A stretch of 64,000 bases of DNA, taken from assembly GCA_963720545.1 (NCBI GenBank), contig OY970399.1, forward strand, positions 1,408,001 through 1,472,000. The letters are read 5' to 3'. Source of the DNA: an uncultured Acidobacteriota bacterium. GTDB taxonomy: Bacteria; Acidobacteriota; Vicinamibacteria; Fen-336. The position numbers and the translations under genes are program-made. Below, piece by piece: positions 1 through 64,000 of the stretch. How positions within the stretch are numbered: the stretch's first letter is position 1; the number at the start of each line of letters is the position of its first letter. The notes below the pieces were generated by a model. It was given only the letters and a program-made list of their open reading frames with translations. It had not been told where the DNA came from and searched no databases.

Positions 1-1058
1 TCGGCCTGCTGCCCCTGCACGATGTCGCGCACCACCAGGAGGCCGGTGGCGCCGAAGCCGGCGCCGAACTCGAGCGCCTCGACGTCCGTGGAAGCCGTGC
101 TGCCTTTGGCTGTGGCGGTGGCGGCGGCGTCAAGGACTGCTGCCTTCACCGTGTACTTGCCCGGCTTCACCGCGGCCCCCCAGGACGCGACGAAACTGTT
201 GTCGGCGGAAACCTCCGCCGTCATCTCCTTGCTCCAGGTGGCGACCGGCTTGCCGACGTCGCCGATGAACTGCGCGGCGACCGCTACGCGCACCGTCTTC
301 TTCCCTGCCGCATCCTGGACGGTGAGCCCCGCCGCATCGCCGCGGACGATGCCCGCGACGTAGGTCGAGCCGTCGCGGCCGCGGATCTGCATCATGGGCG
401 CGATGGTGATGTTGAAGTCCTGGCGCGTGCCGTCGAGGATCGCCAGCGCGCCTTGCGGCGTTGGCTGCTGCGCGGCGGCCGTCACCAGGTGGCCGTTCGC
501 CATGCGGTACTCGGGCGATGTCTGCACCACCCGGGCCTGCGCCATCTTCACGAACGCCGCCTCGATGCCGCTGCCTGCAGGCAGCCGGCACTCGCCGTCG
601 AACGCGATCTCCATCTTGCCGCCGTCGAAGGTGACGCCCTCGCGGTTGCGGTAGGTCCACACCTCCGGAGTGCGCAGCTGCGCGTCGGCCGAACCGCGCT
701 GCGCCTTCACTTCATCGGGCGCGCCGAGGAGCAGGAACGCCCGGCCGCAGTCGGTCGCGGACGATGGCTTGCCGGCGACCGCGTACTTCGTTCCCAGCTC
801 CGCGAGGCGCTTTTCGTACGCCTCCCGGAACGCGTTCGTTTTGGTGGCGGGCGCGGGGTCGCGGCGCGCCCAGAAGATCTTCTGGAACTCCGCGATGTCC
901 TGCGGGTCCTTGAGCGTCTTCCAGAGCTTGCCCTCTTCACCCAGCACCAGCGGCGTCACGCTGTCGAACCACTGCTTCGCGTCCTGCGTCTGCTGGGCGC
1001 CGGCAGCGGGCACGACCGATGCAACAAGCACCAGCGAGCAGGCAAGTGTGATCCTCAT
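1..1058 (-). CDS. Secreted GWxTD-domain-like protein (3' end runs out of the window)
   Basis: Not in the ORF track; translated by hand from ATG at 1058. Signal peptide MRITLACSLVLVASVVPAAGA, then FQKIFWARRDPAPATKTNAFREAYEKR and GKPSSATDCGRAFLLLGAPDEV...PEVWTY, matching the FW..RDP.P.T..N / GWxTD-RG..GxPD pattern. No stop before position 1. Confidence 0.8.
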   Translation of the reverse strand, partial: MRITLACSLVLVASVVPAAGAQQTQDAKQWFDSVTPLVLGEEGKLWKTLKDPQDIAEFQKIFWARRDPAPATKTNAFREAYEKRLAELGTKYAVAGKPSSATDCGRAFLLLGAPDEVKAQRGSADAQLRTPEVWTYRNREGVTFDGGKMEIAFDGECRLPAGSGIEAAFVKMAQARVVQTSPEYRMANGHLVTAAAQQPTPQGALAILDGTRQDFNITIAPMMQIRGRDGSTYVAGIVRGDAAGLTVQDAAGKKTVRVAVAAQFIGDVGKPVATWSKEMTAEVSADNSFVASWGAAVKPGKYTVKAAVLDAAATATAKGSTASTDVEALEFGAGFGATGLLVVRDIVQGQQA

Positions 1059-1182
1059 GGCCCTCGATTCTAGGTCGTGAGTAATGCCACATCCAGGCCG
1101 CTTTACATAGATCAACATGAACAAACACTGAAGCTTGGTGAGGTATCTCGTGTTAGCCTCAAAATCGATGTCTCGTATACGG

Positions 1183-2202
1183 ATGAAGGGCCTCGTGGTC
1201 CTCGCGGCGGCCTTGTGTCTCACCCTCACACCTGACACGGCGGACGCACGTTCGCGGCGCCGGACCAGCCACCGCGCCCGCAAGGCGCCGCGGCGCGTGG
1301 TGCCGCCGCCGGTCCTGGTGCTGCCCGAAGGCGCTTCGGCGCGCGACCGCATCGTCGGCGACGCGATGCTGCGCGCGATCAAGGGCAAGGACGGCGCGGT
1401 GGTCGCCATGGATCCGCGCAACGGCCGCGTCATCGCCGTGGTCAACCCGCGGCACGCGGTGGCCGGCGCCTACACGCCGTGCTCGGTGTTCAAGACCGTC
1501 GTTGCCATCGGCGGGCTGTCCGAAGGGCTCATCACGCCCGAATCGACACACCGCTGCACCGGCCGCGGCACCTGCTCGAAGTGGGCCGGCCACGGCACCA
1601 TCGCGCTGCGCGCGGCGCTCGCACATTCCTGCAACCCCTACTTCGAGGTGATCGGCGAGGAGCTCGGCTACGAGCGCGTGCAGAAGTACGCGCGCCTGCT
1701 GGGCCTCGGCGAGCAGACCGGCATCAACCTCCAGGGCGAAACCAGCGGCGTCGTGCCCGAGTGGGTGATGCCCGCGGCCGTCGGCCACCTGTCGAGCCAT
1801 GCCACGGGCATCGCCACGTCCCCCATCCAGCTCGCGGTGCTGATCTCGGCAACCGTGAACGGCGGCATCATCTACCGGCCGCGCCTCGCTCCTGACGCCG
1901 ACTACGTTCCCGAGGAGCGCTGGCGCCTGCCGCTCGACACTCGCCTCGACGGGCTCGCCGAGGGCTTCATCTCGGCGGTCAACGAAGGCAGCGCCAAGAG
2001 CGCCTACGATCCGCAGGTCACCGTCGCCGGCAAGACCGGCACCTGCGAACAGCTCGGCTGGTTCGCGTCGTACGCGCCCGCCAGCCATCCCGAAGTGGTG
2101 GTCGTGGTGTTCCTGCGCTACGGGTCGGGCCACCTGGCTTCGGCCGTCGCCGGCAACGTTTACCACCGGCTCTACCCGAGCACCGGCGCCGCGGGTCAGT
2201 AG
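1183..2202 (+). CDS. Penicillin-binding protein, transpeptidase domain only (secreted)
   Basis: SxxK (CSVFK), SxN (SCN) and KTG (AGKTGT) motifs; signal peptide MKGLVVLAAALCLTL. Start taken at ATG 1183 within ORF 1135-2202. Confidence 0.85.
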   Translation: MKGLVVLAAALCLTLTPDTADARSRRRTSHRARKAPRRVVPPPVLVLPEGASARDRIVGDAMLRAIKGKDGAVVAMDPRNGRVIAVVNPRHAVAGAYTPCSVFKTVVAIGGLSEGLITPESTHRCTGRGTCSKWAGHGTIALRAALAHSCNPYFEVIGEELGYERVQKYARLLGLGEQTGINLQGETSGVVPEWVMPAAVGHLSSHATGIATSPIQLAVLISATVNGGIIYRPRLAPDADYVPEERWRLPLDTRLDGLAEGFISAVNEGSAKSAYDPQVTVAGKTGTCEQLGWFASYAPASHPEVVVVVFLRYGSGHLASAVAGNVYHRLYPSTGAAGQ

Positions 2203-2224
2203 CCCGCACAAGCGCGAAGCCCGC

Positions 2225-4180
2225 TCAGGGCAGCGTGCTGATGGTGACGATGTTCGAGAAACCGCCCGTCGCGCTGCCGTTCTTCGCGTAGATCCCCAGG
2301 TAGTACTGCGTCCCCGGATGCAGGTTCGGGATGCTCGCGACCGCTTGCGGCGTGCTCGCGACGCTCACGATGGTCGTGAGCTCCGCGGGCGAGGTCCCGT
2401 AGTGAACCTCGTAGCTCGAGGCTCCGGGCACCGGGACGAACGGCAGCTTGATGACCCGCTGGGCGGCGCTCGGCAGGAGCGCCAGCGGCGCGCCGAGTGA
2501 GCCGCCCTCACTCAGGTGCACGATGCGCGCCACCGAGGGCACGCCGGCGGTGTCGTTCAGGAACAGCATGTAATAGCCAGGCGGCGCCAGGTTCGCGTTC
2601 GGGACCGCGCGCACGATCAGCCCGCCGGTCGTCGCCGTGAACCGCAGCGGCACGCGGCGCTGCTCGAAGTCGACCGAGTGCGTCACCGAGGCCATCCGCA
2701 TGAGCACGACCGAGGCGATGCCGAGGGGCGACGGGGTGGCAACGAAGAAGTCGTTGTCGTAGTGAATCGTTTCCGGCGCGCTGCCGATCTGAGGGCGAGG
2801 AGCTGTCGAACCGTTGGCCGTGAACAGGTAGGGGGGCGAGAAGATCTCGAAGTTCTTCTCGATGTAGCCGAGCGTCTGGCACTTGCCGCAGATGCCGCCG
2901 CCGCCGCTCAGGACGCGCGCGTCGGGCAGCAGGATGGCGGTCGAGTGGTACTGGCGGGTGCGCTGCGCCGCCGCCAGCAGCTGCCAGGTGCCGGTGGCGG
3001 GGTTCCAGCGCTCGGCGTTCAGCACCGGTGCGTTCAGGTCGACGAGCGGCGTGCCGCTCGAGTTGCCGCCGGTCGCGAGCACGCTGCCGTCGGGAAGCAC
3101 CGTCAGGTTGTGCTGGCGCCGCCCCACCACGAGGTCGCCGGTCGCCGCCGTCTGCGGCCTGCGGTCGGAGTAGAGGAATGAGACGACGCGCGCCGAGCGC
3201 GAGGACGGCCCCCCGCCGGCGACGATGACCTTGCCGAGGTCGTAGAGCCCGAACGAGCCATAGGAGCGCTTCAAGCCGTCGCCCCGCTTGCCCACGCCCT
3301 CCCAGGCGCCGGCGCCGGCGGTGTCGAGGTAGCGCAGCGCGTCGGCCGGCCCGAAGTTGAAGGCGCGTCCGCCGGGCGAGGCGTGAAGCCACGGATAGAG
3401 GGGCAGGGACAAGACCGCGTCCGTCAACGGCCGCAGGACACCGAGACTGGGAACGACGACATCCGGCGTGAAGACCTCCGGCGTGTCGTAGCCGCCGGAA
3501 GTGATGAGCATTTCGCCGTTCGCGAGCGGCGTCACCGACGGATACCAGCGGCCGCCGCCCATCACGGCCGGGCTCAGCGTCCAGGTCTGCGACATTGGGT
3601 CGAAGAAATGGACCGTGTCGAGGCCGGCCAGCGTGTGATCCTTGTTACCGCCGGCCACCAGCACCGTGCCGTCCGGCAGGTGCGCGAGGCCCGAACAGAA
3701 CAGGTTGTAGCCGGTGGTGGTGTCGACCCTCGCGAAGGCGTTGGTCGCGGGGTCCCAGACCGCCATGCGGGTGGTGTTCTGCGGATCGTGATACTTCGCC
3801 GCGGGGATGTCGCTGATCGAGTCCCAGAAGAGCAGGCGGCCGTTCGGCAGGAGCGAGATGTGTATTGGCACCAGCGGCGCATCGAACACCGCCGACCAGG
3901 CACCGGTGGTCGCGGGTGTCAACTGCGCCGGCTCGCTGTCAAGCACCGCGGGAGCGCGCAGTACGCCGTTGCTGTTGGTGTAGCCGTCGAAATCGCGCTG
4001 CAGGCGGTCGTTCAGGTCCGCGAAGCCGTCGAAGCCGAAATCCTCCAGCCGGTGCGCGGCGATCTCCTGCGCTGAGGACGAGCGGCCGCGCGGTGGATCG
4101 TGTGCGAATGCGGTCGCGGCAAGGGCGCATGCCAGCAAGGCGATGGCCGGCGCGTATTTCTGATGAGGAGGGCTTGCCAT
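2225..4180 (-). CDS. Galactose/glyoxal oxidase-like copper radical oxidase (AA5-like; Kelch propeller, DUF1929-like domain, C-terminal FN3-like domain)
   Basis: NLFCSG, RWYP, RQYHS and VTHS motifs supply the Cys/Tyr/Tyr-His/His ligands; signal peptide; PPGYYMLF; C-terminal LHPGTQYYLGIYAKN FN3 signature. Confidence 0.85.
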   Translation of the reverse strand: MASPPHQKYAPAIALLACALAATAFAHDPPRGRSSSAQEIAAHRLEDFGFDGFADLNDRLQRDFDGYTNSNGVLRAPAVLDSEPAQLTPATTGAWSAVFDAPLVPIHISLLPNGRLLFWDSISDIPAAKYHDPQNTTRMAVWDPATNAFARVDTTTGYNLFCSGLAHLPDGTVLVAGGNKDHTLAGLDTVHFFDPMSQTWTLSPAVMGGGRWYPSVTPLANGEMLITSGGYDTPEVFTPDVVVPSLGVLRPLTDAVLSLPLYPWLHASPGGRAFNFGPADALRYLDTAGAGAWEGVGKRGDGLKRSYGSFGLYDLGKVIVAGGGPSSRSARVVSFLYSDRRPQTAATGDLVVGRRQHNLTVLPDGSVLATGGNSSGTPLVDLNAPVLNAERWNPATGTWQLLAAAQRTRQYHSTAILLPDARVLSGGGGICGKCQTLGYIEKNFEIFSPPYLFTANGSTAPRPQIGSAPETIHYDNDFFVATPSPLGIASVVLMRMASVTHSVDFEQRRVPLRFTATTGGLIVRAVPNANLAPPGYYMLFLNDTAGVPSVARIVHLSEGGSLGAPLALLPSAAQRVIKLPFVPVPGASSYEVHYGTSPAELTTIVSVASTPQAVASIPNLHPGTQYYLGIYAKNGSATGGFSNIVTISTLP

Positions 4181-4199
4181 TGCGCTCGTCCGATGCAGG

Positions 4200-4226
4200 A
4201 AGGGGCCGCGTTTCGCGCGACCCCTT
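4200..4226. terminator. Stem-loop between the PEGA and oxidase genes (terminator or mRNA stability element)
   Basis: AAGGGGCCGCG-TTTCG-CGCGACCCCTT inverted repeat; no long U tract. Confidence 0.4.
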
Positions 4227-4255
4227 TGGTTACAAAACGAGTTTACGCCCGCTGT

Positions 4256-5278
4256 CTAGTTGCGCGGCTCGAGTTCGACGCGCAGGTCGGAATTGTCACC
4301 CGCCTGCACCTCGAGATCGCGGTCATACGTGACGAACCCGGGGCGCACCACCTCGACGCGGTGCGTGCCCGCGCTCAGTTCCACGGTCTGCACCTGGGCC
4401 GCGGTGCCGCGGAACTCGCCGTCGATGTAGATGGTCGCGTCCTGCGGCTGGAACTGCAGGCGGACGCGGCCGCGTTCGGCCTGGGCGTTGCGCGCCATCG
4501 GCCGTGAATCGCGGTCGTCGCGGCCGCCGCGATCGCCGTAGGCGGGCGCGGGACGCGCATTGTCCGGTTCGTCGGCGACACCCGCGGGGCCGCGCGCGCC
4601 GGCCAGCTCGTCGATGGCGTCGGCGCCGTCGCCTTGCACCATGTCGTAGTGCAGCTTCAGCGTCTGGCCGCCCGCGGCGTAGAGCTTCCAGGTGTGAGTG
4701 CGGTAGCCGTCCAGCTTGACCGTGACGTCATGGCGGCCGGGCGAAACGTTGAGCCGCTGGAACAAGCCGTTGTAGTCGTCGACGACGCCCGCGTAGTAGC
4801 CGTCGACGTAAACCCTCGCTTTCTGCGGCTCGACCTGGATGCGCAGCTGCGCGCGGTTGTCGTAGTCGTAGTAGCGGCCGGCGCCATAGACGGGACCCCA
4901 ATAGCCGTAGCCGCCGCCGCCCCAGTAGTAGCTGTCGTACCAGAACGGGCTGTAGCCGAAGTAGGCGTAGCTGCGCGGACCGTAGCCGAAACCGTAGTTG
5001 TAGCGGTAGGGGTAACCGTAATTGAAGCGGCCGCCGCGATAGCCGCGGCCACCGGTGCCGGTGCCCGCGCGCGGATGGCGCGCCTGCGCGCCGGTCACTG
5101 AGCCGCCGCTCGACTGGCCCTGCGAGCCGCTGCTCGAGGCGCCGGACGAGGAAGCACCCGAATGCCGTTGACCCGCGCTCGACGAACTGCCGGAGGTGCC
5201 ACTCCGGGGATGCGCATTGTCGGCCAGCGCAACAGTTGCTGACAAACCGAGCACCAGGAGCGTCGCCATCGACTTCAT
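4256..5278 (-). CDS. Secreted PEGA-domain protein with Ser/Gly- and Tyr/Gly-rich N-terminus
   Basis: Two PEGA-like repeats (VEPQKARVYVDGYYAG...PGRHDVTVKLDGY; QPQDATIYIDGEFRG...GTHRVEVVRPGF); signal peptide; GGAGG SD. Confidence 0.85.
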   Translation of the reverse strand: MKSMATLLVLGLSATVALADNAHPRSGTSGSSSSAGQRHSGASSSGASSSGSQGQSSGGSVTGAQARHPRAGTGTGGRGYRGGRFNYGYPYRYNYGFGYGPRSYAYFGYSPFWYDSYYWGGGGYGYWGPVYGAGRYYDYDNRAQLRIQVEPQKARVYVDGYYAGVVDDYNGLFQRLNVSPGRHDVTVKLDGYRTHTWKLYAAGGQTLKLHYDMVQGDGADAIDELAGARGPAGVADEPDNARPAPAYGDRGGRDDRDSRPMARNAQAERGRVRLQFQPQDATIYIDGEFRGTAAQVQTVELSAGTHRVEVVRPGFVTYDRDLEVQAGDNSDLRVELEPRN

Positions 5279-5324
5279 AACCGTCCTCCGATTCTTCCAG
5301 AAGCGTACTGCTGATACCTATCTG

Positions 5325-5340
5325 AGCAAACGCTGTGCCG
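5325..5340 (-). promoter_or_regulatory. Sigma54 (-24/-12) promoter of the PEGA gene
   Basis: Minus strand reads CGGCACAGCGTTTGCT: GG-N10-GC, close to TGGCAC-N5-TTGCW, 46 nt before the ATG. Confidence 0.7.
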
Positions 5341-5481
5341 GGCAGGCTGCGGGGCGCATGGCCCGCAAACCATTGGAATCGCTGCCAATACCCGGCCTGG
5401 CGCCCGCCGCAACTTTTTACCCTTCCGCACGGTCGTCCGCGCGTGAGGACGCTTCCGAAAGCATCGCCTTATACTGCCCGG

Positions 5482-6612
5482 GTGAGCGCACCGCGCCGGC
5501 TGCTCGTCGTCGCCGGCGAGGCCTCGGGAGATCTCTACGCCGCCGAGCTGGTGCGCGAATTGCGCCGCCTCGAGCCGGAACTTGCCGTCTACGGCATGGG
5601 CGGCGACCGGCTGGCCGATGCGTCGGCCACGCTCCTCGCCCATATCCGCGACTCGGCGGTGGTTGGCCTGCTCGAGGTGGTTTCGCACCTTTCCCACCTG
5701 CGCGCGATCTACAAGCGGATCCTCGCCCAGGTAGACGCCGAACGTCCCGACGCCGCGGTGCTCGTCGACTACCCCGACTTCAACCTGCGGCTCGCGAAGG
5801 AGCTCAAGAAGCGCGGCATCCCGGTGGTCTACTACGTGTCGCCGCAGCTTTGGGCCTGGCGCGGCGGGCGCATGCGTCACATCGCGCAGAGCGTCGCCCA
5901 CATGATGGTGATCTTTCCGTTCGAGGAGGCCCTCTACCGCGCCGCCTCGGTGCCGGTGACCTTCGTCGGCCACCCGCTCGTCGACATCATCCGCACGCCC
6001 ACCAACGCCGCCGCGTTTCGCGCGGCGAACGGCATCGCGCTCGACCGCCGCATCGTGACGCTCCTGCCGGGCAGCCGCCCCAAGGAAGTCGCGTACAACC
6101 TGCCGCCGCTGCTGCGCGCCGCGGATCAACTGGCGGGGCGGGTGGACCTGCAGTTCGTGGTGGCGCAGGCGCCGCATCTCGACGCGCTGGTGGCCGAGCT
6201 CGTCGGCAGCCGCCCGATCCGTGTGGTCGCGGGACAGACGCACGCGGCGCTTGCCGTCTCGTCTCTGGCGCTCGTCGCCTCCGGCACCGCGACCGTGGAG
6301 ACCGCCCTCCTCGACGTGCCGATGGTGGTCGTCTACCGGCTGTCGCCGCTCACGTATGCGCTCGGCCGGCCGCTGGTGCGCGTACCGCATTACGCCATGG
6401 TGAACCTGATCGCGGAGGCGCCGGTGGTGCCGGAGCTGATCCAGTCCGAGTTCACCGCCGAACGGGTGGTCGCGGAGGCGCGGCGCCTGCTCGACAACCC
6501 GGTCGCCATGGAGCGGATGCGGGCGGCTCTCGCCGAGGTGCGCGGCAAGCTCGGCGCCCCGGGCGCCTCGGCGCGCGCGGCCGCGGTGGTCGCTTCGTAC
6601 CTGCAACATTGA
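5482..6612 (+). CDS. lpxB: Lipid-A-disaccharide synthase
   Basis: VAGEASGD, VDYPDFN, YYVSPQLWAWR, LLPGSR, ASGTATVE motifs; GTG start at 5482. Confidence 0.95.
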   Translation: MSAPRRLLVVAGEASGDLYAAELVRELRRLEPELAVYGMGGDRLADASATLLAHIRDSAVVGLLEVVSHLSHLRAIYKRILAQVDAERPDAAVLVDYPDFNLRLAKELKKRGIPVVYYVSPQLWAWRGGRMRHIAQSVAHMMVIFPFEEALYRAASVPVTFVGHPLVDIIRTPTNAAAFRAANGIALDRRIVTLLPGSRPKEVAYNLPPLLRAADQLAGRVDLQFVVAQAPHLDALVAELVGSRPIRVVAGQTHAALAVSSLALVASGTATVETALLDVPMVVVYRLSPLTYALGRPLVRVPHYAMVNLIAEAPVVPELIQSEFTAERVVAEARRLLDNPVAMERMRAALAEVRGKLGAPGASARAAAVVASYLQH

Positions 6613-6644
6613 ACTCCGGGCACCCCTGCCCGTATCCTCTGCTG

Positions 6645-7154
6645 ATGGATCCGATCCTCGACAAGGCGCTTGCCGCACAGGGCTTCCTGGAAAAGCTCGC
6701 CGGAGCCATCCCCGGCTTCAAGGGCTACCGCGAGCGCGAGCTGCGCCGCGACGCCGACGCGCTGCAGCGCGAGCACCTGGCGGGCCTGCTGCATGCGAGC
6801 CAGAAGCCGCTCGAGCGCGCCGCCGAAGCCGCTTCCCGCGCGGGCAGCCTCGACGTCATCAACGACATCGAGAGCGCCCGCAAGAAGCTGGACCGCGTCA
6901 CCGCGCGGGTGCGCGCCGCGGACCGCGGCTATTCGGGCTTCTTCGATCCGGTCAAGGTGGACGAGCAGGTGCTGGGCCGCGTCTACCAGTTCGACCTCGA
7001 CAGCCTTGGCGGCGCCCAGGCAATCGCCGCGGTGGCTGCCAAAGCCGGCTCCGGGGCAGCGCGCAAGGAAGAAGTGCAGGCCGTGATCGACGCAATCGCT
7101 GCGTTCGAGGAACGGTGGGGCCAGCGCGAAGGCATCCTGCGCGCGGTCCTCTAA
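6645..7154 (+). CDS. Helical hypothetical protein upstream of the SPFH gene
   Basis: C-terminal part of ORF 5196-7154 from ATG 6645: [38 protein letters not shown]...GYSGFFD; normal coding composition. Confidence 0.8.
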
Positions 7155-7179
7155 CAACAGGCGAAAGAGGCAAGACCAG

Positions 7180-8211
7180 ATGGTGACCCTCGAGATCCTC
7201 GAGCACTTCGACGCGTCGGGGCGGCAGATCGTGCAGCGGCTGCCCGAGTCGGGCTCGGCCGACATCAAGCTCGGCGCCCAGCTCATCGTCCAGGAGAACC
7301 AGTGGGCGGTTTTCTTCCGCGACGGCAAGGCGCTCGACACCTTCACGGCCGGCCGGCACACGCTCACCACCATGAACGTGCCGCTGCTGACGCGCATACT
7401 CAGCCTGCCGTTCGGCGGCCAGTCGCCGTTCCAGGCGCAGGTCTACTTCATCAGCCGGCAGACCTTCACCGACATGAAGTGGGGTACGAAGGAACCGATC
7501 GTGTTCCGCGACTCCGAGCTTGCGATGGTGCGGTTGCGCGCCTTCGGCCGCTTCTCGATGCGCATCGTCGAGCCGCAGATGTTCCTGCAACAGCTCGTCG
7601 GCACGCGCGGTGCCTACACCACCGACGCCATCGAGGACTTCCTGCGCGACTTGTGCGTCTCGCGCCTCAACGACCTGCTTGGCGAGACCATGAAGACGGT
7701 GCTCGACCTGCCGCGCTACTACGACGAGATCGCCGGCGGGCTGAAGGGCCGCGTGGCCGACGACTTCTCGAAGTACGGGCTCGAGCTCGTCGACTTCCTG
7801 ATCGGCGCGATCACGCCACCCGAAGACGTGCAGAAGGTCATCGACGAGCGTTCCGGCATGGGCGCCGTCGGCAACATGCAGCAGTACATGGCCTACAAGG
7901 CGGCGCGCGGCGTCGAGGCGGCTGCCAACAATCCCGGCGAAAGCGGCGGCGCGGTGGGCGTGGGCCTCGGCGCGGGCGTCGGCATGATGATGGCGAATGC
8001 CATTGGCCAGGCCGCGAAGGGCGGCGCCGCGGCGGCGCCGGCCGCTGCGACCACTCCGTGCCCGAAGTGCCAGTCGCCGGTCGCCCCCGGGCAGAGGTTC
8101 TGCGGCAACTGCGGGGCCAACCTCGCGGCCCCGGCGTGCGCGAAGTGCCAGGCGCCGCTCATGCCAGGGGCCCGCTTCTGCGGCAACTGCGGTGCCGCCG
8201 TCGCGCCCTGA
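7180..8211 (+). CDS. SPFH (YdjI-like) domain protein with C-terminal double zinc ribbon
   Basis: [43 protein letters not shown] / CAKC..FCGNCG. Confidence 0.9.
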
Positions 8212-8220
8212 GCGCGCCGC

Positions 8221-10650
8221 CTACTGTGCCGCGAGCTGCTGCAGGACGCGTCGCGCACGCGCGAACCGCTCGCTGAGCTTCGGTATCGGCGCATCCTGGT
8301 AGCCGTCGCGCAGCTGGCGGTCGCCGACATCCATCCACTTCAACAGGTCGCCGGCGGCGGCGCGGGCGGCTTCGGGGTCGCGACTGCCCCTCGTGCCGAT
8401 CCAGATCGGGGCGGTGTGCGCGAAGAGGTCGCCGTCGGTGGCCGGCCAGGTGGCCGTGCCGCCGTGAGCGCGCGCCGCGAGCCAGCCGCCTGACGGCAGC
8501 GCGATTTCGCCGCGGTAGGCTTTGGTGCCCGCCGCATCCAGCCCGGGACGCGTTTCGACCACACGGCCGTTGACCAGGATCTCGACCCGCTCGACGGCGG
8601 TCGGGCTCGCAAGCGTCAGTGTCCAGGCTGCTTTCGCCGCTGGCGCTGCGACCCCGCCCGGCTCCTGGCCGGCCGCGCGCAGCAGCAGCAGCGGGCCGTT
8701 CGAGACGAAGCTGCGGCCGGCGCGCAATGCCGCGAGGTACGACTGCATCGTGAGCGGTCCGCGCGGCTTGACGAAGACGCGCGTGGAGCCGACCGGAATG
8801 GCGCGATAGAAGTTCGGAAAGGCGTCGGTGCCGCCGGTGGGCACGATGGGCAGGCCGAGGTTGAGGAGGCGATACCACAGGTCGCTGGTGCCGAGTTCGT
8901 CGGTCCAGAGGCATGCGACCTCGAGCCCGTCCAGGTCGCCGAGCACCGCATCGGGAATGAGCTCGAGCGGGATCTGCTTCAGGTTCTCGACCGAGGCCAA
9001 CGGCTCGCGCACCCGCACCGGATGGACGTAGAAGCCGAAACCGTTGCGGCGGCGGGCGAAGCGGAGCGCGTCGGCGTTCTCGCGATCGTCGCGGCCCAGC
9101 GACGGGTAACCCGGTCCCCAGTACCACGGCCAGAAGAGCTCGCCGGCGCCCACGAGGCCGATGTGGCCGAGGAAATGGGCGCGCACCTCCTGCGCGAACG
9201 CCATCAGCGGCGGGGTGCTGCGCGTGGCGCCCCAGAAGGAACGATCCTTGAACCGCGTGTGCAGGTTCGCGACCTGCGGCGTCGCGACGTCGAGATCCTC
9301 GCCGCGCAGGTGCGCCACGACGTCCTGGGGTTGTAGCCGATAGGGACCGCCGTAGTTGAGGTGCCAGTGGTGGTCGCCGGAGTAGTAGCCGAGCGCGCGC
9401 AGGTCGATGAGGCCGCGCAGGGCGACTCTCAGCTCCGCCCCGGCGCCGATGGCGCGCGCCGCCGCGGCGGTGAAGCCGCGCGTGGCGCGTGCGGTCACCG
9501 CACCTGCCGAGGGCACGGTGAAGGCAAGACGGCCCGGCGTCGCGACGTAGACGGCACCGCTCGAGGAGTCGAAGCGCGGCTGGCCGCCGTCGGGGAGAGC
9601 CGGATGGCCGCTCGCGTCGGTGACCGCGAGCCGCGCCGGCGACAGGACACCGTCGTAAGTCGTGACCACCGTGAGAGTGCGCGTCGGCACCCCCCAGTCC
9701 CAGCTTCGCGGCTCGAGATCCTCCGCGGCGCCGCCCCCCTGCGGGATGCGCATCAGGTGAAAGCGCTGCTGCGCGTCGGCATCGACGTAGTAGATCGCGT
9801 CACCCGCCGCCGAGAACGCGGGCTGGATCGGCAGGCGCGCCGAGTGCGCCAGCTGGATGAGCGCGCCGCCGCGCGGATCGAGCAGGAACAAGCCGTCGTC
9901 GTCGCCCAGCGGCAGGGTGACGGCCAGGCGCGAGCCGTCCGCGGCGAGCGCGGGACGCATCTGCGACGCGATCCATTCCTCGCGCACGGTCGTTCGCTTG
10001 CCGGTGCCGGTGTCGAGGGCCACGATGGCGTCGGCGCCGAGCCGCTGCTTCAGCACGAAATAGAGGACTCCGCCAGGCCCTGGTTGCGCTCGCAGTTCGA
10101 CGCCGGCGGCGTTCGTCACGCGCTCGGCGTTCGCGTGGCCTGGTGCCGCGCCGGACCGCAGCCGCCAGATGTCGATGTCGCCGGCAGCGCCCGACGAGTA
10201 GTAGAGCGTGCCGTCCGCGGCGTACGCCGGGTCGAGCTCCATCGCGGCGGTCTCGGCGAGCACGGTTTCCTTGCCCGACGCGAGCTCCAGCCCGACGATG
10301 CTCGTGTCTTGCCCCGTGTCGCGGACAAAGGCGAGCCGCGTGCCGTCGGGCGAGAACGCCGGGCGAAAGTCCATCGCCGCGCCACTCGTCACCCGGCGCG
10401 CAACGCGCTTCTCGAGATCCATGACCCACAGCCAGCCGCGCGCCGAGAACGCGAGCGAGCGGCCGTCTGGCGAGGGCGCCGGGTCGGACGGGCCGGCGTT
10501 CAGCACCGGCAGGTCGTAGCCCTCGAGATAGATCTGGTGGTTGTAGCCGCTGACCTTCGGGTAGCGGTTCGCGAACGGCGCGCCGTACGCGGCGGCGGCA
10601 GCCGCGGCCACCAGGACCGCGAGCGCCCCTAGTCGCGTAGGTATCCCCAG
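8221..10650 (-). CDS. TolB-like beta-propeller plus CehA/McbA-family (PHP-like) metallohydrolase
   Basis: PD40-like repeats (PAPSPDGRSLAF, PAFSPDGTRLAF); YYSGDHHWH, GHIG, GGTDAF, SFVSNGP. Start uncertain (CTG 10650 or GTG 10611). Confidence 0.75.
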   Translation of the reverse strand: MGIPTRLGALAVLVAAAAAAAYGAPFANRYPKVSGYNHQIYLEGYDLPVLNAGPSDPAPSPDGRSLAFSARGWLWVMDLEKRVARRVTSGAAMDFRPAFSPDGTRLAFVRDTGQDTSIVGLELASGKETVLAETAAMELDPAYAADGTLYYSSGAAGDIDIWRLRSGAAPGHANAERVTNAAGVELRAQPGPGGVLYFVLKQRLGADAIVALDTGTGKRTTVREEWIASQMRPALAADGSRLAVTLPLGDDDGLFLLDPRGGALIQLAHSARLPIQPAFSAAGDAIYYVDADAQQRFHLMRIPQGGGAAEDLEPRSWDWGVPTRTLTVVTTYDGVLSPARLAVTDASGHPALPDGGQPRFDSSSGAVYVATPGRLAFTVPSAGAVTARATRGFTAAAARAIGAGAELRVALRGLIDLRALGYYSGDHHWHLNYGGPYRLQPQDVVAHLRGEDLDVATPQVANLHTRFKDRSFWGATRSTPPLMAFAQEVRAHFLGHIGLVGAGELFWPWYWGPGYPSLGRDDRENADALRFARRRNGFGFYVHPVRVREPLASVENLKQIPLELIPDAVLGDLDGLEVACLWTDELGTSDLWYRLLNLGLPIVPTGGTDAFPNFYRAIPVGSTRVFVKPRGPLTMQSYLAALRAGRSFVSNGPLLLLRAAGQEPGGVAAPAAKAAWTLTLASPTAVERVEILVNGRVVETRPGLDAAGTKAYRGEIALPSGGWLAARAHGGTATWPATDGDLFAHTAPIWIGTRGSRDPEAARAAAGDLLKWMDVGDRQLRDGYQDAPIPKLSERFARARRVLQQLAAQ

Positions 10651-11909
10651 TTGTGCAGGCGGTCGCTGTCCTCGAGCCAGCGGTCGCCGATGTCCTTGCG
10701 GTAATACATGTTGGGAATCATGATGTTCTCGATGCGGTTGTAGGCCTGCCGCTGGGCCTGGCGCATGGTCGGCCCCAGACCGACGACGATCAGCACCACG
10801 CCCGAGGTGCCGGTGACCACCCACTCCTTGTTCTCGAGCTTCACGTCCTCGATGTGCACGCCCTCCTGGTTGGGCTTCTTGAAGATGATGACGGCGTCCT
10901 TCGAGGTGCGGTTGAAGGTGTTCGGGTCCTTGAACGGGAACGGCGGCACCACGATGCGCACGCCCACCTGGAAGCCGCTGCGCGCCTTGAAGCGCGTCAG
11001 CGTGCCCTCGGCGAGCTTGAAGAGGAACTCGCTGATCGGCGTGATCATGCCTTCCTGCTGGATGCTGATCGTCGGGTAGCCGAAGCGCGCGGTGAACTCG
11101 AGCGGGTAGATGCCGTTGCTGTTGACGATGCAGTTGACGTCCATGTAGCCGACGAAGCCCTCGTCGCGCAGCCGCGACTCCATCTTGCCCACCGTCTGGT
11201 TGAAGACGCGGTTCGGCTCGCTCCAGAACATCGAGGTGCCCATCTCACCGGTGGACGGGCCGATGTCGCCGGGAAACAGCTTCTTGTGCTCGAAGTTGAC
11301 GTTGATCGGCTCGACGAAGGTCTTGCCGTTGAAGAACGCGCCGGTCGCCACCTCGACGCCGATGATGCGCCGCTGCAGCTGGAACTCCATGCGCTTCTTC
11401 GACCAGACACGCTCGTAGTCCTCGAGCACCTGGATGACGTCCTTGCCGTCCTCGTCCTCGCCGACGAACAGCAGCTGCTTGGTGTTCTGCGCCTCGCCGC
11501 TCGGCTTGATGACGTAGCGGTTCGGGTTCGCCTTCACGTAGTCGATGGCGTCCTTGAACACCGTGAAGTTTTCCTGCGGGATGATCGCGACGCCGGCGGC
11601 GCGCAGCTCGCTCTGGCCGAAGGCGCGGTCGTCCTCGAGCCGGTCGGAGTAGGGCGAACCGCCGACCACCAGCTTGCCCTTCTCGCGCAGCTTCTGCGCC
11701 GCCTCGCCCTGGCCGAGGACGTCGTCGAAGACGATGACGTCGGCCCAGTCGACGTCTTTCTTCCAGTCCTTCGTCTTCGGCACGAAGCCGTCGCCGATCT
11801 CCTCTTCCTCCTCGGAGCCGATGAAGTAGCGGACCTCGTGGTCCTCCTTCACCACCTGCCACGCGATGTCGCTGATGAGCCCTTCGAGCGAGACGAAAAG
11901 GAATTTCAT
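10629..11909 (-). CDS. Divergent PurD-like ATP-grasp ligase (second copy)
   Basis: YVIKPSG, NFEHKKLFPGDIGPSTGEMG, PLEFTARFGYP, MYYRKDIG; lacks the canonical GxGGREHA N-terminus. ATG at 11909. Confidence 0.8.
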   Translation of the reverse strand: MKFLFVSLEGLISDIAWQVVKEDHEVRYFIGSEEEEEIGDGFVPKTKDWKKDVDWADVIVFDDVLGQGEAAQKLREKGKLVVGGSPYSDRLEDDRAFGQSELRAAGVAIIPQENFTVFKDAIDYVKANPNRYVIKPSGEAQNTKQLLFVGEDEDGKDVIQVLEDYERVWSKKRMEFQLQRRIIGVEVATGAFFNGKTFVEPINVNFEHKKLFPGDIGPSTGEMGTSMFWSEPNRVFNQTVGKMESRLRDEGFVGYMDVNCIVNSNGIYPLEFTARFGYPTISIQQEGMITPISEFLFKLAEGTLTRFKARSGFQVGVRIVVPPFPFKDPNTFNRTSKDAVIIFKKPNQEGVHIEDVKLENKEWVVTGTSGVVLIVVGLGPTMRQAQRQAYNRIENIMIPNMYYRKDIGDRWLEDSDRLHNWGYLRD

Positions 11910-12622
11910 GACGCGCCGAAATGTAGCACGGCGCGCAATGCGCGCCCCCAGGCGGGCGCGAACGCCGCCTTGAGGATCCAGTCGAGCGCGATGCCGGCGG
12001 CCGCGGCGGCAAGGTACTTGTGCGCGGCGGCGAGGCCGCCGTACTTGTACTTCAGGAGGCGCGAGAGCAGCGGCTCCGCCAGCACCGCGCCGAGCGTTGC
12101 GAACGCCGCGACGCGGCAGATGGCCCACGGCTGCCAGCCCAGGAACAGCACCGCCCACAGCGGCGCGCCGGCGCGATGCAGCGAGGCGACGTAGAAATTC
12201 ATGAAGTTCATGAGCACCGCCCCCATCAGGATGGCGCCGGCGCTGGCGCTCGCGAGCGCTATCGCGACGAAGATCGCGAGGTGCAGCAGGTGCTGGGGCA
12301 GGAACAGCCGCACGCTGCCTTCGCGGCCGATGCCGGTCGCGATCCAGGCGAACATCTCGTCGCGGTAGCCGACTCCGTTCAGCACGGTCGCGCCGGGCGG
12401 CGTCGGCCACAGCGAAAAGGCCAGGACACCCACGACCGCCATGGTCAGCGCCCAGGCAAGCATGGCGACGACGGCGCCGTGGCGATCGCCGCTGCGCAGC
12501 CGCTGCGTCATCGTCAGGTACGCCGGCAGCGCGTTCAGCGACGGCAGCAGCCACGGCGATCCGGACGCGAGTCCCAGCGGATAGGACAGCGCGGTCGCGA
12601 CCACCAGCGCCGGGATGCTCAC
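11906..12622 (-). CDS. Integral membrane protein of unknown function
   Basis: GTG at 12622 overlaps the pfkB stop; about 6 hydrophobic segments (VSIPALVVATALSYPLG...GWQPWAICRVAAF). Confidence 0.75.
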   Translation of the reverse strand: MSIPALVVATALSYPLGLASGSPWLLPSLNALPAYLTMTQRLRSGDRHGAVVAMLAWALTMAVVGVLAFSLWPTPPGATVLNGVGYRDEMFAWIATGIGREGSVRLFLPQHLLHLAIFVAIALASASAGAILMGAVLMNFMNFYVASLHRAGAPLWAVLFLGWQPWAICRVAAFATLGAVLAEPLLSRLLKYKYGGLAAAHKYLAAAAAGIALDWILKAAFAPAWGRALRAVLHFGAS

Positions 12623-13527
12623 TGCGCCTCGAACGACGTGAGCCGCTTGAGCAGCGCGTAGCGCTCGTCGATCTCGGCGCGAGTCAACCGCAGCAAGCGG
12701 TCGAGGCTGAACGCCTCGACGCAGAACGAGGCCATGGTCGTGCCCATGATGACCGCGCGGCGCAGCGCAGCATCGTCCAGCGCCTGGCTCGCGACCAGCG
12801 AGCCCATGAAGCCGCCGGCGAAAGTGTCGCCGGCGCCGGTCGGGTCGAACACCGCTTCGAGCGGAAAGGCGGGCGCCGCGAACGAGCCCTCCGGCGAGAA
12901 CATCAGCACACCGTGCTCGCCCTTCTTGACGATCAGGGTCTGCGGCCCGAGCGCGCGGATGGCGCGCGCCGCCTTGACGATGTTCCATTCGCCCGACAGC
13001 TCGCGCGCCTCGGCGTCGTTCACCAGCAGCACGTCCACCTGCCGCAGCGTCCGGCGCAGCTCGTCCGGCTTGCCGGCGATCCAGAAATTCATGGTGTCGC
13101 AGGCGACCAGCTTCGGTTTCGCCACCTGGTCGAGGACCGAGCGCTGCAGCGCCGGGTCGATGTTGCCGAGGAACACGTACTCCGAGTGGCGATAGGCCTC
13201 GGGAATCTTGGGCTCGAAGCCGGCGAACACGTTGAGGTCGGTGCGGATCGTGTCGCGCGAGTTGAGGTCGTACGAGTATTTGCCCTGCCAGTGGAAGGTC
13301 TCGCCGCTGGCGCGCTCCAGCCCTGCCGTGTCGATGCGGCGGCCGGCGAACGCCTGCATCTGTTGCTCGCCGAAATCGTCGCCCACCACGCCGACGAGGT
13401 TCACCGGCGTGAAGAAGGAGGCCGCCACCGCGAAGAAGGAGGCGCTGCCGCCCAACACTTTCTCGGCCTTGCCGAACGGGGTCTCGACGGTGTCGAACGC
13501 AACGCTGCCGACGACGAGGATGGCCAT
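12619..13527 (-). CDS. PfkB-family carbohydrate/nucleoside kinase
   Basis: VVGSVAFD, LGGSA, DPTGAGDTFAGG signature. Confidence 0.92.
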   Translation of the reverse strand: MAILVVGSVAFDTVETPFGKAEKVLGGSASFFAVAASFFTPVNLVGVVGDDFGEQQMQAFAGRRIDTAGLERASGETFHWQGKYSYDLNSRDTIRTDLNVFAGFEPKIPEAYRHSEYVFLGNIDPALQRSVLDQVAKPKLVACDTMNFWIAGKPDELRRTLRQVDVLLVNDAEARELSGEWNIVKAARAIRALGPQTLIVKKGEHGVLMFSPEGSFAAPAFPLEAVFDPTGAGDTFAGGFMGSLVASQALDDAALRRAVIMGTTMASFCVEAFSLDRLLRLTRAEIDERYALLKRLTSFEAQ

Positions 13528-13542
13528 GTCTCTCCCCCTGGC

Positions 13543-14406
13543 TTACTCGAAGTGCTTTGCGGCGATGAGGGCGAGCCGCTCGCGGGTCTGCGCGGGCACC
13601 AGGCCGGCGGCGGTGACGATGGCGGCGTCGAGTGCCGCGGCGCAGTCGCACTGCCGCGCATCCGGCAGGCTGCGCAGCACCGCGCGCAGCGCCGCCTGCG
13701 CGGTCGCCGCGTTCTCGTTGAGGACCGCGATCACCTGCGCCGCGGTGACGTCTTCATGGCCGGGATGCCAGCAGTCGTAGTCGGTGACGAGCGCGAGCGC
13801 CGCGTAGCAAAGCTGCGCCTCGCGCGCGAGCTTCGCTTCCGGGAGCGCGGTCATGCCGATGATGTCGAGCCCCCACGAGCGGTAGAGCAGCGACTCGGCG
13901 CGCGTCGAGAACTGCGGGCCGTCGATGCAGATGTAGGTGCCGCGCTCGTGCACCGTGGCGCCGGCGGCGCGCGCCGCGGCCGCCAGCACCGGTGCCAGCT
14001 GGGGGCACACGGGCTTGCCCATCGCGGCGTGGGCGGCGAGGCCGTCGCCGAAGAAACTGCTTTCACGGCGGCGGGTCCAGTCGACGAACTGGTCGGGAAC
14101 CACGACGTGGCGCGGCGCCATCTCTTCCTTGAGCGAGCCGACCGCCGACACCGAGACGATGCGCACCGCACCCAGCGACTTCAGCGCATGGATGTTGGCG
14201 CGGAAGTTCACCTCGTGCGGCAGGATGCGGTGGCCGCGCCCGTGGCGCGGCAGGAATGCGACGCGCTGCCCTTCGCACACTCCGGTGACGACGAGGTCGG
14301 AGGGGTCGCCGAACGGCGTGGGCACCGCATGCTCCTCGACTTCCGTCAGCCCGGCCATCTGGTACAGGCCGCTGCCGCCAATGATGCCGATGCGCGCGTC
14401 CGCCAT
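13543..14406 (-). CDS. mtnP: S-methyl-5'-thioadenosine phosphorylase
   Basis: IGIIGGSGLY, PRHGRGH, GPQFSTRAES, GMTALPEAKLAREA, VTDYDCW. Confidence 0.93.
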   Translation of the reverse strand: MADARIGIIGGSGLYQMAGLTEVEEHAVPTPFGDPSDLVVTGVCEGQRVAFLPRHGRGHRILPHEVNFRANIHALKSLGAVRIVSVSAVGSLKEEMAPRHVVVPDQFVDWTRRRESSFFGDGLAAHAAMGKPVCPQLAPVLAAAARAAGATVHERGTYICIDGPQFSTRAESLLYRSWGLDIIGMTALPEAKLAREAQLCYAALALVTDYDCWHPGHEDVTAAQVIAVLNENAATAQAALRAVLRSLPDARQCDCAAALDAAIVTAAGLVPAQTRERLALIAAKHFE

Positions 14407-14411
14407 GCGCG

Positions 14412-15263
14412 TCAGGCCGCCTCTTCAGCGAGCAGGTAGCGGCCTTTCGCCTCGCGCACACGGCCGAGCGGCGTGCGCACGTCGTGATAGAAGAGGATCC
14501 AATGGTCGTCGCGGGCGGCTTCCTGCAGCAAGCGCCGCTTTGCCTCGAGGCTGCCGAGCGGGAACAAGTCGTAGCCGGTCACCCACGCGAGCGGCAGGTG
14601 GCTCGCCGTCGGTAGCACATCGCTCGGGATCTGCAGGGTCACGCCGCCGTGCGTCACGCGCACCATCTGGTGGTACGGCGTGTGGCCGCCAATCGGCACC
14701 ACGCTGACGCCGGGCGCCACTTCCACCGTGCCCTGCACCGGCAGCAGCTGCTGGGCCTCGGCGAGCGGCAGGTAGTCGGCGTCCACGTAGGAGCCGCGGC
14801 TGCGCTCGTTGGGGCGGGTCGCGTCCTCCCACTCCCCCATCTGCACGATGTACTGCGCGTTCTCGAAGGTTGGCGTCGCGCGTCCGTCCACCAGGCGCGT
14901 GTTGCCGCCGGCATGGTCGAAGTGCAGGTGGGTGTTGACGACGATGTCGATGTCCGCGGGCGCGATGCCGATCGCCGCCAGCGACGACAGCAGGGTGGCA
15001 GAGCGGTCGATGCCGTAGCGCGCACGCTGCTTCTCGCTCCACTTGTCGCCGATGCCGGTGTCGACCAGGATCTTCTTGCCCGCGGTCTCGATGAAGGCGA
15101 CGTTGGTCGCGAGCGTGACGCGGTTGTGCGCGTCGGGCGGGTTGCCCTTTTCCCAGAGCGTGCGCGGCACCACGCCGAAAAGGGCGCCGCCGTCGAGCGC
15201 GAAGGTGCCGTCCGACAACACCCGTACACGGATGTCGCCGAGCTTCAGGCCGACTTTTTTCAT
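14412..15263 (-). CDS. MBL-fold metallo-hydrolase (YtnP-like)
   Basis: LDGGALFGVVP, THLHFDHAGG, GHTPYH, GYDLFP; ATG 15263 overlaps the thrC stop. Confidence 0.9.
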   Translation of the reverse strand: MKKVGLKLGDIRVRVLSDGTFALDGGALFGVVPRTLWEKGNPPDAHNRVTLATNVAFIETAGKKILVDTGIGDKWSEKQRARYGIDRSATLLSSLAAIGIAPADIDIVVNTHLHFDHAGGNTRLVDGRATPTFENAQYIVQMGEWEDATRPNERSRGSYVDADYLPLAEAQQLLPVQGTVEVAPGVSVVPIGGHTPYHQMVRVTHGGVTLQIPSDVLPTASHLPLAWVTGYDLFPLGSLEAKRRLLQEAARDDHWILFYHDVRTPLGRVREAKGRYLLAEEAA

Positions 15264-16576
15264 GGGTTGCCCAAGGATAGCAGCAGGCTGCTCAGCGCTT
15301 CGGCGCGCGGCTGCAGCGGCTGCGCGAGCACTGGACGGCCCAGGCATGCCTGAAGCGCGGCGGGTAGAGGCAGCTCGCGGCCGATGATCGGCTCCACCAC
15401 TTCCGGGAACTTCGCCGGGTGTGCGGTGGCGAGCACCACCCCGGTCGCGGGACCGTTGGCCTTGCGCCACGCCTCGAGCCCGAGCCATCCGACCGCCGTG
15501 TGCGGATCCATCACGTAATCGTGGCGCTGCGCCGCCGCGGCAATCGCGGCGCGGGTCCCGGCGTCGTCGTGGGCGCTGCCGAAGACGTCGGCGCCGATGG
15601 CGGCAGCATCGCCGCCGTAGAGCGCCTGGATGCGCGCGAGGTTGCTGGGCGTGCCCACGTCCATCGCGTTCGAGATCGTGCGCGTCGACGGCCGCGGCCG
15701 GTAGTTGCCGGTGCGCAGGTACTCCGGCACGACGTCGTTGGCGTTGGTCGCGGCGACGAAGCCGTCGATCGGCGCGCCCATGCGCTTGGCGATGAGGCCG
15801 GCGGCGAGGTTGCCGAAGTTGCCGCTCGGCGTCGAGAAGATCAGCGGACGCGGCGCCGCGCGCAGCGCGATCGCGGCGTGCCAGTAGTACCAGACCTGCG
15901 GCAGCAGCCGCCCGATGTTGATCGAGTTGGCGGAGCTGAGCGAGAGCCCGGCGAGCTGCGGGTCGGCAAACGCGGCTTTCACCAGCCGCTGGCAGTCGTC
16001 GAAGGTGCCCGAGACCGCGAGCGCCGTGACGTTGCCGCCGAGCGTCGCGAACTGCGCCTCCTGCAGTCGGCTCACCTGTCCCTGCGGGTAGAGCACCACG
16101 ACGCGCACGCGCTCGAGCCCGAAGAACGCGTGCGCCACGGCGCTGCCGGTGTCGCCCGAGGTCGCAACCAGCACCGTGAGCGGCTCGCCGCCGCGCAGCG
16201 TGCGCGCCAGCCGCGCGAGGACGCGCGCGCCGACGTCCTTGAAGGCGAGGGTCGGACCGTGGAACAGCTCGAGGATGTGGGTGTCGCCGCCGGCAGCGGC
16301 GTCGCGAGTCAGCCGCACCAACGGCACGTCGAAGTCGAGCGCTGCGTGCGCGAGGCGCGTGAGCGTGCCGGCGTCGAGCGACGACACCAGCTGGCGGGCG
16401 CCGACGAACGCAGCGGTGCCGGCGAACGAGCTGTCCTCGAGATCGCGCACGGCGTCGGGATCGATCGCCACGATGCGCTCCGGCATGTAGAGGCCGCCGT
16501 CCGGAGCCAGGCCCTGCGCCACGGCCGTGGCCAGGTCAACCGGCGGCGCGGCCCCGCCGGTGCTGACGAACCTCAC
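15260..16576 (-). CDS. thrC: Threonine synthase
   Basis: GLAPDGGLY, LFHGPTLAFKD, ATSGDTG, SANSINIGR, PSGNFGN, ATAHPAKF. Confidence 0.95.
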   Translation of the reverse strand: MRFVSTGGAAPPVDLATAVAQGLAPDGGLYMPERIVAIDPDAVRDLEDSSFAGTAAFVGARQLVSSLDAGTLTRLAHAALDFDVPLVRLTRDAAAGGDTHILELFHGPTLAFKDVGARVLARLARTLRGGEPLTVLVATSGDTGSAVAHAFFGLERVRVVVLYPQGQVSRLQEAQFATLGGNVTALAVSGTFDDCQRLVKAAFADPQLAGLSLSSANSINIGRLLPQVWYYWHAAIALRAAPRPLIFSTPSGNFGNLAAGLIAKRMGAPIDGFVAATNANDVVPEYLRTGNYRPRPSTRTISNAMDVGTPSNLARIQALYGGDAAAIGADVFGSAHDDAGTRAAIAAAAQRHDYVMDPHTAVGWLGLEAWRKANGPATGVVLATAHPAKFPEVVEPIIGRELPLPAALQACLGRPVLAQPLQPRAEALSSLLLSLGNP

Positions 16577-17527
16577 CTAGCCGTTCTCGACGAGCCGCGC
16601 GCCGGGAGCCCCCACGGGCGAGACGATCACGTCGGCGGGCACGCCGGCGGCTTCGGCGAGCGCCGAGCGCATGGCATCGCCCACCCAGCGCGCGAGGTGC
16701 TCGGTGTGGCAGAGCGCGAAGATCGACGGTCCCGACCCCGAGAGGCTGCAGCCGAGGGCGCCCGCGCGCAGCGCCGCGCCCTTGACGGCCGCGAAGCCGG
16801 GCACGAGCGTCGCGCGCTTGGCTTCGGCGATCTCGTCCACCAGCACGCTCGCGAGCAGGTCCATGTCGTCTTCGTAGAGGGCGGCGACCAGAGCGCCGAC
16901 CCGCCCGGCTTGCGCCACCGCCGCCACCAGCGGGACGGTATCGCCAAGGAGCGCGCGCGCCTCGGAGGTGCGCAGTTCCAGCTGCGGGTGCAGCACGGCG
17001 CAGCACAGGCCATCGGGCACCGGCAGGCGCACCACCTCGGGCGCCGAGGGCGTGCCGTGCAGCAGCACGAAGCCGCCGAGCAGCGATGGCACCACGTTGT
17101 CGCCGTGCGCGGCGCCGGAGGCCACGAGACGCTCGGCCTCGATCGCGGAGCGGATCATCACCGCCTGGGTTGCGCCGAGATCGAGCGCGGCGTCGGCGGC
17201 CACCACTGCCGCCACCGCGCTGGCGGCGCTGCTGCCGAGGCCGCTCGCGAGCGGAATGCCCTTGCGCACCCGCAGCGCCACACCGGCGGTGGACTGCATC
17301 TCCTTCAGCAGGTGCGCGACGGCCACCGATGCGGTGTTGGCCGTCGCGTCCTTCGAGAGACGGCCGCCCTCGCCGACGACGCTCTCGAGCACCACTCCAG
17401 GGTTGCCGCGCGGCGTCGCCAGCACCTCGTCGCCCAGGCCATCGAGTGCGAAGCCGAGAACGTCGAAGCCGCAGGCGACATTCGACACCGAGGCGGGCGC
17501 CCAGGCGCGCGCCGGGTTGCCGCTCAT
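16577..17527 (-). CDS. thrB: Homoserine kinase
   Basis: APASVSNVACGFDVLG, IPLASGLGSSAAS, HGDNV, SGSGPS; ATG 17527. Confidence 0.95.
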   Translation of the reverse strand: MSGNPARAWAPASVSNVACGFDVLGFALDGLGDEVLATPRGNPGVVLESVVGEGGRLSKDATANTASVAVAHLLKEMQSTAGVALRVRKGIPLASGLGSSAASAVAAVVAADAALDLGATQAVMIRSAIEAERLVASGAAHGDNVVPSLLGGFVLLHGTPSAPEVVRLPVPDGLCCAVLHPQLELRTSEARALLGDTVPLVAAVAQAGRVGALVAALYEDDMDLLASVLVDEIAEAKRATLVPGFAAVKGAALRAGALGCSLSGSGPSIFALCHTEHLARWVGDAMRSALAEAAGVPADVIVSPVGAPGARLVENG

Positions 17528-18627
17528 GCTGTGGCGGGCGCCGCGGTGGCGGGAGCGGCAGCGCGCAGCAGCCCGCGGCTCATCGCCAGCTCGGCCACCA
17601 GGATCGCGCCGCCCGCGGCGCCGCGCACGGTGTTGTGCGAAAGCGCCACGAACTTGTGGCCGAAGTTGGCGCACGGCCGCAGCCTGCCGATGCTCGTCGC
17701 CATGCCGCCCTCGAGGTCGCGATGCAACCGCGGCTGCGGCGCGTCGTTGCGCTCGTGGTAGTGGATGGGGCGCTGCGGCGCCGACGGCAGGCCCAGCTCC
17801 TGCGGCTCGGCGCGGAAGTCTTCCCAGGCGGCGCGGATCTCGGCGGCGCTCGCCTTGCGCTCGGTCTCGACCGAGATCGCGAGCGTGTGGCCGTCGATCA
17901 CCGCGACCCGGTGGCAGGCCGCGCTCACCACGATGCTCGCGTCCTTGAAGGCCTTGCCGTCGAACTCGCCGAGGATCTTGAGCGTCTCGCGCTCGATCTT
18001 TTCCTCCTCGTCGGCGATGTACGGAATGACGTTGTCGAGGATCTCGAAGCTCGGCACGCCCGGCAGCCCCGCGCCGGAAACCGCCTGCAGGGTGACGACG
18101 TGCACGCGCCGCAGGCCGAATGCGTCGGCGATCGGCTTCAGCGCCAGCACGATGCCGATCGTCGAGCAGTTGGGGTTCGTGAGGATGGCACCCGTCCCAT
18201 ACTGCTGCAGGCTCGCGGCCGCAAGGTGTTCGGCGTTCACCTCCGGCACCAGCAGCGGCACGTCGGCGTCGTAGCGATGGCTCTTCGCATTCGAGACCAC
18301 GACCACCCCGGCACGCGCGAACGCCGCTTCCGCGGGGCCGGCGGCGGCGGCGTCCATCGCCGAAAACGCGAGCGGCACCGCGAACGGCTCGGTCGGCAGC
18401 AGCGGCATCGCGGCGATCTCGCGCGGCAGCGGGGCCTGCTGCAGCCAGCGCACCGCCTCACCGTAAGGCTTGCCCGCCGAGCGCTCCGAAGCCGTCAGGT
18501 GCGCGATTTTGAACCACGGGTGGTTCGCAAGCAGCGAGACGAAGCGCTGCCCGACGCTGCCGGTCGCGCCCAGGATCGCGACTGGAATCCGCCCACCCAC
18601 CCCCGATACGCCGCTCACAGTAGTCAT
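17524..18627 (-). CDS. asd: Aspartate-semialdehyde dehydrogenase (archaeal/eukaryote-like subtype)
   Basis: GATGSVGQRF, ASERSAGKPY, VPEVN, TNPNCST, QAVSGAG, HNTVRGAAG; ATG 18627. Confidence 0.95.
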   Translation of the reverse strand: MTTVSGVSGVGGRIPVAILGATGSVGQRFVSLLANHPWFKIAHLTASERSAGKPYGEAVRWLQQAPLPREIAAMPLLPTEPFAVPLAFSAMDAAAAGPAEAAFARAGVVVVSNAKSHRYDADVPLLVPEVNAEHLAAASLQQYGTGAILTNPNCSTIGIVLALKPIADAFGLRRVHVVTLQAVSGAGLPGVPSFEILDNVIPYIADEEEKIERETLKILGEFDGKAFKDASIVVSAACHRVAVIDGHTLAISVETERKASAAEIRAAWEDFRAEPQELGLPSAPQRPIHYHERNDAPQPRLHRDLEGGMATSIGRLRPCANFGHKFVALSHNTVRGAAGGAILVAELAMSRGLLRAAAPATAAPATA

Positions 18628-18641
18628 GGATCGGCGGGATT

Positions 18642-21077
18642 CTAACGGGAGCGGGCGGCCTTCAGGATGTCGGAGAACACCGCGGAGGCCGTTACCTCCG
18701 GGCCGGCGCCGGGGCCGCGGACGACCAGGGGCGCCTCGGCATAGCGCCGGGTCCAGAAAGCGATCAGGTTCTGGGTGCCCGAGAGGCTGAAGCAGGGGTG
18801 CGACTCGTCGAGCAGGCGCAGGCCGGCCTCGAGGCCAGCTTCGCTGGCGCTCGCCACGAAGGAAAGCCGGCAGTTCGCGGCCCGGGCCACCCGGGCGAGC
18901 TCGCGGTAGTGCTCGTCGAGCTCGGGCAGCGCCGCCCAGAACTGCTCCTGGGACAGCGAGTTCCAGTCGCGGCCGGGCAGCAGGCTCTCCACCTGGACCT
19001 CGCCGGCCGGCAGTCCCGCGACGCGAGCGAGGATCAGCAGCTTGCGGCCGGCATCGACGCCGCCGAGGTCCTCGCGCGGGTCGGGCTCGGTGTAGCCGAG
19101 CCCATGCGCCTCGCGCACGGCCTCGCTGAACGAGGCCGACTCGCCAAGCCGGCTCATGAGGAAGGCGATGGTCCCGGACAGGCAGCCTTCGATCCGTGTG
19201 ACGGTGTCGCCGGTCGCGACCAGGTCGGCGAGCGTGCTGAGGATCGGCAGGCCGGCGCCGACCGTGGCCTCGTGCAGCAGCAGGCCATGCCGCGCCGCCT
19301 CGCACAGGCCCTGCCAGGAGGCGGGGGAACCCGCGAACGCGCGCTTGTTGGCGGCGATCACCGCGACGCCGCTTTGCAGCAGCTCCTGATAGAAGGCCGT
19401 TGGTTCGTCGCTCGCGGTGCAATCCACGAAGATGCGCCGGCCCTTTCGCGAAGACAGCGCGCGCACCACCTCGGCGAGCGGCGCGCCGCCGGGGCCCTGT
19501 TCACGCCAGGCGTCGAGCGGGATGCCGCCTTCCGCCAGGGTCCCGCCGCGGCTTCGGCTCAGGCCAACGAGCGAGAGCTGGATCCCTGCTGCCTCGAGCT
19601 CCGCGCGGCGCGCGGCCAGCTGGTCGAGGAGCGCCGCACCGACGCGGCCGGGTCCGGCGAGTGCCAGCGCCACGGGTTCCGCCGCCGCCTTGCCCGCGGC
19701 GCCGAAGAACACCTGGTGGACCGCGCGCACCGCAGCCGCTTCGTCCGCGCGCTTGACCGCCACGGTGATGTTCAGCTCCGACGAGCCTTGCGAGATGGCG
19801 CGGATGTTGACGCCTGCGGCGCCGAGCGCGCCGAACAGCCGGCCGGCGATGCCCGGCCGCTCGTGCATGCCCGCGCCGACCACTGCGATGAGCGCGACGT
19901 CGTCCTCGACCACCACGTCGTCGACGAGGCCGGCGGCGCGCTCGAGGGCGAACTCGGCCTGCAGGCGCTCGACGGCCTGTTCGAGCGAGCCGGGATCGAT
20001 GGCGAAGCAGATCGAGTGTTCGCTCGACGACTGCGTGATGAGGATGGCGCTGATCGACTCGTTGGCAAGGGCGCCAAAGAGGCGCATCGCGATGCCGGGG
20101 ACGCCGACCATGCCGTCGCCCTCGAGGCGCAGCAGCGCAACCCGCGGCACCGAGGTGATGCCGCGGACGTCGAACGCGTTGGCGCTCTGCTGCGCCGAGA
20201 TCGCCGTGCCCGGAAATGCCGGGTTGAGGGTGTTCCTGATGATGAGCGGGATGCCCTTGGCGCGCGCCGGGTGGATGGTGGGCGGATACACGACCTTGGC
20301 GCCGAAGTGCGACATCTCCATCAGTTCGTCGTAGGTCATCGCCGGGATCGAGAAGGCGCCGCTGACGATGCGCGGGTCGGCGCTCATGACGCCGTCGACG
20401 TCGGTCCAGATCTCGATCGCCGGCGAGTCGAGCGCGGCGCCGACCAGCGCGGCGGTGTAGTCCGAGCCGCCGCGGCCGAGTGTCGTGGTTTCGCCGGCCT
20501 CGGTGGCGGCGACGAAGCCGGCAAGCACCGGGATCGCGTGCCGGCCCGAGAGCGACTCGCGGATGCGCGCATAGCTCTCGGGGAGGCGCACCCGTGCCGC
20601 GCCGAAGCGCTTGTCGGTGAGGATCAGCGAGCGCGTGTCGAAGGCGGTGGCGGCGATGCCGCGGGCGCGAAACGCGGCGGCCACCAGCGGCGCCGACAGC
20701 CGCTCGCCGTAGCTCATGACGCTGTCGAGGGTGCGCGGCGTGCACTCGCGCACCAGGGACGCGCCGCGCAGCAACCCGCGCAACTCCGCGAACGAGTCGC
20801 CGACGAAGGCGGCGAGCGACGCCTGCTCGTCGGCGCTTGCCAGCGCGCGCGCCGCTTCGAGGTGGCGCACGGCGACGCGGTCCAGCACTTCGCTCCACTG
20901 CGGGTCGCTCGCAACCGCGAGATTCGCGACCGCGACCAGGTCGTTGGTGACGCCGCCGAAGGCCGAGACCACCACGGCCAGCGGGCCCTCGCGCGCCGCG
21001 TCCGCGACCAGCGAGACCACGCCCTGGACGCGCTCGGGCGTGGCCACCGAGGTGCCGCCGAACTTGAGGATCTTCAC
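18642..21077 (-). CDS. thrA: Bifunctional aspartokinase/homoserine dehydrogenase I
   Basis: KFGGTSV, TLGRGGSDY, WTDVDG, two ACT domains, EATVGAGLP, GYTEPDPREDL, GPGAG. Confidence 0.95.
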   Translation of the reverse strand: MKILKFGGTSVATPERVQGVVSLVADAAREGPLAVVVSAFGGVTNDLVAVANLAVASDPQWSEVLDRVAVRHLEAARALASADEQASLAAFVGDSFAELRGLLRGASLVRECTPRTLDSVMSYGERLSAPLVAAAFRARGIAATAFDTRSLILTDKRFGAARVRLPESYARIRESLSGRHAIPVLAGFVAATEAGETTTLGRGGSDYTAALVGAALDSPAIEIWTDVDGVMSADPRIVSGAFSIPAMTYDELMEMSHFGAKVVYPPTIHPARAKGIPLIIRNTLNPAFPGTAISAQQSANAFDVRGITSVPRVALLRLEGDGMVGVPGIAMRLFGALANESISAILITQSSSEHSICFAIDPGSLEQAVERLQAEFALERAAGLVDDVVVEDDVALIAVVGAGMHERPGIAGRLFGALGAAGVNIRAISQGSSELNITVAVKRADEAAAVRAVHQVFFGAAGKAAAEPVALALAGPGRVGAALLDQLAARRAELEAAGIQLSLVGLSRSRGGTLAEGGIPLDAWREQGPGGAPLAEVVRALSSRKGRRIFVDCTASDEPTAFYQELLQSGVAVIAANKRAFAGSPASWQGLCEAARHGLLLHEATVGAGLPILSTLADLVATGDTVTRIEGCLSGTIAFLMSRLGESASFSEAVREAHGLGYTEPDPREDLGGVDAGRKLLILARVAGLPAGEVQVESLLPGRDWNSLSQEQFWAALPELDEHYRELARVARAANCRLSFVASASEAGLEAGLRLLDESHPCFSLSGTQNLIAFWTRRYAEAPLVVRGPGAGPEVTASAVFSDILKAARSR

Positions 21078-21465
21078 TTCGCCTTCTCCTTCAGCTCCAG
21101 CAGGACGCCGTCCCCGGCAGAGGGGTGCAGGAACGCGACACGGCTGCCGAAAGCGCCCGGGCGCGGCTGTTGGTCGAGGAGCGGAACGCCGCGCGCCTTC
21201 AGGCCGGCGAGCGCCGTGTCGAGGTCGTCCACCAGGAAGCAGACATGGTGCAGCCCCTTGCGCTTTTCGAGGAAGCGCGCGATCGGCGAATCGGGCGAGG
21301 TCGGCGCGAGCAGTTCCAGGCGCGACTCGCCGATGGGCAGGAAGGCGACGCGCACGCGTTCGCTCGGCACCTCGCAGACTTCTTCGGCCGCAAGGCCCAG
21401 TGTCTTGTAAGTGGCGATCGCGGCCTCGAGGTCGCGAACCGCGATGCCGAGATGGTCGATCTTGA

Positions 21466-21469
<4 letters not shown>
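21074..21469 (-). CDS. mce: Methylmalonyl-CoA epimerase
   Basis: IDHLGIAV, ELLAP, GLHHVCF, AFLHP...GVLLEL (VOC fold); adjacent to meaB. Confidence 0.92.
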
Positions 21470-22413
<944 letters not shown>

Positions 22414-22418
22414 CGCGG

Positions 22419-23576
22419 CTACCGCACCATGCCGCGCAGCTGCAGCAACTCGCGCGCGATCACCAGCCGCTGGATCTCGCTCGTACCCTCGCCGATGGTG
22501 CCGAGCTTGGAGTCGCGCAGGTAGCGCTCCACCGGATAGTCCTTGAGGTAGCCGTAGCCGCCGTGGATCTGGATCGCGTCCATCGCCGCCGCCACCGCCA
22601 TTTCGGTCGCGAACAGCTTGGCCATCGACGATTCGGTGGTGTGCTGCGCGCCGCTGTCGCGCAGGCACGCGGCGCGCCAGGTGAGCAGGCGCCCGGCTTC
22701 GACCGCGGTCGCCATGTCGGCGATCTTGAACTGGATCGCCTGGTACTCGGCGATCGCATGGTCGAACTGCTTGCGGCCCTTCGCGTATTTCATGCTCGCT
22801 TCGAGCGCCGCCTGCGCGATTCCGACCGAGAACGCCGCGATGCCGATGCGGCCGCGGTCGAGGATGCGGAGGGTGTCGATGAAGCCCATGCCTGCCGCGC
22901 CCAGCAGGTGGTCGAGGGGCAGGCGCACGTCCTCGAGGATCAGCTCCGAGGTGTCCGAGCAGCGCACGCCGAGCTTGTCTTCCTTCTTGCCGGGGCGGAA
23001 CCCGGGCGTGCCCTTCTCCACCACGAACGCGGAGATGCCCTTCTTGCCGGCGGCGCGGTCGGTGACCGCCATGACCACCGCGATGTCGGCGACGCTCGCG
23101 TTGGTGATGAAGGTCTTCGAGCCGTTCAGCAGCCAGCCCGAGCCGTCGCGGACCGCGGTCGTCTTGGTGCCGCCGGCGTCCGAGCCGGCGCTGTTCTCGG
23201 TGAGGCCCCAGCAGCCGATCTTCTCGCCCTTCGCGAGCGGCACCAGCCACTTCTTCTTCTGCGCCTCGGTGCCGGCGAGGGCGATGTGGCCCGACGACAG
23301 CGAGTTGTGCGCCGCGACCGACAGGGCGACGCCGGCGTCGGCGCGGCTCAGCTCCTCCATGACGATCGCGTAGTCGAGGGTGGACATGCCGGAACCGCCG
23401 TATTCGGCCGGCCAGACGACGCCCATCAGCCCCATTTCGCCGAGTTTTGCGAACAGTTCGCGCGGGAACGCCTGGCGTTCGTCCCACTCGCGCGCATGCG
23501 GAGCGATCTCTGCTTCAGCGAATTCGCGAACCGACGAGCGCAGGAGCTTCTGCTCGTCGCTGAGGCTAAAATCCAC
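22419..23576 (-). CDS. Acyl-CoA dehydrogenase (short/branched-chain type)
   Basis: [48 protein letters not shown] 23576 with GGAGGA SD. Confidence 0.93.
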
Positions 23577-23634
23577 GGTCAATTCCTCCGGGGGGAACGA
23601 GAATCTTAGTGGATGGCCCGGAGAAGGGGCAAAC

Positions 23635-24576
23635 CTGAAGCGCGCGGCGCTCATCGTCTTTCTACTCCTGCTCGTGGGCGCGCTGGTCTTCTGGATCGGC
23701 CTGCCCGCGCGCAGCGACGTCCGCGAGCTGCGCAGCGTGAACCCGAAGGAGACGAGCGTCATGCGCCAGCGCGCGGCCGAGGCGCGCGCCGCGGGCCGCA
23801 AGCCCGGACGCTCGCAGGCGTGGGTGCCGCTGTCGCGCATCTCGCGCAACCTGGTTGAGGCCGTGGTCTCGGCGGAAGACGGCAAGTTCTTCGGCCACCA
23901 GGGCGTCGACTGGGAGGCGCTCAAGGAGAGCGCGCAGAAAGACTGGGAGAAACGCCGCTTCGTGCGCGGCGGCAGCACCATCACCCAGCAGCTCGCGAAG
24001 AACCTCTACTTCACGACGCGCCGCGACCCGGTGCGCAAGCTGCGCGAGTTCGTGGTGGCGCGCTGGCTGGAGGAAGACCTGTCGAAGCGCCGCATCCTCG
24101 AGATCTACCTGAACGTCATCGAATGGGGCGACGGCATCTACGGTTGCGAAGCGGCGGCGCGCCGCTGGTACGGCAAGCCGGCGGCCTCGCTCTCTGTAGA
24201 GGAAGCGGCCGGCCTGGCGGCGATGATCCCCAACCCGCGCCGCATCAACCCGCGCGTCAGCCCCGGCTGGCACCAGCGCGCCACCAGGCGGGTGCTCTGG
24301 CTGATGGCGCTGTCCGGCCGCATCGAGCGCGGCGAGCCTGTGCCGGACGCCACCCCGCCGCCGGTCGAACCGCCACCCGGTGAATCGCCCGACATCGAAA
24401 TGGACGCTCCGCCCGAGGTGCTGCCGGTGATCGAGGCAACCCCGGCGGCGCCGCCGGCCGGGCCCGAGGCGAGCCCGTCGGCGCCACCGCAGGTGAGCGA
24501 ACCGCCGCCGCCGCCCGCGCCGATGCCAACCCCAACCCCCTCGCCCACGGTCGATCCGCGCCAGGGGCCAGCGTGA
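23635..24576 (+). CDS. mtgA: Monofunctional peptidoglycan transglycosylase (GT51) with Pro-rich tail
   Basis: [39 protein letters not shown]-terminal TM helix. Probable CTG start after GGAGAAGGGG. Confidence 0.9.
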
Positions 24577-25292
24577 TCGGCGCGCGCGAAACCGCCGACA
24601 TCGAGACTTCGTCCGATGCGTATGCCCGCCGCTTCGACGGCGCCGTCGGCGCATGGTTCCTCGAGGTGCAGCGCGACATCACGCTCGCGCTGCTGAAGCC
24701 GTGGCCCGGAGCGCGCATCCTCGACGTCGGCGGCGGCCACGGCCAGCTCACCGCGCCGCTGGTTGCGGCCGGCCACGCGGTCACCGTGTTCGGCAGCGAT
24801 CCCGGCTGCGTGCAGCGCGTCGCGCCGCTGGTCAAGGCCGGCCAGGCTGCGTTTCGTTCCGGCGACCTGCTGCAGATGCCGTTCGCCGATCGCGAGTTCG
24901 ACGTGGTGCTCTGCTATCGCCTGCTGCCGCATGTCGCCGAGGTGGACGGGCTGGTGATCGAGCTGTGCCGGGTGGCGCGCAGCGCTGTGGTCGTCGACTA
25001 TCCGACGAAGCGCAGCGTCAACGCCGCCGCCGATGCGCTGTTCGCCGCCAAGAAGCGCGTCGAAGGCGACACCCGGCCGTTCACGGTGTTCGCCGACGCG
25101 GCGCTCGACACGACATTCGCTGCCGCCGGCTTCGCGCGCACCGCGCGCCGGCCGGAGTTCCTGCTGCCGATGGCGCTGCATCGCGCCGCCGGCACGCGCG
25201 CGCTCTCGGCGGCGCTCGAAGGCGCGGCGCGGGCGCTGGCGCTGACCACGGCGTTCGGCTCGCCGGTGATCGCGCGGTACGAGCGTGGCTGA
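24573..25292 (+). CDS. Class I SAM-dependent methyltransferase
   Basis: ILDVGGGHG motif I, GDLLQMPFADREFDVV; overlaps the mtgA stop. Confidence 0.88.
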   Translation: MIGARETADIETSSDAYARRFDGAVGAWFLEVQRDITLALLKPWPGARILDVGGGHGQLTAPLVAAGHAVTVFGSDPGCVQRVAPLVKAGQAAFRSGDLLQMPFADREFDVVLCYRLLPHVAEVDGLVIELCRVARSAVVVDYPTKRSVNAAADALFAAKKRVEGDTRPFTVFADAALDTTFAAAGFARTARRPEFLLPMALHRAAGTRALSAALEGAARALALTTAFGSPVIARYERG

Positions 25293-26064
25293 GAGCAGGG
25301 CCGGCTGGGCGCGCGCGCTCTTCTCGCGCTCCGTCTTGAAGCAGCGTAAGGTCGCGGAGATCGTCCAAAGCCTCGGCGCGACGAGCGGGCTGCGCTGCCT
25401 CGACCTCGGCTCCGACAACGGCATCGTCAGCCTGATGCTGCGCGAGCGCGGCGGCTCGTGGGCCTCGGCCGACCTCACCGAGGAAGCCGTGGCGGCGATC
25501 GCCGAGCTGGTTACCAGCGACGTGCACCTCGTGGACAGCGCCCGGCTGCCGTTCGGCGGCGCCTCGTTCGACCGCGTCGTGGTGGTGGACATGCTCGAGC
25601 ACGCGCCGGACGAGGCGTCGTTCGCGGCCGAACTGGGCCGCATCACGCGGCCCGGCGGCCTGCTGGTGGTGAACACCCCGCACCTCAAGCGCACGCTCCT
25701 CAAGCGGCTGCGCCATGCGCTCGGCCAGACCGACGCGAAGCACGGCCACCTGCGCCCCGGCTACACGGCCGCGCGCGTCGCCGAGCTGCTCGGCCCGGGC
25801 TTTTCGCTCACCGCCTCGCGCAGCTACTCGCGCTTCTTCTCCGAGTTCGTCGACACCCTCATCAACGTGGCGGTCGAGCGTCTCGGCAAGGGTTCGTCGG
25901 CGAAGGGCATGGTGATGACGCGCGACGACCTCGCGAAGCACCGCAGGATGTTCCGCGCGTACTCGCTCGTCTACCCGGTGGTGCGCGCGGTGGCGGCGCT
26001 CGACGCGCTCATCCCCTGGGCCTCGGGCTACATGCTGATCGTCACCGCGGAGCGCCGCGGCTAG
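25285..26064 (+). CDS. Class I SAM-dependent methyltransferase
   Basis: CLDLGSDNG, LPFGGASFDRVVVVDMLEH, RPGGLLVVNTP. Confidence 0.85.
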   Translation: MAESRAGWARALFSRSVLKQRKVAEIVQSLGATSGLRCLDLGSDNGIVSLMLRERGGSWASADLTEEAVAAIAELVTSDVHLVDSARLPFGGASFDRVVVVDMLEHAPDEASFAAELGRITRPGGLLVVNTPHLKRTLLKRLRHALGQTDAKHGHLRPGYTAARVAELLGPGFSLTASRSYSRFFSEFVDTLINVAVERLGKGSSAKGMVMTRDDLAKHRRMFRAYSLVYPVVRAVAALDALIPWASGYMLIVTAERRG

Positions 26065-26073
26065 CGCAGCGGG

Positions 26074-27546
26074 TCACCTGCCGGCCTTGCGCCGCTCCTT
26101 GTCGGCGTACATGCGCTCGTCGGCGAGGCGAATGAGGGCCTCCTTGCCGTTCGCCGCGGTCGGGTAGTCGGCGACGCCCACCGAGGCGCCGACCCGCGCG
26201 TTGATCCCCTCCTCCTGCAGGAAGGTGTGCGACTCGATGATCTCGCGCAGCTTCTCGGCAAGCGCGCGCGCCGCGTCCTCGGAGGTGCGCGGCAGGATGA
26301 CGCAGAACTCGTCGCCGCCGTAGCGCGCCGGGTAGTCGGTCTCGCGCACCGCGTTGCGCAGCAGGAAGCCGATCTCGCGCAACACGCGGCTGCCGCGCAG
26401 GTGGCCGTACGCGTCGTTGATCGGCTTGAAGCGGTCGAGGTCGATGAACATCAGCGACACCACGCTGCCGTAGCGGTCGACGAACTTCAGCTCGCGGTCG
26501 AGGATCTGGTGGAAGAAGCGGAAGTTGTAGAGCGGCGTGACGTCGTCGGTGATCGACAGCTCGCGTGTCTTGAGGAACAGGCGCGCGTTCTCGAAAGCGA
26601 GCGCCAGCGCGTCGGCCACCGGCTGCAGCCGGGTCGCGGCGTGCGCGTCGAACGACGACGGCTTGCGCGCCGCGAGGCACAGCGAGCCGATGCTCTGGGT
26701 GCGCGCGTTCAGCGGCACCACCAGGTACGAGCGCAGGTCTTCCTCGAGCAAGCGCATGTCCTCGACGAAGCGGCGGCTGTGCAGCAGGTCGGTGGCGAGC
26801 ACCGGGTGGTTGTCGGCGACCGCCGCGCCCGGGCCCGAGCCGACCAGCGGAATGACGCTGCCGAGCCCCCAGGTGGCGCCTTCGGGAAAGCCGAGCAGGT
26901 CGAAGTAGTCGCGCGACTCGTTGAGGAACGCGCACACCAGCCGGTCGAACGGCTGGAACGCGCGCAGCTCGCTGGCAAACGCCGGAATCACGTCCTTCAG
27001 CTCGCGGCTGCCGCCAAGCGTCGAGGTGATGCGGCTCAGCACGTCGGCGCGCGCGGTGGAGGCCTCGAGCTCCGACGACAGGCGCGCGTTCTCGATGCCG
27101 GCGCCGAACAGACGGCCGAGCGCCTCGAAGAAGGACGGCTCGTACGGCATGCGGCCGCCGTTGTCGAACAACACCAGCGCGCCGACCGTGCCGGAGCGCA
27201 CCACCAGCGGCGCGGCGCTGGTCCAGCCCGACTCGCGCATGTCGAAAGCCGCGCGGCGCGCGCCGATGGCGTCCTGGGCCAGGGCGCGCAGCCGCTCGTC
27301 ATCGACCGACATGGTGCCGGCGCGCAACAGGTTGCGCTCGCCGCCGTTCGCGTCATGGAAGAGCGCTACCGCGCCTTCGATCCCGAGCGCGCGCACCACG
27401 TCTTCGAGAGCCGCGTGCACGAGAGCGTTCTCGTCGCGCTCGGCGCACAGCTTGAAGGCCACCTGGCTCAGGGCGTGCGCGGCGCGATCGGTGCGCACCA
27501 CCGTACCTTCGGCGGGCGTTTCCGCGGAGCTGCGGCGGGTGGTCAT
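26074..27546 (-). CDS. GAF-GAF-GGDEF diguanylate cyclase
   Basis: DLDRFKPIND, RETD I-site five residues before GGDEF; two GAF-like N-terminal segments; no TM helix. Confidence 0.92.
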   Translation of the reverse strand: MTTRRSSAETPAEGTVVRTDRAAHALSQVAFKLCAERDENALVHAALEDVVRALGIEGAVALFHDANGGERNLLRAGTMSVDDERLRALAQDAIGARRAAFDMRESGWTSAAPLVVRSGTVGALVLFDNGGRMPYEPSFFEALGRLFGAGIENARLSSELEASTARADVLSRITSTLGGSRELKDVIPAFASELRAFQPFDRLVCAFLNESRDYFDLLGFPEGATWGLGSVIPLVGSGPGAAVADNHPVLATDLLHSRRFVEDMRLLEEDLRSYLVVPLNARTQSIGSLCLAARKPSSFDAHAATRLQPVADALALAFENARLFLKTRELSITDDVTPLYNFRFFHQILDRELKFVDRYGSVVSLMFIDLDRFKPINDAYGHLRGSRVLREIGFLLRNAVRETDYPARYGGDEFCVILPRTSEDAARALAEKLREIIESHTFLQEEGINARVGASVGVADYPTAANGKEALIRLADERMYADKERRKAGR

Positions 27547-27572
27547 GGCGGGCAGGCCATTCTAGGACGCCA

Positions 27573-28931
27573 TCACCGGGCTGCCGCGGGTGCTGTGAGC
27601 CGCAGCACCACAGCGCGGACCCGCGCGACCAGCGCCGGCTCGGGCCGGCCGGCGCTGCCGAGATCGAGGCGCCGCAGCACGACGTCCTCGACCGACGCGG
27701 CCAGCTCCTCCGAGACCGCGAACGCGGCGCGCTCCTCGAGGGTTTCGCCCTGCGGCTGCAGCACGCGCAGCGGCGTCACCGCCGTCTTGCTGCCGCCAGC
27801 CGGCAGGGCGTACGCCGAGCGAAGCAGGTCTACGGTACGCTGCGCCACAGCACGCGCGGTCGTGTACTTCACCGCGACCACCGAGACGAGCCCGCGGCCG
27901 CCGGGGTGGGCGGCATGATCGACGATGAGCGGCCGGCTCCACAGGCCCGAGGCGCCACCGTGCCCCGGGACGAAGCCTTCGTGCACCAGCGAGATCTCGT
28001 CGCTGCGCAGCCGCGCCCACGGGAACGCGCGGATGGCGGAGTCGAGGAATTCCGCTTCGACCTGCGCGCGCGCCACGGCGGGGTCCGCGTAGGCGGTGCC
28101 GACGAGCGTGCGTCCCTGCCACGGCGCCAGGATCAGGAAGCGGCCGCGGTCGGAGGCGGCCACCGCGAAGTCGCCGTGCGGCGCGCGCGCGAACACCAGG
28201 TTGACGGCGCGCAGTAGCGGCACCTGCAAAGGGACCGCGGCGAGTGCCGCGACGGCGGCGGCGCCGGCACCAGCCGCATTCACCACCACCTTCGCGCGCA
28301 CCTCGAAGGCGGGACCGTCGACTCCGTCGGTGACGCGCACGCCTGCGAGCGCGCCCGCGTCGCGCAGCAGCGCCACCACCGGCGCATGATTCGCGAGCAA
28401 CGCGCCGGCGCCTGCGGCGGCATGCAGGAACGCGAACAAAAGCCGCTCGGTGCTCGACGCCTGCGCGTCGCGCCACTCGGCGGCGCCGGTGAGGCCGGCC
28501 TGCGGCAGTTCCGGGATGAGGCCACGCACGGCCGCCGCGCCCAGCGTGCCGTGGATTCTTTCGCCGCCCAGCAGGTTGCCGAGCAGCATCCCCGCCAGGA
28601 ACGCTTCCCTGCCGCGCGTGCCATGCCCGTAGAAGGGCGCGACGACGCGCAGCGGGTGCACGAGCCCGGGGGCGATGCGCAGCAGGTTGCGCCGCTCGCG
28701 CGCCGACTCGCGAAAGGCACCGAGGTCGAGACGCTGCAGGTGACGGATGCCGCCGTGGATCGTCTTCAGGCTGTTCCAGGAAGTCGCGGCGCCGAAATCG
28801 CCGGCTTCGACGAGCCCCGTCTTCAGGCCGCGTTGCGCCGCTTCCCAGGCGAGGCATGCGCCCTGGATGCCGCCGCCGACGATGACGACGTCGAGTCCGC
28901 TGCGGGCGAGGCTCGCGAGGTCGCGCTTCAC
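27573..28931 (-). CDS. FAD-dependent oxidoreductase, glycerol-3-phosphate dehydrogenase/oxidase family
   Basis: VVIVGGGIQG, DFGAATSWNSLKTIHGGIRHL, VNAAG, KYTTAR; GTG 28931. Confidence 0.85.
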   Translation of the reverse strand: MKRDLASLARSGLDVVIVGGGIQGACLAWEAAQRGLKTGLVEAGDFGAATSWNSLKTIHGGIRHLQRLDLGAFRESARERRNLLRIAPGLVHPLRVVAPFYGHGTRGREAFLAGMLLGNLLGGERIHGTLGAAAVRGLIPELPQAGLTGAAEWRDAQASSTERLLFAFLHAAAGAGALLANHAPVVALLRDAGALAGVRVTDGVDGPAFEVRAKVVVNAAGAGAAAVAALAAVPLQVPLLRAVNLVFARAPHGDFAVAASDRGRFLILAPWQGRTLVGTAYADPAVARAQVEAEFLDSAIRAFPWARLRSDEISLVHEGFVPGHGGASGLWSRPLIVDHAAHPGGRGLVSVVAVKYTTARAVAQRTVDLLRSAYALPAGGSKTAVTPLRVLQPQGETLEERAAFAVSEELAASVEDVVLRRLDLGSAGRPEPALVARVRAVVLRLTAPAAAR

Positions 28932-29941
28932 GCCGCGGCCGCGGCAGCCGCAGCCGTCGCGGCGGCGCGCTCGCAGTCGGCGGCGCTCGCGTCGCGATGC
29001 GTGACGAAGCGGACGACGCCCTGGTCCATGGCGGTCGCGCGCACGCCGGCCCGAAGCAGCGCCGCGACCAACGGGTAGGCATCGCCCTGCGGGCGGCGCA
29101 CCACCACGATGTTGGTCTGCGGCGCCACCACCTCGAGGCCGCCCGCCGCGAGCCGTTCGGCCAGCGCGCGAGCATTCTCGTGGTCTTCGCTGAGGCGTTC
29201 GATCATCGTCTGCAGCGCCACGATGCCGGCCGCCGCGATGATGCCTGCCTGGCGCATGCCGCCGCCGAGTTGCTTGCGCACGCGGCGCGCCTCGACCATC
29301 ACGTCGCGCGACGCATAGAAGAGCGAGCCGACCGGACAGCAGAGACCCTTCGACAGGCAGGTCATGGCGCTGTCGGCACCGGCGACCAGCCGCGACAGCG
29401 GGACGCCGAGCGCGACCGCGGCGTTCCACAGGCGCGCGCCATCGATGTGCACGCGCAGCCCGAGCGCGCGCGCGGCGGCGATCAGCTCCTGCATTTCGGC
29501 GACCGTCGCGACGCTGCCGCCCGCAAGGTTGTGCGTGTTCTCGATGACCAGCGCCTTGACGTCGGCGGCGGTGTCCGAGCGGGGGCGGATGCCCTCGAGA
29601 TCGCGCGGGCGCAGGCGGCCGTCCGCGGTGACCACCGCGCGCGGCAGGATTCCCGACAGAGCCGCGAGCGCGCCCAGCTCGTGCTGCACCACGTGCGAGC
29701 GGCTTTCGACGATGACCTCCTCGCCGGCCCGGGCGAAGAGACGCAGTGCTATCTGGTTGCCCATGGTGCCCGAGGGGACGAAGAGGGCGGCCTGGAAGCC
29801 GAGCAGCCCCGCCGCCAGCTCTTCGAGGCGCCGTACCGTCGGGTCCTCGCCGTAGTAGTCGTCGCCGACCTCCGCGCCGGCCATGGCGCGGCGCATTTCC
29901 TCGGTGGGGGCGGTGACGGTGTCGGAGCGCAGGTCGATCAT
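28928..29941 (-). CDS. ltaE: Low-specificity L-threonine aldolase
   Basis: IDLRSDTVT, PSGTMGNQ, ENTHN, HIDGARLWN, CLSKGL, GGGMRQAG. Confidence 0.93.
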   Translation of the reverse strand: MIDLRSDTVTAPTEEMRRAMAGAEVGDDYYGEDPTVRRLEELAAGLLGFQAALFVPSGTMGNQIALRLFARAGEEVIVESRSHVVQHELGALAALSGILPRAVVTADGRLRPRDLEGIRPRSDTAADVKALVIENTHNLAGGSVATVAEMQELIAAARALGLRVHIDGARLWNAAVALGVPLSRLVAGADSAMTCLSKGLCCPVGSLFYASRDVMVEARRVRKQLGGGMRQAGIIAAAGIVALQTMIERLSEDHENARALAERLAAGGLEVVAPQTNIVVVRRPQGDAYPLVAALLRAGVRATAMDQGVVRFVTHRDASAADCERAAATAAAAAAAA

Positions 29942-30447
29942 CGGCCCGCGGCGGCGCGCTCGCGGTCGAACACCACCAGGTCGGTCGCCTGCGGCTTGCC
30001 GCCAAACTGGCGCAGGAACGCCGCCACCTGGCCGCGGTGGTACGTCGAATGGTTGACGGTGTGCTGGACCGTCTGCCAGAGCGGCGCGGTGAACGGCTCG
30101 CCCTGCATGTTGCGATACGAGAACGATCCCGCCAGGTCGCGCTCCTCGAGGTTGCGCAGCCACGCCGCGCGGTGCTCCTCGATCGCGGCCCAGCGGTCGC
30201 GCAGCGCCACGATGTCGGGAAACTCGCCCTCGTCGATGAACGCGGTCGGCGACACGCCCTTCCAGCGCTCGAGCCAGACCCACTCCGCGCCCATCATGTG
30301 GACGAGCGTGCCGCGCACGCCGCCGAAGCTCGAGCCGAGGTCCCGCTTGTAGTCCTCGACCGACAGCAGGGCCGCGCCGCGCATCACGCGGTGGTTGGCC
30401 CAGATCGTGTAGTCGAAGAGCCGCGCTGCGTCGGCCTGGTCGAGCAT
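29938..30447 (-). CDS. DinB-family protein
   Basis: YTIWAN, TLVHMMGAE..W, HTVNHSTYHRGQ. Confidence 0.9.
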   Translation of the reverse strand: MLDQADAARLFDYTIWANHRVMRGAALLSVEDYKRDLGSSFGGVRGTLVHMMGAEWVWLERWKGVSPTAFIDEGEFPDIVALRDRWAAIEEHRAAWLRNLEERDLAGSFSYRNMQGEPFTAPLWQTVQHTVNHSTYHRGQVAAFLRQFGGKPQATDLVVFDRERAAAGR

Positions 30448-30459
30448 GTGCAGCGAATG

Positions 30460-30675
30460 CTACCGCTGGAGCGCTATCGGCTCGGTACGCTTGCGCTTGC
30501 CGAGGGACGCGTTGCAGGCGGCGCACAGGTACTCGTACAGGTCGCCGTCGGGCAGCACCAGCAGCAGCCGCTCGCGCACCGGCTGCGCCTGCTTGCAGCG
30601 TTCGCAGAAGAGCGCCGATGCCTGGAATTCCTCGAACTGCCCCGCGCGGCGGGGCGGACCGGCTGGCCGCATCAT
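30460..30675 (-). CDS. Small zinc-ribbon protein
   Basis: FCERC...YLCAAC with two CxxC pairs; co-directional with dinB-ltaE; start at ATG 30675 or 30672. Confidence 0.7.
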   Translation of the reverse strand: MMRPAGPPRRAGQFEEFQASALFCERCKQAQPVRERLLLVLPDGDLYEYLCAACNASLGKRKRTEPIALQR

Positions 30676-30776
30676 CACTGAAAGAAATAACGGTTCGAGC
30701 CGCGCGCGTCAAGGCGGGGGAGCGAAAAAAGGCGCGTGCTAGAGTCGTTTGCACCGTGCCCGCCGCCCCTGCCGAC

Positions 30777-32231
30777 GTGAGCAAGACGCTCTACCAGCCG
30801 GTCATCGGCCTCGAAGTCCACGTGCAGCTGCTGACCGCGACCAAGGCGTTCTGCTCGTGCCGCAACCGTTTCGGCGACCCGCCGAACACCCACATCTGCC
30901 CCGTGTGCCTCGGGCTGCCGGGGGCGCTGCCGGTCCTGAACCGCAGGGCCGTGGAACTGGCCGTGCGTGCCGCTCTCGCGCTCGAGTGCGAGGTCCACGA
31001 GACGTCGGTCTTCGCGCGCAAGAACTACTTCTACCCGGACCTTGCGAAGGGCTACCAGATCTCGCAGTACGACAAGCCGCTCGCAACCTCGGGCCGCCTC
31101 GAGATCGTGGCCGCCGGCGCCGCCAGGACGATCGGCATCGAGCGCATCCACATGGAAGAGGATGCCGGCAAGCTGCTCCACGAAGGCTTCGCCTGGTCGG
31201 GCGAGAAGAGCGGCGTCGACTTCAACCGCAGCGGCGTGCCGCTCATCGAGATCGTGTCGCGGCCCGACCTGCGCTCGGCCGAAGAGGCGTACGAGTACCT
31301 CACGGCGCTGAAGTCGGTGCTGCTCTACACCGCGGTCAGCGACGGCAACATGGAGGAGGGCTCGCTGCGTTGCGACGCCAACGTTTCCGTCATGCCCAAA
31401 GGCAGCGAAACCTTCGGCACGCGCGCCGAGATCAAGAACCTCAACTCGTTCCGCAACGTCGCCCGCGCCATCGACTACGAAGTGGCGCGGCAGGCCGCGG
31501 TGCTCGATTCCGGCGGCCGCATCGTGCAGGAGACGCGCCTCTGGAACGCCGACCGCGGTGAAACCGTGTCGATGCGTTCGAAGGAGGACGCGCACGATTA
31601 CCGCTACTTCCCCGAGCCCGACCTGCCGCCGCTTACGGTCGGTGCGGAGTGGCGTGAGGCCGTGCGCGCGGCGCTCCCGGAATTGCCCGCGGCGCGGCGA
31701 CAGCGCTTCGCCGCCGAGTACGGGATCCCCGCCTACGACGCCGCCGTGCTGACCGCATCGCAGGATGTCGCCGACTACTTCGAGGCGGCGGCGCAAAAAA
31801 GCGGCAACCCCAAGGCGGTCTCGAACTGGGTGATGACCGAGGTGCTGCGCAAGCTGAAGGAAGACGGCCGCGAGATCACGGCCTCGCCCATCGCGAGCGG
31901 CCATGTCGCCGAACTGGTCGCCCTCATCGACTCTGGCACCATCAGCGGCAAGATCGCCAAGGACGTGTTCGAGAAAGCGTGGGCGTCGGGCGAGAGCCCG
32001 AAGGCGCTGGTCGAGCGCGAGGGGCTGGTGCAGATCAGCGACGTGGCGGCGGTGCAGGAAGCGGTCGACGCGGTCATCGCAGGGAACCCGGACGCCGTGA
32101 ACACCTACCGCAAGGGCAAGACCGGCAGCCTCGGCTTCCTCGTGGGCGCCGTCATGAAGCGGACCGCCGGCAAGGCCAACCCGCAGCTCGTGAACACCTT
32201 ATTGAAGAGGGCTCTTGACAGCGCCGGCTGA
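30777..32231 (+). CDS. gatB: Asp-tRNA(Asn)/Glu-tRNA(Gln) amidotransferase subunit B
   Basis: VIGLEVHVQL, CLGLPGALP, RKNYFYPD, HMEEDAGK, DYRYFPEPDL; start at GTG 30777 or 30756. Confidence 0.96.
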   Translation: MSKTLYQPVIGLEVHVQLLTATKAFCSCRNRFGDPPNTHICPVCLGLPGALPVLNRRAVELAVRAALALECEVHETSVFARKNYFYPDLAKGYQISQYDKPLATSGRLEIVAAGAARTIGIERIHMEEDAGKLLHEGFAWSGEKSGVDFNRSGVPLIEIVSRPDLRSAEEAYEYLTALKSVLLYTAVSDGNMEEGSLRCDANVSVMPKGSETFGTRAEIKNLNSFRNVARAIDYEVARQAAVLDSGGRIVQETRLWNADRGETVSMRSKEDAHDYRYFPEPDLPPLTVGAEWREAVRAALPELPAARRQRFAAEYGIPAYDAAVLTASQDVADYFEAAAQKSGNPKAVSNWVMTEVLRKLKEDGREITASPIASGHVAELVALIDSGTISGKIAKDVFEKAWASGESPKALVEREGLVQISDVAAVQEAVDAVIAGNPDAVNTYRKGKTGSLGFLVGAVMKRTAGKANPQLVNTLLKRALDSAG

Positions 32232-32348
32232 CCGGCCAAAGGTAAAAGAGCGTGAAGCACCGCCGGGAGGCCCCCACGGAACAGCCGCGGCTCGTATCAT
32301 CCCCGGCGAATACTCACTCAGGCACGCACCTCTAAAAGGAAATATCCA

Positions 32349-32927
32349 ATGAACGTTCGCATGGCATTCGTAGTGGGCGCACTGGCCCTGGCCGTTCCCG
32401 CAGTTGCGCAAGACGCCGCCCCGCGCGAGACCGTCAGCGCGGTGGTCGGCGGCAAGAAGGTCGCCGTCGAGTATGGCCGTCCCTCGCTGAAGGGCCGGGA
32501 TCTCGGCGCGATGCTGAAGCAGCTCCCCGCCGACAAGGTGTGGCGCGCCGGCAGCGAGCAGGTCACCACGCTCACGACCGAAGGCGCTGTGATGGTCGGC
32601 GGCAAGAAGCTGCCCGCCGGCAAGTACAGCGTCTACGTGGTGGTGGCCGACGACGGCACGCGCTCGCTGCTGCTCAACAGCGACGGCGGCATGCCGCTCG
32701 GCGAGCTTTGGGCCGAAGCGCCGGCCGCGCTCAAGACGGCGCCGTGGCCGCAGATGGGCCCGAAGGGCTACGCCAACGTCGCCGACAAGGAAGTCGCCCG
32801 CGTGAAGATGGCGAAGGCCGAACTCGCGACCCCCACCGACATGTTCACCATCAAGATGACCGACAAGGCCCTGACGATGGCGTGGGGCAACGAGAGCTGG
32901 TCCACGACGCTGGCGCCCGCCTCCTAG
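32349..32927 (+). CDS. Secreted DUF2911-like protein
   Basis: Signal peptide; VEYGRPSLKGR, VWRAG, LPAGKYS, AW motifs; AAAGGA SD. Confidence 0.85.
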   Translation: MNVRMAFVVGALALAVPAVAQDAAPRETVSAVVGGKKVAVEYGRPSLKGRDLGAMLKQLPADKVWRAGSEQVTTLTTEGAVMVGGKKLPAGKYSVYVVVADDGTRSLLLNSDGGMPLGELWAEAPAALKTAPWPQMGPKGYANVADKEVARVKMAKAELATPTDMFTIKMTDKALTMAWGNESWSTTLAPAS

Positions 32928-32953
32928 GCCGAAGCACCGCCACGGCCGCATCG

Positions 32954-32986
32954 CGGCCCGCCTCTCGCAAAGGGGCGGGCCGTTTT
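32954..32986 (+). terminator. Intrinsic terminator between convergent DUF2911 and mutase genes
   Basis: CGGCCCGCCTCT-CGCAA-AGGGGCGGGCCG followed by TTTT. Confidence 0.75.
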
Positions 32987-32998
32987 CCTTTTCGGGCG

Positions 32999-34561
32999 CT
33001 AGAGGACGAGCTGCTCGCGGTGTTCGCCGAACACGCCGCGCAACACCGCGGCCAGTTCGCCGACCGTCGCCCAGGCGAGCACCGCGTCGACCAGCAGCGG
33101 CATCAGGTTGGCGCTGCCGCGCGCGGCGCCTGCGACCGCCGCAAGCGCTGCGTCGCACTTCGCCTGGTCGCGGCGCGCTCGCAGGGCGCGCACCCGGTCA
33201 ACCTGTGCCTTCTCAACCGCCGGGTCGATCCGCAGCAGCTCCATCGTCGCGGCTTCGTCGGCGGCGGCGAAGCGGTTGACGCCGACGATTACGCGTTCGC
33301 CCTGTTCCACGGCCTGCTGGTGCGCGTACGCCGATTCCTGGATGGCGCGCTGCACGTCGCCGCGCTCGATCGCTGCCAGCGCGCCGCCGCGGGCCTCGAT
33401 GCGCTCGAGCAGCTCGCGAGCCGCGGCCTCGAGCGCCGAGGTCTCCGCCTCCACCGCCCAGGAGCCGCCCAGCGGATCGACGGTCTCGATCACTCCCGAC
33501 TCGAAGGCGATGACCTGCTGCGTGCGCAGCGCGAGGCGCGCCGACTCCGCGGTGGGCAGCGCGAGCGCTTCGTCCTTGCCGTTCGTGTGCAGGCTCTGGC
33601 AGCCGCCGAGCACCGCCGCCAGCGCCTGCAGCGTGACGCGCACGACGTTGTTGTCGGGCTGCTGCGCGGTGAGCGTGACGCCGCCCGTCTGCACGTGGAA
33701 GCGCAGGTGCTGCGCCTTGGGGTTCAGGACGCCGAGCCGTTCCCTGACGAGGTGTGCCCACAGGCGCCGCGCGGCGCGGAACTTGGCCACTTCCTCGATG
33801 AAGTCGGAGTGGCAGGCGAAGAAGAACGACAGGCGTTCGCAGATGCGGCCGGGATCGAGGCCGCGGGCCGCCGCCGCACGCACGTACTCGAGCGCATTGG
33901 CAAGCGTGAATGCGATCTCCTGCGCCGCCGTCGCACCGGCTTCGCGGATGTGGTAGCCGGAGACCGAGAGCGTGTTCCAGCGCGGCACGCGCGCGTCGCA
34001 ATAGCCGATGAGGTCGCTCACCAGGCGCAGCGACGGCTGCGGCGGGTAGATGTAGGTGCCGCGCGCCGCGTACTCCTTGAGGATGTCGTTCTGCACGGTG
34101 CCGGAAAGGGACGCCTCCGCGACGCCGCGGCGGCGCGCCACCGCGATGTAGAGGGCCAGCAGCACCGCAGCGGTGGCGTTGATCGTCATCGATGTGGACA
34201 CCGTCTCGAGCGGGATCGAGTCGAGCAGCGTCTCCATGTCCTCGAGGCTCGCGATCGAGACGCCGACCCGGCCGACTTCGCCCGCAGCGTGCGGGTCGTC
34301 GGGGTCGTAGCCGATCTGGGTCGGCAGGTCGAAGGCGACCGAGAGGCCCGTGGTGCCGTGGGCGAGCAGGTAGCGATAGCGCTCGTTCGACTCCTGCGCG
34401 GTGCCGAAGCCCGCGTACTGGCGCATCGTCCACAGCCGCTCGCGGTAGCCGCCCTGGTGCAACCCGCGCGTGAACGGAAACGACCCGGGCTCGCCGACCT
34501 CTTCCGGCGCCGGGGCGTCGCCCGCGCGATAAACCGCCTTGCGAGTCGGTCCCGACGGCAT
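32999..34561 (-). CDS. Methylmalonyl-CoA mutase, substrate-binding (large) subunit
   Basis: [46 protein letters not shown]; no B12-binding DxHxxG domain. Confidence 0.92.
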
Positions 34562-34595
34562 CCGGGCAACTTAGCACGGCTACAATCGGCCCACC

Positions 34596-36800
34596 TTGTC
34601 CCGAGCGGTGCGCACCAACCTGGTGGCCCTCGCGTTTGCGCTGAGCGGCGCCGCGGCGCTCGTCTACCAGGTGGTGTGGCAGCGGATCCTCGCGCTCGCG
34701 ACCGGCGTCGGCATCGTTTCGGTCACCGTCATCACCGCGGCCTTCATGATGGGACTCGGCATCGGCAACCACTGGGGCGGGCGGCTCAGCGAACGGCTCG
34801 GGCCGTCGCGCTCGCTGCGCGCGTTCGCGGTGCTCGAACTTCTGATCGGCGGGTTCGGCGTAGCGAGCGTGGCGCTCTACTACGACTTGCTGTACCGAAA
34901 CGCCACCAGCCTTTACGCGAGCGACGCGCTCGGACTGTCGCTGCACTTCATCGCGCTGCTGCCGCCCACGGTGCTCATGGGCATGTCGCTGCCGCTGCTC
35001 GTCTGCGGCACCGCGCTGCCGCTCGCGCGCGGCGACCGCACCGTCGACTTGCTGTACGCGCTCAACACACTGGGCGCCGCGGCCGGCGCGCTCGCCACAC
35101 CGGCGCTGATCCTGCGCCACACCGGGCTGCGCGGTGCCGTGTTCGTGGCCGCCGCCGCCAATGCCGCCGCGGCGCTCGGCGCGCTCGGCGCCGGGGAACG
35201 CCTCGCTCGCGGCAACGAACGCGCGCCGTCGGCGCCCGCCGGCTACCCGCGGCGCGAGTGGCTGCTTTTCTACGCGTTCGGCGGCTTCGTCTCGCTCGGG
35301 CTCGAGCTCGTGTGGTTCCGCCTCACCGACATCGGCGTGAAGGCGACCGCGATGACCTTCGGCGCGGTGTTGTGCGTCTATCTCGCCGGCCTCGGCGCCG
35401 GCGGGCTGATCGGCCGCAACCTCGCGGTGGTGGCGCGCCGGCCGCTGCGCACGTTCTTCCTCGCGCAGGCGGCGATCGGCCTGTGCGCCGCGCTGCCGGT
35501 CATCGCCATCCCGCACGTGCGCCAGAGCTGGCCGGTCGTCGGCTGGTTCGTGCACTACTGGGGGCAGCGCTTCCACCTGCTGCGCGAAGGGCCGTGGGAC
35601 ACGGCCGGCTTCCTGCGCCTCTACGCGCTGTGGCCGGCTCTGCTGTTCCTCTTACCGACGCTGCTCATGGGCATCGCCTTCTGCGCGCTGCAGAAGGCGG
35701 TGGCGAACGAAGGCGGCACCAGCGGGTTGCGCGTCGGCGCGCTGCAGGCCGCGAACATCGTCGGCTGCGTCGCCGGCAGCCTGTGCGTCGGCCTGTTCCT
35801 CATGGAGCGCTTCGGCACCACCGGCACGCTGCGCTTCCTCGCCGGCTGCTCGGCGGTATTCGCACTGGCCGGCGCGCGCCGCGACAGCCGCAAGGTGTTC
35901 GTGCCGATGCTCGCGGCCCTGGCCCTCGCCTGCATTGCCGTGCCCTCGCAGGAGGGCTTGTGGCGTGCGCTGCAGGCGCGCGAACGCGAGCGCTTCATGG
36001 TGGAAGAGGACCGCACCGGCGTGATCGCGCTCTCGTACGAGCCGCAGCACGAGTGGTACATGTGGATCAACGGACAGAGCCTGAGCTGGCTGCCGTTCGG
36101 CGGCATCCACACGATGCTGGGCGCGGTGCCGACGCTCATCCACCGCTCACCACACAGCATTGCCGTGGTCGGCCTCGGCTCGGGCAACACCGCGTGGGCG
36201 GCCGCGTGCCGCAAGGAGGTGGAGCACGTCACGGTGTTCGAGATCATGCGGCCGCAGGGCGACTTGCTGCACCGGCTCGCAAACGAAACGCGCCACGGCC
36301 GTCCCCCGCACCTGGCGCCGTTCCTCGCCGACCGGCGCATCGAGACGCGCTGGCAGGATGGCCGCCACGCACTCACCCACGACGCGACCAGCTACGACAT
36401 CATCGAAGCCGACGCGCTGCTGCCGGAAACGGCCGGCAGCGGCAGCCTCTATTCCGTCGAGTTCTTCCGCCTCACGGCGCGTCGGCTCAACCCCGGCGGC
36501 CTGATGTGCACCTGGGCGCCGACGCCGCACGTCGCGGCGGCCTTCCATCGCGCCTTCCCGTACGTGGTCGAGTTCGGCGGCGAGGTGCTCGTGGGATCGC
36601 TGCAGCCGATCGTCCTCGAGCCGGCGGCGTGGCTCGCCCGGGGACGCTCGCCGGAGGTGGGCGACTACCTCGGCCAGCGCAACACCGGTATCGCGGTGGC
36701 CGCCCTGGCCTCGGCCCGCTTCCCGCCCTTGCCGCCGCGCGGATTGGTACCCGACTCGGATCTCGTGCTGTGGGACGAGTTTGCGCGGCGCGACCCGTGA
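34596..36800 (+). CDS. Membrane protein fused to a spermidine-synthase-like methyltransferase domain
   Basis: LSGAAALVYQVVW, LYALNTLGA, many TM helices, then VVGLGSG, DGR, YDII, LYSVEFF, LNPGG. Confidence 0.85.
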   Translation: MSRAVRTNLVALAFALSGAAALVYQVVWQRILALATGVGIVSVTVITAAFMMGLGIGNHWGGRLSERLGPSRSLRAFAVLELLIGGFGVASVALYYDLLYRNATSLYASDALGLSLHFIALLPPTVLMGMSLPLLVCGTALPLARGDRTVDLLYALNTLGAAAGALATPALILRHTGLRGAVFVAAAANAAAALGALGAGERLARGNERAPSAPAGYPRREWLLFYAFGGFVSLGLELVWFRLTDIGVKATAMTFGAVLCVYLAGLGAGGLIGRNLAVVARRPLRTFFLAQAAIGLCAALPVIAIPHVRQSWPVVGWFVHYWGQRFHLLREGPWDTAGFLRLYALWPALLFLLPTLLMGIAFCALQKAVANEGGTSGLRVGALQAANIVGCVAGSLCVGLFLMERFGTTGTLRFLAGCSAVFALAGARRDSRKVFVPMLAALALACIAVPSQEGLWRALQARERERFMVEEDRTGVIALSYEPQHEWYMWINGQSLSWLPFGGIHTMLGAVPTLIHRSPHSIAVVGLGSGNTAWAAACRKEVEHVTVFEIMRPQGDLLHRLANETRHGRPPHLAPFLADRRIETRWQDGRHALTHDATSYDIIEADALLPETAGSGSLYSVEFFRLTARRLNPGGLMCTWAPTPHVAAAFHRAFPYVVEFGGEVLVGSLQPIVLEPAAWLARGRSPEVGDYLGQRNTGIAVAALASARFPPLPPRGLVPDSDLVLWDEFARRDP

Positions 36801-36827
36801 TGCGCATTGCGTTGTCGCCGGCGACAC

Positions 36828-36857
36828 TTGACAGTAGAAAGGCACCGTCCCGATAAT
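36828..36857 (+). promoter_or_regulatory. Sigma70 promoter of the small hypothetical gene
   Basis: TTGACA-18 nt-GATAAT. Confidence 0.55.
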
Positions 36858-36882
36858 CATCCTGCAAGGCGAACGGCTAACA

Positions 36883-37206
36883 ATGGCACCCGCGGAGAAA
36901 ACCGACGCCGTCAGCGTAGAAGACGTCAAGCGCATGGTCCAGGACATGGGCACGACGATCCGCCGAACCTTGTCCGAGTCGCCGCAGATCACGCACTGCC
37001 TCAATCGCGTGCGCGCCGAGGGCTACGAAGTCTCCCTGGTGCTCGAAGCCACCATCGGCTTCAGCCGCAGCGGCAGCCGCGAGACCACCGAGGTCTCGAC
37101 CTTCGACTTCCAGATCGAGAAGGCCGAGCAGCCGTCGGTGAAGATGACGCCGCTCGACAAGAAGTTCCTGCGCTCGCTCAAGATCACCGTCAGCGACGAA
37201 GACTAG
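36883..37206 (+). CDS. Small hypothetical protein
   Basis: 107 aa with coding-like codon use; GYEVSLVLEATIGF and DKKFLRSLKI segments; own promoter. Confidence 0.8.
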   Translation: MAPAEKTDAVSVEDVKRMVQDMGTTIRRTLSESPQITHCLNRVRAEGYEVSLVLEATIGFSRSGSRETTEVSTFDFQIEKAEQPSVKMTPLDKKFLRSLKITVSDED

Positions 37207-39766
<2,560 letters not shown>

Positions 39767-39813
39767 GCTGCTTCCTCCCCGAAGGACATCGGGGAGGTTA
39801 GCACGCGGAGTCA

Positions 39814-39842
39814 TTGACACTCCATGGGGGTGCTGGTACGTT
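39814..39842 (+). promoter_or_regulatory. Sigma70 promoter with extended -10, probably giving a leaderless mRNA
   Basis: TTGACA-17 nt-TACGTT with TG upstream; GTG start only 5 nt after the -10. Confidence 0.65.
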
Positions 39843-39847
39843 GAGCC

Positions 39848-41560
39848 GTGGCGAACCCACATTTGCACGTGCCGGTGCGGGCCGCGGCGCTAGTTCTGGG
39901 CGCTGCGCTGCTGGCTGCCGCTCCGGTCGCGGTCGCGGCCGAAGCAGCATCGGTCGGCGCCGAAGGCGGCGGACGGCTTCTCGGCTACGTTCAGGACAGC
40001 CGCGGCGTGCCGGTCGCCGGCGCGCTCATTTCGGTGTTCGGCAAGGGCCTGCGCGGCGGCATCGTCACCTACTCCGACAAGTCGGGCCGCGTGGTCGTGC
40101 CGAGCGTGCCGGCCGGCGCCTACACGCTGCGCGCTCTGGTCGGCATTCCCGGCGCCGGCGCCATGCAGAAGGTCACGGTGCTGCCGAACCAGGATTCGGT
40201 GTTCGCGCTCAGCCTGCAGGCGGCGCTTGCCGATCCGGACGCGAAGGTCGAGGACGAAACCGCGAACGTCGCGCCGCGGCGGCTGCGCTGGCTGGTGCGC
40301 CACAAGGACCGCTCGATCCTGGAATCGGAAGACGAGGCGGAGATACCCGAGGCGCAGGACCTCGACCGCGTGCGCGCCGCGAGCGGCGGCCTGCTCAGCC
40401 AGGCGCTGCCGTGGCTGCCCGAGATGCAGGGCTCGGTGGAATGGGCCACTCCGGTGATCGTCGGCTCCGAGACGACGCCTGCCGATTCGCTCGCCACCAA
40501 CCTCGGTTCGGTCAAGCTGCGCGGCAAGATCGGCGACGACGCCGAGTGGAGCCTCGGCGGCTTGCTTGCCGAGAGCGACAGCGCTTCGTGGCGCATGGCA
40601 GCCGAGTTCGTGGTGGCCCCGGCGGAAGGGCACCATCTCGAGGCGGGCGCCGGCTACGGCGACAACCTGCTGCGGCGCACGCTCACCGGCGGCACCAAGG
40701 ACAACGGTTCCACCGGCGCCGCGTTCATCACCGATCGCTACGAAGCCGGGCCGCTCGAAGTGAACGTCGGCGCGCGCTACCGCTACATCTCGTTCCTGGT
40801 GGACGGCAATCACCTGAGCCCGCAGGCGAGCATCACCGCGAAGGCGGGCGCCAACACCCGGTTCCGTGCCTCGTACGCGAGCCAGGCGGTGACGCCCGGC
40901 GGCGACTTGCTGGCGCTCTCGACGCTGCGCGTCGCCCCGGTCGCAACCGAGGTGGACGTCGATCCGTCGCTGCGCGCCGAACGCGTCGGCCACGTCGAAC
41001 TGGCCGGCATCCGCACCTTCGGGCCGGTGGAGCTCACCGGATTCGTGTTCACCGAACGCGTCTACGATCCGCTCCTCAATCGCTACGAAGGCGGCCGCCG
41101 CCCGGTGCTGCGCGTGACGAACGGCATCGACGCCGACACCCGCGGCGGCGGGTTCACGCTCGGGCGCAAGTTCGGCAGTGTCGCCGATGCCTCGGTCACC
41201 TACACCGTCGGCCAGCAGAACGGCTACTGGGTCGGTGCCGGCGGCGGCTCACGCTTCAACGACCTGGTCGCGCGCGTCGAGACCGTCATCGACGCAACCG
41301 ACACGCGCCTCAGCGGCATGTACCGCGTCAACCGCCTCGGCCGTCCCGGCGATCCGCTGGGTGCTTCGGTCGCCACTCGCTTCGACGTGCAGCTGAGCCA
41401 GGGACTGCCGTTCCTCGGCAGCCTGACCCGCGCCGACTGGGACCTCCTGATCGCCTATCGCAACCTCCTCTACGAGGCTGCGGAGGGCGGGTTCCTCGAC
41501 GAGGTCGTCATCCGCAACCCTCCCCGCCAGGTGGTTGGAGGCGTCTCGGTCCGTTTCTGA
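39848..41560 (+). CDS. Outer-membrane beta-barrel protein with N-terminal carboxypeptidase-regulatory-like domain (TonB-receptor-like)
   Basis: Signal peptide; GYVQDSRGVPVAGALISV...GAYTLRA; amphipathic strands; C-terminal VSVRF. Confidence 0.75.
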   Translation: MANPHLHVPVRAAALVLGAALLAAAPVAVAAEAASVGAEGGGRLLGYVQDSRGVPVAGALISVFGKGLRGGIVTYSDKSGRVVVPSVPAGAYTLRALVGIPGAGAMQKVTVLPNQDSVFALSLQAALADPDAKVEDETANVAPRRLRWLVRHKDRSILESEDEAEIPEAQDLDRVRAASGGLLSQALPWLPEMQGSVEWATPVIVGSETTPADSLATNLGSVKLRGKIGDDAEWSLGGLLAESDSASWRMAAEFVVAPAEGHHLEAGAGYGDNLLRRTLTGGTKDNGSTGAAFITDRYEAGPLEVNVGARYRYISFLVDGNHLSPQASITAKAGANTRFRASYASQAVTPGGDLLALSTLRVAPVATEVDVDPSLRAERVGHVELAGIRTFGPVELTGFVFTERVYDPLLNRYEGGRRPVLRVTNGIDADTRGGGFTLGRKFGSVADASVTYTVGQQNGYWVGAGGGSRFNDLVARVETVIDATDTRLSGMYRVNRLGRPGDPLGASVATRFDVQLSQGLPFLGSLTRADWDLLIAYRNLLYEAAEGGFLDEVVIRNPPRQVVGGVSVRF

Positions 41561-41680
41561 CGCAATCCAATGTCACTGCCGGATCCAAGCGGCCGGATCG
41601 TTGATGCGTCCGGCCGGATTCGAGACTGCTGTGGCAGGCCTCAAGCTCAGCATTTTGAACGTTTTGGATGCTGTTCGGCT

Positions 41681-41696
41681 GGGCATACGGATTGCA
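41681..41696 (+). promoter_or_regulatory. Sigma54 promoter of the kinase/response-regulator operon
   Basis: GGGCATACGGATTGCA: GG(41682-83)-N10-GC(41694-95). Confidence 0.6.
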
Positions 41697-41718
41697 CCTT
41701 CCCGAGCCTGGTGCGTAG

Positions 41719-44534
41719 ATGAGGGCGCTCAACCTTAAGACGGCCGCGGTGCTCTCGATGGCCGCCCTGCTCACCGCGCTCGGCTCCTACAACGCTTACC
41801 TCAAGGCCAGCTGGAACCCCTCGGACGATGGGGTCCTGTGGATCTCCTCGCCGGTTGGTGTCATGGCCGACCGCATCGATCCCGAAGGGCCGGCGGCAAC
41901 CGCTGGCGTGCAGCAGGGCGATGTGCTGCTCGCGATGAACGGCGACGAGCCGGAGTCCGCGCGTCAGGTGCGCGCTTCGGTCGCGGCGCGGCCGGTGGGC
42001 GCGCCGGCGAGCTACAAACTGTTCCGCGCCGGCCGCGAACAGCTCGTCGAGCTGCAGGTTGAGACGGTGCCGAAAGGCAACACCACGCTCTTCTACGCGC
42101 TGTCGCTGCTCGGCTTCTTCAGCCTGCTGGTCGGCACGGTCGTCATGTGGCGGCGGCCGTGGGACCGCATCACCGCGCACTTCTACGCCATCTGCCTGCT
42201 GTTCTTCGCGATGTACTCGCTGTCCTTCGCCGGCCAGCTGTCGCTCGTCGACTGGTCCTTCTACTGGATCGATCGCGGCGCCGTCTTGTTCCTGCCGGCG
42301 GCGTTCCTGCACTTCTGCCTGGTGTTTCCCGAACGCCGCCTCGGCAAGGGGCCGTGGCCGCTCGCCGCCATCTATGCGCCGGCCTGCCTCGGGCTCCTGG
42401 CGTCGGCCGGCAACATCCTGCTGCTGGCGCGGCGCGCCGACCTCGATTCGCTGTGGCTGACGCAGACGCTCCTCGACCGGCTGCTGCCGATGTACTTCGG
42501 CGTGTGCTTCGCGGCCTCGTTCGTGGTGCTGCGCCGCGCCTACCGCAGCACCCGCAGCGTCGTCGCCCGCCGCCAGATGAAGTGGCTCGTGTGGGGCACC
42601 GGCGCCGGCGTGGTGCCGTTCCTCAGCCTCTACGCCATTCCATTCGCGGTCGGCCGTCATCCGGTGGGCGGCTTCGAGCTCCTGGCCTATCTCGGCATGG
42701 CCGTGATCCCGTTGTCGCTCGCCTACGCGGTGGTCAAACACCGGCTGATGGACGTGGACCTGATCTTCCGCCGCACGCTGGTGTTCACGCTCGCCACGGT
42801 CGCGATCGCCGCGATCAGCCTGGTGGCGAACGGCGCCGTCGAGTTCTTCATCCACGGCGACGAGCCGCACGCCTTCGTCATCGCGCTGCTCTGCACCATC
42901 GTCGTGCTGCTGCTGTTCGCGCCCGTGAAGGGCCGCATCCAGGAAGCGATCGACCGGCTGTTCCTGCGCGAGCGCTACAAGTCGCGCAAGGCGCTCTTGC
43001 GCCTGTCGCGCCAGCTCAATGCCGAGCTCGACCTGGTGCGCACCGCGGAGCGGCTGCTCGAGGGCATCACCGCGGCTCTCGGGGTGCGCGCCGGCGCCGT
43101 GTTCCTCGCCGAAGCCGATGGCTCGCACGCGCTCCTGCGCTCGGTCGGCGTGCCGGCCGAAGCGCCCGCCATGCGCATCGCGGCCGGCAATCCGCTGCTG
43201 CACAAGCTGCGCGCCGGGCGGCCGACCGCGGCGGTGACGGCGCGCGGCCCGTTCCCCGAAGCCGACAGCTTCGGCCTGGTGCACTACTTTCCGTGCATCG
43301 TCAACGACGAGCTCATCGGCGTGCTGGGCGTGGGGCTGAAGGAAGGCCTCGAGCCGCTCGACAGCGAGGAGCTCGACGTGCTGCAGGCGCTCGCCAGCCA
43401 GGCCGCCACCGCGTTCATGAACGGCCGCCTCTACCGCACCCTGCGCCACAAGGCCGAGGAGCTGCAGCGGCTCACCGAATACAACCAGAACGTGCTCGAG
43501 AGCATGGACGCCGGCATCGTGGTGCTCGACCTCGAGGGCCGCGTGGCGCGCTGGAACCGAGCGATGGAAAACCTCTCGGGCCGCCGCCGCGAGGCGGCCG
43601 CGGGCAAGCTGCTCTCCGAGGTGCTGCCGGGCGGCTTCGCCGATGCGCTCGCGGGCAGCCTCGACGGTTCGCCGAACGAGGACATCTCGCACATCTACAA
43701 GCTGCACCTGCCGACGGAAAACGGCCGCAGCTCGATGGTGAACGTCAGCGTCGCGCCCTTCCAGTGGGGCTCGGGCGAGCGCCTCGGCCACGTGCTGATC
43801 CTCGAGGACATCACCGCGCGCGTGCGCCTCGAGGAGCAGCTGCAGCACTCCGAGAAGATGGCGTCCATCGGCCTGCTGGCCGCCGGCGTCGCCCACGAGG
43901 TCAACACACCGCTCGCCGGCATCTCGTCCTACACGCAGCTGCTGCGCGCCGAGTTCGCCGCGGAAGACCCGAAGTCGCCGCTGCTCGAGAAGATCGAGAA
44001 GCAGACCTTCCGCGCCGCCAAGATCATCAACAACCTGCTCAACTTCTCGCGCGCCGGGAGCGCCGACCTCGGGCCGATCGACGTCAACCGCGTGCTCGGC
44101 GACGTGCTGAGCCTGGTCGAGCACCAGCTCGACGCGGCGCACATCAAGGTGCGCCGCGAACTGCACGCCGAGCTGCCGCCGGTGCGCGGCAACGAGAACA
44201 AGATCCAGCAGGTGTTCTTCAACCTGGTGCTGAACGCGCGCGACGCCATGCCGCGCGGCGGCTGGCTCACGGTCAAGACCGACGCCGACCAGGACGGGGT
44301 CACCATCGAGGTGGCCGACACCGGCCACGGCATCAGCAAGGAAGACGTGAAGCGCATCTACGACCCGTTCTTCACCACCAAGGGCATCGGCCGCGGCACC
44401 GGCCTCGGCCTGTCGGTGACCTACGGCATCCTGCAGGAGCACGGCGGCGCCATCTTCGTCGACAGCGCGCCCGGCAAGGGCACCACCTTCACTGTCACCC
44501 TGCCCGCGGAGCGTGCGGCCTCCGCCGCGCGGCG

Positions 44535-44538
<4 letters not shown>
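41719..44538 (+). CDS. Sensor histidine kinase (periplasmic PDZ, multi-TM, GAF, PAS, HisKA, HATPase)
   Basis: GPAATAGVQQGDVLLAMNG PDZ; about 9 TM helices; AGVAHEVNTPL H-box; NARDAM, DTGHG, PFFTTK, GTGLGL. Confidence 0.93.
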
Positions 44539-45995
<1,457 letters not shown>

Positions 45996-46010
45996 CCTTT
46001 TCCGGACCAC

Positions 46011-47069
46011 ATGTCCTTCCAGGGTTCCCTCGCAGAACTGCATCTGCCCGACATCCTGCAGCTGATGGCGGCGTCGGGAAAGACCGGCGCCTTCCATCTC
46101 GAGCGCGACGGCGCCGACGGCCTCGTCTACCTGCGGGACGGCAAGATCGTGCACGCCCTGCTCGGGGAAGAGCAGGGCGAGGAGGCGATCTACACGCTCG
46201 CCACCTGGGGCAAGGGCAGCTTCCGTTTCGAGGCCGGGGAAACGAGCCCCGCCGAGACCATCGCGCGCAGCAACACCAGCCTGCTGATGGAGGCGGCGCG
46301 CCGCCTCGACGAGTGGCGGGTGCTGCAGCGCAAGATCCCGTCGGTGGACCTGGTCCCCGAATTCGTGGTGCAGCAGCACAAGGAAGGGCAGATCAACCTC
46401 AACACCAGCGAATGGCTGCTGCTCTCCAAGATCGACGGCGTGCGCAGCATCAAGGGCATTGCGCAGGAGGCCGGCATCTCGGTGTTCGACGCCGCCAAGG
46501 TGCTCTACGGGCTCGTCGCCTCGTCGCTCCTGAAGCTCAACGAGCCGGCGCCGCAGCCGGTCGTTCCCGGCGCGCCGCCGGTGTCGCGCTCGCCGCTCTC
46601 GGGCCCGGTGCCCGTCTCCCAGCCGCCGCTCTCGGGATCGGTGGCGTTGTCCCAGACCCAGGCGCCGCTGACCGCTGCCTCGCCGGTCTTCGGCACGCCC
46701 ACCCGGGTGGGTGCCGCCTCATCCTCGCTGCCGACGCCGCAGGCGCCCGTGCGGGTGCGCGCGGCGGCGCCGCCGGACGCAGCCGCGGCCAGCGCGCCAA
46801 CCCAGACCTTGCCGTCGGTGTTGACACCCATGCAGGCCGAGCTGGCGCGGCTCGCCCGCGTCAAGGAAATCTGCAACACCGCGCTCGGCGCCGTCGGCGG
46901 CGACATCATCGAGAAGCACTACCAGAAGGCGCGGCTCGACATCGAGGCCGGCAATCCGGGCCCGGAAGCGATCGCGGAAGCCGTGCACCAGATCGGCCGC
47001 GCCGCGGCCATCCTCAAGGGCCCCTCGGTCACCGAGGCGCTCCTCGCCCAGATCAAATTGCTGCGATGA
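46011..47069 (+). CDS. DUF4388-domain protein with HTH-like region and Pro-rich linker
   Basis: FQGSLAELHLPDILQL...KTG...GKIVHA...WGKGSFRF...LLMEAARRLDEW. Confidence 0.85.
   Translation: MSFQGSLAELHLPDILQLMAASGKTGAFHLERDGADGLVYLRDGKIVHALLGEEQGEEAIYTLATWGKGSFRFEAGETSPAETIARSNTSLLMEAARRLDEWRVLQRKIPSVDLVPEFVVQQHKEGQINLNTSEWLLLSKIDGVRSIKGIAQEAGISVFDAAKVLYGLVASSLLKLNEPAPQPVVPGAPPVSRSPLSGPVPVSQPPLSGSVALSQTQAPLTAASPVFGTPTRVGAASSSLPTPQAPVRVRAAAPPDAAAASAPTQTLPSVLTPMQAELARLARVKEICNTALGAVGGDIIEKHYQKARLDIEAGNPGPEAIAEAVHQIGRAAAILKGPSVTEALLAQIKLLR
46578..46643 (+). repeat. 33-bp tandem duplication within the Pro-rich linker
   Basis: PVSRSPLSGPV / PVSQPPLSGSV. Confidence 0.6.
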
Positions 47070-48243
47070 GGGCGCGGTAGCGGCCGAGCACCACCGGCCA
47101 CGCATACTGCTCTTCGACGTAGCGGCGGCCCGACTCCCCCATCGCCGTGCGCAGGCCGTCATCGCCCAGGAGCCGCTGCAGCGCGTGCGCGAACTCGGCG
47201 CCGTCCGCGTAGAAGAGGCCGCCGCCCGACCGCAGGCAGTGGTCCTCGAGCACCGCGCTGCGGCGGTTGACAAGCACCGGCACACGGCACGCAAGCGCCT
47301 CCAGCAGCACGATCGACAGGCTCTCGAACGGGCTCGGGCAGATCACCACCGACGCGCCCGCGAACGCGGCGCGCTTTTCTTCCTCGGACACGAAGCCGAG
47401 ATAGCGCACGTCGCTGCGCTGCGGCAGCTCCATCGCCAGGCTGCCGAGGAGCACCAGGTCGGGCGCGGGTGCGAATTCACGCGCGTAGCTGTCGAAGTGC
47501 GCAAGCATCTCGGCACAGCCTTTGCCCGCGTCGATGCGTCCGGCGTAGAGGACATAGGGACGCCGCAGCCCATGGCGCGCGCGAAACGCGGCCGCCGCGG
47601 TGGGCGCCAGCGCGGCCGCCTCGAGATCGACACCCATGCCGGCGACCGCCGCGGGGCGGCTGCCGAGGTCGAAGCGCGAGCGCACCAGCGCCTCCTCGGG
47701 CGGCGTCAGGAACGCGAAGCCCGAGGCCCGGGCGAACATCTCGGCGTAGATCGAGAAGCGCAGCGGCGGCTCGTCGTGGGTGGTCGGCACCAGCAGCGTC
47801 CTGGCGGAAACCGCCTGCAGGCCGGCCCAGGTCGGGTAGTAGAGGTAGGTGAAGAACAGCAGCGCATCGCAGTCGGGTGCCGCGTCGCCTAGCGCCTCGA
47901 CCAGCTCCGGGACGTATGGTCCCTGGCGGCGCAGCCACTCCAGTTCTTCCGTTCGCGACGGGGTGCGCGCGTAGAGCTCGTCGGAGTAGCGGTTGAAGGC
48001 AGCGAGGTCGCGCTCTTCTTCGACCGCGAAGCGGCGCACGCGCACTCCTGCGTCATCGGACTCTCCGGGCGGCAGCTCGTTGCGCCAGGTGACGTAATCG
48101 AGCGCGCACGTGGAGAACACCGTGACCGAGTCGCCGCCCTGCGCCAGCCGGGTCGCGAGCGCGCGCGCCAGCGACTCGGAACCGCCCGTAATCGCGGCGC
48201 CGTAGCGCTGCACCACCACCCCGAGCCGCAGCGGCTTGCTCAC
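47053..48243 (-). CDS. Glycosyltransferase family 4
   Basis: VVQRYG...GGSE, YAGRIDAGKG, PSPFESLSIVLLEA. Confidence 0.9.
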   Translation of the reverse strand: MSKPLRLGVVVQRYGAAITGGSESLARALATRLAQGGDSVTVFSTCALDYVTWRNELPPGESDDAGVRVRRFAVEEERDLAAFNRYSDELYARTPSRTEELEWLRRQGPYVPELVEALGDAAPDCDALLFFTYLYYPTWAGLQAVSARTLLVPTTHDEPPLRFSIYAEMFARASGFAFLTPPEEALVRSRFDLGSRPAAVAGMGVDLEAAALAPTAAAAFRARHGLRRPYVLYAGRIDAGKGCAEMLAHFDSYAREFAPAPDLVLLGSLAMELPQRSDVRYLGFVSEEEKRAAFAGASVVICPSPFESLSIVLLEALACRVPVLVNRRSAVLEDHCLRSGGGLFYADGAEFAHALQRLLGDDGLRTAMGESGRRYVEEQYAWPVVLGRYRALIAAI

Positions 48244-49301
48244 AGCGAGTCCAGGTAGCCGCGCAGCCGCCCCAGCACCACCTCGGGCCGGAAGTCGCGC
48301 ACCCGCTGGTCCTGGCCCGCGAGCACCGCGGCGCGCAGGAATTCGTTGCGGATCACCTCGTTGCCGACTTCGGCCATCGCCGGCAGGTCGAGCGCGTCGA
48401 AGCGCACACCGGCATCGCCGAGCGTATCGCCGACGGCGGTGTTGACGAGCGCCAGGATCGGCACGCGCAGCAGCATCGCCTCGACGAGCGGCACGCCGAA
48501 GCCTTCATGGCGGCTCAGCGACACGAACAGGTGCGCGGAGCGGTAGGTGGCGAGCAGCTCGCGGTGGCCGAGGTGTCCGGTGAACATCACGTCCCACGGC
48601 GTCAGGCCCTCTTCGTAGTGCAGCGCCTGCAGGGCGTCGCCGTAGGAGCCGCGCACCGGCGGCTTGCCGACCAGCACCAGGCGCACGTCGGCGGCGACGA
48701 ACTTGCGCCAGTAGGCCGCGAGGCGGATGAGGTCGTCCTGCTTCTTGTTGGGCGCGATCCGGCCGACGAACAGCAGGTTGGTGCGGCCGTCCGCGAGCAT
48801 CGCGCCGAACACCGGGTCGGCCGGCTCTCGGTAGCGGTCGAAGTCGAGCAGGATCGGCAGCACGCCGGTGTTCGCGAAGCCGGCGGCCTGCAGTTCGCCG
48901 CGGTTCCATTCGCTGTCGCCGAGCGCCAGCTCCACATGGCCGGCGAGTTCGAGAAGCTCGGCGCGGCCCAGCGCGCAGATGCGCGCCATCTCCGGATCGT
49001 AGGCGGTGAAGAAATGCGGCGGCGTGACGTTATGGTGGATCAGCACGCGGCGGCCGCGATGCGCGCGCAGCGCTGCGCTCAGCGGCGAGGGCAGCGCGTA
49101 GTGCAGGATCGTGATGTCCCGCGCGTCGCCGGGACGAAAGTCGGCGTAGCGGCGGCCGTCGCCAACGAGGTCGTCGTCCATGTCGAGCGCATAGACGTCC
49201 GCTTCGTGCCCCCAGGAGCGAAACGCGTCGCGCATCAGCCGCGCGGAATCGCCGATGGCGTCGCCGCGGTGCAGTGCCGGCACCCACTGGTCGATCCTCA
49301 A
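48240..49301 (-). CDS. Glycosyltransferase family 4
   Basis: TTG start 49301; GDAIG, HHNVTP, FVGRIAPNKKQ, SRHEGFGVPLVEAM. Confidence 0.88.
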   Translation of the reverse strand: MRIDQWVPALHRGDAIGDSARLMRDAFRSWGHEADVYALDMDDDLVGDGRRYADFRPGDARDITILHYALPSPLSAALRAHRGRRVLIHHNVTPPHFFTAYDPEMARICALGRAELLELAGHVELALGDSEWNRGELQAAGFANTGVLPILLDFDRYREPADPVFGAMLADGRTNLLFVGRIAPNKKQDDLIRLAAYWRKFVAADVRLVLVGKPPVRGSYGDALQALHYEEGLTPWDVMFTGHLGHRELLATYRSAHLFVSLSRHEGFGVPLVEAMLLRVPILALVNTAVGDTLGDAGVRFDALDLPAMAEVGNEVIRNEFLRAAVLAGQDQRVRDFRPEVVLGRLRGYLDSL

Positions 49302-50377
49302 GGAAGCACCCGCGACAGCTGCGCCTCGAGCAGCGCGCCGAAGTCGCGGGAACGGGCGCGCTGCAGCGCATCCTGCTGCCCCGCGAGGATGCTGGCACGC
49401 AGTGCGGCGTCGCCGAGGATGCGGCCCAGCAGCTCGCCGACCAGCGCCGGCTGCTTCGCGCGCAGCAGCACGCCGCCGCCGTCGAGCGTCTCCGCGACGG
49501 CGCCGGCGTCGTAGGCGACCACGGGGAGGTCGAAGCGCATCGCCTCCAGCAGCGGCACGCAGAAGCCTTCGTGCTCGGAGAGGCACAGGAACAGGTCGGA
49601 GGCCTGGTAGTACGCCAGCAGGTCGGCGTGGTCCACGTGGCCGGTGAACACCACCTCGGCGGTACGCAGCTCGTCGCAGAGTTCCAGCAGCCGATCCAGA
49701 TAGCGCTCATGGCCGCGGTGGTCGCCGACCAGCAGCAGGCGGCTGTGCGGCTCGACGTAGCGCTGGTAGTAGCTGAAGGCGCGGATCAGGTCTTCGATCT
49801 TCTTGTTGGGAATGATGCGGCCGACGAACAGGATGTTCCTGCGCGAGTCGCGGTACAGAGCGCCAACCGCCGGCGCAGGCGCGGCGTCGTAGACCGACCA
49901 GTCGAGCACGATCGGCAGCACCCCTGTTGGCTCGAACCCGGCCGCCACCAGCTCCTGGCGGTTGAACGCGCTGTCGCCGAGCGCCAGCGCGGTGCGCGGC
50001 GCGAACGCGCGCAGCTCGCGGCGGCCGTGGTGGCACAGGCCCGCGAGGTGCGGATGGAAGCCGAGGAAGAAGCGCGCCGGCGTGATGTTGTGGTAGATGA
50101 GCACCAGCCTGTCGGGCGCGCCGAAGATGAGGCGCGAGGCGGCGCTGCCGATCGAGAAATGGAACAGGCAGGTGGTCGCGGGGCTCGACACCTGCGGGTA
50201 TTGCCACAGCGGCCGCGCCAGGTGCGCGACCCGCGGGTGCACCTTGTCGGCAAAGATCTCCGAGCGGAAGCCGCGCGCGCGCAGCTGCGCCTGGATGGCG
50301 AGCGCCTCGTTGCCGATGGCGTCGCCGTACGAAAGCGCCGCGACCAGCTGGTGGACCTCGGGCTTTTCCGCGGGCAC
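49298..50377 (-). CDS. Glycosyltransferase family 4
   Basis: GDAIGN, YHNITP, FVGRIIPNKKIE, SEHEGFCVPLLEAM. Confidence 0.9.
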   Translation of the reverse strand: MPAEKPEVHQLVAALSYGDAIGNEALAIQAQLRARGFRSEIFADKVHPRVAHLARPLWQYPQVSSPATTCLFHFSIGSAASRLIFGAPDRLVLIYHNITPARFFLGFHPHLAGLCHHGRRELRAFAPRTALALGDSAFNRQELVAAGFEPTGVLPIVLDWSVYDAAPAPAVGALYRDSRRNILFVGRIIPNKKIEDLIRAFSYYQRYVEPHSRLLLVGDHRGHERYLDRLLELCDELRTAEVVFTGHVDHADLLAYYQASDLFLCLSEHEGFCVPLLEAMRFDLPVVAYDAGAVAETLDGGGVLLRAKQPALVGELLGRILGDAALRASILAGQQDALQRARSRDFGALLEAQLSRVLP

Positions 50378-50890
50378 TCAGGCCTTCGGCTTGCCCAGGC
50401 TCAGCTCCTCGAACGCCTTCTCGCGGCGCGCCAGGAACTCGATGCGCGCCTGCATCTGCAGGCTGCGGTTTTTCAGTTCCTGCACCTCGAGGCGCAGCCG
50501 GGTGAGCTCCTCGACGAGGTTGTGGAGGAGGTGCGCCTGGTACTGATTGATGCTCGACTGGCGGGAGAGCGCGGCGATCATCGGGTTCGGGTTCCAGAAG
50601 AGCTTCTGCACGGGACGCAGGAAGCGGCGCACCGTTTCCAGGGTGCCACCGCGGCTGCTGCGATAGATGGTCTCGGCGTCGAAGGCGTAGCCCCAGCGCG
50701 CCGCGCCATGCTGCAGCTCGGCGAGCAGGCCGCTGCGGAACTCGTTGCCGTCCACCGCGGCTTCGAGCGGCCGCTCCGCGATCTCGCGGACCTCGGCGTC
50801 GCTCACGAGCGTCTCGCGCTTCGCTTCGATCCGCCGGTTCACCTCGGCCATCAAGGCCGCGACGTCGACGCCCTTGATCTCGACGCTCAT
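50378..50890 (-). CDS. Hypothetical coiled-coil protein heading the GT4 cluster
   Basis: Heptad-like LHNLVEELTRLRLEVQELKNRSLQMQARIEFL; abuts the first GT gene. Confidence 0.75.
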   Translation of the reverse strand: MSVEIKGVDVAALMAEVNRRIEAKRETLVSDAEVREIAERPLEAAVDGNEFRSGLLAELQHGAARWGYAFDAETIYRSSRGGTLETVRRFLRPVQKLFWNPNPMIAALSRQSSINQYQAHLLHNLVEELTRLRLEVQELKNRSLQMQARIEFLARREKAFEELSLGKPKA

Positions 50891-50916
50891 CAGGGATGAC
50901 GCCTGCGCGCTCCGTC

Positions 50917-51252
50917 CTAGAAGCTGGTGACGGCTTCGTCCTCGTTCTCGAACGTCTCGAACACCGTGAGGAGCTTGGTGATCGACAGCAGGTCCTTGAT
51001 CTTCTTGGTGAGGTTCAGCAGCTTGAGGCGGCCGCCCTTGCGGCTGACCGTCGTGTAGCAGCGAACGATCTCACCGAGACCGGCCGAATCGACGTAGGGC
51101 ACTTCAGCGAGGTTCAGCAGGATGCGGGTCTTCCCGGAGTCGACGACGCGGGTCACAGCCTCGCGCAGGGCGTCGTCACCCTCGCCGATCAGGATCTTGC
51201 CTTCCAGATCGAGAATCGTGACGTCCTTGACCTGGCGCTCGGTGATTTTCAT
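50917..51252 (-). CDS. STAS-domain anti-sigma-factor antagonist
   Basis: [28 protein letters not shown]. Confidence 0.92.
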
Positions 51253-51297
51253 GCCGCGTTCTCCCTTTGCTATTAATGACTTAAGAGGAAGGCAGGA

Positions 51298-51327
51298 ACG
51301 GTATCACAGCGACTTTACGGGTGTCAA
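51298..51327 (-). promoter_or_regulatory. Sigma70 promoter of the STAS gene
   Basis: Minus strand: TTGACA-18 nt-TACCGT with a TG extension. Confidence 0.6.
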
Positions 51328-51400
51328 CGCATTCACGCGGCAGAAGGGCCGCGCGCTCCACGAGCGCGAGCCATGCTAGTTTGCGGCGCAACGGCAAGAC

Positions 51401-52405
51401 ATGACAGGTTTCCTCGAGCGGCTGCATGAGCGGGCGAAGGCGCAAAAGCGCCGCATCGTGCTGCCCGAAGGCGACGAGCCGCGCACGCTGCAGGCGGCCG
51501 TGCGCGCGGCGTCGCTGGGCCTCGCCGAGGTGAGCGTGCTCGGCGACCCCGGCGCCATCGCGACGGTCGCCGCCGAGCACGGTCTCGACACCTCGGGGAT
51601 CACGATCGCCGCGGTCCCGCAGGCCGGCCCCGCGCTGGAGCAGGCGGTGCGCATCTACAACGAGCGAGCGAGGGCGCGTGGCATCACCGCGGACGAAGCG
51701 CGCCGCGAAGCTGCCGCTCCCCTGCTGTTCGCGGCGCTCGGCGTTGCCTCGGGACAGTGGCACGGCATGGTCGCGGGCGCGCGCGCGACCACCGCGCAGA
51801 CGCTGCGCGCCGCGCTGCGCGGCGTGGGCGTGCGCTCCGGCGTGCAGCGCATTTCCTCGTTCATGCTGATGGCGACCGCCAACCCCGATTGCGGCGAGGG
51901 CGGCGTGCTGGTGTTCGCCGATTGCGGCGTCAACCCCGAGCCGTCGGCGGCCGAGCTCGCGGAGATCGCACTCCTCGCCGCCCGCAGCGCGCGCACTTTT
52001 CTCGAGGCCGAGCCGCGGGTTGCCCTGCTGTCGTTCTCCACCCACGGCAGCGCCGCCGATCCGCGCGCGAAGAAGGTGGCCGAGGCGGCGCGCATCGTGG
52101 CGGCGCGTGAGCCTGCTCTCGTCGCCGACGGCGAATTGCAGCTGGACGCGGCGCTGGTGCCGGAGGTCGCGCGCAGCAAGGCGCCGCACAGTGCGGTGGG
52201 CGGGCGCGCGAACGTGCTGGTCTTTCCCAACCTCGACGCCGGCAACATCGGCTACAAGCTCGTGGAGCGGCTCGGCGGGGCGCGCGCGCTGGGGCCCATC
52301 CTGCAAGGGCTCGAGCGTCCGGTGAACGACCTGTCGCGCGGCTGCTCGGTCCGCGACATCGTCGACGTCATCGCGGTGACCGCGGTGCAGGCCGCGGAAA
52401 AATGA
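51401..52405 (+). CDS. pta: Phosphate acetyltransferase
   Basis: [49 protein letters not shown]. Confidence 0.95.
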
Positions 52406-52407
52406 TT

Positions 52408-52440
52408 CAGGGCGCGGCCACTTGCGTGGGTCGCGCCCTG
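52408..52440. terminator. Hairpin between convergent pta and rpsU
   Basis: CAGGGCGCGGCCAC-TTGC-GTGGGTCGCGCCCTG. Confidence 0.6.
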
Positions 52441-52471
52441 ATCACGTCGTTACGAGTCGCGGAAGACCGAA

Positions 52472-52669
52472 CTACTCGGCGTCCCTGCGCATCTTCTTGC
52501 GGTTACGCTTGCGGGCCAATGCTTCCTTCGCACGCCGCCGGTCGCCGGGCTTCATGTAGAAGCTATGCTTCTTGATGTCCTTGATGATGTCTTCCTGCTG
52601 CACCTTGCGCTTGAAACGCCGCAGGGCATTCTCGATGGACTCGCCGTCCTGGAGCTTGATCTCGGCCAA
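52472..52669 (-). CDS. rpsU: 30S ribosomal protein bS21
   Basis: GESIENALRRFKRKV, HSFYMKPG; TTG start. Confidence 0.95.
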   Translation of the reverse strand: MAEIKLQDGESIENALRRFKRKVQQEDIIKDIKKHSFYMKPGDRRRAKEALARKRNRKKMRRDAE

Positions 52670-52774
52670 ACTTGATTACACCCCCTCGGCACTGCACAAC
52701 TTCACGGTGCTGAGCATGCGGCAAGACCAGGGGGGCCTTCACGCCGTTCGGACTTCCGTGTCGTTCGTTCGGGC

Positions 52775-52803
52775 ATCGTATGGCACGCGAGCCGGGGTGT
52801 CAA
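52775..52803 (-). promoter_or_regulatory. Sigma70 promoter of rpsU
   Basis: Minus strand: TTGACA-17 nt-TACGAT, implying a ~100-nt 5' UTR. Confidence 0.75.
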
Positions 52804-52835
52804 GCCAGGGTCAAAACACTGTACTGTAACGAGTT

Positions 52836-53706
52836 ATGACGAAAACGACCGAAAGCGGCGTGCTTTACGTCGTGGCGACGCCGCTCGGGAACCTCGAAGA
52901 CCTGTCGCCGCGGGCGCTGCGCACGCTCGGCGCCGTCAGGTGGATCGCCTGCGAGGACACCCGCCGCACCGGCCATCTGCTGCAGGCCTGCGGGGTGCGC
53001 ACGCCGATGATCTCGTACCACCAGCACAACGAGACGGCGCGCGTCCGCGAACTCATCGCCAAACTCAAGGACGGCAACGACATAGCGCTGGTGTCGGATG
53101 CCGGCACCCCGGCCATCAGCGATCCCGGTGAACGCCTGGTGGCGGCGGCCCACGAGGCGGCGGTGCCGGTCATCCCGCTGCCCGGCCCCTCGGCGGTGAT
53201 CGCCGCGCTGTCGGTGAGCGGGCTCGACACGTCGCGCTTCCTGTTCGTCGGTTTCCTGCCCAGCCGGCCTGCCGCGCGGCGCAAGGCGATCGCCGAGTTG
53301 GGCGAGCGCACCGAGACGCTCGTGCTCTACGAGTCGCCGCTGCGCGCAACGGCCGCGCTTCATGACCTGGCCCAGGGCCTTGGCGACCGCGACGCGTTCC
53401 TGTGCCGCGAAGCGACCAAGCTGCACGAGGAATACTTGCGCGGCACGCTCGCGAGCCTGCGCGATGCGCTCGGCGCGCGCGCGGCGGTGAAGGGCGAGAT
53501 CGTGCTGGTCGTCGCCGGTGCGGAGTGCCGGCACGGCGCAAAAGCTGGATGCCGGGGATCCCCTGCCATTGCTGCGCGAGCTGCGCGCCGCGGGCATGAC
53601 GCCGCGTGCCGCCGCGCGCGAAGCCAGCCGCCGCACGGGCGCGCCGACGCGCGACTTGTATCGCGCGCTCGTGCAGGATGGCGGCGTGGAAGGCCCGACG
53701 GATTGA
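52836..53706 (+). CDS. rsmI: 16S rRNA C1402 2'-O-methyltransferase, with an apparent +1 frameshift near 53521
   Basis: LYVVATPLGNLED, CEDTR, SDAGTPAISDPG, YESPLR, TKLHEE, KGEIVLVV; the RsmI-like C-terminal helices lie in the +1 frame (ORF 53518-53706). Confidence 0.88.
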
Positions 53707-53746
53707 CAGGCGCCGGTGGCGCGTGTCAGCTTCGCTCCGAGAACAA

Positions 53747-55052
<1,306 letters not shown>

Positions 55053-55060
<8 letters not shown>

Positions 55061-55580
55061 GACGGTGCAGGTGGCGATCCTGATGGGCTCGGACAGCGAC
55101 TTGCCGACAATGGCGGAATGCGCGCGCGTCCTCGAGGGCTACGGGATCGGCTACGACATCCGGGTGCTGTCGGCGCACCGCACTCCGGAGGCGTGCGTCT
55201 CGTACGTGTCGGCCGCAGCCGGCAACGGCGTGCGTGTCGTCATCGCCGGCGCCGGCGGCTCGGCGCACCTCGCCGGCGTGTGCGCCGCGCATACGCTGCT
55301 GCCCGTCATCGGCGTGCCGCTCGAGGGTTCGCCGCTCTCGGGCTTCGATGCGCTGCTTTCCACCGTGCAGATGCCGCCGGGGATACCGGTGGCGACGGTG
55401 GGCGTCGGCGCCATGGGCGCGCGCAACGCCGGCCACCTCGCCGCCACCATCCTGGCGCTCGGCGATGCGCAGCTCGCCGCGCGCCTGCTGGCGGCGCGCC
55501 AGAAGATGACGGCCGACGTGCTCGCGAAATCGGACGGGATCCGCGCGCGCCTGACGGAGCTGCTCGCGAAGAAGAAGTAG
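55053..55580 (+). CDS. purE: N5-CAIR mutase
   Basis: [36 protein letters not shown] 55053 with GGAGG SD. Confidence 0.96.
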
Positions 55581-55582
55581 AC

Positions 55583-58072
55583 CTAGGGCCGGCTGTTGAG
55601 GTGCGCCTCGAACAGCTTCAGGATGCGCGCGTACTCGTCGCGCCACGACTCCGGATGGTGGAAGCCGTGGGCCTCTAGCGGGTACGGCGCCAGCTCGACA
55701 TTGTCCTTCTTCAGCTCGATGAGCCGCTGGAAGAGCCGCACCGAATCCTGGAAGAAGACGTTGTCGTCCACCATGCCGTGCGCGATCAGCAGCGGCCCCT
55801 TGAGACTCCCGGCGAACTCGATCGGCGACGACCGCCGGTAGGCGATGTCGTCGACGCTCGGCGTGTTGAGGATCGCCGACGTGTACTCGTGCCCGTACTG
55901 CGTCCAATCGGTCACCGGGCGCAGCGCCGCGCCGGTCTTGAACACCTCCGGCGCGCGGAACAGCGCCATCAGCGTCATGAAGCCGCCGTACGAGCCGCCG
56001 TAGAGGCCGACGCGCCTGGCGTCGCCGTTGTGCTTCTTCACCAGCCAGTTGACGCCGTCGATGAGGTCCTCGAGTTCCGGATGGCCCATCTGCCGATAGA
56101 TCGCCGTGCGCCAGTCGCGCCCGTAGCCTTCGGAGGCGCGGTAGTCCATGTCGAGCACCAGGTAGCCGCGCTCGGTGAGCAGGTTGTGGAACATCTGCTC
56201 GCGGAAGTAGTACGGGAACTTGAGGTGGGTGTTCTGGGTGTAGCCGGCGCCGTGCACGAACATCACGATCGGGCGCGGACCCTTGAAGGTGGCCGCCGGC
56301 CTGTAGAGCTTCGACAGAATCGCCTGCTTCACGTGCGTCGAGGGCACGCTCACGATCTCGGGCTCCTGCCAGCGCATCGCCTTGTAGGCCGCGGTGCGCG
56401 TGTCGGTGAGCGCGCGCAGCGGCTGCTGGCCGTCCGCCGCCAGGACCGACAGCTGCCGCGGCGTGTAGCTCGCGGAATGCGCGACCAGCAGCGTCGCGCC
56501 GTCCGGCGCAAGCGCAAACGATTCGATGCCCTTCTGTGACGAGACGCGCTCGAGCTTGCCGCCGGCGGATGCCACGCGATAAACGTCGTAGACGTGCCGC
56601 GCTTCCTGGTTGGCGAGCACGTAGAACCACTTGCCGTCGGGCGAGACCACAGGGTTCTCCACCTCGAACTCGCCGCTCGTGAGCGCCGTGGCCTTGCCGT
56701 CCAGCGGCTTCAGGTAGAGGTGCGAAAAGCCCGTCTCCTCGGACAGGAAGAAGAGCGACTTGCTGTCCGCAGTCCAGCCTACGGCGCTTCCCTTCCAGTT
56801 CACCCAGGCCGCGTCGCTGTCGCGGTGCTGCGGCACGACGGCATGCTTCGCGAGTTCCAGCGAGACGATCCAGCGGTCCTTGTTGTCGTTGGCGTCGATG
56901 GTGATCGCCGCCTGGTTGCCGTCGTCACTCCAGACGATGTCGGAGACGCGCACCGGCCGCCGCTTGTCCTTGCCGCTCTTCTCGTCCTTACCGTCCTTGG
57001 CTTCCTTGCCGCTCTTCTCGTCCTTGCCGTCCTTGCCCTCGTCCTTCGCCGCCTCGGCATCGGCCTTGCCTTCCTTCGCCTCCCGCTCCTTGCGCGCCTT
57101 GTCGTTCTCGGCGCGGATCGCGGCCAGCGGATCGTCGGCGATGCCTGGAAGCCCCTTGGTCTCGAGCTCGTCGAGCGCGCGCGACTCGAGGTCGACCAGG
57201 TAGAGCCGCTGCGCCGGGTAGCCATTCTTCTCGACCCGCGTGCGCACGTTCTCCACTTCCTCGTAGCCCGACTCGGTCACGTAGCGCGGCATCTTGCCGG
57301 TGCGGCCCTCTTCGAAGCCCTTCGGCTGTGTCACCACGACCAGCCAGCGGCCGTTCGGCGAAAGCGACGTGTCGCCGATCGCGACGTCGTCGCCGAGGTA
57401 GATGGGCGCCGGCAGGCGGGTACGGTCGGCGCCGCTCAGCTCGTCCTCGCGCTTGCGCTTTGCCTCGCGGTCGTCGCGGTCGCGCTTCAGGTTCGAGCTG
57501 AGCCGCAGCTGCATCTCCTCGAAGGTATCGGGCTTCTTCTTGTCCGGATCCTTGTCGAGGCGCACCACCGCGGCCAGCGCGCCGATGCCGCCCTCGATGT
57601 CGTAGCTGTACCAGTCGTTGTTCGCGCGGAAGCGCAGAAAGCGCCCGTCCTGCGAGAAGCGCGGCGCCGCTTCCTGCTGCGAGGTGCGGGTGAGCTGGGT
57701 GAGCTTGCCGGAGGCCGCGTCGCGCATGAAGACGTCGCCGTGGCGGATGAACGCCGCGCGCTTCCTGTCCTTGTCGAACACCGCATCCGGGCCGTCGGCC
57801 TGCGCTTGCGCAGCGCCGTCCACCACCGCGTCGCGGCCTTCGCCAAGCGACACGACGTGCAGGTCGCGCAGGCTCGAGCCGGTGCGCTTCAGAGAGTAGT
57901 AGATCGACTTGCCGTCGACCGACCAGTAGGGCGACTCCACCGGCGGGCCGATCCAGTCGGGGTCCTGCATGATTTGCTCGAGGCTGATGGCGGCGCGGCT
58001 TGCGGTCGAGGCGCCGAGGACGCAGATGCCGAGCGCGGCTATGGCGAGGGCGTTCGCTTGCGGTGTCTTCAA
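55583..58072 (-). CDS. Secreted S9-family peptidase (DPP-IV-like propeller)
   Basis: C-terminal part of ORF 55583-59857; signal peptide from TTG 58072; VHGAGY, GGSYGG, HGMVDDNV, EAHGF. Confidence 0.9.
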   Translation of the reverse strand: MKTPQANALAIAALGICVLGASTASRAAISLEQIMQDPDWIGPPVESPYWSVDGKSIYYSLKRTGSSLRDLHVVSLGEGRDAVVDGAAQAQADGPDAVFDKDRKRAAFIRHGDVFMRDAASGKLTQLTRTSQQEAAPRFSQDGRFLRFRANNDWYSYDIEGGIGALAAVVRLDKDPDKKKPDTFEEMQLRLSSNLKRDRDDREAKRKREDELSGADRTRLPAPIYLGDDVAIGDTSLSPNGRWLVVVTQPKGFEEGRTGKMPRYVTESGYEEVENVRTRVEKNGYPAQRLYLVDLESRALDELETKGLPGIADDPLAAIRAENDKARKEREAKEGKADAEAAKDEGKDGKDEKSGKEAKDGKDEKSGKDKRRPVRVSDIVWSDDGNQAAITIDANDNKDRWIVSLELAKHAVVPQHRDSDAAWVNWKGSAVGWTADSKSLFFLSEETGFSHLYLKPLDGKATALTSGEFEVENPVVSPDGKWFYVLANQEARHVYDVYRVASAGGKLERVSSQKGIESFALAPDGATLLVAHSASYTPRQLSVLAADGQQPLRALTDTRTAAYKAMRWQEPEIVSVPSTHVKQAILSKLYRPAATFKGPRPIVMFVHGAGYTQNTHLKFPYYFREQMFHNLLTERGYLVLDMDYRASEGYGRDWRTAIYRQMGHPELEDLIDGVNWLVKKHNGDARRVGLYGGSYGGFMTLMALFRAPEVFKTGAALRPVTDWTQYGHEYTSAILNTPSVDDIAYRRSSPIEFAGSLKGPLLIAHGMVDDNVFFQDSVRLFQRLIELKKDNVELAPYPLEAHGFHHPESWRDEYARILKLFEAHLNSRP
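56969..57034 (-). repeat. 36-bp-period tandem repeat in a charged loop of the S9 peptidase
   Basis: KDGKDEKSGK twice (CTTGCCGCTCTTCTCGTCCTTRCCGTCCTT at 56969 and 57005). Confidence 0.75.
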
Positions 58073-58104
58073 GAGCAGTGACCTTTCGCTTGGAACCCGC
58101 ACGA

Positions 58105-60018
58105 CTAGCGGGGGTTGAGGTAACGATTGAAAAAGTCGACCAGTGTGACGGTGGAGCGAATGCGGTTCGCGGTCTTGCGCCAGCCGTGGCCTTCGTCCGG
58201 AAACAGAAGGTACTCGACGGGCACCTTGCGTTTCTTCAGGCTCGCAACCACCTGCTCGGCCTCGATCACCGGCACGTTGGTGTCGTTGGCGCCGTGCATG
58301 ACGAGCGTCGGTGCCTTGATCGCGGTTATCTGGTGGATCGGCGACAGCTCCGCGAGCAGCGTCGCCTGCGTCGCCGGGTCGCCGTACTCGACCTTGGAGA
58401 TGGCGGCCATCCACGGCTCGCTCTTCGCGAAGAAGGTCTCGAAGTTGACGATGCCGTAGAGGTCGGCGCCGGCCGCGAAGGTGTCCGGAAACTGGGTCAG
58501 GCCGACGAGCACCGCGTAGCCGCCGTAGGAGCCGCCCATGATGCCGAGGCGTTTGGCGTCGCCGATGCCCTCGCTCACCAGGTACTCGGCGCAGGTGCGG
58601 ATGTCGCGGTTCGCGTCCTTGCGCAGGGCGCCGTTGTCGAGGTTCACGAAGCCCTTGCCGAACCCTGAAGAGCCGCGGATGTTGGGTGCAAACACCGCGA
58701 TGCCCTGCGCCAGGAGCGCCTGGTAGTCGGCGCGGAACGATGGCCGCTCCTGCCCCTCCGGCCCGCCGTGGAAGCTGAGGACCACCGGACCCGGCTTGCG
58801 GAAATCCTTCGGTAGGTAGAGCCAGCCGCTCAGCGGCACGTCGTCGTGCGCCTTGAAGGCGCGGCGCTCCGGCGCGACCAGCGGCGCCAGGTCGACGCCG
58901 GCATGCGGACTCTCCGTCAGGCGGCGAAAGGCGAGGGTGCGGCGCTCGAGGATGTAGATGTCCGACGGCTGGCGCGCGCCCTGCACGGCGAGCGCCACGA
59001 AGCGGTCGTCGGGCGAGAACGCCATGGCGCTCACGATCTCGCCGGGCAGCGAGCGGATGGGGGTGCGCGCGCCGGTCGCGAGGTCGAAGTCTTCGAGTTC
59101 GCTGCGGCCGGCGACGTTCCAGTTGAGGAGCGCCGACTCGCCGCGATGGCCCAGCTCGAAGTCGGCAAGCTCGGCGTCGGCGCGCTCGGCGACGACGGTC
59201 GTCTCGAGGACGCGGCCGGTGTAGTCGACCGCGATCTTGCCGAAAGCGAGGCGGTCGCGGCCGCCGTTGGTGCCGACGTACACCGCGCGTTCGTCCATCG
59301 AGATCCTGCCGAAGAAGGTTCCGGGGCCCTCGTGCGGCGTCAGCAACTCCTCGTTGCCGCTGTCGCGGTTCAGCAGCACCAGGTCGTTGCTGCCGCGCGC
59401 CACCTGTCGGTTCTGCAGCACGTAGCGACCGTCCTTCGAAAGGTCGGCGATGGTGGTTCGGCCGGCGCCGGGTTTCGTCACCATGCGCACGCTGCCCGCC
59501 TCGAGGTCGAAAACCCAGCCGTCGCTGGCGGCGGCGGTGCGGGCGTTCGACACGTAGTAAACGCCCCTGCCGTCGGGGGTGAAGCCGCCGAAGAAGTTCG
59601 TCGCCTGGTTCACTTCGGTCAGGCGGCGTAGCGCGGTGCCGTCGGGCCGCACCGTGTAGATCTGCGCGTTGAAGCTGCCGCCGGGCGCTGCCTCGAACGC
59701 CAGCAGGTCGGCCTTGGGCGACCACTGCGCATTGCTGACCGCGTCGTCGAGGGTGGTGACCAACTGCGGATAGCCGCCGGCGGCGGGCACGACCCACACC
59801 TGGAACGAGCCGCCGAGGTTCGAGACATAGGCGAGCCGCGTGCCGTCGGGCGACCACGACGGGCCGAACGCGGAGCCGATGCGCGCCATCGCGGTGACGC
59901 GCGCGACGAGCGCAGGATCGGGAGAAGGTGTCGGTTCCGGTTCCTGCGCCGGCAGGGACGCCGGCGCAATCGCAACGAGCAGTGTGATGAGCAGGAGCCG
60001 AAGGCCGGGACGGGTCAT
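58105..60018 (-). CDS. Secreted S9-family peptidase (acylaminoacyl-peptidase-like)
   Basis: PSWSPDG propeller repeats, FHGGP, GGSYGG, HGANDTNV, DEGHG. Confidence 0.92.
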   Translation of the reverse strand: MTRPGLRLLLITLLVAIAPASLPAQEPEPTPSPDPALVARVTAMARIGSAFGPSWSPDGTRLAYVSNLGGSFQVWVVPAAGGYPQLVTTLDDAVSNAQWSPKADLLAFEAAPGGSFNAQIYTVRPDGTALRRLTEVNQATNFFGGFTPDGRGVYYVSNARTAAASDGWVFDLEAGSVRMVTKPGAGRTTIADLSKDGRYVLQNRQVARGSNDLVLLNRDSGNEELLTPHEGPGTFFGRISMDERAVYVGTNGGRDRLAFGKIAVDYTGRVLETTVVAERADAELADFELGHRGESALLNWNVAGRSELEDFDLATGARTPIRSLPGEIVSAMAFSPDDRFVALAVQGARQPSDIYILERRTLAFRRLTESPHAGVDLAPLVAPERRAFKAHDDVPLSGWLYLPKDFRKPGPVVLSFHGGPEGQERPSFRADYQALLAQGIAVFAPNIRGSSGFGKGFVNLDNGALRKDANRDIRTCAEYLVSEGIGDAKRLGIMGGSYGGYAVLVGLTQFPDTFAAGADLYGIVNFETFFAKSEPWMAAISKVEYGDPATQATLLAELSPIHQITAIKAPTLVMHGANDTNVPVIEAEQVVASLKKRKVPVEYLLFPDEGHGWRKTANRIRSTVTLVDFFNRYLNPR

Positions 60019-60064
60019 GCCAGTGAGGCGAAGCTTAGACCGGGTCGGAGCGGCGGGCGTGAGC

Positions 60065-61324
60065 TCAGGATGAAACGACGAAGCGCAGGACGTCCACCGC
60101 CTCGACGGCTGTCGGTCCGAGGACGTGATCGGGACGCGGCGTCAACGTGAGCCCGTCGATGTCGGCGATGCCAGGCAGGAGCAGCAGCTCGACACGCCGG
60201 CCGTTGCGGAGCACGTCGCCGGGATCCACTGTGAGCGCGCGGCGCCCGCCGTCATAGGTCAGCTTGACCGCGTCGAACGGCCGGTCGCCGGGCATCACGG
60301 GCCCGGCGTAGCGCAGCATCACGCGGCCGGCAAAGGTTGCCTCGTCCATGTCCTTGCTGAACTGCACGACGAAGCGGGTGTCGGCGGCGACTTCATTTTC
60401 ACCATCGAGCGGCAGCGCGAACACCACCACTGGCGGCACCTTGGGACGCTCTGGCGGCGGTGGTGGCGGCGCGGCTTCGGCGGTCGCCGACGGCGCCGTG
60501 GTGAGGAACAGCTGCTGCGCCTCGACGTAGGTGACGCCGTTGATCGTCTTCGCGCGGCCGACGATCTCGAGCCACTTGTTGGTGTCGCGCTTCAGCCCGG
60601 CATCGAGGTCGAAGCCGCTGCCCTTCGGCTTCTTGCCGGTGACCCATACGGCGAACAGGTCGTCCTTCACCACCCAGTCCTCCGACTTGCGCTGGCTCTT
60701 CACCGGCAGGTCGCCGTAGAGGTTGTGGCCGCGGAACTTGCCGACGATGCGGATCACCTTGCCGTCGCTGGTGCCCGGGTTCTTCACCAGCCGCTCGAGC
60801 GTGACGCGCTGCGACTCCTGCATCTTCTTGATCTTGAGCGGCGAGACGTCGGAGATCGAGAACATCGTGATCGAGTACTGCGGCATCGACGGGTTGTCCT
60901 TGCGGTTCGGCAGCGGCGGCAGCTGCGGATCGGTGCACTGGCTCTCGAGCCCGCAGGCCCGGTTGTACTCCTGCTGGTACGGAATCTCGCGCACCACACC
61001 AGTGACTTCCACCGGCTTGCCCATGAACTGGTTGAGGTCGCTGCCCGAGGCCATGCTCGGCATCGGGATGACGAGCACGGGCTCGCACTCGCCCCGCAGG
61101 GTCCAGTAGCGGTTCATCTCGAAGATGTCGAGGTTGCCCGAGACGCGGTAGTTCTGCTTGTTGACGTTGGCGCCGCGCGTCACGTCGCAAAGGGAGACGT
61201 CCTTGGGCGCTCCGTAAAGGCCGGTGAGCGTGTCTGTGCCGCCGTAGATCTGGGCCCGCGCCGCAACCGCAAGCAGGGCCAGGGCTGCCAGGGCGGCTGC
61301 CGGAGTGAGGAGCCTGCGGACCAC
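60065..61324 (-). CDS. Secreted protein with two OB-fold-like segments and a C-terminal Ig-like (Big_5-like) domain
   Basis: Signal peptide; GKPVEVTGVV and GKVIRIVGKF; PPPPPP linker; PVVVFALPLDGE...VVQFSKDMD...GIADIDG. Confidence 0.7.
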   Translation of the reverse strand: MVRRLLTPAAALAALALLAVAARAQIYGGTDTLTGLYGAPKDVSLCDVTRGANVNKQNYRVSGNLDIFEMNRYWTLRGECEPVLVIPMPSMASGSDLNQFMGKPVEVTGVVREIPYQQEYNRACGLESQCTDPQLPPLPNRKDNPSMPQYSITMFSISDVSPLKIKKMQESQRVTLERLVKNPGTSDGKVIRIVGKFRGHNLYGDLPVKSQRKSEDWVVKDDLFAVWVTGKKPKGSGFDLDAGLKRDTNKWLEIVGRAKTINGVTYVEAQQLFLTTAPSATAEAAPPPPPPERPKVPPVVVFALPLDGENEVAADTRFVVQFSKDMDEATFAGRVMLRYAGPVMPGDRPFDAVKLTYDGGRRALTVDPGDVLRNGRRVELLLLPGIADIDGLTLTPRPDHVLGPTAVEAVDVLRFVVSS

Positions 61325-61422
61325 GTTTCGAGTATAGGCCCGCCCCGGTGGCGGTCAAGGCGGTGCTACGATGCGCTCGCTTCGGCTTTCCAGGCTTCAC
61401 GGCTTCACTCGAGGAGGCAAAG

Positions 61423-63549
61423 ATGGCGCAGGAATTCCGGCCGTACGTGCCCGACAGCGAGAACCCGCCGGAATTCACGGCCCGCGCAATCCTGATTGGC
61501 GTCGTCTTCGGCATCATCTTCGGCGCCGTCACCGTCTACATCGGACTGCGCGCCGGCCTCACCGTGGCGGCATCCATCCCGATCGCGGTGCTCTCGATCA
61601 GCATGCTGCGCGCCCTCGGCCGCGCCTCGATCCTCGAGAACAACCTCATCCAGACGACCGGCTCGGCGGGCGAATCGGTGGCGGGCGGCGTCATCTTCAC
61701 GGTGCCGGCGCTCATCTTCCTCGGCTTCGACCTGGAGCTGTCGCGCACCACCATCCTGGCGATGATCGGCGGCCTGCTCGGCGTGCTGTTCATGATTCCG
61801 CTGCGCAAGCAGCTGATCGTGAAGGAGCACGGCAACCTCCTCTATCCCGAGGGCACCGCTTGCGCCGACGTGCTGATCGCTGGCGAGAAGGGCGGCTCGT
61901 TCGCCAGTCGCGTGTTCGCCGGCCTCGGCATCGGCAGCCTCTACACCGCCGTCCAGAATCCGTTCGTGCTGAAGCTCATCAACCCGGAGCCTGCCTACAA
62001 CCCGGGCTGGCTGCCAGGCGCATCGCTCCGCGCCGCGACCACCTCGGAATACCTCGGCGTCGGCTACATCATCGGGCCGCGCATCGCCGGCGTGATCTTC
62101 GCCGGCGGCGTCTTCTCCTGGCTCGTCATGATGCCCGCCATCCGTTTCTTCGGCAGTCTGGTGCCGACGCCGATCTATCCGAGCACCATCCCCATCGGCG
62201 CCATGACCTCGGACGAGCTGTGGCGCTTCTACATCCGTTACATCGGTGCCGGCGCGGTGGCGGCCTCGGGGCTCATCACGCTCGGCAAGACGCTGCCGAC
62301 GATCGTCGCCGCCCTCAAGGCCGGCGCTGCCGACCTGCGCAAGCGCGGCACGGAGTCGGCAGCCGCGGGCGGGCGCACCGACCGCGACCTGAAGACCACG
62401 GTGGTCCTCATCGGTTCGGCCGTGATCACCGCGATGATGTGGGCGTTCCTCACCTTCAAGCCGGTGCCGGGCGCACCCACGGGCCTGTTCGCCAACCTGC
62501 TCGCGGCGGTGCTGGTCGTCATCTTCGGCTTCCTGTTCGTGACCGTGTCGTCGCGCCTCGCCGGCCTCATCGGCACCTCCTCGAACCCGATCTCCGGCAT
62601 GGCGATCGCCACCCTGATGGCCACCTGCGGGGTTTTCTACCTTGTGGGCTGGACCAGCGCCGCGTACGGCGCGCTGGCGCTGATGATCGGCGGCGTCGTC
62701 TGCATCGCCGCGGCCAACGCCGGCAACACCTCGCAGGACCTGAAGACCGGCTTCCTGGTCGGCGCCACGCCGGCGGCACAGCAGAAGGGCCTGTTCGCGG
62801 GCGTCATCGTCTCGGCGCTCGTCATCGCCTTCACGCTGCAGGCGATGAACAAGGCTCTCGAGCAATACGTGCCCGCCGACTTCGCGATCGAAATTGCGGC
62901 GCTGCCCGACGGCGTCAAGGTGAAGGACAACAACTTCCAGCACGACGGCCGCACCTACACGCTGCTGAACGTGCTCGGCTCCAAGACCATTCCCGAGGGC
63001 CTCTACCTGTTGAACCCGCAGACCGGGCGCGTCGAGACGCAGTGGATCCAGGGCATCGGCAGCGCCGCCGCCCCGGCGCCGCAGGCGCGCCTCATGTCGG
63101 TGGTGATCAACGGCATCCTCAACCAGAAGCTGCCGTGGGGCCTCGTGTTCCTCGGCGTGTTCGTGGTGATCTGCGTCGAGCTCCTCGGCATCCGCTCGCT
63201 GAGCTTTGCGGTGGGCTCCTACCTCGCGATCGGCACCACCGCGGCGATCTTCTGCGGCGGTGTGGTGCGCTGGCTGGCGGAGCGCGGCACCGAGAAGCAC
63301 GCGGGTGAGGAAGAGACGAGTTCCGGATCGCTGTTCGCGAGCGGCCTGATCGCGGCGGGCGGCATCGTCGGCCTGCTGGGCATCGGCCTGCAGCTGCTCG
63401 AGACATCCAGCTACATCCCGAAGGGCATGACGAACCTCGGCAAGTACGTCCCGGGCGTCCACGACAGCCAGCTCATCGGCATCCTTTGCTTCGCCGCGCT
63501 CGCCGGCGCGCTCTACCACTTCGCCCGCAAGCCGCTCGCCAGCAAGTAG
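61423..63549 (+). CDS. OPT-family oligopeptide transporter
   Basis: GLTVAASIP, ILENN, YPEGTACA, SSNPISGM, QDLKTG, PAPQA; ATG 61423 with GAGGAGG SD. Confidence 0.93.
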   Translation: MAQEFRPYVPDSENPPEFTARAILIGVVFGIIFGAVTVYIGLRAGLTVAASIPIAVLSISMLRALGRASILENNLIQTTGSAGESVAGGVIFTVPALIFLGFDLELSRTTILAMIGGLLGVLFMIPLRKQLIVKEHGNLLYPEGTACADVLIAGEKGGSFASRVFAGLGIGSLYTAVQNPFVLKLINPEPAYNPGWLPGASLRAATTSEYLGVGYIIGPRIAGVIFAGGVFSWLVMMPAIRFFGSLVPTPIYPSTIPIGAMTSDELWRFYIRYIGAGAVAASGLITLGKTLPTIVAALKAGAADLRKRGTESAAAGGRTDRDLKTTVVLIGSAVITAMMWAFLTFKPVPGAPTGLFANLLAAVLVVIFGFLFVTVSSRLAGLIGTSSNPISGMAIATLMATCGVFYLVGWTSAAYGALALMIGGVVCIAAANAGNTSQDLKTGFLVGATPAAQQKGLFAGVIVSALVIAFTLQAMNKALEQYVPADFAIEIAALPDGVKVKDNNFQHDGRTYTLLNVLGSKTIPEGLYLLNPQTGRVETQWIQGIGSAAAPAPQARLMSVVINGILNQKLPWGLVFLGVFVVICVELLGIRSLSFAVGSYLAIGTTAAIFCGGVVRWLAERGTEKHAGEEETSSGSLFASGLIAAGGIVGLLGIGLQLLETSSYIPKGMTNLGKYVPGVHDSQLIGILCFAALAGALYHFARKPLASK

Positions 63550-63559
63550 CTGCCCGCGC

Positions 63560-63595
63560 AAAAAAACCCCGGAGGCGGTTGCCCGTCCCCGGGGT
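63560..63595 (-). terminator. Intrinsic terminator facing the minus strand
   Basis: Minus strand: ACCCCGGGGACGG-GCAA-CCGCCTCCGGGGT then TTTTTT (A7 at 63560-66 on plus). Confidence 0.85.
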
Positions 63596-63655
63596 CGGCG
63601 AGCTGATTGGGATTCGCTCGGGTCGCTTGCTTGAGGCTTCTACGAAAGAGCGGCT

Positions 63656-63706
63656 CTAAGCGTCAGCCACCTCGCGCTTTTCGTCCTGTGTGCGGCAACT
63701 ACCCAC
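63656..63706 (-). CDS. 16-aa micro-ORF MGSCRTQDEKREVADA
   Basis: GTG 7 nt after AAGGAGG; TAG at 63656-58; translated by hand. Confidence 0.5.
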   Translation of the reverse strand: MGSCRTQDEKREVADA

Positions 63707-63734
63707 TGGACCACCTCCTTTCTCGCGTAGGCGA

Positions 63735-63764
63735 AGTGTAAGGAGCCCTCTTCCCCGTCGGCAA
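63735..63764 (-). promoter_or_regulatory. Sigma70 promoter of the small transcript
   Basis: Minus strand: TTGCCG-18 nt-TACACT. Confidence 0.65.
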
Positions 63765-63859
63765 GGGAAAAGTACAGCCGCTGGTGGCTTTAGCGCGCGC
63801 GACGGCAACTAATTGCGCCACTCTCACTCAAGGGAAGCCGCTTCGTGTGGCTGCGATCC

Positions 63860-63889
63860 TTGACACTCGCGCGACCGGCGTGCTACTTT
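63860..63889 (+). promoter_or_regulatory. Sigma70 promoter of the next gene
   Basis: TTGACA-18 nt-TACTTT with a TG extension. Confidence 0.65.
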
Positions 63890-63936
63890 TCGCGCCTCTA
63901 CAAGTCTATTTGTATGAGGTACTTGGAGCCCATTTC

Positions 63937-64000
63937 CTGAAGCTGAAAGTTCTCGGTTGCTACGGCGGAACCGTACCTGGGAAAGGCATGACCTCGTTCC
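63937..64000 (+). CDS. 5' end of a probable class II cyclic-nucleotide phosphodiesterase / MBL-fold hydrolase (partial)
   Basis: (M)KLKVLGCYGGTVPGKGMTSF resembles the VLGCxGG...TSF N-terminus of that family; only 21 codons visible; CTG 63937 or TTG 63910 start. Confidence 0.55.
   Translation, partial: MKLKVLGCYGGTVPGKGMTSF

What the first reader, a model, noticed from the sequence alone, without database searches (positions are those of the whole stretch)
63560..63764. Unannotated ~170-nt transcription unit with an 18-nt complement to the 16S rRNA 3' end and a 16-codon ORF
Seen, all on the minus strand and in order: TTGCCG-18-TACACT promoter; AGAAAGGAGGTGGTCCAG a few nt after the predicted start; GTG ORF MGSCRTQDEKREVADA-TAG; ~60-nt 3' region; GCAA-loop hairpin with a U7 tail. 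The terminator points away from the OPT gene, so something is transcribed on the minus strand. Established: bacterial 16S genes typically end ...CTGGATCACCTCCTTTCT. The plus strand at 63706-63723 reads CTGGACCACCTCCTTTCT (17/18), and the one difference gives a G-U wobble, so all 18 nt could pair. That is far longer than a normal SD and reaches into helix 45. Inference: a ribosome-binding or 30S-sequestering small RNA, a 16S 3'-maturation modulator, or a very strongly initiated micropeptide gene. I do not recognise it as a described family.
Basis: partly seen in the sequence, partly recalled or inferred. Interest (0 to 1): 0.85.

Follow-up and report, generated by a model that had tools for sequence, protein, structure and literature searches.

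The report
Ribosome-docking small RNA with mini-ORF
This is a real, free-standing gene for a folded RNA of about 170 bases that can pair with the whole free tail of 16S ribosomal RNA and carries a tiny reading frame whose peptide seems not to matter; RNAs of this kind are already on record, but what they are for is still unknown.

Summary
Real, but not undescribed. The 18-nt element matches the genome's own 16S end (17 Watson-Crick pairs plus one G-U). Promoter, ORF and terminator are conserved in 15 of 24 other genomes of the family. It fits the published rre type of small mRNA (rreB, Hahn 2016: 17-nt Shine-Dalgarno, GTG start, binds 30S, weakly translated; function unknown; described in Alphaproteobacteria only). 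It is also a distant homologue of Rfam Ms_IGR-5 (RF02471): this copy scores 28.2 bits against a cut-off of 45, while three Acidobacteriota relatives pass. Comparison across Acidobacteriota and Actinomycetota gives two covarying helices, P1 and P2, that Rfam's consensus does not draw. The start codon stays in frame with the helix in 46 of 46 homologues and in 32 of 33 later hits, while the peptide drifts. Best reading: the RNA docks on 30S, and its slow translation unzips the RNA and sets its fate; the peptide is a by-product. Binding, expression and purpose are untested here. This scan has already noted this RNA type on many other genomes, including a close relative of this locus.

The parts
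63759..63764 (-). -35 box TTGCCG (family consensus TTGACA)
   Evidence: 15 of 15 family homologues have TTGAC(A/T) here; not called by the consensus scan
63735..63740 (-). -10 box TACACT
   Evidence: TA(C/A)ACT in 15 of 15 family homologues
63560..63728 (-). predicted transcript, about 169 nt; start inferred at the conserved A seven bases after the -10 box
   Evidence: inference; not measured
63724..63727 (-). P1 5' strand (CGCG), pairs with 63673-63676 and closes a loop holding the Shine-Dalgarno and the start codon
   Evidence: 98.5% of cells paired; G-C in 15 and A-U in 19 of 34 sequences at one pair
63706..63723 (-). 18-nt extended Shine-Dalgarno, complement of the 16S 3' tail; its last base is the G of GTG
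63656..63706 (-). 16-codon ORF, GTG to TAG (13 codons in most of the family)
   Evidence: frame kept, sequence drifting
63673..63676 (-). P1 3' strand (CGCG)
63664..63673 (-). GAGGUGGCUG: second Shine-Dalgarno-like word (GAGGUG) and P2 5' strand (63664-63671); the stop lies five codons after GAG
   Evidence: GAGGUG invariant in alignment A3, where it was also the anchor used to pick most rows
63640..63650 (-). candidate internal anti-Shine-Dalgarno (CUCUUUCGUAG) within the variable P3 domain; longer relatives carry a 16S-tail mimic here instead
   Evidence: best downstream duplex -19.5 against -13.5 in shuffles (place read by eye); low confidence, not in the MFE fold
63606..63615 (-). conserved linker GAAUCCCAAU, partner unknown
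   Evidence: also in the Ms_IGR-5 consensus
63597..63605 (-). P2 3' strand (CAGCUCGCC)
63560..63596 (-). intrinsic terminator hairpin with U7
   Evidence: compensatory changes in the stem
61423..63549 (+). neighbour, tail to tail: OPT oligopeptide transporter (PF03169)
   Evidence: same neighbour in 13 of 15 family loci
63901..64000 (+). neighbour, head to head: open frame for a class II cyclic-nucleotide phosphodiesterase-like protein, running past the window end; start codon not fixed
   Evidence: PF02112, E 1e-15

Best explanation
A stand-alone small RNA that engages the ribosome and uses its own translation as a switch. (1) It is transcribed from its own sigma-70-type promoter (inferred from conservation). 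(2) Its 5' loop pairs with the whole free 16S tail of a 30S subunit (complementarity shown; binding shown only for rreB). (3) Initiation is slow, because the duplex runs up to a weak start codon and must partly melt before that codon can enter the P site (inferred; measured for rreB). (4) When the ribosome does elongate, it unzips P1 and then P2, which lie in the last codons of the ORF (helices shown by covariation; unzipping inferred). (5) The freed GAGGUG lies 8 nt before the last sense codon, so it could re-pair with the 16S tail while the ribosome sits on the stop codon (inferred). (6) The opened RNA is refolded or degraded (for rreB, changing the start codon to a stop raised the half-life from 10 to 37 min). 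The RNA would thus report the supply of initiation-competent ribosomes, with the output carried by the 3' domain and the conserved AAUCC linker; the peptide is a by-product. The downstream target is not identified.
For: Pairing is selected: in 63 homologues found without an exact pattern, 93 of 112 departures from the perfect complement (positions -5 to +11) keep a G-U pair. Translation is selected: the first start codon is in frame with GAG-GUG in 46 of 46 homologues over 17 combinations of spacing and length, and in 32 of 33 later hits (27 ATG/GTG/TTG, 5 CTG); in L009 a 2-nt loss is offset by a shifted TTG. The peptide drifts: 11-22 residues; 161 of 208 pairwise codon differences in codons 2-7 of 12 family ORFs change the residue; GCT is fixed twice although it is 5.7% of Ala codons in this genome. 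P1 and P2: 97.3% of 373 cells paired, 28 cells changed on both sides, 0 of 500 shuffles as high, slid controls 21-46%; one P2 pair occurs as G-C, C-G, A-U and U-A and changes the encoded residue. The P1 3' strand never begins before +16 from the start codon, about the edge of an initiating ribosome (recalled). rreB data from PMC5711450.
Against: No transcript, binding or translation data for this RNA (one search is uninformative). Folded alone, the window copy does not form P1/P2 (pair probabilities near 0); the imposed fold is 3 kcal/mol above the minimum, and 1 kcal/mol above it when the Shine-Dalgarno is held open. Covarying cells are shared by kin, so they count few events. My automated out-of-sample P2 test was weak (31 of 33 against 17.4 expected), and P1 of 4 or more pairs was found in only 23 of 33. 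The fixed stop distance and the invariant GAGGUG are partly built into how rows were picked. A-to-G is a transition and six core positions were fixed by the anchor. Third codon positions still vary most (148 against 62 and 81), so weak peptide selection is not excluded. The RNA was not found in 14 of 40 other family genomes searched. No output of the switch is identified.
Confidence: 0.45

Rival explanations
1. A stoichiometric cap or decoy: the RNA holds idle 30S subunits by the 16S tail, protects the tail from trimming or keeps subunits out of use, and is released by its own rare translation.
For: -34.8 kcal/mol duplex covering the entire free tail; full-length rreB co-sediments with 30S and stays in the ribosome pellet without a start codon; weak start codons.
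Against: 20-fold overproduction of rreB did not change growth, and the authors judged rreB far rarer than ribosomes; single-copy gene, patchy in the family.
Confidence: 0.2
2. An ordinary small-protein gene whose peptide is the effector, kept at low level by the over-long Shine-Dalgarno.
For: Frame and stop strongly kept; Hahn et al. report peptide conservation within clades; third positions vary most in the family; some peptides end in Ala-Ala or Asp-Ala, like protease tags (recalled).
Against: Length 11-22 residues and free drift of codons 2-7; the conserved end is explained by P1/P2, with residue-changing compensatory pairs; stop lost in L016 and L264; synthetic RreB and RreR were unstructured.
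Confidence: 0.12
3. A guide or checkpoint RNA for 16S 3'-end maturation or decay, pairing with immature or damaged 30S in which helix 45 is open.
For: The complement runs 2-4 bases into the helix 45 strand, further in copies whose start codon has moved downstream (L195, L199, L201).
Against: The complement ends at the mature 16S end and does not read the precursor in any of five other genomes compared or in this one (one of the five, L164, is a match ahead of a long gene); the in-frame ORF would be unexplained; rreB sits on 30S-sized particles.
Confidence: 0.1
4. A trans-acting sRNA whose 3' domain acts on mRNAs or a protein, with the 5' ribosome dock serving only as a stabiliser (as in stabilising Shine-Dalgarno elements, recalled).
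For: The conserved AAUCC linker has no partner inside the RNA; the dock sits within 5 nt of the predicted 5' end.
Against: A stabiliser needs no start codon, yet frame is kept, and in rreB the start codon shortens the half-life. No target was sought.
Confidence: 0.1

Closest known systems
Ms_IGR-5, Rfam RF02471 ('Actinobacteria sRNA'; M. smegmatis IGR-5 = ncMSMEG15794c per PMC10454040)
   Same: Same order of parts in four above-cut-off actinobacterial members (L229-L232): ACACG 5' end, extended Shine-Dalgarno, 12-codon ORF through CGUGAGGUG to a stop, AAUCC-like linker, P2 partner, terminator. The Rfam model aligns over the whole window RNA (E 0.00096).
   Different: Window copy scores 28.2 against 45 bits; host is Acidobacteriota; GTG start abuts the complement (10-11 nt spacing in L229-L232). 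The Rfam consensus shown does not draw P1 or P2 and the family is listed as a non-coding sRNA.
rreB / rreR small mRNAs of Alphaproteobacteria (Hahn et al., PMC5711450)
   Same: Stand-alone RNA of about 165-170 nt; 17-18-nt complement of the 16S end that includes the G of a GTG start; ORF of 14-18 codons; only the 5' bases of the complement predicted free (and the paper's Fig. 2 legend).
   Different: No homology shown beyond the ribosome-binding site: model R2 scores only that part of an rreB-like locus (L101, 20.3 bits); rreB-like loci lack the ACACG/CGUG P1 by eye. One rreB-like ORF ends GAGGUCGCCCGCUAG (L026), suggestive only. Different phylum and gene neighbours.
CC2171, Rfam RF01867 (Caulobacter sRNA; expression also shown in Methylorubrum, bioRxiv 10.1101/2022.01.24.477521)
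   Same: Consensus begins with the same extended Shine-Dalgarno and GUG; rreB-like loci score 45-49 bits on it.
   Different: Window copy 21.7 against 75 bits, matching only the Shine-Dalgarno and terminator.
Extended Shine-Dalgarno motifs of ordinary Staphylococcus aureus mRNAs (PMC13009471)
   Same: Pairing with the 16S tail extends towards the start codon and goes with weak start codons.
   Different: A short extension on normal protein genes that aids initiation; not an 18-nt complement on a free-standing structured RNA.

Membership tests
rre-type small mRNA (Hahn 2016) | At least 16 nt complementary to the 16S 3' end | tested here: met
   18 nt, 17 Watson-Crick + 1 G-U with the genome's own 16S; longest strictly Watson-Crick run is 12
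rre-type small mRNA (Hahn 2016) | Complement ends in the first base of a GTG start of a short ORF | tested here: met
rre-type small mRNA (Hahn 2016) | Stand-alone transcript with own promoter and terminator | tested here: inconclusive
   signals conserved but missed by the consensus scan; transcript not shown
rre-type small mRNA (Hahn 2016) | Co-sediments with 30S, weakly translated, start-codon-dependent decay | not testable with these tools
   needs bench work
rreB or rreR orthologue group | Sequence homology of RNA body and peptide | tested here: not met
   R2 matches only the ribosome-binding site of rreB-like L101; peptides of rreB-like and rreR-like loci differ. The paper's own peptide alignments are figures and were not seen.
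Rfam RF02471 Ms_IGR-5 | Score at or above the gathering cut-off of 45 bits | tested here: not met
   28.2 bits; same-family copies that matched score 25.8-35.4; three other Acidobacteriota copies pass (L213 60.0, L135 51.6, L120 47.7)
Rfam RF02471 Ms_IGR-5 | Shared motifs in the same order over the full length | tested here: met
Rfam RF02471 Ms_IGR-5 | Shared secondary structure with true members | tested here: met
   P1/P2 kept across 30 Acidobacteriota and 4 actinobacterial rows; this is my structure, not Rfam's, and the window copy alone does not fold into it
Rfam RF01867 CC2171 | Score at or above 75 bits | tested here: not met
   21.7 bits
tmRNA / tRNA | ARAGORN or Rfam match | tested here: not met

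The most novel reading that the evidence does not exclude
Ms_IGR-5, CC2171 and the rre genes are branches of one widespread, overlooked class of ribosome-engaging RNA. In the Ms_IGR-5 branch the 16S-pairing site sits in a loop closed by P1, so the free 16S tail would wind through the loop and be locked there; the ORF is a ripcord whose translation opens the lock, and a second Shine-Dalgarno holds the subunit again at the stop codon. The RNA would cap idle 30S subunits or count them for the cell, a housekeeping role beside tmRNA.
Probability: 0.2. Interest if true: 0.8.

Novelty: new member of a known kind. Interest (0 to 1): 0.45.

Why it matters
rre-type RNAs have had no known function since 2016, and Ms_IGR-5 is listed as a non-coding actinobacterial sRNA. 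This copy ties the two descriptions together, shows the Ms_IGR-5 anatomy in Acidobacteriota and Myxococcota, and supplies a covariation-backed structure in which the ORF runs through the helices. That gives concrete mutants to test in culturable hosts such as Streptomyces or M. smegmatis. The locus itself is one more member of a kind already catalogued.

Tried and rejected
RNA evidence: one soil metatranscriptome contig of a relative covers 63469-63702 at depth 2.3 with 12 differences and 5 gaps; it has no strand, runs into the OPT gene and may be DNA, so it shows nothing. Promoter/terminator scan: negative for this unit. Placing the genome by RecA or 16S identity to named genomes: inconclusive (74-78% and 77-81%). 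Exact two-motif pattern: 3 of 301 phylum genomes, too strict; single-motif pattern 20 of 301. Alignment A1 held one row on the wrong strand and was not used. Match L018 (24 nt of terminator, no Shine-Dalgarno) and five weak hits L204-L208 were dropped as not homologous; three pattern hits (L209 cut by a contig end, L210 and L211 without the anatomy) and the 6-codon type L223 were left out of the frame count. Phage-borne copies with P1/P2: 4 pattern hits, all chance matches in coding DNA. Family genomes without a hit: 12 of 37 loose pattern matches in five genomes inspected, none was the RNA; nothing after the OPT gene in G012 and G004. Control genomes: two rang at E up to 1, none at 0.05. R2 in five genomes of other phyla: 1 of 5. 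Covariation of the 5' extension with lineage-specific 16S tails: the tails compared were identical over the paired part, so untestable. A partner for the AAUCC linker: none found by eye. Supplement of PMC10454040 (expression of IGR-5) was not held as readable text.

Full report
Observation. The genome has one 16S gene, whose end pairs with 63706-63723 at 17 Watson-Crick positions and one G-U. No other site in the genome comes within two mismatches, and of 6084 GGAGG windows this is the best partner of the 16S tail after the 16S antisense strand. The consensus scan missed both the promoter and the terminator, and the RNA folds no better than shuffles, so the unit rests on conservation.

Close relatives. 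A DNA search of 41 genomes matched 17, including this one; 15 of 24 other family genomes carry a true homologue. All 15 have TTGAC(A/T) and TA(C/A)ACT, the same 5' end, the extended Shine-Dalgarno, a short ORF and a terminator. 13 of 15 loci show the OPT gene tail to tail. With model R2, 26 of 40 other family genomes match; two genera gave 0 of 3 each, so the RNA is patchy or locally diverged. Most relatives are 60-100 nt longer and carry an internal mimic of the 16S tail (13 of 16 rows); the window copy is a short form.

Phylum and range. G185, listed as same phylum, holds its hit at the same contig place as G341, whose title names a class of Acidobacteriota. That genome is marked unpublished; the placement also fits named loci L088 and L120, which share the motifs. 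R2 (5' half, 37 training rows) matched 75 of 151 phylum genomes at E up to 0.01; 41 are below 1e-5, one copy each, 14 of them training genomes (only 31 candidates scored per genome, so misses mean little). It matched 33 of 61 Actinomycetota genomes below 1e-5 and 7 of 41 genomes of the Corallococcus phylum at E up to 1e-4, five of them below 1e-7. Claims that use unpublished genomes: L135 (phylum, 51.6 bits, one C-G row) and L284, L291, L294 (three of the 33 later hits).

Structure. RNAalifold on 16 family rows suggested two long-range helices. On 34 rows from Acidobacteriota and Actinomycetota, P1 (5' end with the four bases ending in the G of GAG) and P2 (GGUGNCUG with CAGN..ACC before the terminator) are 97.3% paired, with 28 cells changed on both sides, 0 of 500 shuffles as high and slid controls at 21-46%. 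34 of the 46 homologues were used; the subgroup with a shifted P2 register (GGUGGCGU with ACGCCACC) and two long family rows were left out. Kin share changes, so events are few: one P1 pair switches between A-U and G-C, one P2 pair takes four Watson-Crick forms. Later hits add further P1 and P2 variants by eye, but my scripted test there was weak (31 of 33 against 17.4 by chance; P1 of 4 or more pairs in 23 of 33). The window RNA folded alone does not adopt P1/P2; the imposed fold costs 3 kcal/mol, or 1 with the Shine-Dalgarno held open.

Translation against peptide. The first start codon is in frame with GAG-GUG in 46 of 46 homologues, over 17 combinations of spacing (5-14 nt) and length (the script scored 45, L231 was added in 64), and in 32 of 33 later hits; the remaining one was not scored. 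Frame was not a selection criterion; the stop distance partly was. Starts include GTG, TTG and CTG. Peptides run from 11 to 22 residues; 161 of 208 pairwise codon differences in codons 2-7 of 12 family ORFs change the residue, though third positions vary most. The conserved C-terminal residues follow the helices, with a fixed GCT that is 5.7% of Ala codons here. Translation as an event looks selected; the product looks largely free.

Pairing with 16S. In 63 homologues found without an exact pattern, 93 of 112 departures from the perfect complement keep a G-U pair; the U at +8, whose transition would break a pair, never changes (caveats in the Against line). The complement stops at the mature 16S end and enters the helix 45 strand by 2-4 bases. 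An internal anti-Shine-Dalgarno of -18 kcal/mol or better occurs in 22 of 63 against 8.2 in shuffles.

Mechanism. I commit, at 0.45, to a translation-gated RNA: dock on 30S, slow initiation, unzipping of P1 and P2, possible re-pairing of GAGGUG at the stop, then refolding or decay. Complementarity, frame and helices are shown by comparison; binding, slow initiation and decay are borrowed from rreB; the output is unknown. Rivals are a 30S cap, a peptide gene, a maturation guide and a stabilised trans-acting sRNA.

Known families. It meets the two sequence hallmarks of Hahn's rre type. It is not a formal member of RF02471 (28.2 against 45 bits) but a distant homologue: relatives in its phylum pass the cut-off, and four true members share its anatomy. 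Descent shared with rreB is not shown.

Literature seen. PMC5711450: parts 1-4 of 6 (abstract to Discussion) and part 1 of 2 of the supplement; figures not seen. PMC10454040: two passages; its sRNA table was not readable and may bear on expression. bioRxiv 10.1101/2022.01.24.477521: six passages. PMC11701678: one passage. PMC13009471: twelve passages. The original IGR-5 and CC2171 papers were not seen. Nine searches found no paper that links rre to Ms_IGR-5, places either in Acidobacteriota or gives a function; the library lacks most subscription papers.

Earlier notes of this scan. I had the rreB paper and the Rfam hit before consulting them. They report the same kind of RNA on many other genomes and one close relative of this locus. 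They are unchecked and are not counted as support.

Verdict. Real; new member of a known but unexplained kind; interest 0.45.

Noticed in passing
L025, L028, L029, L033-L035, L038, L040, L043-L048, L052, L054-L060 (viral contigs): Many of the 36 viral pattern hits put a 15-16-nt complement of the 16S tail before small Lys/Gly-rich ORFs of 15 to over 100 codons, without the RNA structure described here.
   Followed up: no
L075, L113, L145, L223: A second Acidobacteriota type: extended Shine-Dalgarno, GTG, only 6 codons (VRYxLR-like) and a terminator, about 85 nt in all.
   Followed up: no
L297, L300 (Corallococcus phylum), L288, L289: Copies with a near-perfect internal mimic of the 16S tail downstream of the stop, able to mask their own Shine-Dalgarno (-24 to -29 kcal/mol).
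   Followed up: partly
L283, L285, L286, L287, L294: Actinobacterial copies whose in-frame start at normal distance is CTG.
   Followed up: partly
L195, L198-L201, L264, L273: One Acidobacteriota family has a 1-nt insertion after GGAGG, an ATG moved to 11-14 nt, and in several copies a complement reaching further into helix 45.
   Followed up: partly
L016, L264: The stop five codons after GAG is lost; the frame runs on for 5-6 codons.
   Followed up: no
window 63860-63889 (+): TTGACA, 18 nt, TACTTT: likely divergent promoter of the phosphodiesterase-like gene; not called by the scan.
   Followed up: no
window 60065-61324 (-): 419-aa probably exported protein with one bacterial Ig-like domain (PF13205) and no other Pfam match, divergent from OPT.
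   Followed up: no
G000:C1:3854100-3854886 (-): RecA is matched in two pieces in different frames; possibly an assembly error.
   Followed up: no
L073, L109, L114, L146, L148, L152, L175, L179: Planctomycetota loci with the extended Shine-Dalgarno and 9-13-codon ORFs ending in GGUGG- or GGGCUGC-like words in another frame; a separate architecture.
   Followed up: no
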